Sequence record: NC_019717.1
DNA from: Enterobacteria phage HK225
Length of the DNA: 45,366 bases
Direction: 5' to 3' (one strand)
Shown piece by piece: positions 1 through 45,366 of this stretch. The first letter of the stretch is position 1. Every line of letters begins with the position of its first letter. The position numbers were made by a program, and so were the translations under genes. Below the pieces are notes generated by a model that saw only the letters and a list, made by a program, of their open reading frames with translations, did no database searches and was not told where the DNA came from.

Positions 1-546
1 ATGGAGGTTAACAAAAAACGCTTATCCGAAATTTTCGGGGTGAGCGTCCGAACGATTCAGAACTGGCAGGAACAAGGTATGCCGGTTGCCCGCGGTGGTG
101 GCAAGGGTAATGAGGTTCTCTTTGAATCTGCTGCCGCAATCGAATGGTACAGTGCGCGCGATGCAGCCATAGAAAATGAAAAGTTGCGGAAGGAAGTTGA
201 AGATCTCCGCATTGCTTCTGAGTCCGATCTTCAACCTGGCACGATTGAATATGAGCGACACCGACTTACGCGAGCTCAGGCTGACGCTCAGGAATTAAAA
301 AATGCAAAAGAGTCCGCTGAAGTGGTGGAGACCGCATTCTGCACGTTCGTGCTGTCGCGGGTAGCCGGAGAAATTGCCAGCATTCTCGATGGAATACCTC
401 TGTCGGTTCAGCGGCGCTTCCCGGAGCTGGAGAACCGACATATTGATTTCCTCAAGAAGGACATCATTAAGGCCATGAACAAAGCAGCTGCGCTGGATGA
501 AATGATACCGGGGTTGCTGAGTGAATATATCGAACAGTCAGGTTAA
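1..546 (+). CDS. nu1: terminase small subunit (lambda Nu1-like)
   Basis: 181-aa ORF; N-terminus MEVNKKRLSEIFGVSVRTIQNWQEQGMP closely matches lambda Nu1 from memory; overlaps the large terminase start as in lambda. Confidence 0.9.
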   Translation: MEVNKKRLSEIFGVSVRTIQNWQEQGMPVARGGGKGNEVLFESAAAIEWYSARDAAIENEKLRKEVEDLRIASESDLQPGTIEYERHRLTRAQADAQELKNAKESAEVVETAFCTFVLSRVAGEIASILDGIPLSVQRRFPELENRHIDFLKKDIIKAMNKAAALDEMIPGLLSEYIEQSG

Positions 547-2443
547 GGGGCTGCAGCACTCTGCGCGGGCGGGGCTACGTTCGCTTTACCGGCCAGAACC
601 GCAAACAGCGGTTGAATGGGCAGATGAGAATTACTATCTCCCGAAAGAGTCTGCCTACCAGGAAGGGCGCTGGGAAACACTGCCATTTCAGCGTGCAATT
701 ATGAATGCGATGGGCAATGACTATATCCGCGAAGTGAATGTCGTTAAATCTGCTCGTGTCGGCTACTCAAAAATGTTGCTCGGCGTTTACGCATATTTCA
801 TCCAGCATAAACAGCGTAACTCCCTAATATGGTTGCCAACCGACGGTGACGCTGAAAACTTCATGAAGTCTCATGTCGAACCGACCATTCGTGATATTCC
901 GACGCTGTTGGCGCTTGCTCCTTGGTACGGCAAAAAACACCGGGACAATACGCTTAGCATGAAGCGTTTCTCAAATGGTCGTGGTTTCTGGTGCCTGGGC
1001 GGTAAGGCTGCAAAAAACTACCGTGAAAAATCCGTTGATGTGGCTGGCTACGACGAGCTTGCCGCTTTCGATGATGACATCGAGAAAGAAGGTTCTCCCA
1101 CCTTTCTGGGAGATAAGCGTATTGAGGGTTCTGTATGGCCAAAATCCATTCGCGGCTCTACACCGAAAGTCAAAGGTACGTGCCAGATAGAAAGGGCTGC
1201 TAAGGAGTCAGAACATTTTCTTCGGTTCCATGTTCCATGCCCACACTGCGGGGAAGAGCAGTATCTGAAATTTGGCGATGAAGAGACACCATTTGGCTTT
1301 AAATGGTCTCCGGGAGAACCTTCCAGCGTTTACTACCTCTGTGAACACAATGCCTGTGTGATTAAACAACAAGAGCTGGACTTCCTTGAGGCCAGGTATA
1401 TTTGTGATGAAACAGGTATCTGGACGCGAGACGGCCTTCACTGGTTTGCTTCATCCGGTACTGAAATTGAACCTCCTGACAGCGTTACATTCCACATCTG
1501 GACCGCTTACAGCCCGTTCACAACTTGGGTGCAGATCGTCAAGGACTGGATAAAAACAAAAGGTGATACGGGTAAGCGCAAAACCTTCGTTAACACGACC
1601 TTGGGCGAAACGTGGGAACCGAAAATAGGCGAACGACCCGATGCTGAAGTTTTAGCGGAGCGCAAAGAGCACTTTGAAGCGTCTGTGCCGGAGCGAGTGG
1701 CATATCTAACAGCGGGTATTGACTCCCAGCTTGACCGTTACGAAATGCGTGTATGGGGATGGGGACCGGGAGAGGAAAGCTGGCTTATCGACAAAATCAT
1801 CGTTATGGGTCGTCATGATGATGAGTCGACTCTCGCTCGAGTGGATGAGGCGATCAACAGGACATATAAGCGCCAGAACGGTCTCGAAATGGTTATATCC
1901 CGCACTTGCTGGGATATTGGCGGCATTGATCCCACCATCGTCTACAACCGCTCAAAAAAACATGGTCTGTTTCGTGTGATCCCTATAAAGGGTGCGTCGG
2001 TTTATGGAAAGCCGGTGGCGAACATGCCACGCAAGCGTAACAAGAGTGGCGTTTACCTCACTGAGGTAGGAACAGACACCGCAAAAGAGCAGATTTATAA
2101 CCGTTTCACGCTGGTGGCGCAAAGAGACGAGCCGCTGGCGGGAGCGGTTCATTTCCCGAATAACCCAGAAATCTACGATCTAACCGAGGCCCAACAACTA
2201 ACTGCTGAAGAGCAGGTGGAAAAATGGGTAGACGGAAAGAAAAAGATCGTCTGGGACAGCAAAAAACGACGAAATGAGGCGCTCGATTGCTTTGTTTATG
2301 CACTGGCGGCGCTTCGTATCAGCATATCCCGCTGGCAGCTAAATCTTGATTCACTTCTGGCCAGCCTGCTGGAGGAAGAAGGCAGCCGTAACAATAACAA
2401 GACCCTGGCGGATTACGCGCGGGCATTATCTGGAGAGGAATAA
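521..2443 (+). CDS. A: terminase large subunit (lambda gpA-like)
   Basis: 640-aa ORF starting at GTG in the same context as lambda A; long stretches recalled as lambda gpA ([42 protein letters not shown]). Confidence 0.95.
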
Positions 2444-2649
2444 TGGCAACACAGACTGAACTGGATGCCGCGCGCGCTGCGTTACATGACCTGATGATGG
2501 GAAAGCGCGTGGCGACGGTACAGAAAGACGGTCGAAGAGTGGAATTTACAGCCACATCAGTCAGCGATCTCAAAAAATATATTGCTGACCTTGAATCTCA
2601 GGTTGGTACCACATCACGACGCCGGGGGCCAGCAGGGTTTTACGTATGA
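2443..2649 (+). CDS. W: head-tail joining protein W
   Basis: 68-aa ORF, same length and position as lambda gpW; ATG overlaps the A stop. Confidence 0.85.
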
Positions 2650-4238
2650 AAATACCATCTTTAGTGGGACCTGACGGGAAAACATCCCTTCGGGAATACG
2701 CGGGATATCATGGTGGTGGTGGCGGGTTTGGTGGGCAGCTGCGGGGCTGGAATCCGCCGAGTGAAAGTGCAGATGCCGCACTCCTTCCCAACTATTCTCG
2801 TGGAAATGCCCGCGCTGACGATCTGGTGCGAAATAATGGCTATGCAGCAAACGCCGTGCAGCTCCACCAGGACCACATCGTCGGGTCATTTTTCAGACTC
2901 AGTTATCGACCGAGCTGGCGCTATCTTGGCATCAATGAGGAGGATTCACGCGCATTTTCTCGGGATGTGGAAGCCGCCTGGAATGAGTATGCCGAAGATG
3001 ACTTCTGCGGGATTGATGCCGAACGCAAGCGAACGTTTACGATGATGATTCGTGAAGGTGTAGCAATGCATGCGTTTAACGGTGAATTATGCATGCAGGC
3101 GACATGGGACAGCGATTCAACGCGTCTTTTCCGTACTCAGTTCAAAATGGTTAGTCCGAAGCGCGTCAGTAATCCAAGCAACATCGGTGATACCCGGAAC
3201 TGTCGCGCCGGGGTAAAAATCAATAATAGTGGTGCTGCGCTGGGATATTACGTCAGCGATGACGGTTATCCTGGTTGGATGGCGCAGAACTGGACCTACA
3301 TACCTCGCGAGCTCCCCGGAGGGCGCCCCTCTTTTATCCATGTCTTCGAACCGATAGAGGACGGACAGACCCGTGGAGCCAATGCGTTTTACAGCGTTAT
3401 GGAGCAGATGAAAATGCTCGATACCCTGCAAAACACCCAGCTCCAGAGTGCGATAGTGAAGGCCATGTATGCTGCCACCATCGAGAGTGAGCTGGATACG
3501 CAGACGGCGATGGATTTCATTCTCGGCGCGGATAATAAAGAGCAGCAGAGCAAACTGACGGGCTGGCTCGGTGAAATGGCGTCCTATTACTCAGCTGCGC
3601 CGGTTCGCCTGGGTGGGGCAAGGGTTCCACACCTGTTGCCGGGTGATTCTCTCAACCTTCAGTCGGCGCAGGATACCGATAACGGCTACTCGACTTTTGA
3701 ACAGTCACTGCTGCGCTATATTGCCGCTGGGCTGGGTGTATCGTATGAGCAGCTTTCGCGAAATTATTCTCAGATGAGTTACTCGACTGCGCGCGCAAGC
3801 GCTAACGAGTCATGGGCGTACTTCATGGGCCGTCGCAAGTTTGTGGCATCCCGACAGGCCTGTCAGATGTTTCTTTGCTGGCTGGAAGAGGCAATTGTCC
3901 GCCGCGTGGTCACACTTCCTTCAAAAGCCAGATTCAGCTTTCAGGAAGCGAGAACAGCCTGGGGAAATGCCAACTGGATCGGCTCAGGCCGCATGGCTAT
4001 TGACGGGCTGAAAGAGGTACAGGAAGCCGTCATGCTCATCGAGGCTGGTCTCAGTACGTATGAGAAAGAATGCGCCAAACGCGGTGATGATTATCAGGAG
4101 ATTTTTGCCCAGCAGGTCCGGGAAACAATGGAGCGTCGTGCTGCGGGTCTGAAACCACCGGCATGGGCCGCTGCCGCTTTTGAGGCTGGACTGAAAAAAT
4201 CAAACGAGGAGGAGCAAGATGGCGCACGAGCTGCGTAA
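2646..4238 (+). CDS. B: portal protein (lambda gpB-like)
   Basis: 530-aa ORF in portal position, translationally coupled to W; lambda B-like by recollection. Confidence 0.9.
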
Positions 4239-5562
4239 TCTTCCGCATATCGCCAGTATGGCCTTTAATGAGCCGCTGATGCTTGAACCCGCCTACGCGC
4301 GGGTTTTCTTTTGTGCCTTAGCTGGTCAGCTGGGCATCACCCGGCTGACAGATACCGTCTCTGGCATCACGCTTGACGCCGGACAAATAGCCGAACCGCT
4401 GGCGCTGTTTGGTGAAGATGATGACATGGATACCCGACCATCGCGAAGCTATCAGGTGGCAAATGGCATCGCGGTCTTGCCGGTTTCCGGCACTCTGGTG
4501 AGTAAAACCCGTGCGCTGCAGCCTTATTCCGGGATGACGGGTTACAACGGGATCATCGCTCGCCTGCAGCAGGCCATCAGTGACCCCGGCGTCGACGGCA
4601 TTCTACTGGACATGGATACGCCGGGTGGCATGGTGTCCGGGGCGTTTGACTGCGCCGACATTATTGCCCGTATGCGCGATATCAAACCCATCTGGGCGCT
4701 GGCCAATGACATGAACTGCAGTGCAGGTCAGCTTATTGCCAGTTCGGCATCGCGACGGCTGGTCACACAAACGGCCAGAACCGGCTCCATTGGGGTCATG
4801 ATGGCGCACAGTAACTATGGCGCTGCGCTCAAAACTAACGGCGTTGAGGTCACGCTGATTTACAGCGGCGATCGCAAGGTCGACGGCAACCCTTACGAAA
4901 AGCTTCCGAAAGATGTGCGTGCTGATTTCCAGACGCGTATCGATGCCACTCGTCAGATGTTTGCCGAAAAGGTTTCCGCTTATACCGGCATGTCTGTTCA
5001 GGACGTGCTGGACACCGAAGCGGCAGTATTCTCCGGCCAGGAATCTTTGGATAACGGGCTGGCGGATGAACTTGTTAACAATACCGATGCGCTCGGCGTG
5101 ATGCGCGAAGCACTCGACAGACGCAAAAAAACAACCCTTGGAGGAACTATGCCATCACCTTCTGCATCAGCTGTGACCACTAAGCCAGTTGACCAGGCAG
5201 CAACTCAGACAACTGCATCAGCTGAACAGGCCACTACCGTTGACACGACAATTGCTTCCGTAGCAGCCCCTGTAGATGTCAGTGCGCAGGTTACTGCAGC
5301 AGTAGCTGCAGAGAATAGTCGCATCATGGGCATCCTGAACTGCGACGAGGCTAAAGGGCGTGAGTCACAGGCGCGAGCACTGGCCGAAACGCCGGGTATG
5401 ACGGTAGAGAGCGCACAGCGCATTCTGGCTGCTGCACCGCAAAGTGCCCAGACGCGTACCGATACGGCGCTGGATCGTTTGATGGAAACAGCACCCGGTG
5501 CACTCCAAGCAGGTAGCGCATCTTCTGATGCCGCTGACGATTTGTTAAACACCCCCGTTTAA
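4219..5562 (+). CDS. C: prohead protease / scaffold (lambda gpC-like, S49 peptidase) with Ala/Thr/Gln-rich C-terminal scaffold-like tail
   Basis: 447-aa ORF; ClpP/S49-like core in the N-terminal two thirds; C-terminal 130 aa low-complexity, as with the nested Nu3 scaffold of lambda. Confidence 0.85.
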   Translation: MAHELRNLPHIASMAFNEPLMLEPAYARVFFCALAGQLGITRLTDTVSGITLDAGQIAEPLALFGEDDDMDTRPSRSYQVANGIAVLPVSGTLVSKTRALQPYSGMTGYNGIIARLQQAISDPGVDGILLDMDTPGGMVSGAFDCADIIARMRDIKPIWALANDMNCSAGQLIASSASRRLVTQTARTGSIGVMMAHSNYGAALKTNGVEVTLIYSGDRKVDGNPYEKLPKDVRADFQTRIDATRQMFAEKVSAYTGMSVQDVLDTEAAVFSGQESLDNGLADELVNNTDALGVMREALDRRKKTTLGGTMPSPSASAVTTKPVDQAATQTTASAEQATTVDTTIASVAAPVDVSAQVTAAVAAENSRIMGILNCDEAKGRESQARALAETPGMTVESAQRILAAAPQSAQTRTDTALDRLMETAPGALQAGSASSDAADDLLNTPV

Positions 5563-5571
5563 GAGGCTATC

Positions 5572-5904
5572 ATGGAAATTACTGAAGTTTTCACACATAA
5601 CCAGCCGCTCGGTAACAGCGACCCGGCGCACACTGCGTATGGTCTTGGCGAACTGACAGCTTCCACTCCAGCCATGACGCCGCTCATGCTGGATGCCACT
5701 TCTGGCAAGCTGGCCGTCTGGGATGGTGCTCATGCTGGCGCGGCAATGGGCATCCTGGCTGTAACCGCAGACCAGAACAGCGCGGAACTGGCATTTTACA
5801 AATCTGGCTCTTTCCGTATTGAAGATGTCCTCTGGCCATCTGCCGTCACCGACGACAACATTAAACGTAACGCGTTCGCCGGTACTGCAATCAGCATCGT
5901 TTAA
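5572..5904 (+). CDS. D: head decoration protein (lambda gpD-like)
   Basis: 110-aa ORF, same length as lambda D; motifs [12 protein letters not shown] and FAGTAISIV; good SD. Confidence 0.9.
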
Positions 5905-5935
5905 TCCGCATTTCTACAACCATCATCATTCATAA

Positions 5936-5958
5936 AAGCCGCCTGCGCGGCTTTTTTT
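5936..5958 (+). terminator. intrinsic terminator-like hairpin between D and E
   Basis: GCCGC-ctgc-GCGGC stem followed by a run of seven T. Confidence 0.5.
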
Positions 5959-5971
5959 ACGGGAAATATCT

Positions 5972-6997
5972 ATGTCCGTTTACACCACTGCCCAGCTGCT
6001 GGCGGTCAATGAGAAGAAATTCAAATTCGATCCGCTTTTCCTGCGTATCTTTTTCCGCGAAACCTATCCCTTCAGTACAGAGAAGGTTTACCTGTCGCAA
6101 ATTCCTGGCCTGGTCAATATGGCGCTTTACGTCTCGCCGATTGTCTCCGGCAAAGTGATCCGCTCCCGTGGCGGCAGCACGTCTGAATTCACGCCGGGTT
6201 ATGTGAAGCCGAAACACGAAGTTAACCCACTGATGACTCTCCGCCGCCTGCCGGATGAGGATCCGCAGAATCTCGCTGACCCGGTCTATCGCCGTCGCCG
6301 CATCATCCTTCAGAACATGAAGGATGAAGAGCTGGCGATTGCTCAGGTCGAAGAGAAACAGGCTGTTTCGGCGGTGCTCAGCGGTAAATACACCATGACC
6401 GGGGAAGCGTTCGAGCCTGTTGAAGTCGATATGGGTCGCAGCGCTGGTAACAACATTGTCCAGGCAGGTGCGGCTGCATGGTCAACCCGCGACAAAGAAA
6501 CGTATGACCCGACCGATGACATTGAAGCGTACGCGCTTAATGCCAGCGGTGTGATCAACATCATTGTGTTCGATCCGAAGGGCTGGGCGCTGTTCCGTTC
6601 CTTCAAGTCTGTTGAGAAGAAACTGGACACCCGTCGGGGTTCTAACTCAGAGCTGGAAACTGCCGTGAAAGACCTGGGTATGGCTGTTTCATACAAGGGT
6701 ATGTATGGCGATGTGGCCATCGTGGTGTACTCCGGCCAGTACGTCGAAAATGATGTCAAAAAGAACTATCTGCCGGATCTGACGATGGTTCTGGGTAATA
6801 CACAGGCCCGTGGCCTCCGTACCTATGGCTGCATTCTTGATGCTGATGCCCAGCGCGAAGGTATCAATGCCTCGACACGCTACCCGAAAAACTGGGTGCA
6901 GTCGGGGGATCCGGCGCGCGAATTCACCATGATTCAGTCAGCTCCGCTGATGCTGCTGCCAGACCCTGACGCATTCGTCTCCGTCAAACTGGCATAA
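5972..6997 (+). CDS. E: major capsid protein (lambda gpE-like)
   Basis: 341-aa ORF, same length as lambda E; N-terminus MSVYTTAQLLAVNEKKFKFDPLFLRIFF recalled as lambda E. Confidence 0.95.
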   Translation: MSVYTTAQLLAVNEKKFKFDPLFLRIFFRETYPFSTEKVYLSQIPGLVNMALYVSPIVSGKVIRSRGGSTSEFTPGYVKPKHEVNPLMTLRRLPDEDPQNLADPVYRRRRIILQNMKDEELAIAQVEEKQAVSAVLSGKYTMTGEAFEPVEVDMGRSAGNNIVQAGAAAWSTRDKETYDPTDDIEAYALNASGVINIIVFDPKGWALFRSFKSVEKKLDTRRGSNSELETAVKDLGMAVSYKGMYGDVAIVVYSGQYVENDVKKNYLPDLTMVLGNTQARGLRTYGCILDADAQREGINASTRYPKNWVQSGDPAREFTMIQSAPLMLLPDPDAFVSVKLA

Positions 6998-7007
6998 CTT
7001 CCCCCAG

Positions 7008-7025
7008 TGGCCCTGTCGGGCCACC
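7008..7025 (+). terminator. hairpin downstream of the capsid gene (possible partial terminator or RNA stabiliser)
   Basis: perfect inverted repeat GTGGCCC-tgtc-GGGCCAC followed by CTTTCT. Confidence 0.35.
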
Positions 7026-7042
7026 TTTCTGGAGTATTTCCC

Positions 7043-7459
7043 ATGACAGAAAAAGAAAAGCTGGTCGCCCGCCTGAATGAACTTGGGACCCAGCTTAACC
7101 GCGAGGTCAGTTCCAGCGGCACCATTCAGGAACTAACGATGCGTATTGCTGAGCTTGAAGAGGAGCTGGATGGAGACGCCATCTCGGTTGACGGTAAAAA
7201 CGGCGTGCAGAATGCTTCCGACAGCACCGACAGCACCGACAGCACCGACAGCAATGTTGCTAACGTGGCAAAAGTAAAAACGGAATCGGCCACAACGGGT
7301 GACCTGGTATCAGTAGAAACGCTGGCCACCCTGCATATTGACGCTCTGCATGCCACGCGTAACGAACCGGTATCCATCGTAGAGCCTGGTGTGATTATCC
7401 GCGTATCTGAACAGGATGCCGACGACTTGATCGCAAAGGGGCTGGCTTTCGAAGTCTGA
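7043..7459 (+). CDS. FI: DNA packaging protein FI
   Basis: ORF track gives 7007 (alternative start); ATG at 7043 has GGAG 9 nt upstream and gives 138 aa; LNELGTQLNREV and HIDALHATRNEPV resemble lambda FI; contains a (DST)n tandem repeat. Confidence 0.8.
   Translation: MTEKEKLVARLNELGTQLNREVSSSGTIQELTMRIAELEEELDGDAISVDGKNGVQNASDSTDSTDSTDSNVANVAKVKTESATTGDLVSVETLATLHIDALHATRNEPVSIVEPGVIIRVSEQDADDLIAKGLAFEV
7219..7253 (+). repeat. 9-bp tandem repeat CGACAGCAC x ~3.9 inside FI, encoding (DST)n
   Basis: direct reading: ccgacagcaccgacagcaccgacagcaccgacagc. Confidence 0.9.
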
Positions 7460-7469
7460 AGGGGGCCAC

Positions 7470-7823
7470 ATGGCTGATTTCGATAATCTCTTTGACGAGG
7501 CCATGTCGCGAGCTGATAGAGCTATCCGTGGTGTGATGGGCACAGAGGCAAAGGTGATGTCAGGCGCTTTGTCAGGTGCCACCCTGGTCGGTGTATTCGA
7601 TGATCCAGAAAATATCGGATATGCCGGTGCCGGGATTCGTGTTGAAGGAACCAGCCCGACCCTGTTTGTGGAAACCGCCACTGTCAGGCAGCTGCAGCGT
7701 ATGGACACGCTGACGATTAACGGTCGGCAATTCTGGGTTGATCGTGTTGGTCCTGATGATTGTGGATCATGTCACATCTGGCTGGGTAACGGCTCTCCGC
7801 CTGCTGCTGCGCGCCGCCGTTAA
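7470..7823 (+). CDS. FII: head-tail joining protein FII
   Basis: 117-aa ORF, same length as lambda FII; MADFDNLFDEAM N-terminus. Confidence 0.85.
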   Translation: MADFDNLFDEAMSRADRAIRGVMGTEAKVMSGALSGATLVGVFDDPENIGYAGAGIRVEGTSPTLFVETATVRQLQRMDTLTINGRQFWVDRVGPDDCGSCHIWLGNGSPPAAARRR

Positions 7824-7832
7824 GGAGCGCTT

Positions 7833-8387
7833 ATGTCAATAAAAGGCCTTGAACAGGCGATAGAAAACCTTAACAGCATCAGCAAAACGGCTGTCCCGCG
7901 TGCGTCGGCGCAGGCTGTTAACCGCGTGGCAAACCGGGCCGTCAGTCGCAGCGTGGCGGTCGTATCAAAAGATACGCGCGTACCGAGAAAACTGGTAAAG
8001 CAACGCGCCAGGGTGAAGCGTGCGACGGTCAATAAACCTCGTGCGCTTATCCGTGTAAACCGGGGCAATTTACCGGCCATTAAACTCGGTACCGCAAGCG
8101 TGCGACTTTCCCGCAGAAAACGGGACAAGAAAGGGGCCAACAGCGTTCTGCGTATAGGACCGTTCCGTTTTCCGGGCGGTTTTATCCAGCAACTTAAAAA
8201 TGGCCGCTGGCATGTCATGAGGCGTACGTCAAAACCTCGTTACCCCATTGAAGTGGTCAGCATCCCGCTGGCAGCTCCATTAACTACGGCGTTTAAAGAA
8301 GAACTGCCAAAGCTCATGGAGTCAGATATGCCCAAAGAACTCCGGGCATCCCTTACCAACCAACTCAGGTTAATTCTGACACGATGA
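7833..8387 (+). CDS. Z: tail completion protein Z
   Basis: 184-aa ORF; MSIKGLEQAIENL and FIQQLKNGRWHVM match lambda gpZ by recollection. Confidence 0.85.
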   Translation: MSIKGLEQAIENLNSISKTAVPRASAQAVNRVANRAVSRSVAVVSKDTRVPRKLVKQRARVKRATVNKPRALIRVNRGNLPAIKLGTASVRLSRRKRDKKGANSVLRIGPFRFPGGFIQQLKNGRWHVMRRTSKPRYPIEVVSIPLAAPLTTAFKEELPKLMESDMPKELRASLTNQLRLILTR

Positions 8388-8782
8388 AACACAGCGATAT
8401 TCGCAAGGTGATTATTGACGCGCTGGAGAGCGCGATTGGTACTGACGCCATTTATTTTGACGGCAGACCTGCAGTGCTTGAAGAGGGTGATTTTCCCGCT
8501 GTTGCCGTTTACCTGACCGATGCGGAATACACCGGGGAAGAACTGGACGCCGACACTTGGCAGGCCATTCTGCATATCGAAGTCTTTCTTGAGGCTCAGG
8601 TACCTGATTCTGAGCTGGATGACTGGATGGAGACGCGAGTGTATCCGGTTCTCGCAGAGGTTCCTGGGCTTGAATCCCTTATCACCACAATGATCCAGCA
8701 GGGCTATGACTACCAGCGCGATGATGATATGGCGCTGTGGAGTTCTGCCGACCTGAAATATTCCATTACTTACGACATGTGA
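8384..8782 (+). CDS. U: tail terminator protein U
   Basis: 132-aa ORF; [31 protein letters not shown] is near-identical to recalled lambda gpU. Confidence 0.9.
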
Positions 8783-8789
8783 GGACCCT

Positions 8790-9527
8790 ATGGCCACACC
8801 AAACCCGCTGGCGCCAACAAAAGGTGCCGGTACCACTCTCTGGGTTTACACCGGAAACGGTGACCCCTATGCCAATCCGCTTTCAGACGTTGACTGGTTG
8901 CGCCTCGCAAAGATTAAAGACCTGCAGCCCGGTGAACTGACGGCTGAATCTGAAGATGACACCTACATCGATGATGAGAATGCCGACTGGACATCAACGA
9001 TGCAGGGGCAGAAATCAGCCGGTGAAACCAACCTGACGCTCGCGTGGATGCCGGGAGATTCCGGACAGCAGGACCTAGTGAACTGGTTCGATGAGGGCAC
9101 CGTGAGGGGATATAAAATCAAATACCCAAATGGTGTTGTCGATGTGTTTAAGGGCTGGGTGAGCAGCCTCGGTAAAACCATAGCGTCCAAAGAGGTCATG
9201 ACCCGCACGGCCAAAATCACAAACAACGGCAAACCATCGCTGGCAGAGGACAGCGGTACCGCGCCGATTGCTGTCACGGGGATCAGTCTGGATAAATCCA
9301 CTGCAACTGTAGCGGTCGCAGCCACAACGCAACTGGTGGTTTCAGTCCTTCCGGCCAGTGCGTCAGATAAATCCTTCCGCGTAGCCAGCTCTGATCCTTC
9401 AAAAGCAACGGTCACTGTTAACGGCAATACCCTGACTGTCACCGGCGTGGCGGCGGGCACCGTCGAAATCATCGTTATGAGCAATGACGGTAACTTTGTG
9501 GCGATCTGCAAAGTCACTGTTTCCTGA
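8790..9527 (+). CDS. V: major tail tube protein V with C-terminal Ig-like domain
   Basis: 245-aa ORF (lambda V is 246 aa); C-terminal Big_2-like segment ([23 protein letters not shown]). Confidence 0.9.
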
Positions 9528-9565
9528 TAACCGGGGCGTGAGCCCCGTTCCGACCCGGAGTAAAT

Positions 9566-9988
9566 ATGTTTCTAAAAAGCGAACTGCTGGAAAGTAACGG
9601 CAGCAGCGTCACATTGTTCCAGCTTTCGGCGCTTCAGCGTATTGAATACCTCGAATACCTGAAGCAGCTGGAAGCAGTTGAAGCTGGCGATTTCCAGGCG
9701 GCCATCACCCTCACCGTAAAAAGTGGGGCGTTCCTCGTGGCGATGTCGCTCTGGCACGGCCACGAACTGAAAGGCTCCCAGGGAGAAAATGCGGCGGCGG
9801 AAGTGGCAAAGATTCAGGATGAGGTCATGCAGTCATGGCCGACCGAACTGGTTGCCGAAGCGGAATATAAGGTGAAGCTCCTGTCCGGGATGATTGCGCC
9901 GGTAACTGATGACCAGGCAGCGTCCGGCGAAGAAGGTAATGAACCCGCTGAACCCGTTACTGCGGAAAAGTCCTCGCCAGTGAGCTGA
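9566..9988 (+). CDS. G: tail assembly chaperone G
   Basis: 140-aa ORF, same length as lambda G; MFLKSELLESNG, GAFLVAMSLWH and C-terminal PAEPVTAEKSSPVS parallel lambda G. Confidence 0.85.
   Translation: MFLKSELLESNGSSVTLFQLSALQRIEYLEYLKQLEAVEAGDFQAAITLTVKSGAFLVAMSLWHGHELKGSQGENAAAEVAKIQDEVMQSWPTELVAEAEYKVKLLSGMIAPVTDDQAASGEEGNEPAEPVTAEKSSPVS
9964..9970 (+). other. candidate -1 programmed ribosomal frameshift site for G-T fusion (GGAAAAG)
   Basis: zero-frame codons G GAA AAG at the position of the lambda G GGA AAG slippery heptamer; the -1 frame is open from here into the T ORF. Confidence 0.55.
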
Positions 9989-10317
9989 ATTTTGCCATGA
10001 AACTGGCGCGTGAGTTCGGTCGCCCGGACTGGCGTGCCATGCTTGCTGGCATGTCCTCAACGGAGTATGGCGACTGGAAAATCTTCTATCAGGACAATTA
10101 CTTTCATGATGTGCAGCTGGACGCTCACTTCTCCGGCTTGCTCTACACCATCTCAACCCTGTTTTTTGCCGATCCGGAGTTAACCCCGGACAGTTTCAGC
10201 ATTCTTGCTACTGCACCGGAACCCATCGACATTGATGAACCGGATGACAATACGCTGATGGCGAAGGCTGCAGGTATTTCAGGAGGCGTGCGCTATGGCC
10301 CAGACGGCAGTCGGTGA
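9964..10317 (+). CDS. T: tail assembly chaperone T segment, expressed as G-T fusion by -1 frameshift
   Basis: ORF 9997..10317 is in the -1 frame relative to G and stays open upstream through the slippery site; conserved G/GT arrangement upstream of the tape measure. Confidence 0.7.
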   Translation, partial: GKVLASELNFAMKLAREFGRPDWRAMLAGMSSTEYGDWKIFYQDNYFHDVQLDAHFSGLLYTISTLFFADPELTPDSFSILATAPEPIDIDEPDDNTLMAKAAGISGGVRYGPDGSR

Positions 10318-12811
10318 TCTGGTCGTTAACCTTGACGTTAACTCGTCGAAATTCAGCGAGCAGCTTAACTACGTCAAAAAAGAATTAAAACAGACCGGCA
10401 ATGCGGCAAACGACGAAGCGTTACGTATCCAGCAGTCCTTCAGCCGACAGGAGAACGCCGCGCGTAAGGCCGGTATTTCAGTGGGTCAGTATAACGCCGC
10501 AATGCGTATGCTCCCGGCGCAGTTTACCGATGTGGCCACGCAGCTGGCAGGTGGGCAGAACCCCTGGCTGATTCTGCTTCAGCAGGGTGGTCAGGTTAAG
10601 GACTCCTTTGGCGGGATCATCCCGACATTCCGGGCGCTGATTGGGACGGTTTCCCCGTTGATGGTCGGCATTGGTGCATTGTCCGTTGCAACGGGCGCGT
10701 TGTTCTATGCCTGGTACCAGGGCTCTTCCACCCTGTCTGATTTCAACAAAACGCTGGTACTGTCGGGGAACACAGCCGGACTGACCGCTGACCGCATGCT
10801 GGCACTGGCGCGTAACGGACAGACAGCGGGGCTGACCTTCAACCAGACCAGTGAAGCGCTGACCGAACTTATCAACGCGGGTGTGCGTGCTGGCTCGCGC
10901 TTTGATGACATGAGCCAGGCGGTGGCGCGGTTTACCGATGCCTCCGGCGTGCCGGTGGAAAAGGTCGCAGCAGCCTATGGCAAGCTCGCAACTGACCCGA
11001 CATCGGGCCTGATCGCGATGGCCCAGCAGTTCCATAACGTTACTGCTGAACAGATTGCCCATGTGGCGCAGCTGCAGCGTGCCGGTGATGAGGTTGGCGC
11101 ACTGCAGGCGGCTAACGAGGCTGCTACAGCCGGATTCAACGATCAGACCAAAGCCATCCGCGACAATATGGGGACGATTGAATCTTCAGCGGACTCCCTG
11201 AGGCGCGCCTTCAAGTCGATGTGGGATGCAGCCCTCGATATTGGCCGACCTGACACCGCGCAGGAGATGGTGGCAAAAGCCGAAGCCGCGTTCAAAAAAG
11301 CCGATGAAATCTGGAACCTGCGTAAAGGTGACCGATATGTCAATGATGAGGCCCGCGCCCGATTCTGGAATGATCGCGAAACGGCCAGGCTGGCGCTGGA
11401 CATGGCTCAGCAGCAGGCGGGAATTGCCAGGGCGAATGAAGAGAATGCTTCGCGCGAAGCGGCTGCGGAATCGGATCGCCAGAAGTATGCTGCGCAGGCT
11501 CAGGCAAACTATGCCAAAACGCAGACGGCACTGGAGAAATACACGGCCAGGCAGAGCGAGCTCAACAAGGCGCTGAAAGAGGGGCGAATCCTCCAGGCTG
11601 ACTACAACATCAACCTGGCTGCCGCGAAAAAAGAGTACGAAGACACCCTTAAAAAGCCGAAGAAGACCCCGGCAATCAGAACCCCCGCAGGTGCCCGTGC
11701 AACCGATACGGCCAGCGCCCAGACGCTGGAGCTGCAGGCACAGTTGCGCACCCTGCAGGAGCATAAGGGGATAAATGACACCATCAGTCAGCAGCGTCAG
11801 GAGCTGTGGCGTCAACAGTCCCGGTTTACAGTTCTGGAAGAGGCCGCGAAGACCCGGACGCTTTCTGCTGAGGAAAAATCCCTGCTGGCCAGTAAAAGCG
11901 AGGTGCTTTCCCGTGCAGAGCTGAACGCGAAGCTTGGCGATCAGATAGTGGCGCAGGAGCGGCTTAACCGCCTGCAGGATACGTCCCAAAAATACGTCAC
12001 GCAGATCGGCGAGAAAACCAGGGCCCTGGCGGAAAGTGCTGGTATGAGCAGTCGTGCAGCACAACGCCGCAACGAGGAGGCCCAGCTTCTTCAGGGGTGG
12101 AAAAATGGTGGCGGTTCGGAGAACGACGCTGGTTATCAGAATGAGTTGCAGGCGCTGCAGGCGTATTACGCCGAGCAGGATAAGCTGCGGGACGACTGGC
12201 AATCCGGGGCCAAATCCGCATGGGCAGATTATGTTGATTCTGCTTCAGATGCTTATGGCCAGATGAAGTCGGCTGCTACCAGTACGTTTGATGGAATCGG
12301 GCAAAATATGGCTGACATGCTGACGCGCGGTAAGGCTGACTGGGCTGACTTCACCCGCTCCACGCTCTCCATGCTGACACAGATCCTGCTGAAACAGGCG
12401 ATGGTAGGCTTAGTGGATTCAGCATCAACCGCGCTGGGATTTGCAGGTGGCGGTTATACCGGTTCAGGCGGGAAATATGAGCCAGCAGGTGTCGTTCACC
12501 GTGGTGAGTTTGTTTTCACCAAAGAGGCTACCAGCCGGATCGGCGTCGGCAATCTTTACCGGATGATGAAAGGCTATGCAACGGGAGGGTATGTCGGGGG
12601 CGGTGGTACAGGCCCGGCTGCAGCACCTTTCGGTGTCAGTGTATATGCCCCGGTGACGGTCGAGAATGCTTCCGGTAACGCACAGCAGCAAAACGACGGA
12701 GACAGGCTGGGTAAGGCGTATCAGCAGGTGATTAACAAATCTGTCAACGAGGGTATCGCCAGGGCAATCCAGCCCGGTGGGCTTATCTGGAATGCGACCA
12801 ATCGCAGGTAA
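10295..12811 (+). CDS. H: tail tape measure protein (lambda gpH-like)
   Basis: 838-aa ORF after G/T; coiled-coil-rich with Gly-rich C-terminus (lambda H is 853 aa). Confidence 0.9.
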   Translation: MAQTAVGDLVVNLDVNSSKFSEQLNYVKKELKQTGNAANDEALRIQQSFSRQENAARKAGISVGQYNAAMRMLPAQFTDVATQLAGGQNPWLILLQQGGQVKDSFGGIIPTFRALIGTVSPLMVGIGALSVATGALFYAWYQGSSTLSDFNKTLVLSGNTAGLTADRMLALARNGQTAGLTFNQTSEALTELINAGVRAGSRFDDMSQAVARFTDASGVPVEKVAAAYGKLATDPTSGLIAMAQQFHNVTAEQIAHVAQLQRAGDEVGALQAANEAATAGFNDQTKAIRDNMGTIESSADSLRRAFKSMWDAALDIGRPDTAQEMVAKAEAAFKKADEIWNLRKGDRYVNDEARARFWNDRETARLALDMAQQQAGIARANEENASREAAAESDRQKYAAQAQANYAKTQTALEKYTARQSELNKALKEGRILQADYNINLAAAKKEYEDTLKKPKKTPAIRTPAGARATDTASAQTLELQAQLRTLQEHKGINDTISQQRQELWRQQSRFTVLEEAAKTRTLSAEEKSLLASKSEVLSRAELNAKLGDQIVAQERLNRLQDTSQKYVTQIGEKTRALAESAGMSSRAAQRRNEEAQLLQGWKNGGGSENDAGYQNELQALQAYYAEQDKLRDDWQSGAKSAWADYVDSASDAYGQMKSAATSTFDGIGQNMADMLTRGKADWADFTRSTLSMLTQILLKQAMVGLVDSASTALGFAGGGYTGSGGKYEPAGVVHRGEFVFTKEATSRIGVGNLYRMMKGYATGGYVGGGGTGPAAAPFGVSVYAPVTVENASGNAQQQNDGDRLGKAYQQVINKSVNEGIARAIQPGGLIWNATNRR

Positions 12812-12816
12812 CAGTT

Positions 12817-13164
12817 ATGACGATAGAAACATTCCCCTGGGGCATTAAGGTTTCCAGCCAGCCCACCGAGGGAAGCAAAGACACAGTCAGGAAGGTCCAG
12901 TTCGGCGACGGGTACGCACAGGTGAGCGGCTCCGGCCTGAATGATGAGATTCGCACCTATGAATATTCTTTTTCAGGGGATCCAACTACAGCGAATGAAA
13001 TTCACGCTTTCCTTCGGCGGCATAAAGTGAAGTCGTTTATTTTCACTCCGCCTTTCGGCGATACCGCGCTGTGGCGTGTCGAGGCTGACACGCTCAAAAA
13101 GGTGGTTAAAAACGTAAAAGTGATAACCGTAACCGCAACGTTTGAACAGGCATTTGCACCATGA
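12817..13164 (+). CDS. M: minor tail protein M
   Basis: 115-aa ORF directly after the tape measure; lambda gpM-like. Confidence 0.85.
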   Translation: MTIETFPWGIKVSSQPTEGSKDTVRKVQFGDGYAQVSGSGLNDEIRTYEYSFSGDPTTANEIHAFLRRHKVKSFIFTPPFGDTALWRVEADTLKKVVKNVKVITVTATFEQAFAP

Positions 13165-13916
13165 GTCTTAATGCTGATTATCAAGAACTCGAGCCGGGCA
13201 ATGAAGTCCGGCTTTTTTCTGTCGATGGCACAGCGTTCGGTATGTCAGATGTACTCCGCTTCCACGCACACAATATCGCACACACCCCGGAAGAGATTGA
13301 GGCTGCAGGTGGGGATGAGAATAAACTTCCGGCGAAGTCCATCTGGTGGCAGGGGGAGGAGTATAAAGCTTGGCCGTGTCAGGTTGAGGGTATTGAAGCG
13401 ACCACGGACGGTACCAGCCCACAGCCAAAACTGAGAGTGGCGAACCTGGACAGTTCGATCTCAGCGCTCTGTCTGGCGTATGACGATCTGCTGCAGGCGA
13501 AAGTGAGTATCCACGACACGCTGGCACAGTATCTGGACGCCAGAAATTTTCCGCAGGGCAATCCCACTGCAGACCCGTCACAGGAAAAGCTGAAGGTCTT
13601 TTATATCGATGCCAGAAGCACCGAGACGGATGAAGTTGTCGAATTTACGCTTTCCAGTCCGATGGATTTACAGGGCCAGATGATACCCACGCGGCAGCTG
13701 CATTCGTTATGCAGCTGGTGCATCCGGAACAAGTACCGGACCGGCGACGGCTGCGACTATGCCGGAACGCGCTATTTCGACAAAAACAATAATCCGGTTG
13801 ACGATCCCTCGCTGGATGTCTGCAACGGCACGCTGACGGCCTGCAAGCTCCGGCACGGAGACAGCAACGAGCTGCCGTTCGGTGGTTTCCCCGGTACATC
13901 TCTTATCAGGAGTTGA
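13161..13916 (+). CDS. L: minor tail protein L (C-terminal Cys cluster)
   Basis: 251-aa ORF; C-terminal cysteines (CSWC, GCDYAG, CNGTLTAC) as in the lambda gpL Fe-S domain. Confidence 0.85.
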   Translation: MSLNADYQELEPGNEVRLFSVDGTAFGMSDVLRFHAHNIAHTPEEIEAAGGDENKLPAKSIWWQGEEYKAWPCQVEGIEATTDGTSPQPKLRVANLDSSISALCLAYDDLLQAKVSIHDTLAQYLDARNFPQGNPTADPSQEKLKVFYIDARSTETDEVVEFTLSSPMDLQGQMIPTRQLHSLCSWCIRNKYRTGDGCDYAGTRYFDKNNNPVDDPSLDVCNGTLTACKLRHGDSNELPFGGFPGTSLIRS

Positions 13917-13917
13917 T

Positions 13918-14649
13918 ATGCGCCAGAAAACCATTGATGCCATCATGGCACACGCTGCAGCGGAATATCCGCGCGAGTGCTGCGGCGTGGTGGCACAGAA
14001 AAGCCGGGTTGAGCGCTATTTTCCCTGTCGTAATCTCGCAGCAGAGCCGACTGAACATTTTCACCTGTCCCCCGAAGATTACGCAGCGGCAGAAGACTGG
14101 GGGACCGTGGTGGCCATTGTTCACAGCCATCCTGATGCGACGACGCAGGCCAGCGAGCTGGATAAGGCACAGTGTGATGCAACGCTGCTGCCCTGGCATA
14201 TTGTGAGCTGGCCAGAGGGGGATTTACGTACCATTCAGCCACGCGGGGAGCTGCCATTGCTGGAGCGTCCGTTCGTGCTTGGCCACTTCGATTGCTGGGG
14301 TCTGGTAATGAGCTATTTCCGGCAGACCCACGGTATCGAGCTCCACGATTACCGGGTGGATTATCCCTGGTGGGAAAACGACTACCCGGACAATTTCTAT
14401 CAGGAGTGCTGGTACGAGTGCGGATTCAGGGAGTTTGATGGCCCGCCTCAGGAAGGGGACCTCGTCATCATGCAGGTGCAGGCCGATAAGTGGAATCATG
14501 CCGGGATTTTACTGGAGGGTAACATGCTGCTGCACCATCTTTACGGGCATCTGAGTCAGCGTGTTCCTTATGGAGGATACTGGCAGGAGCGCACGATGAA
14601 AATCGTTCGTTATAAAGATGTAATGGCAGGTGAAACATGCAGGAAGTAA
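13918..14649 (+). CDS. K: tail assembly protein K (JAMM/MPN plus NlpC/P60-like)
   Basis: ORF track gives a GTG at 13882; ATG at 13918 follows AGGAG and the L stop; MRQKTIDAIMAHAAAEYPRECCGVVA matches lambda K; HSHP JAMM motif. Confidence 0.85.
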   Translation: MRQKTIDAIMAHAAAEYPRECCGVVAQKSRVERYFPCRNLAAEPTEHFHLSPEDYAAAEDWGTVVAIVHSHPDATTQASELDKAQCDATLLPWHIVSWPEGDLRTIQPRGELPLLERPFVLGHFDCWGLVMSYFRQTHGIELHDYRVDYPWWENDYPDNFYQECWYECGFREFDGPPQEGDLVIMQVQADKWNHAGILLEGNMLLHHLYGHLSQRVPYGGYWQERTMKIVRYKDVMAGETCRK

Positions 14650-15224
14650 TGACCCGGATTGAGCTTGGCGGCGTGCTCGGGAAAACATTCGGTAAAATTC
14701 ACCACCGCCTGATTTCCCGTGTAAGCGAGGCGGGAGTGGCGCTCGCAAAGACTATTCCGGGCTTTGAGCAGTTTATGATTTCCAGCCAGCGCCGTGGGCT
14801 CACATACTCCGTATTTAAGGGTAAAAAAAACATCGGTGTGGATGACCTCGGTTTCCCGGTTACCGGCGATGTTATCCGCATTGTCCCGGTAATCATCGGG
14901 AGTAAAAAAGCCGGTTTGATTCAAACTATCCTGGGCGCAGTATTAGTGATTGCATCGATCTGGATGCCAGGTCTGAGTATAGCTGCCAGCAATATGATGT
15001 TTGCTGCTGGTGCGTCCATAACGCTGGGGGGGGTAGTTCAGATGATATCCCCTCAGGCTACAGGGCTGGCCAGCAAACAGAGCTCAGATAACCGCGCCTC
15101 ATACGCGTTCGGCGGAGTCACAAACACCGCAGCGCAGGGCTATCCGGTACCGCTTCTTTATGGTCGCCGACGCATAGGCGGCGCAATTATTTCAGCCGGG
15201 ATTTACGTTGGGGATCAACAATGA
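14637..15224 (+). CDS. I: tail assembly protein I
   Basis: 195-aa ORF overlapping the K end; hydrophobic central segment and GYPVPLLYGRRRIGG motif as in lambda gpI. Confidence 0.8.
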   Translation: MQEVMTRIELGGVLGKTFGKIHHRLISRVSEAGVALAKTIPGFEQFMISSQRRGLTYSVFKGKKNIGVDDLGFPVTGDVIRIVPVIIGSKKAGLIQTILGAVLVIASIWMPGLSIAASNMMFAAGASITLGGVVQMISPQATGLASKQSSDNRASYAFGGVTNTAAQGYPVPLLYGRRRIGGAIISAGIYVGDQQ

Positions 15225-15487
15225 AGAAATACTTAAGATTGACCATTTCAGGCCTGCATCGCGTTGATGACGGAATCCTGATCGGCGGAAATGCGACAGT
15301 AATAGTAAACCGTGGCGGAGAGGTTATTTGTCGCGAGAAGTTTTCTGGCAAAGTTTCTGATAAATATTCAAAGCTATATGAAGTTGAAGACACCGGTATT
15401 CCAGTATCAGTAACGTCTTCCAGTGATTGTCAGTTTTTCAAGGCAGAAGCTGATTTTGTAAACCCATTTAGCGAAACAAATATCTGA
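15221..15487 (+). CDS. hypothetical protein (moron between I and J)
   Basis: 88-aa ORF, ATG overlaps the I stop (ATGA); visibly AT-richer than neighbours; followed by a strong terminator; no lambda counterpart. Confidence 0.5.
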   Translation: MKKYLRLTISGLHRVDDGILIGGNATVIVNRGGEVICREKFSGKVSDKYSKLYEVEDTGIPVSVTSSSDCQFFKAEADFVNPFSETNI

Positions 15488-15506
15488 TTAATTTTCTCTT
15501 GCAATA

Positions 15507-15530
15507 AGCCACCTCAGGGTGGCTTTTTTT
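15507..15530 (+). terminator. intrinsic terminator after the I-J moron
   Basis: GCCACC-tcag-GGTGGC stem followed by TTTTTTT, preceded by AATAA. Confidence 0.7.
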
Positions 15531-15541
15531 ATGGGCGCAAT

Positions 15542-18500
15542 ATGGCTATATCTACTCCGATTAGAGGCCGCAAGGGCGGCAGCTCAAGTTCCCGCACCCC
15601 GACTGAACAACCAGACGATCTCCAGTCCGTAGCGAAGGCCAAAATTCTTGTTGCGCTGGGAGAGGGGGAATTTGCAGGACAGTTGACGGCGAAGGATATC
15701 TATCTCGATGGAACTCCACTGGAGAATGCGGACGGATCGCAAAACTTCAGCGGCGTGGCGTGGGAATTTCGCCCAGGGACTCAGGCACAAAAATACATTC
15801 AGGGTATCCCCGGTACCGAAAATGAAATCAGCGTGGGCACCGAAGTGTCAAGCACCACCGGCTGGACACATACCTTTACCAACACGCAACTGTCAGCCGT
15901 TCGCCTGCGCCTCAAGTGGCCATCGCTTTTTAAACAGGAGGATGATGGCGATCTGGTTGGCTATTCAATTAACTACGCTATTGATCTGCAGACCGATGGC
16001 GGCACCTGGCAGACGGTACTTAATACCAGCGTAACCGGCAAGACAACTTCCGGCTACGAACGCAGCCATCGTATCGATTTACCACAGGCAGGCAGTACAT
16101 GGACGGTGCGCCTGCGTAAGCTCACGGCGGATGCCAACAGCGCGAAAATTGGCGACACGATGACGCTGCAGAGCTACACAGAGGTCATTGACGCCAAACT
16201 GCGTTATCCAAACACCGCGCTGTTGTACATCGAATTCGACTCAAGCCAGTTTAACGGCTCTATCCCGCAAATATCCTGCGAACCGCGAGGGCGTGTAATC
16301 CGCGTTCCGGATACGTATGACCCGGAGACCCGCACCTATAGCGGCACATGGACGGGGGCGTTTAAGTGGGCGTGGACGGATAATCCAGCCTGGATTTTTT
16401 ACGATCTGGTGGTGAGCGACCGCTTTGGGCTGGGCAATCGCCTGACGGCGGCCAATATTGATAAATGGACGCTTTACCAGGTCGCGCAATATTGCGATCA
16501 GCCGGTTCCTGATGGTAAAGGCGGTAGCGGCACTGAGCCTCGCTATACCTGCAACGTGTATGTGCAGGAGAGGAATGACGCCTATACCGTGTTACGAGAT
16601 TTTGCGGCGATATTCCGGGGCATGACTTACTGGGGTGGCGATCAAATCGTTGCGCTGGCGGATATGCCCCGCGATGTGGATTACAGCTACACGCGTGCAA
16701 ACGTGGTTAATGGGCGCTTTACCTATTCGGGCAGCACCACGAAAACCCGCTATACCACAGCACTGGTTTCCTGGTCCGATCCGGGTAATGCCTACGCGGA
16801 TGCGATGGAGCCTGTATTTGAGCAGGATCTCGTTGCTCGCTTTGGCACAAATCAGCTCGAAATGACAGCCATTGGTTGTACCAGACAGTCAGAAGCGAAC
16901 CGAAAGGGGCGCTGGGGTATTCTCACCAACAACAAGGATCGCGTTGTTTCGTTCGATGTCGGGCTGGACGGAAACATACCGCAGCCTGGCTATATCATCG
17001 CTGTGGCAGACGAGCTGCTTTCCGGAAAGGTGATGGGAGGGCGTATCAGCGCGGTTAATGGTCGCGTTATCACGCTTGATCGTGATTCCGCAGCCGTTGC
17101 CGGAAGCCGTCTTATGGTTAACCTGCCGTCTGGCGCATCGCAGAGCAGGACGATACAGAGCGTAAACGGTCGGGCTGTCACCGTGACCACGGCATACAGC
17201 GAAACACCGGCAGTCGAATCGGTATGGATTGTCGAATCCGACGAGCTTTATGCACAGCAATATCGTGTTATCAGCGTCGCTGATAATAACGACGGCACGT
17301 TTTCGATTACTGGTGCTTTTCACGATCCGGATAAGTATGCCCGTATCGATACCGGCGCCATCATCGACCAGCGGCCAATAAGTGTAATTCCGCCCGGTAA
17401 TCAGTCCCCGCCAGCCAACATCACGATCAGTTCGTTTTCGGTTGTTCAGCAGAATATCAGCGTCGAAACGATGCGCGTGAGCTGGGACCAGGCGCAGAAC
17501 GCTATCGCCTATGAGGGGCAGTGGCGCCGCAACGACGGAAACTGGGTGAACATGCCTCGCAGCTCCACCACGTCATTTGACGTCCCGGGGATTTATGCCG
17601 GGCGCTACCTGGTGCGCGTGCGCGCAATTAATGCCGCTGAAATTTCCTCAGGATGGGGATATTCAGAAGAGAAGACACTGACCGGCAAAGTAGGTAATCC
17701 GCCTAAGCCAGTAGGATTCACAGCCACGGGCATTAACTGGGGGATTCGTCTTAACTGGGGTTTCCCGGCAAACACCGGCGATACGCTAAAAACGGAAATT
17801 CAGTACACTGCCAACAGTGACTTTTCAGATCCACTCTTGCTCTCAGACGTGCCTTATCCATCTGCGGAATACACCCAGCTCGGCCTTAAAGCAGGGCAGG
17901 AATTCTGGTACCGCGCGCAGCTGGTCGACAGAACGGGTAACGAGTCCGGGTATACCGACTGGATCAGGGGGATGTCTAACGATAACGCCGATGATTATTT
18001 GGGCGATATCGCAGATGATTTCCTAACCTCTGCAGACGGAGAACGCCTGACTGGTGACATCGATACCAACATTGAGGGAATACTGCAGAACGCCCTGGCG
18101 AACCATGGAACTGTTGAGCACCAGTGGGCACAATACGGAGAAGTGCGTGCCGATATTCTGGTGGTTAAAACGACGATTGCTGAAGTTGATAATGCAATGG
18201 CCGAACTTTCGACGCAGGTGCAGGCGCAGATTGAGGATGTTACCGCTTCCCTGGAAGACAAGCTTACAGCTGTCGTAGATGCCTCCGGTGCTTCGGCAAT
18301 CCACACCCTCAAAACGGGCGTGAGAATAAACGGGGTGATTTATAACGCCGGGATGTCTATTGCAGTGCTTGCAGAGGCAGGGAAGCCGGTAGTCACGCGG
18401 GTTGGTTTCAACGCTAACCAGTTCGTGCTGATGAGCGGCAGTGGTGATACCCAGTATTCGCCGTTCGCGGTGGTAAACGGTCAGGTGTTTATCAGCTCAG

Positions 18501-18730
18501 CGTTTATTCAGGATGGCACGATCACCAATACCAAAATCGGTAACTTTATCCAGTCGAACAATTATGTTGCCGGCTCTGTTGGCTGGAAACTGGATAAGTC
18601 CGGGACGTTTGAGAACTACGGTTCGACAGCTGGGGAGGGAGCCATGAAGCAGACCAACCAGACAATCAGCGTCAAGGATGGCAACAACGTTCTGAGAGTG
18701 CAGGTTGGCCGATTAACGGGGGTGTTCTGA
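15542..18730 (+). CDS. J: central tail fibre / host specificity protein J
   Basis: 1062-aa ORF after I; lambda gpJ-like size (1132 aa) and position. Confidence 0.9.
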   Translation: MAISTPIRGRKGGSSSSRTPTEQPDDLQSVAKAKILVALGEGEFAGQLTAKDIYLDGTPLENADGSQNFSGVAWEFRPGTQAQKYIQGIPGTENEISVGTEVSSTTGWTHTFTNTQLSAVRLRLKWPSLFKQEDDGDLVGYSINYAIDLQTDGGTWQTVLNTSVTGKTTSGYERSHRIDLPQAGSTWTVRLRKLTADANSAKIGDTMTLQSYTEVIDAKLRYPNTALLYIEFDSSQFNGSIPQISCEPRGRVIRVPDTYDPETRTYSGTWTGAFKWAWTDNPAWIFYDLVVSDRFGLGNRLTAANIDKWTLYQVAQYCDQPVPDGKGGSGTEPRYTCNVYVQERNDAYTVLRDFAAIFRGMTYWGGDQIVALADMPRDVDYSYTRANVVNGRFTYSGSTTKTRYTTALVSWSDPGNAYADAMEPVFEQDLVARFGTNQLEMTAIGCTRQSEANRKGRWGILTNNKDRVVSFDVGLDGNIPQPGYIIAVADELLSGKVMGGRISAVNGRVITLDRDSAAVAGSRLMVNLPSGASQSRTIQSVNGRAVTVTTAYSETPAVESVWIVESDELYAQQYRVISVADNNDGTFSITGAFHDPDKYARIDTGAIIDQRPISVIPPGNQSPPANITISSFSVVQQNISVETMRVSWDQAQNAIAYEGQWRRNDGNWVNMPRSSTTSFDVPGIYAGRYLVRVRAINAAEISSGWGYSEEKTLTGKVGNPPKPVGFTATGINWGIRLNWGFPANTGDTLKTEIQYTANSDFSDPLLLSDVPYPSAEYTQLGLKAGQEFWYRAQLVDRTGNESGYTDWIRGMSNDNADDYLGDIADDFLTSADGERLTGDIDTNIEGILQNALANHGTVEHQWAQYGEVRADILVVKTTIAEVDNAMAELSTQVQAQIEDVTASLEDKLTAVVDASGASAIHTLKTGVRINGVIYNAGMSIAVLAEAGKPVVTRVGFNANQFVLMSGSGDTQYSPFAVVNGQVFISSAFIQDGTITNTKIGNFIQSNNYVAGSVGWKLDKSGTFENYGSTAGEGAMKQTNQTISVKDGNNVLRVQVGRLTGVF

Positions 18731-18731
18731 T

Positions 18732-19034
18732 ATGGCTTATGGAATACAGACCTGGGATGCTTCGGGAAACCCCAACAACTACGGAATCAAGCCCGTTTCC
18801 GTTGTTGGACGTATACAACTTGCCGCCGGACAAAACTCCGGCAGCTGGTCTTTCACTGTACCCTCAGGAATGAAGGTCGGTTTTGCGCTCTCACTTGATG
18901 AAGGAGGTAACAGCGTAGGGAGGAGCATTGTCGCGTCAGGGAACACAATAACCGTAACCGCAGCCTCTTCTGTGGGCCTGGGTAATTACCCGGCCTCTAA
19001 ATGTGAGGTGGTCGTTTTCATGGAGAAAGCATAA
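18732..19034 (+). CDS. hypothetical protein (tail-tip associated, coupled to J)
   Basis: 100-aa ORF starting 2 nt after the J stop; shares WDASG and SGSW motifs with the next ORF. Confidence 0.5.
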   Translation: MAYGIQTWDASGNPNNYGIKPVSVVGRIQLAAGQNSGSWSFTVPSGMKVGFALSLDEGGNSVGRSIVASGNTITVTAASSVGLGNYPASKCEVVVFMEKA

Positions 19035-19708
19035 TGGCCGAATTTGGCGCGATGATATTAATGGATAACGGGAATCCCTTTGTAACGCCACAATCAACGC
19101 CTTTCTGTCTTTACGGGAAGTATACCTTCAATTCATCCGCGAATGGCAGTTCTCAGCAGGTTGCTCAAAATATCGCTTTAAACGCTGATTACCCAGTGAT
19201 GGTTTTTATCAAAACCACCAATACAGCACAGCCCACTCCGGTTATGTCTTACAGGAACGGCGGTAATGTGTATGTTGTTGGTGTTAATCCCTACAACCAA
19301 AGTTTCACTTTAACGGCGTACGTTTTTGCCATATTCCCGCAGATATTACCGAAATGGGGTTTGGCAATATGGGATGCGAGCGGAAAGCTTGTGTTAACTA
19401 ATGAGTCCCGTGTGCTATCAGACCTGCAGACGGTTGGCACGCCTGGTGCAAACGGCGGGATAAATATTGACCAGACGCTGAGCGGGTCATGGGCCGTTGC
19501 ACCTGCTCAGTTGGGTCAGACCATCATTGTGAATAATTCAACCCAGCCTCCGACTATCTACACGATAAATGCTTATTCTTCATGCAGGTTTGACGGGGCC
19601 AATACGAGGATAAACGCAGGGGGGACCTCCACTGGGACAGGTTCACCTGTAGGGGGAACGAATACTGGCATTTCATTAACCGCCATAAATACAGCGGCCT
19701 ATGATTGA
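19034..19708 (+). CDS. hypothetical protein with two copies of the WDASG-type module
   Basis: 224-aa ORF, start overlaps the previous stop; Gly/Thr-rich C-terminus. Confidence 0.5.
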   Translation: MAEFGAMILMDNGNPFVTPQSTPFCLYGKYTFNSSANGSSQQVAQNIALNADYPVMVFIKTTNTAQPTPVMSYRNGGNVYVVGVNPYNQSFTLTAYVFAIFPQILPKWGLAIWDASGKLVLTNESRVLSDLQTVGTPGANGGINIDQTLSGSWAVAPAQLGQTIIVNNSTQPPTIYTINAYSSCRFDGANTRINAGGTSTGTGSPVGGTNTGISLTAINTAAYD

Positions 19709-19730
19709 TTGATCGTTTTTAGCGATCAAT
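19708..19730. promoter_or_regulatory. palindrome ATTGATCG-N7-CGATCAAT upstream of the lipoprotein gene
   Basis: perfect 8-bp inverted repeat in an AT-rich intergenic region. Confidence 0.3.
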
Positions 19731-19819
19731 AACATAATATTGATCTATCCAATCAATTATACCCACCAGAATTGTATTGGTATCGTCTAAGATACTGAAT
19801 TCCTCTGGATACTATCAAA

Positions 19820-20053
19820 ATGAGAAAACTGATTATCTGCATGGCAGGCGCTGTCATGCTTACAGGATGCGCTGGCGTAATTGAGAAACAGGAACCAGTT
19901 TGCAGCGGCACTGCAATCGTTGGCGGTCAGGAAACTACGGTTCAGATTTACGGTGTGCGTAAACAAAACAACCAGACGCAGTACCGGGCTGGATATCCTT
20001 TCAGCTGGCGCTGGGTAAGTGCGAATACATTTACCGAAACAACCTGCAAATAA
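19820..20053 (+). CDS. small lipoprotein, candidate Cor-like superinfection exclusion protein
   Basis: 77 aa; signal peptide with lipobox LTGC; own AT-rich upstream region and terminator; sits in the lom/cor slot between J and stf. Confidence 0.5.
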   Translation: MRKLIICMAGAVMLTGCAGVIEKQEPVCSGTAIVGGQETTVQIYGVRKQNNQTQYRAGYPFSWRWVSANTFTETTCK

Positions 20054-20074
20054 CCCACTACGCTTAAACATAAA

Positions 20075-20096
20075 CCTCGCTCCGGCGGGGTTTTTT
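20075..20096 (+). terminator. intrinsic terminator after the lipoprotein gene
   Basis: CCTCGC-tccg-GCGGGG stem followed by TTTTTT. Confidence 0.65.
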
Positions 20097-20116
20097 ATTG
20101 CCCGAAAGGAGCGCAT

Positions 20117-20977
20117 ATGTCTGCAGGAACTATCACCCTGACAAACGGGTCCGCTGTTGTTGGCGGTGCCGGAACCTCATTCGCAACCGAACTCGCCGGA
20201 GGTGATTTCATTGTTTCGACTGTGGGCGGTGTGCCCTACACGCTGCCGGTGAAAACGGTCGACAATAATACCCAGGTGACGCTGGTCAGCAACTTCACCG
20301 GGCCAACACAATCCGGCGCGGCCTGGTCAGCTGTGCCACGCGTGGCGCTGAACATGGTCACTGCCGCGCTGGTGGCGCAAAGTGCCGAAGCACTACGTGG
20401 TTTGAATTACGATAAACAGAACTGGCAGCAGGTTTACAGCGCCGCCGGAAACATCACAGTGAAGTTGCCAGACGGCACCACTTTCACCGGCCCATCATGG
20501 AAATATCTGTCTGACAATATGGCAACCAAGAGCGGTGGTGCAGTACCCGTTAACCAGGGAGGGACCGGGGCGACAACCGGAAACGCCGCGCTGTCCAATC
20601 TGGGTATCACCTATGTCAGGTCAGGAACAAACTACAGCGTGATAAAAATTGGCGATATTTATCAAATGGATTTCCTCATAGGTGGCGGCATCGCAATAGG
20701 GGCGTATAACCCTTCGGTAGTGGGAGGTATTGCGTATTACACGCACTACTATAAATTACCCCTGCCGATGGCATTACCAAACGGCGTTATAACTGCCATT
20801 GCGTCCATTTCGGGTGACAGATTTGGAAATCAATACCCCGGATACAATGCTGACGTTAAAGTATCCAGAGATAAAGATGATGGCAGTGGGCTATTAACAA
20901 CATATTTAACCGTCAGCGTTAAAACTCCTCAGACAGGCTGGACCCCTTATTTTCATATAAGAGTGGTGGGGTATTGA
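20117..20977 (+). CDS. stf: side tail fibre protein (short)
   Basis: 286-aa ORF, Gly/Thr-rich N-terminus MSAGTITLTNGSAVVGGAGTSF typical of enterobacterial tail fibres; immediately followed by a tail fibre assembly gene. Confidence 0.6.
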   Translation: MSAGTITLTNGSAVVGGAGTSFATELAGGDFIVSTVGGVPYTLPVKTVDNNTQVTLVSNFTGPTQSGAAWSAVPRVALNMVTAALVAQSAEALRGLNYDKQNWQQVYSAAGNITVKLPDGTTFTGPSWKYLSDNMATKSGGAVPVNQGGTGATTGNAALSNLGITYVRSGTNYSVIKIGDIYQMDFLIGGGIAIGAYNPSVVGGIAYYTHYYKLPLPMALPNGVITAIASISGDRFGNQYPGYNADVKVSRDKDDGSGLLTTYLTVSVKTPQTGWTPYFHIRVVGY

Positions 20978-20978
20978 T

Positions 20979-21392
20979 ATGAAATATTTTTACAGCATCA
21001 GCACGCAGGGATTTTACCTCGATAACGGTATGCTGGATGCGTATAAAGCGGCTGGCTCACTACCTGCGGACTTGCAAGAGATGAGCGAGGCTGACTATCT
21101 GGCGTTTTTTAATCCTCCCGATGGATTCGCGGGCATATTTGACGAGAAAGGACCGCGTATTGAACAACTGCCAGAACTGGACCCGCTGGCGATAGCAGAA
21201 AATCAACGGCGGCTGTTGCTGTCAGAAATCGCTCCGACTATTTCTGTATGGCAGACAAAAATCCTGGTGGGCATGAAACTGAGTGATTCAGAAACCGCAG
21301 CCCTGCATGCCTGGTTGAGTTACAGTGATGCGCTGAACGCGCTGGATATCACCGTGCCAGATATTCAGTGGCCTGAAAAACCCGCAGCGTGA
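20979..21392 (+). CDS. tfa: tail fibre assembly protein
   Basis: 137-aa ORF 1 nt after stf; MKYFYS...GFYLD N-terminus typical of Tfa chaperones. Confidence 0.7.
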   Translation: MKYFYSISTQGFYLDNGMLDAYKAAGSLPADLQEMSEADYLAFFNPPDGFAGIFDEKGPRIEQLPELDPLAIAENQRRLLLSEIAPTISVWQTKILVGMKLSDSETAALHAWLSYSDALNALDITVPDIQWPEKPAA

Positions 21393-21407
21393 TGTGATTT
21401 TCATTAA

Positions 21408-21433
21408 CCGGGCAGAAAAGGATGACTGCCCGG
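21408..21433. terminator. hairpin between convergent tfa and dinI (possible bidirectional terminator)
   Basis: CCGGGCAG-N10-CTGCCCGG inverted repeat. Confidence 0.35.
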
Positions 21434-21449
21434 TGATGTGAATATGTAA

Positions 21450-21689
21450 TTAATCAGCAACCAGCCACATGTCAGATTCTTCAAACATCTCTTCAAGCAT
21501 ACGATTAAGCCGTTCTTTCTCTGTTTTCGTGCAGTTGCTGTTTAGCGCGTTCGCCTGCATCGGCTTTACCTTCACTTCGGCACCAGGGAAAATCTGGTGC
21601 ACCCGCTTCGTCAGTTCGGCCAGAATGATCTCCCTGGCCCCTTCGAGCCCCTCAACATTTCGCTTGTCATAAACCAGTTCAACAAACAT
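21450..21689 (-). CDS. dinI: DinI-like SOS-induced protein
   Basis: ATG at 21689 is preceded by AAGAGGA; 79-aa product aligns with E. coli DinI (ELTKRVHQIFPG, EESDMWLVAD); the upstream part of the 208-aa track ORF is rejected. Confidence 0.75.
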   Translation of the reverse strand: MFVELVYDKRNVEGLEGAREIILAELTKRVHQIFPGAEVKVKPMQANALNSNCTKTEKERLNRMLEEMFEESDMWLVAD

Positions 21690-21745
21690 ACCGATCCTCT
21701 TATAAGTGAAAACTGCCTGTGCTTGATCTGTTTTCATAAAAATAC

Positions 21746-21765
21746 TACTGTATATACATACAGTC
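21746..21765. promoter_or_regulatory. LexA box (SOS operator)
   Basis: TACTGTATATACATACAGTC matches CTGT-N8-ACAG; lies between dinI (-) and the divergent ORF at 21789 (+). Confidence 0.8.
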
Positions 21766-21788
21766 AATGAGCGAGTGAGGGTGCATTT

Positions 21789-22088
21789 ATGCCTCGTCAA
21801 CCGGATATTCGTGCTGCTTTTATTGCGGCCATACAGCAAAACCCGAAGGGCTATCTCTGTCTGCATACAGACAAGTTCATCGCTGAACTGCAGGAGAGGA
21901 ACTGGCATTTCAGTCAGGCGGATGCAAATACATGGATCGAGCGATACCAGCCGGACTTCGCCGATAAGACGACAAACGAAAGCGAGAACCGGTACTGGAT
22001 CCTGCGTAACATGGGGAGGGTTCTGAGGAGTTATCTTGCGATGCGCTATAGGTTTGCCCCATCCCTCCCAAACCAACCTTTTTTATAA
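21789..22088 (+). CDS. hypothetical protein, divergent from dinI
   Basis: 99-aa ORF with GAGG-type SD; begins 24 nt after the LexA box. Confidence 0.45.
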   Translation: MPRQPDIRAAFIAAIQQNPKGYLCLHTDKFIAELQERNWHFSQADANTWIERYQPDFADKTTNESENRYWILRNMGRVLRSYLAMRYRFAPSLPNQPFL

Positions 22089-22147
22089 CCATCAAAAATC
22101 TGGTGATGCTTCGCCGTTTCTCCTGTTTTCATAACAGGAGAAATCCC

Positions 22148-22696
22148 ATGATTTACGGTTATGCCCGAGTATCAACAAACCACCAGGACACTGAATTGCA
22201 ACTAACGGCGCTCAAGTCAGCGGGTTGTGAGAAAATTTTTGAAGAGCATGCCAGCGGGAGGAAATCGAATCGGCCGGTTCTAAAACGGCTGATCGCCACT
22301 ATGCAGCCGGGGGATGAACTGGTGGTCTGGAAGCTGGACAGGATAGGCCGCAACGTTCTGCATGCGCTGTTGATGTTCCAGCAGTTACAGGAAAAGGGTA
22401 TCAACTTCCGCAGTATTACCGATGGCGTGGATCTCAAAACAGCCAGCGGCCGCTATAACTTTCGTAACATCCTTTCCGCAGCACAATATGAATCTGATCT
22501 TAATAGCGAACGTACCTTAGCAGGGCTGGCCGTAGCCAGGGCAAAAGGGCGAGTTGGTGGTCGCAGGCCTAAGTTCACGGATGAGCAATGGCGGGAAATG
22601 GGGGAGCGGATGGCAATCGGTGAATCACGACAAAGCGTATCAAAAACGTATGGAGTAGGGCTCTCAACTCTGTATAAAAAGTTTCCAGCTAGCTGA
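22148..22696 (+). CDS. serine recombinase, DNA invertase (Hin/Gin/Pin family)
   Basis: ATG at 22148 after AGGAGA; MIYGYARVSTNHQD catalytic-Ser N-terminus, VVWKLDRIGRN, C-terminal HTH ending GLSTLYKKFPAS. Confidence 0.85.
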   Translation: MIYGYARVSTNHQDTELQLTALKSAGCEKIFEEHASGRKSNRPVLKRLIATMQPGDELVVWKLDRIGRNVLHALLMFQQLQEKGINFRSITDGVDLKTASGRYNFRNILSAAQYESDLNSERTLAGLAVARAKGRVGGRRPKFTDEQWREMGERMAIGESRQSVSKTYGVGLSTLYKKFPAS

Positions 22697-22716
22697 TAAC
22701 GGGAAAGAAACAGAGA

Positions 22717-22760
22717 AGGGCACAAATATTGTGTACTTTAATGTGCCCTTTAATTTATTG
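22717..22760 (+). terminator. hairpin with T-rich tail after the invertase
   Basis: AGGGCACA-N17-TGTGCCCT stem followed by TTAATTTATT; loop contains a TGTGTAC motif. Confidence 0.45.
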
Positions 22761-23015
22761 ATTGGTGGTTGAATTGTCCGTAACTTTTTGATTTAAGTTC
22801 AAATTTCTAATAAATTAGAACACTTTCTTAAATTGTCATTTGGCATATTACGAACAATTCCGCGTAAAAACGTTCTGTTACGCTAAACCCTTATCCAGCA
22901 GGCTTTCAAGGATGTAAACCATAACACTCTGCGAACTAGTGTTACATTGCGTGTAGCTTTGAGTGGGCAACTTTGTGTACACTTTTGTGTACCCAAAAAC
23001 AAAAATGTGTACCCA
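22720..23015. other. candidate attP region with TGTGTAC repeats
   Basis: AT-rich non-coding region upstream of int; TGTGTAC at about 22731, 22975, 22987 and 23007; contiguous phage DNA on both sides. Confidence 0.35.
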
Positions 23016-23019
23016 TTCA

Positions 23020-24213
23020 ATGATCACCGACACAAAGCTCAGGAAGGCGCTCGGCAAGAAAAGAGATGATATCGAGATTATTTCTGATTCGCACGGGCTC
23101 AACGCCAGAATCAGCCAGGCCGGAAAAATATCATTTTTCTATCGGTATCGCTGGGCCGGTAAAGCGGTAAAACTCAATGTTGGTGATTATCCTGCAATGA
23201 GTATCACCCAGGCAAGAGAACGTCGCCAACAATTCAGAAACTGGTTAACTGAGGGACTGGATCCGCGAGAGCAGGTGAAGCTGGATAAGCAGACCCGACA
23301 GGAAGCGATGTCCGTTGCCGAAGCGTTCAATTACTGGATTGAAAGGCACTGTATCGCTAACGGGCTAGTTAAAGTCGATTACTATCGCCAGGTGTTTGAG
23401 AAACATATCGCCGAACCGATGAAGAATGTCAAAGTCGATAACACAGCGAAAATGCACTGGATCAACGTCTTCGATTCTATAGAAAGCAGGGTGATGGCTC
23501 ATTACATGCTTTCGCTGTGCAAACGGGCGTTTAGGTTCTGCGTTAACAGAAGTGTGATCGCCTCAAACCCACTCGAGGGATTACTGCCATCTGATGTCGG
23601 GCAAAAGCCTAAAAAGAGAACTCGCAGGATGGACGATGACGATCTGCGCAAAATCTATCAGTGGTTGAAAAGCCATATGTCGATAGAGTCCGTTTTCCTG
23701 GTGAAATTTATTATGCTTACCGGATGCCGTACGGCTGAGATTCGACTTAGTGAGAGATCATGGTTTCGATTGGATGATAATGAGTGGGTCGTGCCTGCGG
23801 GCAGTTATAAAACTCGGGTACATATTAGAAGGGGACTCTCAGACGCCGCCGTTAACCTGGTCAGAAATCACCTCAAGAAAATAAACACCAATCACCTGGT
23901 GACTTCACAACGTAAAATTGATGGCGGGATCAAAGATTCGCCCGTTCATTCACCTGTGGCATCCAATTACGCCCGTTCTATTTGGAATGGAACAGGTATG
24001 GCAGAGTGGTCGCTTCATGATATGAGGCGGACGATAGCCACAAATCTCTCTGAGTTAGGTTGCCCGCCGCACGTAATTGAAAAGCTGCTCGGGCATCAGA
24101 TGGTGGGGGTTATGGCGCATTACAACCTTCATGACTATATCGATGATCAGAAACACTGGCTCCGCGTTTGGCAGAGCCATCTTGAAGAGATCATCGGAGA
24201 GCCCTTCAGTTAA
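23020..24213 (+). CDS. int: tyrosine integrase (P4-like family)
   Basis: track ORF starts at GTG 22963; [11 protein letters not shown]-terminus is typical of P4-type integrases; catalytic-region motifs HDMRRT and LLGH...HY; start could also be ATG 23005. Confidence 0.85.
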
Positions 24214-24452
24214 TTTATCTTCTTTTTATCCTCCCACTCTTTGATTGACTCAGAGCGCCAGCGGTTAGGGTTGCCGGGCCAGTCAGGGGGTGGGAACGGG
24301 CATACGAAGCCCCGAGGCATTGTGTCTGCACTTTGCCATGACCAAAGGGTTTTGCGTGAAATTTTGTAGCGACTGGTCAGGTCTGACGTTACCAAAATAT
24401 CATCCATAGCTCTCTCCAGTTGCCCGTTCGGGCCATTCAAAATCTTTTTCAA
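24210..24452 (-). CDS. xis: excisionase-like / AlpA-type small DNA-binding protein
   Basis: 80-aa ORF convergent with int and overlapping its stop; FPPP...W motif recalled from excisionases paired with P4-family integrases. Confidence 0.5.
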
Positions 24453-24691
24453 CCAACCTGCCCGGGCAGGGAGCGGAGACGGCGCATGCCGGTCATCGCT
24501 GTGGCCACGTAGCTCGCCTTTCGGTTCACCACCTCCACCCAGACTTTCACGCCTTCAACCTTCACCGTATAAGTCTCTTTCATCTTGCTTCGCCCATAGT
24601 CGCCATATGTTTGCAAGTGAGCTGCCAGCGCGATGTCGCATGCTTGGCGAGCTAAAGGTGATTGCTTACTTCCTCGATTGATCAGTCGCAT
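24449..24691 (-). CDS. hypothetical protein
   Basis: 80-aa ORF with AGGAGA SD 4 nt upstream; coupled to xis. Confidence 0.45.
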   Translation of the reverse strand: MRLINRGSKQSPLARQACDIALAAHLQTYGDYGRSKMKETYTVKVEGVKVWVEVVNRKASYVATAMTGMRRLRSLPGQVG

Positions 24692-24729
24692 ATAATCTCC
24701 TTGAGGGAGGGTTACCCCTCCCGGTCTCG

Positions 24730-25842
24730 TCAGGCCACGTATTCCGGTTTCATATCCGCCAGGGTGATGCTGAATTGATCGTGCAGTTCATCGCCTAAGT
24801 GACGCTTTGAAGATGCAAGCATGCGCTCGGCTTCAGCGAACCGTTCGGATGCATGCGGCTCGTCGGGCTGGGGCAGGGATTTAATAGCCTCCTCAACCTT
24901 GTTGCGTGCATCCACTAGGTAATAACGCTTTACGGCTTTGTTTTTCAGCTCGGTGAATAGTGCGGATCCCAGCGTAGCTTTCGCCGTTTCAATGTCGGCA
25001 CGCAGCGATTTGGCGCTATCCACGTCCTGAGCAGATTCGATGCGTTCGCGGAAATCATCGGCAAGAGAGTCGACATTTACCGACGATTCCTGTGCGCTTT
25101 GCGTGGTTGTGACGGTGTCACCTGAGATATCAGCCAGGCTAACGCGTTGCGGCGTTGGGTTGATCTCTTTTTCTGTGCGCTGTTCAATCTCATCAGGGGT
25201 GTACACACCAAGAACAACTGCAGGGCAATACAGGCGCGCCCAGTATTTGAGTGCCAGATAAGCGATCTGCTGTTTCGGGTTTGATACCCAAAGTGGAGAA
25301 TTACGTGTGATTACGCTGGAGAGGAAAACAGGCTCTCCCCAGGTGATATCACTTTCACCGCGAATAACGGCACCTACCCGTACCGACAGTCCTTGTTCAT
25401 CAGCACTTTCCCAACCGCGTACCATTTCTTTCTTGTCGTACGTCCCGCCACCTTTCGCAGGCTTTTTAACGGTTATCTCGCGGCTGCTGGCACATTTCGA
25501 CCAGTCGCCCTCGTACTCATAGTGAAAGCGGCCAACGATGGCGTTTGAGCTGGAGATCACCGCATTAACCAGTTGCGCTTCGTATCCCAGGACACCGTTA
25601 ACCAGGTGCGTCTTTTGCGCCACGGCGTAAGGGTTCATACCCCACTGCATCGCCTGCATGATGATGGCCATGCAGTCTGCCGGATTGCCGCGGAGGTGCT
25701 CAGGCACCGTTACGGCTGCCTGTGCCATCAACCCGGCGACAGACTGAAGCTGGGTTAAAGCCTGCACGTTGAAAATGGCATTGCTGGCTGAGATCGTGTT
25801 TGGAGTCTGCTGTTCAGCGGTTACGATATTCGTGTTTTCCAT
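24730..25842 (-). CDS. recT: RecT-family single-strand annealing protein
   Basis: track ORF has three consecutive Met; the third (25842) has the best SD spacing; core GNPADCMAIIMQAMQWGMNPY resembles RecT. Confidence 0.8.
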   Translation of the reverse strand: MENTNIVTAEQQTPNTISASNAIFNVQALTQLQSVAGLMAQAAVTVPEHLRGNPADCMAIIMQAMQWGMNPYAVAQKTHLVNGVLGYEAQLVNAVISSSNAIVGRFHYEYEGDWSKCASSREITVKKPAKGGGTYDKKEMVRGWESADEQGLSVRVGAVIRGESDITWGEPVFLSSVITRNSPLWVSNPKQQIAYLALKYWARLYCPAVVLGVYTPDEIEQRTEKEINPTPQRVSLADISGDTVTTTQSAQESSVNVDSLADDFRERIESAQDVDSAKSLRADIETAKATLGSALFTELKNKAVKRYYLVDARNKVEEAIKSLPQPDEPHASERFAEAERMLASSKRHLGDELHDQFSITLADMKPEYVA

Positions 25843-25853
25843 CATCATTCCCC

Positions 25854-28800
25854 TTATGCCTGAGTACGCAGCGCTTCAAGGCGGCGCAGGTCGAAGTCGT
25901 TCAGTTCGTCGGTGTAGTCAGCAGTGATTGGCGCTGGCCATTCACCTGTGTCGAATCCGGTTGCGATATTGCGCATCGCTTTGCGGTACTCGAGCATACC
26001 CAGCTCCAGTAGTTCAGCGGATGCCTCGATGATGGCGATCCAGTGGTAGTTCTCGTCTTTGTTGACGAAAATCCAGAAGAACTGATCCAGCGCTGCGGTT
26101 TCGCAGTACATAGCCGCGCTCAGGTGATAATCACGTTCAATAATTTCCCGGTGTAGCCTGGCGCGCAGGCTTTCCTGCTTAACATTCCACATGCTGATGG
26201 TTTTCAGGTCAGCACCGATACGCACGCCGTCTAGGTCGATCTCAAGGTCAGGGCGCACACGAACTTCCAGTCCCGTCTCCTCGTCAAAGCCAAAGTAGCT
26301 CACCTCAACGGCGCGGCTCGGGTGGGTTAGCAGCATGCCTGCGGTCGGGTGCGAGAGCAGTGCTGACTGAATTGCCTGCGCGGTGGCAAGTTGCTGGTGG
26401 GTAACCAGCACTTTCCCTTCCGGGTTGTTGCGCCACGCATCGAGCAGCTCGTCGGCGAACACTGCATCTGGTTTGACTGCCTTCACGGCCTGAATCAGAT
26501 CGGCCTTCGTGCCAGAGACTTTCAGCGGTTGCAGCTTCTGAGCTTCCTGCGCGACCAGGTCAGGATTGATAATCGCAAGTTGTTCGAGTAGTGCGTCGCG
26601 GCTGCCGCTGGTTTTAATCTGCGCTGGCAGGGTGGCGTTGTACTCTTTGATGCACGCCTTCATTGCTGTTGCTGTCTTCTTCTGATCTGCATCGATACGT
26701 TGGAATTCAGCTGGCAGCGCCATATAGTTCTGCGCCGTTTCATCCAGGCTAGCGCCCAGCGGCACCAGCGCTGGCAGGGTGGCGTTGTATTCATCCAGCA
26801 AAGCTTTGATATCGTCTGCGCTCAGTTGCGCTGGCAGGCTGGCGTTGTACTCATCAATAAACGCGCGGATCGTTGCCGTGGTGGTAAATGCACCTTCCGG
26901 AATTACGGGTTCAACGCTAAATTCTTCATCGAGCTGTTCTGGCTGCAACGCCAGCGCATGTACCAGGTTTCCCATGTCCAGCACTGAGGAGCGCTCTTTG
27001 ACGATGGTTTTCTCAACGTGGCGCGCATTGAAGTACATCAGCGAAACGCGCGCATCTTTTACCTGGGTGGAACTGATGCCGTTGGCAGCGTGGTAAACCT
27101 CGTTCGGCAGACCTTCATAGCGCCCAGGCTCGAAGTAATCGGGGTAAAAAACAGCTGGTTCGTCAGATTGCGCTTCTGGCTCGGTTTGTGCTGCAACTGG
27201 TTCGGTTTGGCTTACAGAATCGCTATTTTTGGCGACAGAATCCGTATTCTGGTTTACATCGTCCTTCTGGCTGGTATCTGACTCTTCACCAGACTCCAGA
27301 CTGCTTTCGCCTGGCTGTACTTCATCACCAACATTTTTTTCATCACTGACAGTTTCTTGAACCTGCACATTGCTGGTGGTTTCCGTAGCCTGTTTCGTGC
27401 CATGAGTTGCTGAGTTCTGCAGTAAAGCCGTAACGTCGAATATTCCGTTGCCGACATTTTTAACCAGTTCTTGTTCGACTTTCTGCGGTTGTGCTGCCGC
27501 TTCCTCTGCGCGGCGGCGTGCTCCTTCTTCACGCACGCGTTGCAGGTTCTCTTCGTGAGTGCAGAAGGATTTGCGCGGAGACTCCTTACCTTCAGGTTGG
27601 GGAATTTCCTGTGCTGCGGGTTCAGCCTCATGCAACGGCAATAACTCGACCGCGGAATTGAACGCGGCTGTCATGGTCTGGTTAACAAATTCCAGGTGAG
27701 CGACAGGAGTTAAATGAATATTTTCCGGTGCGATACGTACCAGGTTAAAAATAGCCGTGCGGTTAACACCCAGAACGCCTGGCTGATTGCGCAGGATGTT
27801 GCTCCATGATTTCCATGGTTCTTCTTTTTTGGTCACGATTTCTTTAGCGCGACGAAGAATGCTGCCCGGGATCTCGAAGTGGTTGAAGTCCATAGGCAGA
27901 AGGGCACACGCAATCTCTAAATCGAGAGTGTCCAGTGTGTGGTGTGCGTCAGGTCCACGGTCAGTGACGTAACCGCCGTCGGCATTAGTGCCGGAATCAG
28001 TACGCTGCACACTACTGATGCGATTACCGGCGGCCCATTCGCGAACGAGGATACCGCGGTCGATGTGATCTGTAGCGAACCACAATTTCAAAAACTGGAT
28101 TAAGGTTGCGAGTTCAGGGATTTTTCCATCGACAGGGAAGACTTTCTTAACGGCATTCACGACTTTATGAATATCGTGCTCAATGGCTTTTTTGAATGCT
28201 TCCACATTCTCAGCTGCCAGCAGCAGGTTCTGGACGTACGCGTCATCGGTGTCCATCTCAAGGCGGACAATCTCATTTTTCTGCCCTGCGTCGATGTGAT
28301 AGAGATATTCACCATCACCGATGAACTGAGCCAGTACGCGCTGGCGGAATGGCAGGGTGGCAACAACGATCAGGTTCGGTTGCTGTGTCTGCTGGGATTG
28401 CTCTTCGGTATCGACTTCACCATCAACGACGCCACCTTCTGCCCGGCCGTTCTCGTCGGTCTGGATACCGTCCTCAACAGTGAGATCTTGACCCGTTGTA
28501 ACGTCAGCAGCGTTGCTGGTTTCAGTTTTGAGCAACTGCAACTTACCACTGCGCCAGTCTTCTACCAGTTGATTGCGGTCACCGGCATCGGTGTTCACCC
28601 AGTCAGACATGAATGCAGCGATCAATCTTGGTTCGTGCTCTTCGTCTGGTGTGAAAATGTCCTTAACCGCCCGAATCATTTTCCACTCAGCATTCAGGCT
28701 GAGTTTGGCGGTCGCGGGCACATCGTTCCTTGCCACAAGCAGGCTATGGAGATATGTATTGCCTTCATCCAGTGACATTTCGCTGGCAGCCAACTGCTGC

Positions 28801-29243
28801 TCTTTAGTGACGTGGGTTTGGTATTTATCGTTCATCAGATGGACGGCAAAGCGGACCGCTGGAGTACGGTTTTCAACCGGGACAATTTCGGACGCAGTCG
28901 CATCTTCAACGATTACGGTCGGAGTAGGTGTGTAGGGGGCGTCAACGGAACCAGTAGACACACCAGCGGCTTTTGGCAGCCAGGTGCGCCCATCGTCCTG
29001 AAGCTCGTAGCGATCACACCAGGTAAAATCAACTTCACCTTCTTTCGGCAGGCCGTCGACAACTGGGAAATCAGTGCGAATCGGTTTGGCGTAGTCCTTA
29101 CCCCGACCTGTTTCGATACCTGCATCTTCCAGCGCAACATCCAGCATCAGATTGGCGCGAGCCTCGGTTTTAGCAGTGAACCAGACCACTGCATCTTGCT
29201 TTCCGGATTTCTGAGTGGCTTTAACCACATTAAAGAATTCCAT
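25854..29243 (-). CDS. recE: RecE-like exonuclease VIII with long N-terminal extension
   Basis: 1129-aa ORF with GAGGA SD, directly upstream of recT; acidic low-complexity middle; C-terminal region consistent with a RecE-type nuclease domain; internal triplicated EYNATLPA module. Confidence 0.7.
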   Translation of the reverse strand: MEFFNVVKATQKSGKQDAVVWFTAKTEARANLMLDVALEDAGIETGRGKDYAKPIRTDFPVVDGLPKEGEVDFTWCDRYELQDDGRTWLPKAAGVSTGSVDAPYTPTPTVIVEDATASEIVPVENRTPAVRFAVHLMNDKYQTHVTKEQQLAASEMSLDEGNTYLHSLLVARNDVPATAKLSLNAEWKMIRAVKDIFTPDEEHEPRLIAAFMSDWVNTDAGDRNQLVEDWRSGKLQLLKTETSNAADVTTGQDLTVEDGIQTDENGRAEGGVVDGEVDTEEQSQQTQQPNLIVVATLPFRQRVLAQFIGDGEYLYHIDAGQKNEIVRLEMDTDDAYVQNLLLAAENVEAFKKAIEHDIHKVVNAVKKVFPVDGKIPELATLIQFLKLWFATDHIDRGILVREWAAGNRISSVQRTDSGTNADGGYVTDRGPDAHHTLDTLDLEIACALLPMDFNHFEIPGSILRRAKEIVTKKEEPWKSWSNILRNQPGVLGVNRTAIFNLVRIAPENIHLTPVAHLEFVNQTMTAAFNSAVELLPLHEAEPAAQEIPQPEGKESPRKSFCTHEENLQRVREEGARRRAEEAAAQPQKVEQELVKNVGNGIFDVTALLQNSATHGTKQATETTSNVQVQETVSDEKNVGDEVQPGESSLESGEESDTSQKDDVNQNTDSVAKNSDSVSQTEPVAAQTEPEAQSDEPAVFYPDYFEPGRYEGLPNEVYHAANGISSTQVKDARVSLMYFNARHVEKTIVKERSSVLDMGNLVHALALQPEQLDEEFSVEPVIPEGAFTTTATIRAFIDEYNASLPAQLSADDIKALLDEYNATLPALVPLGASLDETAQNYMALPAEFQRIDADQKKTATAMKACIKEYNATLPAQIKTSGSRDALLEQLAIINPDLVAQEAQKLQPLKVSGTKADLIQAVKAVKPDAVFADELLDAWRNNPEGKVLVTHQQLATAQAIQSALLSHPTAGMLLTHPSRAVEVSYFGFDEETGLEVRVRPDLEIDLDGVRIGADLKTISMWNVKQESLRARLHREIIERDYHLSAAMYCETAALDQFFWIFVNKDENYHWIAIIEASAELLELGMLEYRKAMRNIATGFDTGEWPAPITADYTDELNDFDLRRLEALRTQA
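26621..26852 (-). repeat. three copies of a 25-bp repeat inside recE
   Basis: + strand GCGCTGGCAGG(G/C)TGGCGTTGTA(C/T)TC at 26621, 26768 and 26828. Confidence 0.85.
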
Positions 29244-29358
29244 GTGAGATCCTCATTTTTGGGTGTTAGAATCCCCGGACCATTGATAGCGCCCATTGGG
29301 TTAACTTTGGTTTTAATGTTGTTTCCGGTGTAACTTTGGTCGGTGAGGCCGGACATGG

Positions 29359-29385
29359 CGGGCCCACTTCGGTGGGCTTTCGCTT
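29359..29385 (+). terminator. hairpin at the 3' end of ORF 29384..29671 (terminator-like on + strand)
   Basis: GCCCAC-ttcg-GTGGGC followed by TTTCGCTT. Confidence 0.3.
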
Positions 29386-29671
29386 AACTGACGGCTACGA
29401 TCGCCTCATTCATAAAATCTTGCTTGTATGTACGGTAGGTTCCCCAGCCGGCGTAATCGCTATCGCTGATTTTGAGTACCAGCAAGCTGATCTCCTCAAT
29501 GGCGCAGTGCGGGCAATCAAACTTGCCAAGCACATAGCCACCGTCGAGAATGACTGTTGTTTCACCGTTTGTAGTTGAGTGAATAACGCCTGATACTTTC
29601 TTCTCGCAGTTGAATGCAGCCACTTCTTTATTCACTGCTTTCAGGTTCATTTCGATTTTTACGATTTCCAT
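29384..29671 (-). CDS. hypothetical protein
   Basis: 95-aa ORF with GGAG SD 7 nt upstream; CPHC motif. Confidence 0.45.
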   Translation of the reverse strand: MEIVKIEMNLKAVNKEVAAFNCEKKVSGVIHSTTNGETTVILDGGYVLGKFDCPHCAIEEISLLVLKISDSDYAGWGTYRTYKQDFMNEAIVAVS

Positions 29672-29756
29672 AAAATCTCCAGTTGTTAAATTAAGGGTGT
29701 AAGAAGCCGCGCCAAATTAATGGCGAATTTTTCATTTCATATTTCAGGACTGCTAT

Positions 29757-29915
29757 TTAACTTTCGTGCGCCATCTGGTCGTATTCAGCGCATTGCTTAG
29801 AGCAATATTCTTTTTCTTTCTGTGCCAGTTGCGAACCGTTGAGATAGAGCAAGGTGCTCTTTACTTCTGCGCCTTCTTCAACAGGCTTGTGGCAATAACC
29901 ACATTCTTTTTTCAT
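29757..29915 (-). CDS. small zinc-ribbon protein (not in ORF track, 52 aa)
   Basis: hand-translated MKKECGYCHKPVEEG...CSKQCAEYDQMAHES; AAGGA SD; two CxxC pairs. Confidence 0.35.
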   Translation of the reverse strand: MKKECGYCHKPVEEGAEVKSTLLYLNGSQLAQKEKEYCSKQCAEYDQMAHES

Positions 29916-29948
29916 CACCTGTCCTTAAAGTGTTTTGGCAACTCTCCG

Positions 29949-30155
29949 TTAATGGCTGAGGCCATTCCCCAGACCGTTCAGATAAACTTCAACCAGCAAA
30001 TCCCTGGTGTAAGTCATCTCAACGCCGCGATGCAGATACAAACGACCACGAGCATTAGCTGATGCCGTCCAGGTTGAATCCTTGTGTTTGACGAGCATCC
30101 CCGGCTGAACTGCGCCGCGGTTTACTGTCTGTGTACCGTAGTGCTGGTTTACCAT
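29949..30155 (-). CDS. hypothetical protein
   Basis: 68-aa ORF with AAGAGGAA SD. Confidence 0.45.
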   Translation of the reverse strand: MVNQHYGTQTVNRGAVQPGMLVKHKDSTWTASANARGRLYLHRGVEMTYTRDLLVEVYLNGLGNGLSH

Positions 30156-30314
30156 GATTTCCTCTTGGCCTTATCGCGGCGAACGGAACGGTTAATACAA
30201 GACTTCAACGCATTTATTCAGTGTTTCAATGGGCGGTGGATGGCCGCCGATTGTCATAACTAAGCCGCCTCGGTGAAGCGACTGAGGTATGAAAAAACCC
30301 GCCGTGGCGGGTCT

Positions 30315-30635
30315 TCAGAAATAGTCTTTATGGTCGTGCATCGCTCGCTGGAGGATCACCTTTGCATCTTCAAAGCTGGCAGATTCAAAAGCCTCTCTTA
30401 TGGCCTTAGCCAGGCAAGTCGCATCGCTTTCATAGTCATCAGCTCTGCTTTCCCAGTTTGATGCCTCTTCTTCAGCCTCATAAAGGCGATCGCCATACTC
30501 GCACTCGAGTTCCTGGCGCACTTCATCACGAAGCTTCTCCTTGATGATTTCGGAGGCTTCTTCAATCGGCATTGTTTCCAGAATCGTCTCTGGCTGATGA
30601 GTGCCGTATTTCAGTGAGATATCAGTAGCAAACAT
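30315..30635 (-). CDS. hypothetical acidic protein
   Basis: ATG at 30635 preceded by GGAGG; track ORF extends upstream without SD; acidic C-terminal half. Confidence 0.45.
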   Translation of the reverse strand: MFATDISLKYGTHQPETILETMPIEEASEIIKEKLRDEVRQELECEYGDRLYEAEEEASNWESRADDYESDATCLAKAIREAFESASFEDAKVILQRAMHDHKDYF

Positions 30636-30644
30636 GCAACCTCC

Positions 30645-30670
30645 AAAAAAATGCCCGCGCGCTGGCGGGC
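30645..30670 (-). terminator. intrinsic terminator inside the leftward early operon
   Basis: on the minus strand GCCCGC-cagcgc-GCGGGC followed by AUUUUUUU, immediately upstream of the next SD. Confidence 0.6.
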
Positions 30671-30782
30671 CAAGAAGACTTTTCCAATCCAACCAGAACA
30701 GGATCATCGTCTCCTGTGTGGTTGAGATGGCAGTATTACCATCACCAAGCATCGGCACCCGGTGCTTGAGGCTGGCTCTGTC

Positions 30783-30799
30783 GTTACCCGCTGATGCGG
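30783..30799 (-). repeat. intercistronic hairpin element GTTACCCGCTGATGCGG, copy 1
   Basis: 17-bp exact direct repeat of the element at 31005; small stem-loop CCGC-tgat-GCGG right after a gene stop. Confidence 0.8.
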
Positions 30800-30988
30800 T
30801 TATGTCTCATCGACGCATGGAAGTGATTTCCAGTCGATATCGTTTTTTGCCGAATCCCACAGGCCTTTCTTTTTGTACTTTTCTGAGCATGGAATGCAGA
30901 TGTTGTAAGGCCTGCCAACCATGTTTACAGATATTCTCTGCATCTCTTCAGATGCCAGAAAGTACCCACAGAATTGACACTTGTGCAT
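30800..30988 (-). CDS. hypothetical zinc-finger protein
   Basis: 62-aa ORF with GGAGAG SD; CxxC...CxxC. Confidence 0.45.
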   Translation of the reverse strand: MHKCQFCGYFLASEEMQRISVNMVGRPYNICIPCSEKYKKKGLWDSAKNDIDWKSLPCVDET

Positions 30989-31004
30989 ACGTACTCTCCA
31001 CTTA

Positions 31005-31021
31005 GTTACCCGCTGATGCGG
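31005..31021 (-). repeat. intercistronic hairpin element GTTACCCGCTGATGCGG, copy 2
   Basis: identical 17-mer 222 bp from copy 1. Confidence 0.8.
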
Positions 31022-31045
31022 GAGAAATGCTTTATCTATCAGCTT

Positions 31046-31258
31046 CTACAACTCATCACGAATCTGTGAGAGTGTGCTGATCGCCTGGTAATGACCGCGA
31101 CGCTGCTCTTCTGTTTTGAACGCACGCATATCGTCTTTTATCGATGCGATTGCCTTATTCAGAACTTCCACTTGCGCTTCTTTAATCGCCTGTTTGCGTG
31201 GCTTCTGACGCTTCTTAGGAAGGTCTCTTAAACACGCCGGAATGTATGTCTGAGTCAT
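31046..31258 (-). CDS. hypothetical basic protein, first gene of the leftward early operon (N position)
   Basis: 70-aa ORF with AAGAGGA SD; Lys/Arg-rich N-terminal third. Confidence 0.45.
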   Translation of the reverse strand: MTQTYIPACLRDLPKKRQKPRKQAIKEAQVEVLNKAIASIKDDMRAFKTEEQRRGHYQAISTLSQIRDEL

Positions 31259-31562
31259 AAAAAATCCTCTTGTGATTCAGCCCAGCCCACTCAACTTCGA
31301 ATGGACTGGAATAAATCTGTTTGCGCTTCGCACCTCTCATCCTGCCAGTGTTGCCCGTTCTCACGCCGTTATCGCTCTCGCGCGGGGATACTCTCTCACC
31401 GACCGGATCGCACCCGGTGATACAGCACGTTTTCGTGTAGGGGTCTTAACAGGTCATTGACGCTGTAAATCTGCATGTTGTTAAAAAGCAGGCGACTTAC
31501 TGTCCGCCGCTGGCTAACTTCGCTCAGCTGTCGATGTTTCGTTTCGATGGGATAATTAAACA

Positions 31563-31645
31563 TCATGTGGATTTATAGGTCAACACCTTGTGGATTTATT
31601 TTGTTGATTTAATCGTTTTTTGTTGATTTTTATGTTGATTTATTT
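31563..31645. promoter_or_regulatory. OL-like operator/promoter region with five direct 9-bp repeats
   Basis: ATGTGGATT / TTGT(G/T)GATT at about 31565, 31588, 31601, 31620 and 31632; same motif as in the cI-cro intergenic region. Confidence 0.55.
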
Positions 31646-31692
31646 TTTGGTGGCATAAGTGATATGCTGCAAAAAACATCAGGAGGTGGCTA

Positions 31693-31898
31693 TGGAACGT
31701 GATGAACTTGCAGATGACCGGATGGCCTTCATGGCTGGAGAGGTTGGGTGTGTGGTGTTCGAACTGATTTACAACGGGATTGAGATCAACAAAGACAACA
31801 TTGTGGGATTTCTGGAAGGGAAGCGTAAAGCCGTCGGGAACGTGATCCACAAGGGGGTGCTACGGGATGCGGCTGAGATGGTACGGAAGGGCAAATAA
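31693..31898 (+). CDS. hypothetical protein transcribed rightward from the OL region
   Basis: ATG at 31693 preceded by AGGAGG (track ORF starts 31659); 68 aa; ends at a bidirectional terminator. Confidence 0.45.
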
Positions 31899-31929
31899 AA
31901 ACCCGGCGCGGTGGCCGGGTTTATTTATT
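31897..31929. terminator. bidirectional intrinsic terminator
   Basis: AAAA-ACCCGGC-gcggtg-GCCGGGT-TTATTTATT between convergent genes. Confidence 0.7.
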
Positions 31930-32575
31930 GCTTAGGAGCTTGTTGTGATGACGATTGGTTAGTTGGAGCGCTCGTTAATGGTTGCTGTGTCGGTACCTGT
32001 ATTATAATTGGAGCCGGGCTGGTTACTGATGGTGACTTGTCATTGCCGGAGATAATCCAACTTGAGGCTAACATCACGCCAGACAGAATCACAGTAACTA
32101 AAGTCAAGCCAACGGCCATCGCCCACTGAGTCGTTGTAAGTCCCGTTTTCAAACCGCCGATTTCACCTTTAATTTCAGCAATACCTCTCTCAATAGAAGA
32201 AAATTGCTGAGTATAATAGGTTTTAAAGTCAGCTGATTCGCGACGCATTTCCGCAGCAATAGACTCTACCTCTGATTTGTTTTGTGAAAGCTTTGCGTCA
32301 AGTTCTTCTCTGGACATTCCGCTCACGCTTACCTCCAGGGTATCACTCTTCATCGCTACATCTTCCTTACTTGGGCGCAAACCCGTTTCGTCCATGGCGT
32401 ATGAAACTCTATTTGATACCTTAGCATCAATACCAATACTTTGGTACTGAGATGGATCCCCATAAGGAGAAACGGTTGTCGCTGCTAGGGTTGCACTAAC
32501 TATAATACTTGGAAGAACTGATGATGTTGTTCCTGAGGTAGGTTGAACTGAAGAAACTGGCTTCAGTCTTTCCAT
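31925..32575 (-). CDS. hypothetical membrane protein (S/T-rich N-terminus, coiled-coil, one TM, P/S/Q-rich C-tail)
   Basis: 216-aa ORF; hydrophobic AMAVGLTLVTVILSGVMLASSWII; AT-rich; start overlaps the upstream ORF by 13 nt. Confidence 0.5.
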   Translation of the reverse strand: MERLKPVSSVQPTSGTTSSVLPSIIVSATLAATTVSPYGDPSQYQSIGIDAKVSNRVSYAMDETGLRPSKEDVAMKSDTLEVSVSGMSREELDAKLSQNKSEVESIAAEMRRESADFKTYYTQQFSSIERGIAEIKGEIGGLKTGLTTTQWAMAVGLTLVTVILSGVMLASSWIISGNDKSPSVTSPAPIIIQVPTQQPLTSAPTNQSSSQQAPKQ

Positions 32576-32829
32576 AGCCCATTATCCCTGAGAGCTACCT
32601 GTAATGATTTTACTAATGCAACAGCTTGATCCGGGCTCATTGAGACTGACATGTTAGGGGTCAACTCAACTTTTACTTGGAAGCTATTCTTTCCTTGCTC
32701 ATCAGACTGCATGTGATGCTCAAATTCATGGCGGTAAAAAGTAATGATTGTTTCAGCACGATCAGGCGTAATAAGAACTGATGTGGCGGTCATGTGCTGA
32801 GGTATGATTTTAATAGTGTTATCTGACAT
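32563..32829 (-). CDS. hypothetical protein (88 aa from the SD-preceded ATG)
   Basis: track ORF 32563..32970; only the ATG at 32829 has a good SD (AAGGA); alternative starts at 32865 or 32871. Confidence 0.4.
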   Translation of the reverse strand: MSDNTIKIIPQHMTATSVLITPDRAETIITFYRHEFEHHMQSDEQGKNSFQVKVELTPNMSVSMSPDQAVALVKSLQVALRDNGLWKD

Positions 32830-33024
32830 AAGTATCCTTTTTGTTTCCTTAGTATTTTTTTGCATTGACATCAGAAATAGCGAATCCACAAGAGTATGAG
32901 TAAAGCTAATCAGTTTAGTGATACGGTGACTATTAAAGTGGTAAACCACATCAAAGCTCGCAGAGTGCATACCAGGCTGTCACACATGACAAAGTAACGA
33001 GGATGCCTGATCTCATAGCGCTCA

Positions 33025-33177
33025 AAGAGACATGCCGATAATGGCATTAACCACGCATGACGCCATAAACACGCCGCCAACGATGAAGCTGGCTTGGTTC
33101 TTCCTGGTAGCGCCAAGAGTCAACAGAACCACTGAAAGGGCAAAAAAAGGTATCGCGATTATGCTGAACGTGTTCAT
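33025..33177 (-). CDS. small hydrophobic peptide (51 aa, two predicted TM), not in ORF track
   Basis: hand-translated MNTFSIIAIPFFALSVVLLTLGATRKNQASFIVGGVFMASCVVNAIIGMSL; GAGG SD 5 nt upstream; immediately downstream of cI. Confidence 0.35.
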
Positions 33178-33281
33178 GTTGACCTCAACTTATTTCGATT
33201 CTCCATCACCCTTAATCCGCCGCCCCATGTGTTTGTTGTGATCCGTTGCTGGCCTTAACCAAACGTCTCTTCAGGCCACCG

Positions 33282-34001
33282 CTACAGCAATACCGAGTAC
33301 CAGAAGAGGCGGCCGATTATCTCAACATCATCAATGTCAGCTTCTTCATCAGGGTAGGCCTCATTGTTGTAGCTGCGGATAATTAGCTTTCCGCCTGGCT
33401 TACGATACAGCTGTTTAATGCGCTTGAGTTGACCATTCCCGCCATCTGTCTGACCAATGGCATACAGTTTCCCATCAACTATGCGTTTGTTGTTCGTATC
33501 GACGGCTACAGTCGTACCATCCGGTATCACAGGTTCCATGCTGTCGCCAGTAGCAGGGAAACACAGGATGCCAGACCCATCTGTGTTAGCTCCAACGCGG
33601 CGGAGGGTTGCCTTTGAGAACCTGAGCTTAAAACCATTGTGATCTTCGCTGTGTACGCGTCCATCGCCACACGCAAATTCAATATCCTTAAGAAATGGCA
33701 CTTCAACCTCATCAACAGGAAGCGGGGTGTCTTTATCCCATGCATCAACAACTCCCCACTCAGACTCTGGCGGGATGTTGCTCTCCAGATCCTTCTTTGG
33801 AGAACCCTCTCCATTTAATAAGCAGTCAAGAGAATAACCGAATTTTTCAGATATTTGTTGCGCCGCCTCACGACTTAACGCGTCTCTTTTTATCCAGTTG
33901 TTGACGGTCTGTGGGCTAGTCGACAAAGCCTCAGCCAAATCCCGCTGCTTCAAGCCTTCCCTTGCCAGTAAAAATTTAATTCTTTCAGAAATGCTACTCA
34001 T
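33282..34001 (-). CDS. cI: CI-like prophage repressor (HTH plus S24 LexA-like peptidase)
   Basis: ATG at 34001 after GGAGGG; N-terminal HTH (LKQRDLAEALSTSPQTVNNW); C-terminal GDSM serine motif and conserved Lys. Confidence 0.85.
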   Translation of the reverse strand: MSSISERIKFLLAREGLKQRDLAEALSTSPQTVNNWIKRDALSREAAQQISEKFGYSLDCLLNGEGSPKKDLESNIPPESEWGVVDAWDKDTPLPVDEVEVPFLKDIEFACGDGRVHSEDHNGFKLRFSKATLRRVGANTDGSGILCFPATGDSMEPVIPDGTTVAVDTNNKRIVDGKLYAIGQTDGGNGQLKRIKQLYRKPGGKLIIRSYNNEAYPDEEADIDDVEIIGRLFWYSVLL

Positions 34002-34029
34002 AAAACCCTCCGCTCCATGCATGGTAAAC

Positions 34030-34105
34030 AACATGTGGATTTTTTCCATCACCATAATGTTGATTTAATCCACATCATGAATTAACATGGTGTTGATTAC
34101 ACATG
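34030..34105. promoter_or_regulatory. OR-like operator region between cI and cro
   Basis: 19-bp near-palindrome ATGTTGATTTAATCCACAT at 34057-34075 plus half-sites ATGTGGATT (34033) and TGTTGATTA (34091). Confidence 0.6.
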
Positions 34106-34118
34106 AGCGGAGCAAAAC

Positions 34119-34340
34119 ATGATCAACAAAGAATCCAACGCAAGCACCCCGCTTGAGAAAGCCATTAATGCAGTGGGCGGCTCTCAAAAGGTGCTTGCTG
34201 AAAAGGTCGGCGTAACTCCACAGGCCATCAATATGCTTAAAAAGCGAGGTGGCAGCCTTCCAGTAACAAAAATGCGTAAGTACGAAGAAGTGACGGGGCT
34301 TCCTCGCGAAGTTCTATATCCAGGTATCTTTGCCGCCTAA
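34119..34340 (+). CDS. cro: Cro-like HTH regulator
   Basis: 73-aa ORF divergent from cI; HTH GGSQKVLAEKVGVTPQAINMLKK. Confidence 0.7.
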   Translation: MINKESNASTPLEKAINAVGGSQKVLAEKVGVTPQAINMLKKRGGSLPVTKMRKYEEVTGLPREVLYPGIFAA

Positions 34341-34369
34341 CGGCGGCCCTAACCACGAAAGGGAAAGCA

Positions 34370-34915
34370 ATGCATTCACTTGCGTATCAACAAGGTAACA
34401 AATTTTCGCCAACGGCGATGATTTACCAGAATCGCCGGGAGCCTGATTCCACGGCGTTAAACATCGATGGGATCCGCGCAGCCGTTCGCGCCTGGGCAGC
34501 TGATTGCCGAAGCCGTGAATTTGTCGCCGCGCTGATCGTGGAAGAGTGGCGGGCGTCCGGCGGAACCGGTCTGGATATCCCGACTGACTCGCACCGCCAG
34601 ATGCAGAAAGTGTTTCGATGGATTGATGGCGATACCGAATACGCCGCCAACAACATTCGCCAGCTGGCCCCGGCAATCATGTCGGTCCTGCCGCTGGAGT
34701 ACCGAAACCGTCTGGCGCCGCAGAACGACACGATGTCGCTGATCGCCTCTGCGATGAAAGAGTGTGCCGAGGCTAAACAGGCCGTGCTGCTGGACGCTCC
34801 AGAGCATCAGAAGCTCAAAGAGGTAAGCGAGGGTATAGCGTCGCTGTTCCGCCTCATGCCGGAGCAGGTAGGACCGCTGATGACGATGGTTACATCGATG
34901 CTGGGGGTTATATGA
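34370..34915 (+). CDS. CII-like regulator (YdaT-like)
   Basis: 181-aa ORF in the cII position; resemblance to YdaT-family proteins is recollection only. Confidence 0.4.
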   Translation: MHSLAYQQGNKFSPTAMIYQNRREPDSTALNIDGIRAAVRAWAADCRSREFVAALIVEEWRASGGTGLDIPTDSHRQMQKVFRWIDGDTEYAANNIRQLAPAIMSVLPLEYRNRLAPQNDTMSLIASAMKECAEAKQAVLLDAPEHQKLKEVSEGIASLFRLMPEQVGPLMTMVTSMLGVI

Positions 34916-35000
34916 GAGGCACAAGAAAAGAAAAAGCCCTTGAAGCGGTAACTTCAAAGGCCCTTATCACACTGTGTTACGGCAAGTAACGGGAGTAAGT

Positions 35001-35909
35001 ATGTCAAACACCGCTGAAATAATCAATTTCCCAAATAAAACCGAACAACCGGGAGGTCGTATGGCCGACCTGTCGAACGGGTATACCAAGGTCGCTAACG
35101 AGATCCAACAGCTTAAGCCTCGCCTGAGACTGTCAGGCCGAGAATGGCAATGTTTTGAGGCGGTGATCTGGCTTACCTACGGCTGGAACAAGAAACAGGA
35201 CCGCGTGACAAATACGGTTATTGCCGAGCTTACGGGCCTGAGCGATACGCATGTATCGGACGCGCTTAAGTCTCTCGCAGAACGCAAAATCATCTTTTCA
35301 CAGAAGCAGGGCATGATGAAAATCGTCGGTGTAAACACTGACCTTTCAGCATGGATTTTAGACAAACCGGAAACGGGAAGAAAATTCCCGAAAACGGGAA
35401 AATCCTTCCCGAAATCAGGAATAACCTTCCCGAAAACGGTAGACACCCAATACAAGAACAAGAACAGTATTAAAAGATCTTCGTCCGAGAATTCTGACGA
35501 ATCCTCTGACGCACGTCTGAAGAAATTTTTATTAACTCATCCTGAAGCTGCGGTCTACACACCATCCGGTGCGAAGTGGGGCTCTGCTGAAGACCTCGAG
35601 ACAGCTAAGTGGATTTCCTCCAGGGTGAAGCTGATTAACCCAACCTGCAAAGCCCCGGACATGACCTCCTGGTCTAACACTGTTCGCCTGATGCGCCAGA
35701 TAGACAACCGGTCGCACCAGGACATCTGCGCGCTGTATGACTGGGCTAGCAAACACCACTTCTGGCAGACCAACATCCTGAGTCCCGAAAGCCTGCGTAA
35801 GCAGTGGGACAAGCTGACAATGCAGCGTAACGCCGGAGGTGAGCAGCGCGCTGTCAAGCCAGATCTGGACTTCAACAACACTGACTGGGCCTATGGGGTG
35901 ATCCGATGA
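35001..35909 (+). CDS. O: replication initiation protein O
   Basis: ATG at 35001 after GGGAG; N-terminal replisome-organiser domain (LSGREWQCFEAVIWLTYGW); ori iterons embedded mid-gene as in lambda. Confidence 0.85.
   Translation: MSNTAEIINFPNKTEQPGGRMADLSNGYTKVANEIQQLKPRLRLSGREWQCFEAVIWLTYGWNKKQDRVTNTVIAELTGLSDTHVSDALKSLAERKIIFSQKQGMMKIVGVNTDLSAWILDKPETGRKFPKTGKSFPKSGITFPKTVDTQYKNKNSIKRSSSENSDESSDARLKKFLLTHPEAAVYTPSGAKWGSAEDLETAKWISSRVKLINPTCKAPDMTSWSNTVRLMRQIDNRSHQDICALYDWASKHHFWQTNILSPESLRKQWDKLTMQRNAGGEQRAVKPDLDFNNTDWAYGVIR
35365..35485. other. origin of replication: four iterons plus AT-rich region inside O
   Basis: TTCCCGAAAACGGGAA-like palindromic repeats at about 35367, 35385, 35406 and 35428, followed by AT-rich sequence. 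Confidence 0.75.
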
Positions 35910-36595
35910 AATCTCTTGCAGAGCAGATGCGTAACCACGACCGCGAGCAGATGAGCCGCATGGCCCATAACCTGCCAGAGCAGTACCAGGAGTGCGCGCC
36001 GGTCGAGCAGGTGGCGCAGGTATTCAACAAGCTGTTCAACGAGCTGCGCGCCGCGTTCCCGGCCAGCATGGCGAACTTCCGCACCCAGGAAGACCTGAAC
36101 GAATTCCGCCGTCAGTGGCTGCTGGCGTTTCAGGAGAACGGGATCCACACCATGGCTCAGGTCGATGCCGGCATGCGCATTGCCCGCCGCCAGGAGCGCC
36201 CATTCCTGCCGTCGCCGGGCCAGTTCGTCGCCTGGTGCAAGCAGAGCGGCGGCGCGCTGGGCGTCAACGTTGACCAGGTGATCGCCGAATACTGGGACTG
36301 GCGTAACCGCTCGTTCGAATTCATCTCCAGCGAGCAATTTCCATGGTCGCAGCCGGTCATGTACCACATTTGCGTAGAATTGCGCCACCGCAGCACCGAG
36401 CGCCAGTTAACGCATGGTGAACTGGCACGCGAGGCAGGCGATCTGCTGGACATGTGGGAAAGGCGCGTCACCGAGGGTAAGCCAGTTCCGCCGGTACGCC
36501 GGGCTATTGCCGCACCAGCTGCCGAGCAAGGGCCGACGCCGATCCAGCTGCTGCTGGCCAAGTACAACCGCAACAAGTCGAACGGGATGGTGTGA
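35906..36595 (+). CDS. P: replication protein P (helicase loader)
   Basis: 229-aa ORF overlapping the O stop; long matches to recalled lambda P (RPFLPSPGQFVAWC). Confidence 0.85.
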   Translation: MKSLAEQMRNHDREQMSRMAHNLPEQYQECAPVEQVAQVFNKLFNELRAAFPASMANFRTQEDLNEFRRQWLLAFQENGIHTMAQVDAGMRIARRQERPFLPSPGQFVAWCKQSGGALGVNVDQVIAEYWDWRNRSFEFISSEQFPWSQPVMYHICVELRHRSTERQLTHGELAREAGDLLDMWERRVTEGKPVPPVRRAIAAPAAEQGPTPIQLLLAKYNRNKSNGMV

Positions 36596-36596
36596 C

Positions 36597-36938
36597 ATGA
36601 ACATAACAATCCGTGAGCAGGTGCTGGCAGCCCTGCGTAACAACCCGTGCCTGAACAGTGCTCGTATTGCCAGCATGATCGGCATGACCACCAAAAAGAT
36701 ATCCGGAACGGTGAGCACGCTGCTGGCAGACGGCTTGATCGAGTTCGAAGGCAAGCACGGACAGCGGCTTTATCGGCTGACCGATTACGGCATGAAATAC
36801 GCACCAGAAACAATCCCGGCTATGCCGAAGGGAAATTCGAAGCTGGTGCAGCGTACAGAGGCAAACGTGATCTGCCAGGAGTGCCGCAACAGCGCGGCGA
36901 TGAGAAGAATTTTAAGCGTATACGGGGTGAGAGCATGA
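36597..36938 (+). CDS. hypothetical winged-helix DNA-binding protein
   Basis: ATG 1 nt after the P stop; 113 aa; track ORF 36414 is an overlapping-frame extension. Confidence 0.5.
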   Translation: MNITIREQVLAALRNNPCLNSARIASMIGMTTKKISGTVSTLLADGLIEFEGKHGQRLYRLTDYGMKYAPETIPAMPKGNSKLVQRTEANVICQECRNSAAMRRILSVYGVRA

Positions 36939-37366
36939 AACCAACCTATGAAGAACTTGAGCAGCAGCTTGCAGAATCACATCGCGCTCTGCGTGCAGAG
37001 ACTACTGCTCACGATCACGTGAAGATGCATCTGGAGAAGATGGCTGCGGAGAATGTGGGGCTGAAAGAATATCTGGCCCCAGTAGGGCTAGCGGTAGAGG
37101 GAACCCCAGCAACAGACGCTTTCCTGGCTGAAGTGCGGGCGCAAGCCCACAAGGAAGGCGCTCACTTTGTTGCTAACAGGATGCTGGCCGCATGGGAGGC
37201 TGGGTTTATCGATGATACGGCGAAGAACGCAGCTGATATTGCGAGAATGATCCTTACCTCCACAGAGTTTATGGCTGATGCTCCCGAAGGTGATTACGAT
37301 CGCTCGTTCGCTGATGGCGTACTCGAAGACATCGCTGCCCAGCTTCGCAAAGGAGTGCAGTCATGA
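36935..37366 (+). CDS. hypothetical protein
   Basis: ATG overlapping the previous stop (ATGA); 143 aa. Confidence 0.5.
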   Translation: MKPTYEELEQQLAESHRALRAETTAHDHVKMHLEKMAAENVGLKEYLAPVGLAVEGTPATDAFLAEVRAQAHKEGAHFVANRMLAAWEAGFIDDTAKNAADIARMILTSTEFMADAPEGDYDRSFADGVLEDIAAQLRKGVQS

Positions 37367-37548
37367 AAAACCGTAAAGCAAAAATCATCGTTCTGCGTGC
37401 TTTGAGAAACTGCTATCCGCGCCAGTGGCTGAACGTAAGCAATCGCCGCATGGTTCTCTTCTCGCTCGGTGGCGTGACCCGCGAAGGGCATCAATTCAAA
37501 AATAGCTCAGCCCAGAATCGCTGGAAGAATCATGTGAGGTTCCAATGA
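37363..37548 (+). CDS. hypothetical small basic protein
   Basis: 61-aa ORF overlapping the previous stop. Confidence 0.4.
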   Translation: MKNRKAKIIVLRALRNCYPRQWLNVSNRRMVLFSLGGVTREGHQFKNSSAQNRWKNHVRFQ

Positions 37549-37988
37549 GCAACATCGACAAACGTGGATTACGGGAAGCAGCGGAGAAGGCGACGAAAGG
37601 CCGGTGGGCTGTTGAGTTCGACGATGAGATTTACTCCACTGACGGCGTGAACCATGAGCAAATAGCCATGGTATTCAGTGAAAACGAAGCGCGTGATGCT
37701 GCATTTATCGCCGCAGCCAACCCCGCCACCGTACTGGCGCTGTTGGATGAGCTGGAAGCCGCAGAGAAGCGCATAGCAGAACTGGAAGCGAATAAGTGTA
37801 AGCCAGTGATGTTTATTGATGGCGATATATCGCCTGCTGACGCTGACAAGTTGGCTGCTGTAATTCGCGAGTTCAACGAAGAAACAGAAACCCCTGCGGC
37901 TCGAATGGCGCGGATTATTCGCGAGAACCCGCATCCAACTAACATGTGCGATATGCCAGCCGCTGGCATTGGCGTGAAGGGGGAATGA
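37545..37988 (+). CDS. hypothetical protein (possibly Ead/Ea22-like)
   Basis: 147-aa ORF, translationally coupled; family assignment is recollection only. Confidence 0.4.
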   Translation: MSNIDKRGLREAAEKATKGRWAVEFDDEIYSTDGVNHEQIAMVFSENEARDAAFIAAANPATVLALLDELEAAEKRIAELEANKCKPVMFIDGDISPADADKLAAVIREFNEETETPAARMARIIRENPHPTNMCDMPAAGIGVKGE

Positions 37989-37989
37989 G

Positions 37990-38367
37990 ATGGCACTGAC
38001 GAAAAAACAGCGTGCAGAACTGCGCATGAAGTTTGGCGGTCGCTGTGCTTATTGCGGCTGTGAACTTGGCGATAAGTGGCATGCAGACCATGTAGAAGCG
38101 GTACGAAGAAATATCAGCAACGGCTACGCAATGGACAGGCCAGAAAATGACACGGTCAGCAACATGGTTCCAGCATGCATTCCATGCAACTTGTTCAAAA
38201 TGTGCAGCACAGTAGAAGACTTTCGCAGCCGCATAGCCACTCAGGTTGATGTAACTCGCCGTGCGTCAAGAAGTTACCGCACAGCGGAATCATTTGGCCT
38301 GGTTAAACAGACTAACGCACCAGTTGTGTTCTGGTTCGAGCGGTATCAAGAGGGGGATAACTTGTGA
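37990..38367 (+). CDS. HNH endonuclease
   Basis: CAYCGCEL...WHADHV...ACIPCN: two Cys pairs flanking an HxxH/N motif. Confidence 0.75.
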   Translation: MALTKKQRAELRMKFGGRCAYCGCELGDKWHADHVEAVRRNISNGYAMDRPENDTVSNMVPACIPCNLFKMCSTVEDFRSRIATQVDVTRRASRSYRTAESFGLVKQTNAPVVFWFERYQEGDNL

Positions 38368-38582
38368 CCAAAATATTCCTGAAGAATTATCCGCGCCAAA
38401 GCCGTGTTAAAGAGGCTCTATTTTTCCTTCTCTTTCTTATTTTAATGATTCCAATATCACCGATAGTCCTCATCTGGTTAGCAGGAGAACAGGCAGAAAA
38501 AATAGCTGAATGGTATAGCTCCATCGTATGGGGACCATTTAAAAAAATGCACAACAAATTAAATCCATACAGGGAGGGCTAA
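38364..38582 (+). CDS. small membrane protein (AT-rich)
   Basis: 72-aa ORF starting at GTG after GGGGGA; hydrophobic LFFLLFLILMIPISPIVLIWLAG. Confidence 0.4.
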   Translation: MTKIFLKNYPRQSRVKEALFFLLFLILMIPISPIVLIWLAGEQAEKIAEWYSSIVWGPFKKMHNKLNPYREG

Positions 38583-38585
38583 CCC

Positions 38586-39431
38586 ATGACCAAACTAACC
38601 AAAGAACGCTTGGAAGAAATCGCAGAGCTTGCAAGAAAGGCGACGTACAAGCCATGTGCAATGCACATGACGAATTTATTGGTAGTATGCGATAGCGAAG
38701 TTATCGAGGAAATGGCCCGCCAGTTGCTTGCAAGCATGGAGCAGGAGCCTGTGTCGTACACCTGTAGTGACGCGTTAGATGATGTTTACTGTGGTAGCGC
38801 AGCCATGATGGGGCCCGCTGGCGCTGTGGGAGAAGTACCACTCTACGCAGCACCACAGTTACCGCAGCCAGCGGTGTTATCAGTGTCTGAGGGCGTGCTT
38901 AAAAGCCTCTTACCCGATGTTGAGAAGTCCGAGTTCTGGTTTGAGCATAATGGGAAAATCTTTTTTGAAGGTGTGAGGTTTAACAATGCGGTATTTGAAG
39001 CCTGCCGCGCCGCCATGCTTCAGGCCGAACCTGTAAGTAATAGTGATGAGTTACCGCTGGACTATCTGCAAGGACACAAAGACGGCCTTGAGTGGGCTGC
39101 ACAATTGGCAGAAGCCAATCATCCGCAAACAGGTGACTGGTTGTACGACGACCCAATCGATCTTGCCAGGGCGATTCGCAAAGGTCCGGATATGCCTACT
39201 GTTCAGGGTGGCAACTCTCCGGTGATTCCGGATGACGTACGCCGCATGGACTGGCTGGTATCGAAAACCGTTGATGTTCGTGAGCCTATGGTTTACGGAA
39301 GCCATAGCCTTTTCTGGTCGCAGACCATCACGGATGAAGAGGATGATTATCACGCGACTAAATTACGCGAGCAAATCGATGCGGCTATGGCAGCTGAGCA
39401 GGCAGCTGCACCGCAGCAGGAGGCCGAATGA
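38586..39431 (+). CDS. hypothetical protein
   Basis: 281-aa ORF with GGAGGG SD. Confidence 0.5.
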   Translation: MTKLTKERLEEIAELARKATYKPCAMHMTNLLVVCDSEVIEEMARQLLASMEQEPVSYTCSDALDDVYCGSAAMMGPAGAVGEVPLYAAPQLPQPAVLSVSEGVLKSLLPDVEKSEFWFEHNGKIFFEGVRFNNAVFEACRAAMLQAEPVSNSDELPLDYLQGHKDGLEWAAQLAEANHPQTGDWLYDDPIDLARAIRKGPDMPTVQGGNSPVIPDDVRRMDWLVSKTVDVREPMVYGSHSLFWSQTITDEEDDYHATKLREQIDAAMAAEQAAAPQQEAE

Positions 39432-39763
39432 ACGATTTCGTTAAGCGAATTCAGCGTCTTGAGGCGGAGCGTGGTAAGACCATCACCACTGAGGTGGAGC
39501 TTGTCTCTTACGTCAAAGAGCGCAGCACTAGAAGCTCTGAGGCTCGTTACTACGTTAAGCACAGCAACCAACAGACGGTGCTTGAGCAGGGAATGGTGAT
39601 AAACAGAGATGGGTTTGGTAATCATCAAGCCAGCATCATCATCACTGATTTTCCGGGGCAGAAAACTCCGGAAGACGCGGCGCTCAAACTGGCTGATTGG
39701 TTAAAGCGCCTAGGAGAGTCCATCGAGGCTAATTTCAAAAAGCCAGAGGTGGATGATGCCTAA
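39428..39763 (+). CDS. hypothetical protein
   Basis: 111-aa ORF overlapping the previous stop. Confidence 0.5.
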   Translation: MNDFVKRIQRLEAERGKTITTEVELVSYVKERSTRSSEARYYVKHSNQQTVLEQGMVINRDGFGNHQASIIITDFPGQKTPEDAALKLADWLKRLGESIEANFKKPEVDDA

Positions 39764-39976
39764 CCCATTCGACGCATAACTAAACGTCAAGCAACGTTTG
39801 ATAAAACACTATCAACGAGCCATAATAAATCTGCCAGCGGCCTGAACAACCCTGGCAGACTTCTGCGCATTTAAGGGGACTTAAATGCGACCACAATCTG
39901 AACTCCTCACCTTGTCACAGATGCAGAAATGCACCTGCGATTTTCTGCATTCTGCGGCTTCCGTTAAGGAGGCCGT

Positions 39977-40432
39977 ATGATTATCCCCAAAGACGGCATC
40001 AAGCTACACCGTGGAAATCTTGGTGCTATCACTCAGCATCTGAAGCCACTTCTCGAAAACGGTGAGTGCTTCCGGCTCCAACTCAAAGACTGGCGCGAGA
40101 AGAGAAGCCTTTCACAAAATAGTCTGAGCCACGTTTGGTACAAGGAAATAAGCGACTACCTGATCAAGTCTGGGCGCACTGACGCAACGCCTGCATGGGT
40201 AAAGCGAAACCTCAAAAAAACTTATCTGGGTTATGAAGAGGTTGAGTACACCGATTTCGTCACCGGAATTAAGACGATTGAATTAGAACTCCGCCACACG
40301 TCCGATCTGGACACTGGCGACATGCACCATTTCATGTGCCAGGTGGAAGGCTGGTGCGCTCAGTTTGGCCTGGTGCTCACAATCCCTCAAAGCAGCGAAT
40401 TTCAGGTGCTGCGCGATAAGCAGGAGGCCTGA
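39977..40432 (+). CDS. ninB: NinB-like recombination protein
   Basis: 151-aa ORF; KRSLSQNSLSHVWYKEIS resembles the NinB RNRSLDQN region. Confidence 0.55.
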   Translation: MIIPKDGIKLHRGNLGAITQHLKPLLENGECFRLQLKDWREKRSLSQNSLSHVWYKEISDYLIKSGRTDATPAWVKRNLKKTYLGYEEVEYTDFVTGIKTIELELRHTSDLDTGDMHHFMCQVEGWCAQFGLVLTIPQSSEFQVLRDKQEA

Positions 40433-40602
40433 TGTCAACTCCACTTTCCCGCGTCATCACAAACGAAATCTTTCGCGTTCCGGCGCGCCGCAAGCCTAAG
40501 CCCGCGGTTAAGCCGTCCGATATCCCGACCCTGAAAGACTACACCGCCCGCCTGGTGGATCAGAAATGGCTGCGTCTCGCAGCGAGGAGAAAATCAGCAT
40601 GA
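40432..40602 (+). CDS. small basic hypothetical protein (56 aa, not in ORF track)
   Basis: ATG overlaps the ninB stop, CAGGAGG SD; stop overlaps the phosphatase start. Confidence 0.3.
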
Positions 40603-41267
40603 GCATGTATCAACGAATTAATGGCGCTGACTGGCGCAATATCTTCGTCGTCGGCGATCTGCATGGGTGCTACACGCTGCTGATGAATGAGCTCGAAAAG
40701 GTTTCGTTCGACCCTGCGCGTGATTTGCTGATCTCGGTTGGTGACCTTGTTGACCGCGGCGCGGAAAACGTCGAGTGCCTGGATCTGATTACTATGCCGT
40801 GGTTCAGGGCAGTGCGCGGTAACCATGAGCAGATGATGGTTGATGGGCTTTCAGAGCATGGAAACGTCAATCACTGGCTGGTAAACGGTGGCGGTTGGTT
40901 CTTCAATCTCGACTATGACAAAGAGGTGCTGGCTAAGGCTCTGGTTCACAAGGCAGCTGAGTTACCACTCATCATCGAGCTGGTTACCTCCGATCGGAAA
41001 ATCGTAATTTGCCACGCTGACTACCCGCATAACGAATATGCGTTCGACAAGCCGGTCCCGAAAGACATGGTCATCTGGAATCGTGAGCGGGTTAGCGACG
41101 CTCAGGGCGGCATTGTCTCGCCGATAGCCGGTGCTGATCTGTTTATCTTCGGCCACACCCCTGCGCGCCAGCCCCTGAAGTATGCCAACCAGATGTACAT
41201 CGACACAGGAGCGGTGTTTTGCGGAAACCTCACGCTGGTTCAGGTGCAAGGTGGTGACCATGAGTAA
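40599..41267 (+). CDS. Ser/Thr protein phosphatase (lambda PPase / NinI-like)
   Basis: ATG at 40599 after GAGGAGA; metallophosphatase motifs GDLHG, GDLVDRG, GNHE; 222 aa. Confidence 0.85.
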
Positions 41268-41544
41268 AACCTACCGCAGCAAGAAGTGGCTCGCCGCAGT
41301 CGGGCAGATCGAACGTTGTGTTCTTTGTGGCGCATGGGGAACGCAGGTGGCACACCGGAACGAAGGGAAAGGCATGGGATTAAAAACTGATGACTGTGCG
41401 ACAGCTGCGCTCTGCGTTTGCTGTCATGACAGCATTGATAACGGGAATAAGCTGAACAGGGAAGAGCGCCGGCAGCTTATGGATCGCGCGATTGTTCTGA
41501 CAGTGATTGAAGTTGCCCGCCGCGGGCTGGTGGTGCCCGCATGA
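41260..41544 (+). CDS. Cys-rich nin-region protein (DUF1364-like)
   Basis: ATG at 41260 overlapping the phosphatase end; 94 aa with CVLCG and CVCCHDS cysteine pairs. Confidence 0.5.
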
Positions 41545-41897
41545 AAATTTACGAAATTACGCCGATTGGCAAGCCCAGGATGACTCAGCGTGACCGATGG
41601 CATAAACGGCCAGCAACGGCAGCGTACTGGGCTTACAAAGAACAGGTCAGGTTGCTCGGCATCCGTCTGCCTGAGTCCGGATATCACGTCACGTTCGTTA
41701 TCCCCATGCCAAAGAGCTGGAGTAAGGCAAAGCGGGCGCAATATGTCGGCAAGCCACATCGACAAAAGCCGGACAAAGACAACCTGGAAAAAGCTTTGCT
41801 GGATGCAGTGTTTGACGAGGATAGCCATGTCTGGGACGGACGGGTTACCAAAATCTGGGGAGAAACCGGGCAAATCATTATTGAGGAGGCCAAATGA
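41541..41897 (+). CDS. rusA: RusA-family Holliday junction resolvase
   Basis: 118-aa ORF; RusA-like size and motifs (PKSWSKAKR...KPD.DNL). Confidence 0.75.
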   Translation: MKIYEITPIGKPRMTQRDRWHKRPATAAYWAYKEQVRLLGIRLPESGYHVTFVIPMPKSWSKAKRAQYVGKPHRQKPDKDNLEKALLDAVFDEDSHVWDGRVTKIWGETGQIIIEEAK

Positions 41898-42031
41898 AGC
41901 CAGAAACGCTTGAGATACTCCGCGCGCGCTGGCAGCGCCTTCGCATTTATCGCTACCGGGGATCGGTGCTGGTGGATTATCGCATTCTTCGTAATTTTGT
42001 TCGTATCTATCATTCAGCAGGAGCAGCCTAA
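41894..42031 (+). CDS. small hypothetical protein (45 aa, not in ORF track)
   Basis: ATG overlaps the rusA stop after GAGGAGG; stop overlaps the Q start. Confidence 0.3.
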   Translation: MKPETLEILRARWQRLRIYRYRGSVLVDYRILRNFVRIYHSAGAA

Positions 42032-42846
42032 TGAACCTCGAAAACACCGTGAAATATCACTTCGCCAAGTCGACGCTTATTAGCGACTCTCCGCGCGCCA
42101 CTGGTTCAGATTCGCTGACCGGGACGGATGTCATGGCGGCCATGGGCATGACCCAGGAACGTGCCGCCATGGGATACAGTGCCTTCCTCGGCAAGATGGG
42201 CATCAGTTACAACGATCGGGAGAGGGCGATTGAGTTGCTGTCTGAGTACGCGTTAACCAAATGCGATAAGGTTGCCGCGCTGCGTAAGTTGGATTCCGGG
42301 GTTAAGCCTAAGGTGATGCACCAGTTGGCCACCTTCGCTTTTGAAGATTACTCCCGCAGCGCTGCGAGCGTTAAGCAGTGTGATTGTTGCAGCGGGCAGG
42401 GATTTATTGAGGCCGACGTGTTCACAATGAAATCTCATTATTCAATGAGGATTCCTCAATGGGCGAAAGAGCTTGGTCAGTCACCGAGTGATTTCGAGGT
42501 TAAACGACAGGTTCGAGAGGTGGTTCGAGTGCTGTGCTCGAACTGCAAGGGGAAGAAGGTTGTCAGTTGTGCCTGCAATGATTGCCGGGGACGTGGGAAA
42601 GCCGTAGACCAGAAGGAAACGAAGAAACAGGGTGTGCCGGTTATGACTGACTGCAAGCGCTGCGGCGGGCGTGGATATGAACGCATTCCTTCAACTGAGG
42701 CCCACGCAGCTATTTGCCAGATTACGGATGTAATCAGCCTGGATACGTGGAAGAAGTCCGTTAAACCGTTCTATGATCAGCTGATTACGAAATTCGATAT
42801 TGAAGAGGCATGGGCAGAAAACCAACTGAAACAAATAACACGATAA
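42031..42846 (+). CDS. Q: late-gene antiterminator Q-like protein with four CxxCxGxG-type motifs
   Basis: 271-aa ORF immediately upstream of the late promoter/terminator and lysis genes; CDCCSGQG, CSNCKGKK, CNDCRGRG, CKRCGGRG. Confidence 0.55.
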   Translation: MNLENTVKYHFAKSTLISDSPRATGSDSLTGTDVMAAMGMTQERAAMGYSAFLGKMGISYNDRERAIELLSEYALTKCDKVAALRKLDSGVKPKVMHQLATFAFEDYSRSAASVKQCDCCSGQGFIEADVFTMKSHYSMRIPQWAKELGQSPSDFEVKRQVREVVRVLCSNCKGKKVVSCACNDCRGRGKAVDQKETKKQGVPVMTDCKRCGGRGYERIPSTEAHAAICQITDVISLDTWKKSVKPFYDQLITKFDIEEAWAENQLKQITR

Positions 42847-42865
42847 CGGCTATGGAAGTTAATTC

Positions 42866-42900
42866 CAGCTATTTACTTTTCCCGAATCTGTGTTAATTTT
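42866..42900 (+). promoter_or_regulatory. candidate late promoter (pR'-like)
   Basis: ATTTAC-N17-TAATTT between Q and the terminator. Confidence 0.3.
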
Positions 42901-42931
42901 ATCCCAACGATGGGTTAATGCCTTCGTTTCA

Positions 42932-42967
42932 AGCCCCGCGGATAACACCGTGGGGCTTTTGCGTTTC
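42932..42967 (+). terminator. strong intrinsic terminator (tR'-like)
   Basis: 10-bp stem AGCCCCGCGG-ataaca-CCGTGGGGCT followed by TTTTGCGTTTC. Confidence 0.7.
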
Positions 42968-43003
42968 TGGAGGTAACGGCGAGGCGCTACCCTCGCCTTA
43001 ACA

Positions 43004-43420
43004 TTAAGGGAGGGTTTTCATTACGCTATCAATCTCCCTTCCTTCAAATCTTGAAGTCCAGCCGCAGGAGCCGCAATGGTAAGGAAAGTCATCGAACCCG
43101 CTACCGACCTGTTTAAGACAGTTGGGGCAATAAACCGCGCTGATATACCCACCCGCGGGATTTTTTCTAAAGGCCGCACCCATGTGCTCGACAAACTCAT
43201 CCTTTGCCCGATAAGCCGCTATTTCCTTCTCAAGTTCTACGTTCTTGGCTTTCGCCTCGGCAAGTTCTGCTATGGTGGCAGCATGGGCTTTTTGAAGTAC
43301 GTCGATCTGCTCTCCAATGAAAGCGATGCGCTCGCGCAGGACCTCGTTACTTTGCACAGCAGAAAGCGCGCCGATCCCGTTTTTAAGGGACGCGATAAGT
43401 AATCCTACATCCATGGTCAT
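43004..43420 (-). CDS. hypothetical coiled-coil protein with C-terminal zinc ribbon, antisense to the late operon
   Basis: 138-aa ORF; CPNC...CGSC; ATG overlaps the stop of the upstream minus-strand ORF (ATGA). Confidence 0.5.
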   Translation of the reverse strand: MTMDVGLLIASLKNGIGALSAVQSNEVLRERIAFIGEQIDVLQKAHAATIAELAEAKAKNVELEKEIAAYRAKDEFVEHMGAAFRKNPAGGYISAVYCPNCLKQVGSGFDDFPYHCGSCGWTSRFEGREIDSVMKTLP

Positions 43421-43626
43421 TCCCTAATTGTCTGTGGAATGACCAATTTAGCAATTTCCTTTGTCTGTGGAAAGCAGGGAAACCACGCGCCGGGCGTGGA
43501 TAAATATCCCGGTATTGAATCGACTGTTGGCTGCCGCTTGGCGGCCTTTTTCATTTCAGGCTCACGGGAATCATCCGCTACGTGCTTTGTTGATAAATCC
43601 AGCCCGTGAAGCCTGAGCCTTTTCAT
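43417..43626 (-). CDS. hypothetical protein (uncertain start), upstream partner of the zinc-ribbon gene
   Basis: 69-aa ORF without a clear SD; contains the 12-bp direct repeat TTGTCTGTGGAA twice (43428 and 43461). Confidence 0.3.
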   Translation of the reverse strand: MKRLRLHGLDLSTKHVADDSREPEMKKAAKRQPTVDSIPGYLSTPGAWFPCFPQTKEIAKLVIPQTIRE

Positions 43627-43664
43627 ACACGCACAGCGCCATCCGAAAAATCGGAGGTGAGGCT

Positions 43665-43943
43665 ATGACCAGAATGAGCACCATTTACAGCAGACTTTCA
43701 TATGGAACAGGAACCACGCTGACCGGCTGCGGTGTATCAGCGAAGGCATATGCCGAAACAGCTAAAACAGCAAAAGAGGTGTCCTGGATGTTGGCCGACA
43801 GAATTGCAGGGTTAAGCCTGAGCGACTGGGCAATTATTGTCGGTATCGCATGCACTGTAATCACCTGTGCAGTGAATTGGTATTACAGGAAAAAGGAAAG
43901 GGAGGACCGGCTTAATGGCAATGTCACCAAAGCTGAAGAATAG
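43665..43943 (+). CDS. S: holin (pinholin-like, dual-start motif)
   Basis: strong SD GGAGGTGAGG; Met1-Thr-Arg-Met4 dual start; hydrophobic [20 protein letters not shown] then a charged C-terminus; precedes a SAR endolysin. Confidence 0.6.
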
Positions 43944-44487
43944 CGTTATTGCAGCGATACCCGCTGGCGCTATTGCTATCGCTGCGGCGTTGATTACTGG
44001 CCCAACGGGTAATGATGGCCTTGAAGGTGTACGCTATCAGCCTTATCGGGATGTTGTTGGAGTGTGGACTGTATGCTGGGGCCATACTGGTAAAGATATT
44101 ATCCTCGGCAAGACCTACACCAAAGCAGAGTGTCGAGCGTTACTTAATAAAGACCTCACCACCGTAGCGCAGCAGATTAATCCGTACATCAAGGTTCCGA
44201 TCCCTGAAACTACTCGGGGCGCTCTTTACTCGTTTGTCTACAACGTCGGTGCTGGCAATTTCAAAACCTCCACTCTTCTCTACAAAATAAACCAGGGTGA
44301 TATCAAAGGCGCATGTGATCAGCTTCGTCGATGGACATATGCCGGTGGTAAGCAATGGAAAGGGTTGATTACCCGGCGTGAGATTGAGCGTGAAGTTTGC
44401 CTGTGGGCAGAAAAACCTCAGGTTCTTGGTGATGGGCTCGGGCCGCTTAACCCAGGCATTCCGGTATCAGTTCCGGGGGTATTCTGA
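43915..44487 (+). CDS. R: SAR endolysin (lysozyme, phage 21 R-like)
   Basis: N-terminal signal-anchor-release segment [19 protein letters not shown]; catalytic [25 protein letters not shown]; near-identical stretches to recalled phage 21 endolysin. Confidence 0.85.
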
Positions 44488-45023
44488 TGAAACCCAGAAA
44501 AATTACGATTGTTGCGGTTCTGCTGGTGGCTGTCGTAATCATTATTGCAGTGCTTAGTGTATTACTGGTTCGTAGCCGCTCAGCTCTTGAAACAGAACAG
44601 AGTGAGAATCGGGTATTACGTAATGATAACGCGCTGCAGGCGACGGTGATAACTACACAGGCTTTCAACTTCAATCGGTTTAACCAGATAGCAGAGAACG
44701 CCAACCGCCTTAACTCGCTGATCGATGCCGGTACTGAGAAAACTGTCATCGAATACCGGGAGATTCTCCGACGTGAAAAGACCTGTGATCTGCCTGTTCC
44801 TGCTGATGTCGCTGGTGGGCTGCTCGAATACGCGCACCGTTTACGTGCCAGCGCAATGCACGCCGATACCGACGGACCTAACGCAGCCGATGATAGTACC
44901 GCTGCCGCCGGCTCAATAACGTACTGCCAGGCTGTGCTCTGGATTAAGCCGCTGCTGGCCGTGATTGAGAAGGGCAACAATAACCTGGCTGGCATACGGC
45001 AGATTGAAAAAGAGCGCAAGTGA
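44487..45023 (+). CDS. Rz: i-spanin Rz
   Basis: 178-aa ORF, N-terminal TM then coiled-coil; contains an embedded +1 frame lipoprotein ORF. Confidence 0.8.
   Translation: MKPRKITIVAVLLVAVVIIIAVLSVLLVRSRSALETEQSENRVLRNDNALQATVITTQAFNFNRFNQIAENANRLNSLIDAGTEKTVIEYREILRREKTCDLPVPADVAGGLLEYAHRLRASAMHADTDGPNAADDSTAAAGSITYCQAVLWIKPLLAVIEKGNNNLAGIRQIEKERK
44725..44919 (+). CDS. Rz1: o-spanin Rz1 (embedded lipoprotein)
   Basis: +1 frame inside Rz; lipobox LVGC then Pro-rich tail; true start may be the in-frame GTG at 44773. Confidence 0.6.
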   Translation: MPVLRKLSSNTGRFSDVKRPVICLFLLMSLVGCSNTRTVYVPAQCTPIPTDLTQPMIVPLPPAQ

Positions 45024-45179
45024 GCTTTAAAAAAAGCCTGGAGGCGCTCTCTTGGGGGCTATCTCGCACCGTCTGACGATGGACGTTTGGACGTCTAAAT
45101 GGGTTGGTTTTCGTGTGTCGATGTGTAAGTGATAATTATTATCGTTTGCGGGTCCTTTCCGGCGATCCGCCTTGTTACG

Positions 45180-45191
45180 GGGCGGCGTCCG
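45180..45191. other. cosN cohesive-end site
   Basis: GGGCGGCGTCCG at the position of lambda GGGCGGCGACCT; flanking sequence closely parallels lambda on both sides. Confidence 0.75.
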
Positions 45192-45366
45192 CGCAGATTC
45201 TCGCTATTTATGAAAATTTTCTGGTTTATGCCATTTCCGTTCTTCTTCTTGTTTACTCATTGTTTTTGTTAAAAACGTCCTCTCTCCAGAAAGGAAATGC
45301 TAATCATGGAAAACGGAAGTTAACCGTTGATTGTTTCCTTTCTCTGTTTTGTGCCAGGAGTGAGCC
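45192..45366. other. cosB terminase-binding region (R-site-like repeats), continuing into Nu1 at window start
   Basis: lambda-like TTTCCGTTCTTCTTC and TTTCCTTTCTCTGTTTT elements; window end joins window start. Confidence 0.6.

Follow-up and report, generated by a model that had tools for sequence, protein, structure and literature searches.

A structured RNA leader and three small reading frames in the nin region of phage HK225: ninE, ylcG and a probable leader ORF

Three very short open reading frames lie in the nin region of Enterobacteria phage HK225, and the question they raise is whether all three are real, translationally coupled genes. The window analysed here is the whole 45,366 nt of record NC_019717.1. 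The original prediction placed ORFs of 31, 56 and 45 aa in this region, and their lengths and positions proved exact (Table 1). They are missing from the program-made list of open reading frames, as had been noticed, because all three are shorter than its 60-aa default threshold. The good Shine-Dalgarno (SD) sequences attributed to them are present: AAGGGGA-N5-ATG for ORF1, GGAGG-N4-ATG for ORF2 and GAGGAGG-N4-ATG for ORF3.

The order of the region is promoter, leader with ylcH/orf33, ybcN, ninE, ninI, a DUF1364/ybcO-like gene, rusA, ylcG and Q. This matches ylcH-ybcN-ninE-ybcO-rusA-ylcG-quuD of Escherichia coli K-12 and orf33-orf151-orf56-orf96-rus-orf45-Q of phage 82. The three small ORFs are thus already known and annotated in HK225, in the K-12 prophage DLP12 and in phage 82 (X92588; Mahdi, Sharples, Mandal and Lloyd 1996). 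The gene order differs from that of DLP12 and phage 82 in ninI (Ser/Thr phosphatase), which in HK225 is inserted between ninE and the ybcO-like gene; in addition, HK225 Q belongs to PF03589 and K-12 quuD to a different family. ORF1 is HK225 gp59 (exact match to YP_007112192.1), with homologues in K-12 ylcH (b4588) and phage 82 orf33, and PGAP carries the ylcH-type ORF as a hypothetical protein. Identity to the YlcH, PGAP and phi80 versions is 64-87% (64% for K-12 YlcH, 77-87% for the others), and ORF1 has 31 codons compared with 33 in K-12 and phage 82.

Table 1. Positions and assignments of the features discussed in the HK225 nin region.
Feature	Coordinates	Strand	Description and evidence
Predicted sigma-70 promoter	39798..39826	+	-35 TTGATA 39798-39803, 17-nt spacer, -10 CATAAT 39821-39826
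H1	39830..39859	+	MFE fold, covarying stem, conserved loop CCUGAACAA(C)
H2 (phi80 IR4)	39866..39889	+	CGCAUUUAAG-GGGA-CUUAAAUGCG; phi80 annotation and covariation
ORF1	39885..39980	+	31 aa; HK225 gp59; ylcH/orf33 homologue, probably a translated leader ORF
H3a	39914..39941	+	GUC-A-CAG-A-UGCA-GAAA-UGCA-C-CUG-C-GAU, inside ORF1; RNAalifold consensus
H4	39953..39977	+	anti-SD UGCGGCUUCC paired to GGAGGCCGUA, which is the ybcN SD and the A of its AUG; folds
ybcN (orf151)	39977..40432	+	Orf/NinB-family recombination mediator; NF007281 E = 1.9e-75, phrog_72; PMC4118853
ORF2 = ninE (phage 82 orf56)	40432..40602	+	56 aa; PF05322, NF007245
ORF3 = YlcG-family protein (phage 82 orf45)	41894..42031	+	45 aa; NF033498, phrog_2705, PF26818

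Overlaps with both neighbours had been claimed for each ORF, and this holds for five of the six junctions: ATGA between ORF1 and ybcN, TGATG between ybcN and ORF2, ATGA between ORF2 and ninI, ATGA between rusA and ORF3, and TAATG between ORF3 and Q. The exception is the upstream side of ORF1, where the preceding gene ends at 39763 and leaves a gap of 121 nt. Since ORF1 does not overlap this neighbour, it covers just 96 nt of the 213-nt gap that it was thought to fill, and a predicted promoter and RNA hairpin occupy the remainder. ORF1 would thus be coupled to ybcN, at a conserved junction, and is not coupled to an upstream gene. Tight ATGA packing is general in nin regions (PMC8022706).

All three frames are kept in relatives, which was the check put forward with the prediction. 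However, the dN/dS comparison proposed with it separates the three. Purifying selection is seen on NinE (0.25, compared with 1.8 in shifted frames) and on YlcG (0.20, compared with 1.3-1.6), with controls of 0.155 for YbcN, 0.159 for RusA and 1.2-1.8 for shifted frames overall, whereas ORF1 gives 0.66, close to neutral, against 0.73 and 0.95 in its shifted frames. Thus the description as real, coupled small nin-region genes stands for ORF2 and ORF3 and is not supported for ORF1 as a protein gene.

ORF2 is identical (100%) to the annotated phi80 NinE and 66% identical to K-12 NinE, and scores 28.9 bits with PF05322 (cut-off 25) and 105.4 bits with NF007245 (curated cut-off 88, E = 1e-30). Its synonymous excess has p = 1e-11, and 90 of 91 loci encode a protein of 55-56 aa. 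The gene upstream is YbcN-type in 84 of 86 loci; ninE overlaps it by 1 or 8 nt and overlaps the following gene by 4 or 8 nt. Size and setting agree with the NinE family, whose members have about 56-60 aa and follow directly on a ninB/ybcN-type gene in nin regions, with overlapping junctions. ORF3, with 55% identity to K-12 YlcG, scores 90.9 bits with NF033498 (curated cut-off 30, E = 2.9e-26) and matches phrog_2705 (E = 6e-28); its homologues carry PF26818. Synonymous changes are in excess (p = 2e-11), 90 of 93 loci encode a protein of 45-46 aa, in agreement with the 41-46 aa of this prophage family, and the ATGA junction with the upstream gene is found in 73 of 76 contexts. The gene that follows ylcG is Q (PF03589, PF06323 or PF06530) in 89 of 90 loci. 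ORF2 and ORF3 are almost certainly genuine NinE and YlcG genes.

Both proteins are strongly basic. PDB sequence and fold searches with NinE and YlcG returned no matches, and the AF2 models, of low to moderate confidence, are small helices, in NinE a C-terminal helix only. NinE and YlcG may act as accessory factors that bind nucleic acid or a partner; NinE would be linked to the Orf/YbcN recombination mediator, and YlcG to the place just before Q. They would be translated as links in a "chain of interlinked genes", in which the TGATG, ATGA and TAATG junctions hand ribosomes on. The lambda ninE gene is listed as non-essential (PMC10695390).

The length of ORF1 is in itself unremarkable; the surrounding 5 kb hold 88 ORFs of at least 20 aa, and the significance of ORF1 comes from comparative data only. 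These data show no purifying selection on the peptide. Substitutions are spread evenly over codon positions (44/40/41), and the 15 synonymous and 38 nonsynonymous variants are what neutrality predicts (p = 0.28). Between variants the first 10-11 residues show no relationship, and there are three unrelated forms of the C-terminus, dictated by SD/anti-SD pairing. A core, SQMQKCTCDFLHS, is widely conserved. However, this core coincides with hairpin H3a, and compensatory RNA changes there alter the residues, for example QKC to LNG or TKV; the core is conserved because the covarying hairpin constrains it. Searches of Pfam, PHROG and NCBIfam profiles matched no family to ORF1/YlcH, and full-text searches yielded essentially no literature on ylcH or ylcG function.

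The translation signals of ORF1 are conserved. The ORF is present in all leader-bearing loci with 31, 32 or 33 codons, all length differences being multiples of three. In 10 of 10 different H2 stem variants an SD-like GGGGA(C) precedes an in-frame ATG or GTG by 4-8 nt, and the 4-nt overlap with ybcN (ATGA or GTGA) occurs in 73 of 75 contexts. In sequence similarity and position ORF1 agrees with YlcH. Openness of the frame is weak evidence of translation, as ORF1's own frame is open in 12 of 12 clusters, the +1 frame in 9 of 12 and the other in 3 of 12.

RNA structure around ORF1 is conserved as well. A leader RNA of roughly 150 nt (39830-39977) contains ORF1 and folds into four hairpins, H1 to H4, with an MFE of -62.3 kcal/mol (z = -5.8). 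In a covariation alignment fitted to the model structure, which favours that structure, 96.6% of cells are paired, compared with 81.5% in shuffles and 32-40% with slid partners, and double changes occur in 33 of 42 pairs; none of 500 shuffles reaches any of these measures. Independent single-sequence folds, and RNAalifold for H3 and H4, agree with the model structure. With a plain MAFFT alignment as input, RNAalifold did not find H1 and H2, because the arms of both were out of register there; the covariance model resolved both. The presence of G-U pairs places the structure on the + strand. The covariance model detects one copy per locus, always immediately 5′ of ybcN, including the same leader in DLP12 and phage 82, and the leader RNA is found in 56% of complete E. 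coli genomes. An Rfam 15 scan of positions 39300-43100 gave no relevant match with E <= 1; a chance snoRNA hit lay elsewhere.

The four hairpins are each maintained by compensation. H1 shows compensatory changes in 11 of 12 pairs, the outer three pairs being weak; the phage 82 record labels it a "possible regulator-binding site", and in some loci H1 is present in tandem. The loop of H2 holds the ORF1 SD and its 3′ arm the ORF1 AUG (39885-39887), with compensatory changes in 10 of 10 pairs and a stability of -13.3 to -16.3 kcal/mol across all 48 variants. H3a, which encodes the SQMQKCTCD core of ORF1, is paired in 99% of cells and has 29 cells with double changes. An alternative hairpin, H3b, is the MFE form in the window but was rejected, as it has one double-change cell compared with the 29 of H3a. 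H4 is paired in 97% of cells, with double changes in six pairs, and the pairing is kept by the three different C-terminal sequence versions; its stability is about -15 to -18 kcal/mol, with a median over variants of -15.4. Thus the SD of ybcN is sequestered in a conserved hairpin within ORF1, next to an AUGA or GUGA junction, which is the anatomy of a leader ORF.

Two other roles for these hairpins were considered and rejected. H1 and H2 (IR4) do not behave as DNA operators: the loops are conserved while changes in the arms are compensated, and G-U pairs are confined to the + strand. An intrinsic terminator of the tR2 type within the ORF1 hairpins was also rejected, because no U-tract follows any of H1 to H4; a weak 5-bp stem was the sole terminator-like hit.

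The predicted promoter upstream of H1 has 10 of 12 consensus matches in a consensus scan, and TTGATT/TTGATA-17-CATAAT/TATAAT keeps a constant distance to H1 in most of the 65 distinct loci. Putative promoter elements were annotated independently in the phage 82 record X92588, together with the H1 repeat and the RBS. The -35 box is one arm of a dyad, TTGATA-N6-TATCAA (39798-39815). Unlike H1 and H2, this dyad, in its general form TTGAT(T/A)-N6-(A/T)ATCAA, does look like a DNA site, and together with the conserved H1 loop it points to a trans-acting regulator. The K-12 operon requires an IS-supplied promoter for adequate rusA expression (PMC4118853), and the native promoter and leader would therefore be weak or repressed.

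ORF1 is thus probably best regarded as a leader ORF within a structured 5′ leader, and not as a gene for a small protein, and on the best reading it is the translation, not the peptide, that matters. Very likely, the leader RNA structure is genuine and the product under selection is something other than the peptide. For the explanation as a whole, with ORF2 and ORF3 as genes and ORF1 as a leader ORF, we estimate a probability of roughly 0.65. What the sequences show is the anatomy, the covariation, the neutral evolution of the peptide and the conserved translation signals; translation of ORF1, the dependence of coupling on it and activity of the promoter are inferred. The leader RNA would begin at or just after the conserved internal promoter, with ORF1 as its first ORF. 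H2 would offer the ORF1 SD in its loop but enclose the AUG in a stem of about -13 kcal/mol, and H4 would hide the ybcN SD together with the first nucleotide of that gene's start codon. A ribosome that starts on ORF1 would unwind H3 and H4, terminate at the UGA of AUGA and reinitiate on ybcN; translation of ybcN would therefore depend on that of ORF1. By limiting ORF1 translation, H2 may also limit ybcN translation and the ribosome cover against Rho polarity toward Q. This coupling mechanism is favoured somewhat above even odds, and a counter-point to translation of ORF1 is that its AUG lies within the stable H2 stem.

That same buried AUG, in a hairpin of -13 to -16 kcal/mol, would be at home in a leader that is purely a cis-acting RNA (a protein- or sRNA-binding operator, a stability element or a thermosensor), with ORF1 untranslated and its open frame a by-product. 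The lack of amino-acid constraint agrees with this, as does the +1 frame being open in 9 of 12 clusters, so that openness is cheap. The conserved H1 loop and the tandem H1 copies suggest a binding factor, and in K-12 ylcH RNA has been detected by experiment but its protein has not been by proteomics, although peptides so small are seldom detected (PMC8910356). However, the ten independent H2 variants all retain the SD-like loop, the start codon and a frame that ends at the ybcN start, and the whole-codon length differences and the conserved junction also speak for translation; a purely RNA role is considered unlikely. Less probable still, although in line with the original prediction of three real genes, is that all three ORFs encode functional small proteins, YlcH being an active peptide of 31-33 aa. 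The ORF, SD and start are conserved, the core is widespread, and the ORF is annotated as ylcH in K-12, orf33 in phage 82, gp59 in HK225 and a hypothetical protein by PGAP; yet the peptide evolves neutrally with unrelated ends, its core follows H3a in changes that preserve the RNA and alter the amino acids, and it belongs to no profile family.

A further reading takes the conservation around ORF1 as that of a mosaic junction, or recombination "linker", of lambdoid phages without a function of its own. The ORF1 region is 94-97% identical where the flanking YbcN falls to 64-86%, and a phi80/HK225 homology boundary lies just upstream, at about 39747. However, divergent versions keep all four helices by compensatory changes, within a narrow range of stability, which argues for selection on structure and not mere recent exchange, and makes this reading very improbable. 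A chance origin of ORF2 and ORF3 in the gaps between genes has only their small size in its favour; against it stand profile matches above curated cut-offs, frame-specific purifying selection, 798 (NinE) and 219 (YlcG) clusters at 90% identity and the conserved junctions, and its likelihood is close to nil.

Leader-ORF coupling with an occluded downstream ribosome-binding site is the arrangement of tap-repA in plasmid R1, repY-repZ in IncI plasmids and rpmI-rplT. In tap-repA-type systems a short upstream ORF ends at or beside the downstream start, the sequence of the leader peptide is unimportant, and a hairpin that locks the downstream SD is opened only by a translating ribosome. By analogy, the HK225 leader appears to share with these systems the stop/start adjacency and the downstream SD held in a hairpin. 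It differs in having two extra conserved hairpins, H1 and H3a, and no antisense RNA or repressor of ORF1 initiation was identified. Lambda resembles HK225 in its packed non-essential delayed-early genes between the replication genes and Q and in ATGA-type stop/start overlaps, with NinE common to both; unlike HK225, it lacks YlcG, a ylcH-type ORF and the leader RNA. The NinB of lambda and YbcN are only distant relatives (PMC4118853).

The three ORFs themselves were already known, and the leader RNA is a modest new lead. ylcH, an "uncharacterized protein" in K-12 and a PGAP "hypothetical protein" across thousands of genomes, bears no sign of selection at the protein level; as it lies within strongly covarying RNA, it might be re-annotated as a leader ORF or as a cis-regulatory RNA. 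More tentatively, and at slightly less than even odds, ylcH/orf33 may be mis-classified as a protein gene and be the translated leader ORF of an uncatalogued cis-regulatory RNA behind an operator-bearing promoter. This RNA may gate translation of YbcN and, via coupling and anti-polarity, expression of the downstream nin genes and Q, possibly in response to a factor recognising either the invariant H1 loop CCUGAACAAC or H2 with its SD in the loop. The leader may also help explain the poor expression of the DLP12 ybcN-rusA operon. For annotation, a 60-aa cut-off hides three annotated genes here, and nin-region coupling is a reliable sign of real genes. The location of YlcG just before Q across three unrelated Q families gives a testable handle on its function. 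A 207-aa antisense ORF at 41424-42047 was rejected as a shadow ORF, since its third codon positions are the least variable positions of ylcG and rusA.

The three short ORFs are found exactly at the positions given by the original prediction, and the Shine-Dalgarno (SD) sequence claimed for each is present. They had been missing from the ORF track only because they are shorter than the usual 60-aa threshold. Junction overlaps with both neighbours had also been claimed, and five of the six are seen: ATGA is common to ORF1 and ybcN and to ORF2 and ninI, the ybcN/ORF2 junction is TGATG, the rusA/ORF3 junction is ATGA, and TAATG is common to ORF3 and Q. The sixth is absent, as the gene preceding ORF1 stops at 39763, 121 nt 5′ of ORF1. 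The flanking genes are standard nin-region genes.

Features of the ORF1-Q region; the protein genes other than the three short ORFs were identified by profile searches
Feature	Position	Length	Remarks
Putative promoter	39798-39826		TTGATA-17-CATAAT
Leader RNA	39830-39977		four hairpins
H1	39830-39859		variable stem, nearly invariant loop CCUGAACAA(C)
H1 loop	39840-39849
H2	39866-39889		ORF1 SD in loop, AUG in 3′ arm; annotated IR4 of phi80
ORF1	39885-39980	31 aa	ylcH/orf33 homologue
H3a	39914-39941		encodes conserved 'SQMQKCTCD' core
H4	39953-39977		anti-SD paired with ybcN SD and first base of its AUG
YbcN	39977-40432		YbcN/Orf-family protein
ORF2	40432-40602	56 aa	NinE
NinI	40599-41267		phosphatase
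YbcO-like	41260-41544		DUF1364/YbcO-like HNH protein
RusA	41541-41897
ORF3	41894-42031	45 aa	YlcG family
Q	42031-42846

ORF2 is assigned to NinE (PF05322; NF007245, E = 1e-30) and ORF3 to the YlcG family (NF033498, E = 2.9e-26; phrog_2705), with Pfam and NCBIfam scores above the curated cut-offs. Profile searches gave no family match for ORF1, and its product is identical to YP_007112192.1, "hypothetical protein F845_gp59 [Enterobacteria phage HK225]". All three ORFs are thus already annotated in the source genome, and the genes have been known since 1996. The same architecture is displayed by phage 82 (X92588, 1996; orf33-orf151-orf56-orf96-rus-orf45-Q) and by the K-12 prophage DLP12 (ylcH-ybcN-ninE-ybcO-rusA-ylcG-quuD), with identities to the K-12 proteins of 64% (ORF1/YlcH), 66% (ORF2/NinE) and 55% (ORF3/YlcG). 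The exact NinE and YlcG sequences are each present on at least 1000 contigs. The prediction is correct in substance, but ordinary.

Coding status was assayed in relatives drawn from one genome per species, IMG/VR and annotated records. Nei-Gojobori dN/dS in the real frame was compared with that in the two shifted frames, with YbcN (0.155 in frame; 1.2 and 1.7 shifted) and RusA (0.159; 1.3 and 1.7) as controls. NinE (0.25; 1.8 and 1.8) and YlcG (0.20; 1.3 and 1.6) resemble neither of their shifted frames, whereas ORF1 (0.66; 0.73 and 0.95) lies close to its own, and its three codon positions carry similar numbers of substitutions (44/40/41). The test was repeated with sequences at least 80% identical, where the alignment is unambiguous. 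Distinct variants were 81 synonymous and 75 nonsynonymous for NinE (p = 1e-11), 46 and 25 for YlcG (p = 2e-11), and 15 and 38 for ORF1, a synonymous share of 28% where 24% would be expected under neutrality (p = 0.28). By their frame-specific dN/dS and synonymous excess, NinE and YlcG are therefore protein-coding and under purifying selection, and the claim of real small nin genes holds for these two. It does not extend to the ORF1 peptide, on which these substitution counts detect no selection.

The best-supported reading of NinE and YlcG is that they are conserved small proteins translated by stop/start coupling; the nin region has been called a "chain of interlinked genes" (PMC8022706). NinE lies 3′ of an Orf/YbcN-type gene in 84/86 loci, with a varying downstream neighbour. 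For YlcG (window 41894-42846 and related loci L093-L172) it is the upstream gene that varies (RusA, NinG or others), and Q follows directly in 89 of 90 loci. Three unrelated Pfam families are represented among these Q proteins (PF03589, PF06323 and PF06530), and there are hints that YlcG is tied functionally or by expression to this late antiterminator. Both small proteins are highly basic (pI 11.6 for NinE, 11.2 for YlcG). The AF2 model of YlcG is a helical hairpin (pLDDT 67), and that of NinE has a confident C-terminal helix following a basic, Pro-rich linker. Sequence and fold searches of the PDB gave no match for either; they are probably partner- or nucleic-acid-binding accessory factors.

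The leader RNA folds with a minimum free energy of -62.3 kcal/mol, as compared with -39.6 +/- 3.9 kcal/mol for shuffles (z = -5.8), and homologues folded one by one form the same hairpins out of different sequences. Searches with a covariance model for which one sub-group served as seed gave a single copy of the element per locus, in every case on the + strand and directly 5′ of ybcN; it was looked for in lambda and is absent there. In the model alignment, which is fitted to the model and so favours its structure, 96.6% of pair cells are canonical; this share falls to 81.5% when columns are shuffled and to 32-40% when partners are slid. Both sides have changed in 33 of the 42 pairs, and 0/500 shuffles reach any one of five structure measures. 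Single-sequence folds and RNAalifold agree independently with the model structure, and frequent G-U pairs place it on the mRNA strand. An Rfam search of the region gave no family match. A blastn search detects the leader in 3,018 of 5,426 complete E. coli genomes.

The near-invariant H1 loop on a freely varying stem, together with its tandem copies, suggests that this loop is what a protein or RNA partner recognises; two or three H1-like hairpins with the same loop stand in tandem 5′ of ybcN in some loci (L008, L046 and L052). All H2 variants, with 10 unrelated stem sequences, have a dG of -13.3 to -16.3 kcal/mol. This looks like selection for a particular stability, and would fit a translational gate that is tuned or temperature-sensitive. 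Substitutions in H3a alter amino acids and compensate RNA pairing; H3b, an alternative to H3a, was rejected for lack of comparative support. The C-terminus of ORF1 occurs in three unrelated versions, all of which keep the H4 pairing (median dG -15.4 kcal/mol).

An ORF of 31-33 codons is found in every enterobacterial relative that bears the upstream element, and in the four YbcN loci where this ORF is missing, so is the entire element. Frame 0 is open in 12/12 sequence clusters, but this alone is weak evidence because frame +1 is also open in 9/12. The conserved start signals are stronger evidence: an SD-like GGGGA(C) stands 4-8 nt 5′ of the frame-0 ATG or GTG in 10/10 versions of the start-site hairpin. 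ORF1 length differences are all multiples of three, and its end overlaps the ybcN start by ATGA or GTGA in 73 of 75 contexts. We favour, with a probability of roughly 0.55-0.6, a model in which ORF1 is a leader ORF. Initiation at its H2-embedded AUG would be the limiting step, the translating ribosome would melt H3a and H4, and termination at the UGA of AUGA would lead to reinitiation on ybcN; translation of ORF1 would also shield the 5′ end of the transcript from Rho. The main rival, an untranslated regulatory RNA, is rather unlikely. One omics study in K-12 reported ylcH RNA and no protein (PMC8910356). What is added here is that ylcH/orf33, as far as comparative data indicate, is without protein-level selection and lies inside a strongly covarying, uncatalogued leader RNA. 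The searchable literature, in which some key older papers are not covered, gave no account of a neutral ylcH/orf33 in a leader RNA.

The 121-nt gap holds the putative sigma-70-type promoter, which is conserved with constant spacing to H1 in most of 65 distinct loci; its phage 82 equivalent was annotated as putative by the authors of that record. A dyad, TTGAT(T/A)-N6-(A/T)ATCAA, includes the -35 box as one of its arms and looks like an operator for some regulator. In the window the A/T variant occurs in both arms together. The half-sites are similar to FNR half-sites, but the spacing is wrong. K-12 ylcH RNA was reported to be up about 2 under microaerobiosis (PMC8910356). Adequate expression of rusA from the K-12 operon requires a promoter supplied by an IS (PMC4118853). 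Many relatives (L038, L040, L044, L047, L064, L133, L134 and others) have a strong intrinsic terminator, GGCCTCTTCGGAGGCC then TTTCTCTT, directly 5′ of the internal promoter and ~40-70 nt 5′ of H1; the window has no such terminator before this promoter. In loci with this terminator, transcription from pR would have to be antiterminated to pass it, and most nin transcripts may start at the internal promoter.

A 207-aa antisense ORF (41424-42047, minus strand) spans ylcG and most of rusA; it was rejected as a shadow ORF because its third codon positions fall on the least variable sense positions. The 111-aa ORF 5′ of the leader (39428-39763) matches phrog_1258 (E = 2e-32), where function is unknown, and nothing in Pfam or NCBIfam. 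Just within its 3′ end, at ~39747, ~95% identity to phi80 begins, and this homology ends with ninI at ~41268; the ybcO-like/rusA/ylcG/Q block matches an E. coli YPE10 prophage instead. Judged by these alignments, both are typical mosaic joints.

Follow-up and report, generated by a model that had tools for sequence, protein, structure and literature searches.

A single-gene antisense moron between tR' and the holin gene of Enterobacteria phage HK225 and the putative promoter-leader element that precedes it and unrelated small genes

The window, i.e., the whole 45,366-nt stretch of Enterobacteria phage HK225 (NC_019717.1) analysed here, carries on its plus strand the Q gene (42031..42846; PF03589, E-value 3e-47), a tR'-like intrinsic terminator 3' of Q (42931..42958; identified by a terminator scan and corresponding to inverted repeat I1), the holin gene (43665..43943), and the lysozyme gene (43915..44487). 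Between this terminator and the holin gene, two open reading frames (ORFs) were listed on the minus strand, a large one of 138 aa (43004..43420) and a small one of 69 aa (43417..43626), which overlap by ATGA; both the frames and their location had been correctly described in the initial annotation. On the same strand, the large ORF is followed by a stem-loop with the arms GGCGAGG and CCTCGCC (42978..42997; inverted repeat I2, −15.6 kcal/mol, z −3.0), which is without a U tract, and equivalent hairpins of different sequence were found 3' of the gene in other loci. The tR'-like terminator is the far border of the insertion, and it stays with this minus-strand cassette in loci whose Q-side sequence beyond it differs from that of the window. 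A second intrinsic terminator of the late-operon strand (43529..43551, plus strand; terminator scan) abuts the 5' edge of the putative promoter-leader element described below, is common to E. coli prophages without the cassette and to phage mEp237, and is thus part of the holin module.

The large minus-strand ORF is a real, conserved gene. Its start was assigned to the third codon of the listed ORF (ATG 43414..43412), because all of the 25 aligned homologues begin with MD[IV] at this codon and AGGGA is located 6 nt 5' of the ATG. The gene accordingly spans 43414..43004 on the minus strand (stop codon 43004-43006) and encodes 136 aa, so that the gene proposed in the initial annotation was retained and its length of 138 aa was corrected. 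A search of 5.8 billion proteins yielded 66 relatives at 58–96% identity, nearly all of 136–137 aa and all annotated as hypothetical, from Escherichia, Salmonella, Klebsiella, Citrobacter, Hafnia, Yersinia, Providencia, Proteus, Pantoea, and Vibrio. A profile run against 1.84 billion cluster representatives recovered 465 clusters (50% identity, E-value ≤ 0.001), whose members are almost all 125–140 aa long. Variability by codon position across 32 distinct 136-codon sequences was 69/37/105, which is a coding signature. The protein also matched PHROG 1244, a family whose function is not known (E-value 5.8e-26; residues 3–135 on profile positions 2–155 of 157); the family to which it belongs is large and uncharacterised.

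The predicted architecture of the 136-aa protein comprises an N-terminal amphipathic helix, a coiled-coil helix of about 50 residues, and a C-terminal C4 zinc ribbon. The AF2 model (mean pLDDT 88) has a helix at residues 5–22, a single long helix at 26–74, a beta-rich zinc ribbon at 76–126 with strands at pLDDT 89–95, and a short C-terminal helix. Among 80 relatives with 25–88% identity, C96 and C114 are invariant and C99 and C117 are kept in at least 90%; the consensus of these sequences reads VLRERLAL, then a coiled coil, and then EFVEHRGALFKRxPxGGYxxxVYCPxC...PxxCxxCxW...F. The two CxxC pairs on a beta-hairpin scaffold are thus predicted to form a C4 zinc ribbon, and the coiled coil and CPNC...CGSC zinc ribbon that had been read from the sequence alone hold up in both the model and the near-invariant cysteines. 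The protein most likely dimerises through the coiled coil and uses its two zinc ribbons to bind a macromolecule of the host or phage.

No function for the 136-aa protein emerged from searches by sequence, profile, and fold, in line with the earlier statement that no known function could be recognised: Pfam, NCBIfam, and PADLOC models gave no match, the PHROGs search gave only the family named above, and sequence-profile searches against the PDB gave nothing specific. Known anti-phage defence proteins in PADLOC-DB 2.0 were likewise not matched by the window protein, and the ten longer relatives contained no informative extra domain in Pfam. Among the 80 relatives, weak coiled-coil matches to the PADLOC models LmuB, JetC, and PbeC were obtained, as were sub-threshold Pfam matches to YabA, ZapB, and DivIC (10–15 of the 80); the YabA, ZapB, DivIC, LmuB, and JetC matches are attributed to the heptad repeats of the coiled coil. 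For YabA (PF06156), ten relatives matched below the gathering score (best E-value 1e-4) and the window protein not at all. These matches are the starting point of an alternative in which the protein regulates phage or host machinery through its coiled coil and zinc domain (replication as YabA, transcription as DksA/TraR, or division as ZapB, Kil, and DicB), instead of having a lysogen-benefit or defence role. The label "regulator of replication initiation timing" that JGI gives to some relatives, the YabA or ZapB matches in 10 of the 80, and a Salmonella tail-region locus, immI-like, in which the gene comes immediately after that of an Arc-like repressor, would suit such a regulator. However, all of these matches are below curated cut-offs and confined to the coiled coil, PF01258 (DksA/TraR) is not matched, the model has one long helix and no helical hairpin, and the genomic context shows no tie to replication or division genes. 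A regulatory role is therefore considered unlikely, and a benefit to the lysogen, e.g., exclusion of or defence against other phages, is favoured as a guess from context. Literature searches for the repeat sequence described below, and for morons in combination with zinc ribbons, gave nothing relevant.

The small ORF is not a gene. Its first 24–30 codons or so are holin-module DNA that is also present in prophages without the cassette, its codons from about 26 to 33 are a reverse reading of the plus-strand terminator at 43529..43551, and its C-terminal part of about 35 codons is the promoter-leader element; the ORF is hence a by-product of this 5' element and of the reverse complement of the late-strand terminator. 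The initial annotation had regarded both frames as a two-gene cassette and had advised checking their conservation in relatives: this check upheld the large ORF (66 homologues) and failed for the small one, whose frame upstream of "WFPCF" is shifted, broken, or closed in relatives. Most of 76 distinct leaders have no ATG in the frame, and variability by codon position in its leader part is 20/22/18, compared with the 69/37/105 of the 136-aa gene, i.e., there is no codon periodicity. RefSeq/PGAP annotates no gene at this position. If the cassette were nevertheless a two-gene operon, the 69-aa protein would be a partner of the zinc-ribbon protein in an antitoxin-toxin-like or adaptor pair. The ATGA overlap, the 75-aa ORF called at the same place by the annotators of phage Louie (CDS0060), and a weak match to PHROG 37047 (E-value 3e-6) speak for such a pair. 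Yet this match covers residues 7–41, mostly encoded by the holin-module DNA found without the cassette, and the DNA of the ORF also precedes unrelated genes. A search for two co-conserved adjacent genes (type II toxin-antitoxin or another pair) found the upstream ORF absent or unconserved in other contexts; the DNA upstream of the 136-aa gene falls into several unrelated classes, none of which encodes a conserved partner. Together with the broken frame, the absent periodicity, and the lack of a PGAP call, these results have already largely refuted the two-gene model, which retains next to no probability.

The DNA upstream of the gene was instead recognised as an element of about 105 nt, termed the class A leader (43412..43519, minus strand), which was found in a single copy in the window by covariance model R1 (125.9 bits, E-value 2e-22). 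The model was built from 17 leaders and aligns 57; its alignment was used in place of a plain MAFFT alignment, which was structurally out of register and gave no structure in RNAalifold. A 21-nt motif of the leader was present in 113 IMG/VR stretches, where it precedes both the 136-aa gene and unrelated small cargo of 56–98 aa. The cargo includes a 61-aa family, a family of about 93 aa with a marginal GhoS-like score, several proteins of 56–84 aa, and small CxxC proteins, and amounts to no fewer than a dozen mutually unrelated genes across IMG/VR prophages, all of no known function. In 49 of 59 leader contexts, the nearest ORFs of at least 150 aa are on the opposite strand on both sides, and opposite-strand terminators often abut the leader, as in the window. 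The unrelated cargo, the opposite-strand neighbours, and the abutting terminators together suggest a portable promoter-leader for antisense morons. A cmscan of 42800-43750 against Rfam 15 (E-values up to 10) returned a single minus-strand match at the distance of the leader and none that overlaps it; the minus-strand matches in this interval were CRISPR-repeat models on the tR' hairpin.

A candidate promoter lies within the leader. TGnTAnnnT was found in 67 of 68 unique leaders, with eight different hexamers, and takes the form TGCTAAATT in the window (43445..43453, minus strand; TG at 43453-43452, hexamer at 43450..43445); in the divergent "CCCCAACG" leader type, TATAAT, TATAGT, or TATGAT occupies the position of the −10. 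Exactly 17 bp upstream, the hexamer TTTCCA (43473..43468) is at the −35 position. The pattern is that of an extended −10 promoter, from which transcription is predicted to start at about 43440-43437. A generic promoter scan reported nothing at the leader, because the leader hexamers score 8 of 12 and the cut-off was 9. A promoter just upstream of hairpin S1 (see below) was also considered and rejected, as no more than 20 of 68 leaders have TAnnnT immediately 5' of S1, and the leader of the window is not one of them. Consensus sites for LexA, CRP, and IHF were compared by eye and did not fit. A DnaA-box-like TTATCCACg is located at 43503..43495 on the minus strand, which is a resemblance only.

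The exact 12-nt direct repeat TTGTCTGTGGAA, given correctly in the initial annotation, occurs at 43428-43439 and 43461-43472, 33 nt apart. Since the 69-aa ORF is not a gene, the repeat is a regulatory or structural feature and not part of a protein: it is a duplicated hairpin unit, its copies belonging to two similar hairpins in a non-coding leader. Copy 1 (43461..43472; TTCCACAGACAA on the minus strand) overlaps TTTCCA and lies on the loop side of hairpin S3, and copy 2 (43428..43439) would form the mRNA 5' end, as predicted, and contributes the end of the 5' arm and the loop of hairpin S4. The cores of both copies are identical to each other in 63 of 74 unique leaders, across four variants. 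S3 (43451-43475, minus strand) is weak (−3.9 kcal/mol, z −0.3), with compensatory changes in its arms seen by eye in divergent leader types. S4 (43414..43445, minus strand; inverted repeat I3) has perfect 10-bp arms around a 12-nt loop (−14.8 kcal/mol, z −4.2); its 3' arm is the Shine-Dalgarno sequence AGGGAA and the stem reaches the A of the start codon. The arms of S4 differ and stay complementary in leaders L018, L066, L067, and L200, and several other cargo genes have a weak S4 or none.

Two further hairpins form the 5' edge of the module, namely S1 (43490-43494 with 43508-43512, minus strand; 92% paired, three double-changed pairs) and S2 (43483-43487 with 43495-43499, minus strand; 77.5% paired, three double-changed pairs), which are GC-rich, interleaved, and mutually exclusive. 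An H-type pseudoknot of both was rejected, as 0–2 nt separate their 3' arms, which makes them alternative hairpins. A role of S1/S2 as terminator of the upstream module in tandem arrays was rejected for L078, where the upstream cargo has a U-tract terminator of its own. Covariation of the whole structure, in an alignment fitted to S1, S3, and S4 but not S2, was 0.142 compared with 0.085 in shuffles (0 of 500 shuffles reached 0.142), and 79% of the leader structure was paired compared with 35–49% in slid controls.

A transcript that starts 5–8 nt after the −10 would lose half of the 10-bp S4 arm, leaving AUUCC/GGAAU, and S1–S3 would not be transcribed. The long form of S4 looks selected; the compensatory changes in S1/S2 and the truncation of S4 under an internal start suggest that the transcript may begin further upstream. 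The main rival to the internal-promoter reading builds on this point. It holds that all 105 nt of the element belong to a structured 5' UTR beginning at or before S1, in which a mini-uORF unlocks translation of the cargo. Such a uORF would begin at a conserved NTG (TTG 43446..43444 in the window), read (M)VIPQTIRE, and end at a UGA (43419..43417) overlapping the ribosome-binding region of the cargo, and its ribosome would melt S4, with a logic as in erm-type attenuation or in orf45-anrP coupling at isrK. S1, S2, and long S4 would make sense only if they were in RNA, an NTG (TTG, CTG, GTG, or ATG one codon earlier) was found in the leader types inspected with a pseudo-SD AAGGAAA 7–10 nt upstream, most leaders have the stop of the short frame at the cargo SD or close to it, one large leader subgroup has TATAAT just 5' of S1, and uORF-coupled activation 3' of a Q gene has a precedent (PMC4825925). 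On the other hand, the invariant T, G, -, T, A, -, -, -, T between S3 and S4 is that of an extended −10 and is not accounted for by a start codon alone, the −10-like hexamer upstream of S1 has the limited distribution given above, no uORF is evident by eye in the divergent leaders L004 and L077, and the leader columns are without codon periodicity. The uORF and long 5' UTR are thus regarded as possible, well short of probable, and the internal promoter is preferred.

Another reading would place the functional RNA on the plus strand, as a small RNA or a processed late-mRNA segment (about 43474-43551) acting as an IsrK-like regulator or as an antisense to the moron leader. A sub-threshold match to the Rfam isrK model is indeed located at 43474-43551 on the plus strand (21.2 bits, E-value 0.039), a strong plus-strand terminator abuts the module here and in many contexts, and covariation counts are blind to strand except for G-U pairs, of which the leader stems have few. 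However, the score falls well short of the gathering threshold of RF01394 (50), the matched stretch does not fold into the first IsrK helix, and the terminator half of the match is holin module and not leader. Neither the generic scan nor inspection by eye indicated a plus-strand promoter, and the G-U pairs of S4 in L077, L200, and L213 fit the minus strand. This account is therefore judged very improbable.

The distribution of the cassette supports the insertion that had been proposed. Of 5426 complete E. coli genomes, only 10 contain the cassette in full; in 64 further genomes and in phage mEp237, the match is confined to the holin-proximal part at about 43529-43640, which is the holin's own upstream region, and this presence or absence among otherwise matching genomes identifies the cassette as an insertion. 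Phage Louie has a cassette with 98% identity whose neighbours, a Q of 207 aa and a holin, both differ from those of the window. The comparison with morons at the position between Q and the holin therefore stands as far as a foreign antisense unit at this place is concerned, and the position is not specific, as a Q/lysis context was found for 22 of 98 loci encoding a relative. Some of the other loci, in Citrobacter and Vibrio prophages, occupy the cI/pL immunity region and run against the pL genes, one is the Salmonella locus mentioned above, and remote relatives sit at the edges of integrase-bearing integrated elements. Several prophage positions, usually antisense to the neighbouring genes, indicate a mobile moron. 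The locus is a single-gene, self-contained moron placed antisense in the late-operon leader between tR' and the holin gene, and the gene, its 5' element of about 105 nt, and its 3' stem-loop move as one unit between prophage positions. A GC comparison did not find a deviant base composition of the cassette (0.506 for the 136-aa gene and 0.467 for the leader) relative to the flanking phage genes (Q 0.517, lysis genes 0.498; window 0.52). Deviation in GC is a frequent, not a strict, feature of morons.

The best explanation as a whole, for which we estimate a probability of about 0.55, is a lone antisense moron with its own promoter, an SD hairpin, antisense silencing, and a benefit to the lysogen. 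The 5' element would act as a sigma-70 promoter through the extended −10 and the TTTCCA in copy 1, with transcription starting close to repeat copy 2. At its 5' end, the mRNA could then pair (A)UUCC with the GGAA(U) that forms part of the ribosome-binding site, giving a hairpin that in the window has up to 10 bp, and translation would be held low by the pairing of the ribosome-binding site in S4. As the moron is opposed to the lytic operon around it, its expression in the lysogen would be independent, at a low level and from its own promoter. Upon lytic development, Q-antiterminated late transcription through the moron may silence the gene by collision and antisense RNA, and stray late-direction transcripts arising in or crossing the moron would be kept from the lysis genes by the plus-strand terminator at 43529-43551. 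The protein product is envisaged as a dimer joined by the coiled coil, with two zinc ribbons exposed as binding surfaces.

A broader proposal concerns the leader itself. The element of about 105 nt might be a new portable expression module for antisense prophage morons of Enterobacterales and Vibrio, whose twin boxes, one at the −35 position and one at the mRNA start, change in concert and are read by a single trans factor, either a protein or an RNA, under which a whole regulon of small accessory genes is co-ordinated, the zinc-ribbon family being one cargo with a new activity, e.g., phage exclusion. We put this forward tentatively, as a proposal that is possible and in its full form rather doubtful. 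Autoregulation, in which the 136-aa protein would bind its own twin boxes, was rejected: unrelated cargo genes are preceded by a leader with the same boxes, and hence the 136-aa protein cannot be their reader.

Morons are a main route by which prophages alter their hosts, and most of them are small genes whose function and control are not known. The zinc-ribbon coiled-coil family, with its 465 clusters and its occurrence as a lone antisense gene in prophages and other integrated elements, would be worth including in screens of lysogen phenotypes. Of more interest than the membership of the zinc-ribbon gene in an uncharacterised family is the reusable promoter-leader. Its reuse before at least a dozen unrelated genes provides a sequence handle for finding them and points to shared regulation. 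ORF callers turn the leader into "hypothetical proteins," e.g., CDS0060 of phage Louie, an annotation artefact worth removing.

The known lambdoid morons include HK97 gp15, lambda bor and lom, and stx downstream of Q. The cassette resembles them as an autonomous accessory unit of a promoter-like region, one ORF, and a 3' hairpin, which is inserted between genes adjacent in related phages, is polymorphic in presence and absence, and occupies the classic Q-lysis slot; its candidate promoter and terminator signals are the conserved TGnTAnnnT with TTTCCA 17 bp upstream, where the generic scan was negative, and the 3' stem-loop without a U tract. It differs from these morons in that it opposes the late operon, is not deviant in GC, encodes a protein of an uncharacterised family, and carries a conserved, structured promoter-leader of about 105 nt common to unrelated cargo. 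Hairpins at the 5' end that sequester the SD are known from ROSE and fourU RNA thermometers and from ompA-like 5' stem-loops. As in these, a UUCC arm is predicted to pair with the SD GGAA near the mRNA 5' end and the arms covary, whereas the leader has no sequence relation to them and no Rfam match, and its hairpin unit is duplicated with copy 1 over the −35 position. The closest regulatory analogue of the cassette leader is isrK-orf45-anrP of Gifsy-1, an accessory regulatory locus just 3' of a Q-like gene (PMC4825925; Rfam RF01394), whose mRNA is translationally silent from RNA structure and in which a short upstream ORF controls the downstream gene (PMC4825925). Compared with it, the match at the cassette is sub-threshold (21 bits vs. 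50) and on the opposite strand, the cargo differs and is without an anti-repressor, and nothing at the cassette points to a short RNA acting in trans. YabA and CT398/HP0958 (FlgZ) are small bacterial proteins built, as is predicted for the window protein, from a coiled coil that mediates oligomerisation and a zinc-binding module at the C-terminus that serves for interactions. There is no significant sequence or fold match to them beyond the helix, and the predicted C4 ribbon with EFVEHxGAxF(K/R)K...GGY...VYCPxC is missing from both; membership of the window protein in these families is not supported. The locus, which belongs to none of the toxin-antitoxin, DksA/TraR, YabA, PADLOC, and IsrK families, fits the moron concept but does not show the GC deviation.

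The leader, the promoter-leader element of about 105 nt 5' of the 136-aa coiled-coil zinc-ribbon gene, was also found in other arrangements with its cargo among the compared loci. Two leader-cargo modules were arranged in tandem in L078 (3300-4010), and likewise in L077, L080, and L083. In tandems of the L078 type, the first module consists of a window-type leader, a CxxC zinc-ribbon protein of 65 aa, and a dedicated terminator, and the second of a "CCCCAACG"-type leader followed by the 136-aa gene; thus, both leader types occur side by side in one prophage. In some Q-lysis contexts (L034, L041, and L042), in which the 136-aa gene is 96% identical, a 96-aa gene (MSSMLDPQNYNKEMREKK...) was located 40 nt past its stop codon and was followed by a canonical terminator, and the moron is therefore able to accommodate a second cargo gene. 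A second conserved 5' region unrelated to the first (class B; ACTGATCTTTTATCAGGAT ... CCAGGTTAGGCTG), preceded by a terminator-like hairpin, was identified 5' of the 136-aa gene family in 20 of the 98 loci encoding a relative, e.g., at a distance of roughly 125 nt in L045, L047, L053, L055-L058, L060, L068, L071, and L075.

Within the leader, the loop of S1, a hairpin at its 5' edge, contains a sequence (window 43495-43503, minus strand, TTATCCACG) that agrees with the DnaA box TTATCCACA at 8 of 9 positions, and the TTA.CCAC core of this sequence was invariant or nearly so across the aligned leaders. The two copies of the 12-nt direct repeat each carry (C)TTTCCACA or (C)ATTCCACA (window 43465-43473 and 43432-43440); these two sites are absent from the "CCCCAACG" leader type. 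In phage Louie (PQ850616), the leader together with the complement of the terminator was annotated as a 75-aa hypothetical protein (CDS0060; L001 3531-3758), to which PHROG 37047 matched weakly, and this probably represents a recurring false gene call.

On the plus strand, a further strong intrinsic terminator, formed by GGCTGCCGCTTGGCGGCC and a run of T residues (window 43529-43551), is situated in the late-operon leader just 5' of the holin gene. It was kept together with the holin module in 64 E. coli genomes and phage mEp237, all of which lack the cassette, and there are therefore two terminators for the late operon to read through. Q itself (window 42031-42846, plus strand) contains a DnaJ-type CXXCXGXG zinc-finger segment at residues 169-216 (PF00684, 30.9 bits, just below the cut-off of 32.7), located in front of its best Antiterm-Q match, the C-terminal stretch of residues 178-263.

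Sub-threshold Rfam matches to two Gifsy-1 sRNAs, isrJ (15.7 bits, window 42928-42958) and isrK (21.2 bits, window 43474-43551), both on the plus strand, fell on the two terminators 3' of Q and probably reflect generic terminator similarity; nevertheless, IsrK occupies the same genomic slot, 3' of a Q-like gene. In loci from Salmonella and relatives (L010/L011 4543-5414, L061, and L065), an Arc/MetJ-type repressor gene (83-151 aa) lies directly 5' of the zinc-ribbon gene, the 151-aa version stopping 3 nt short of it. The repressor gene and the zinc-ribbon gene together are divergent from a Bro-N antirepressor-like gene, a layout resembling that of P22 immI, which suggests co-expression of the zinc-ribbon gene with a lysogeny-maintenance repressor.
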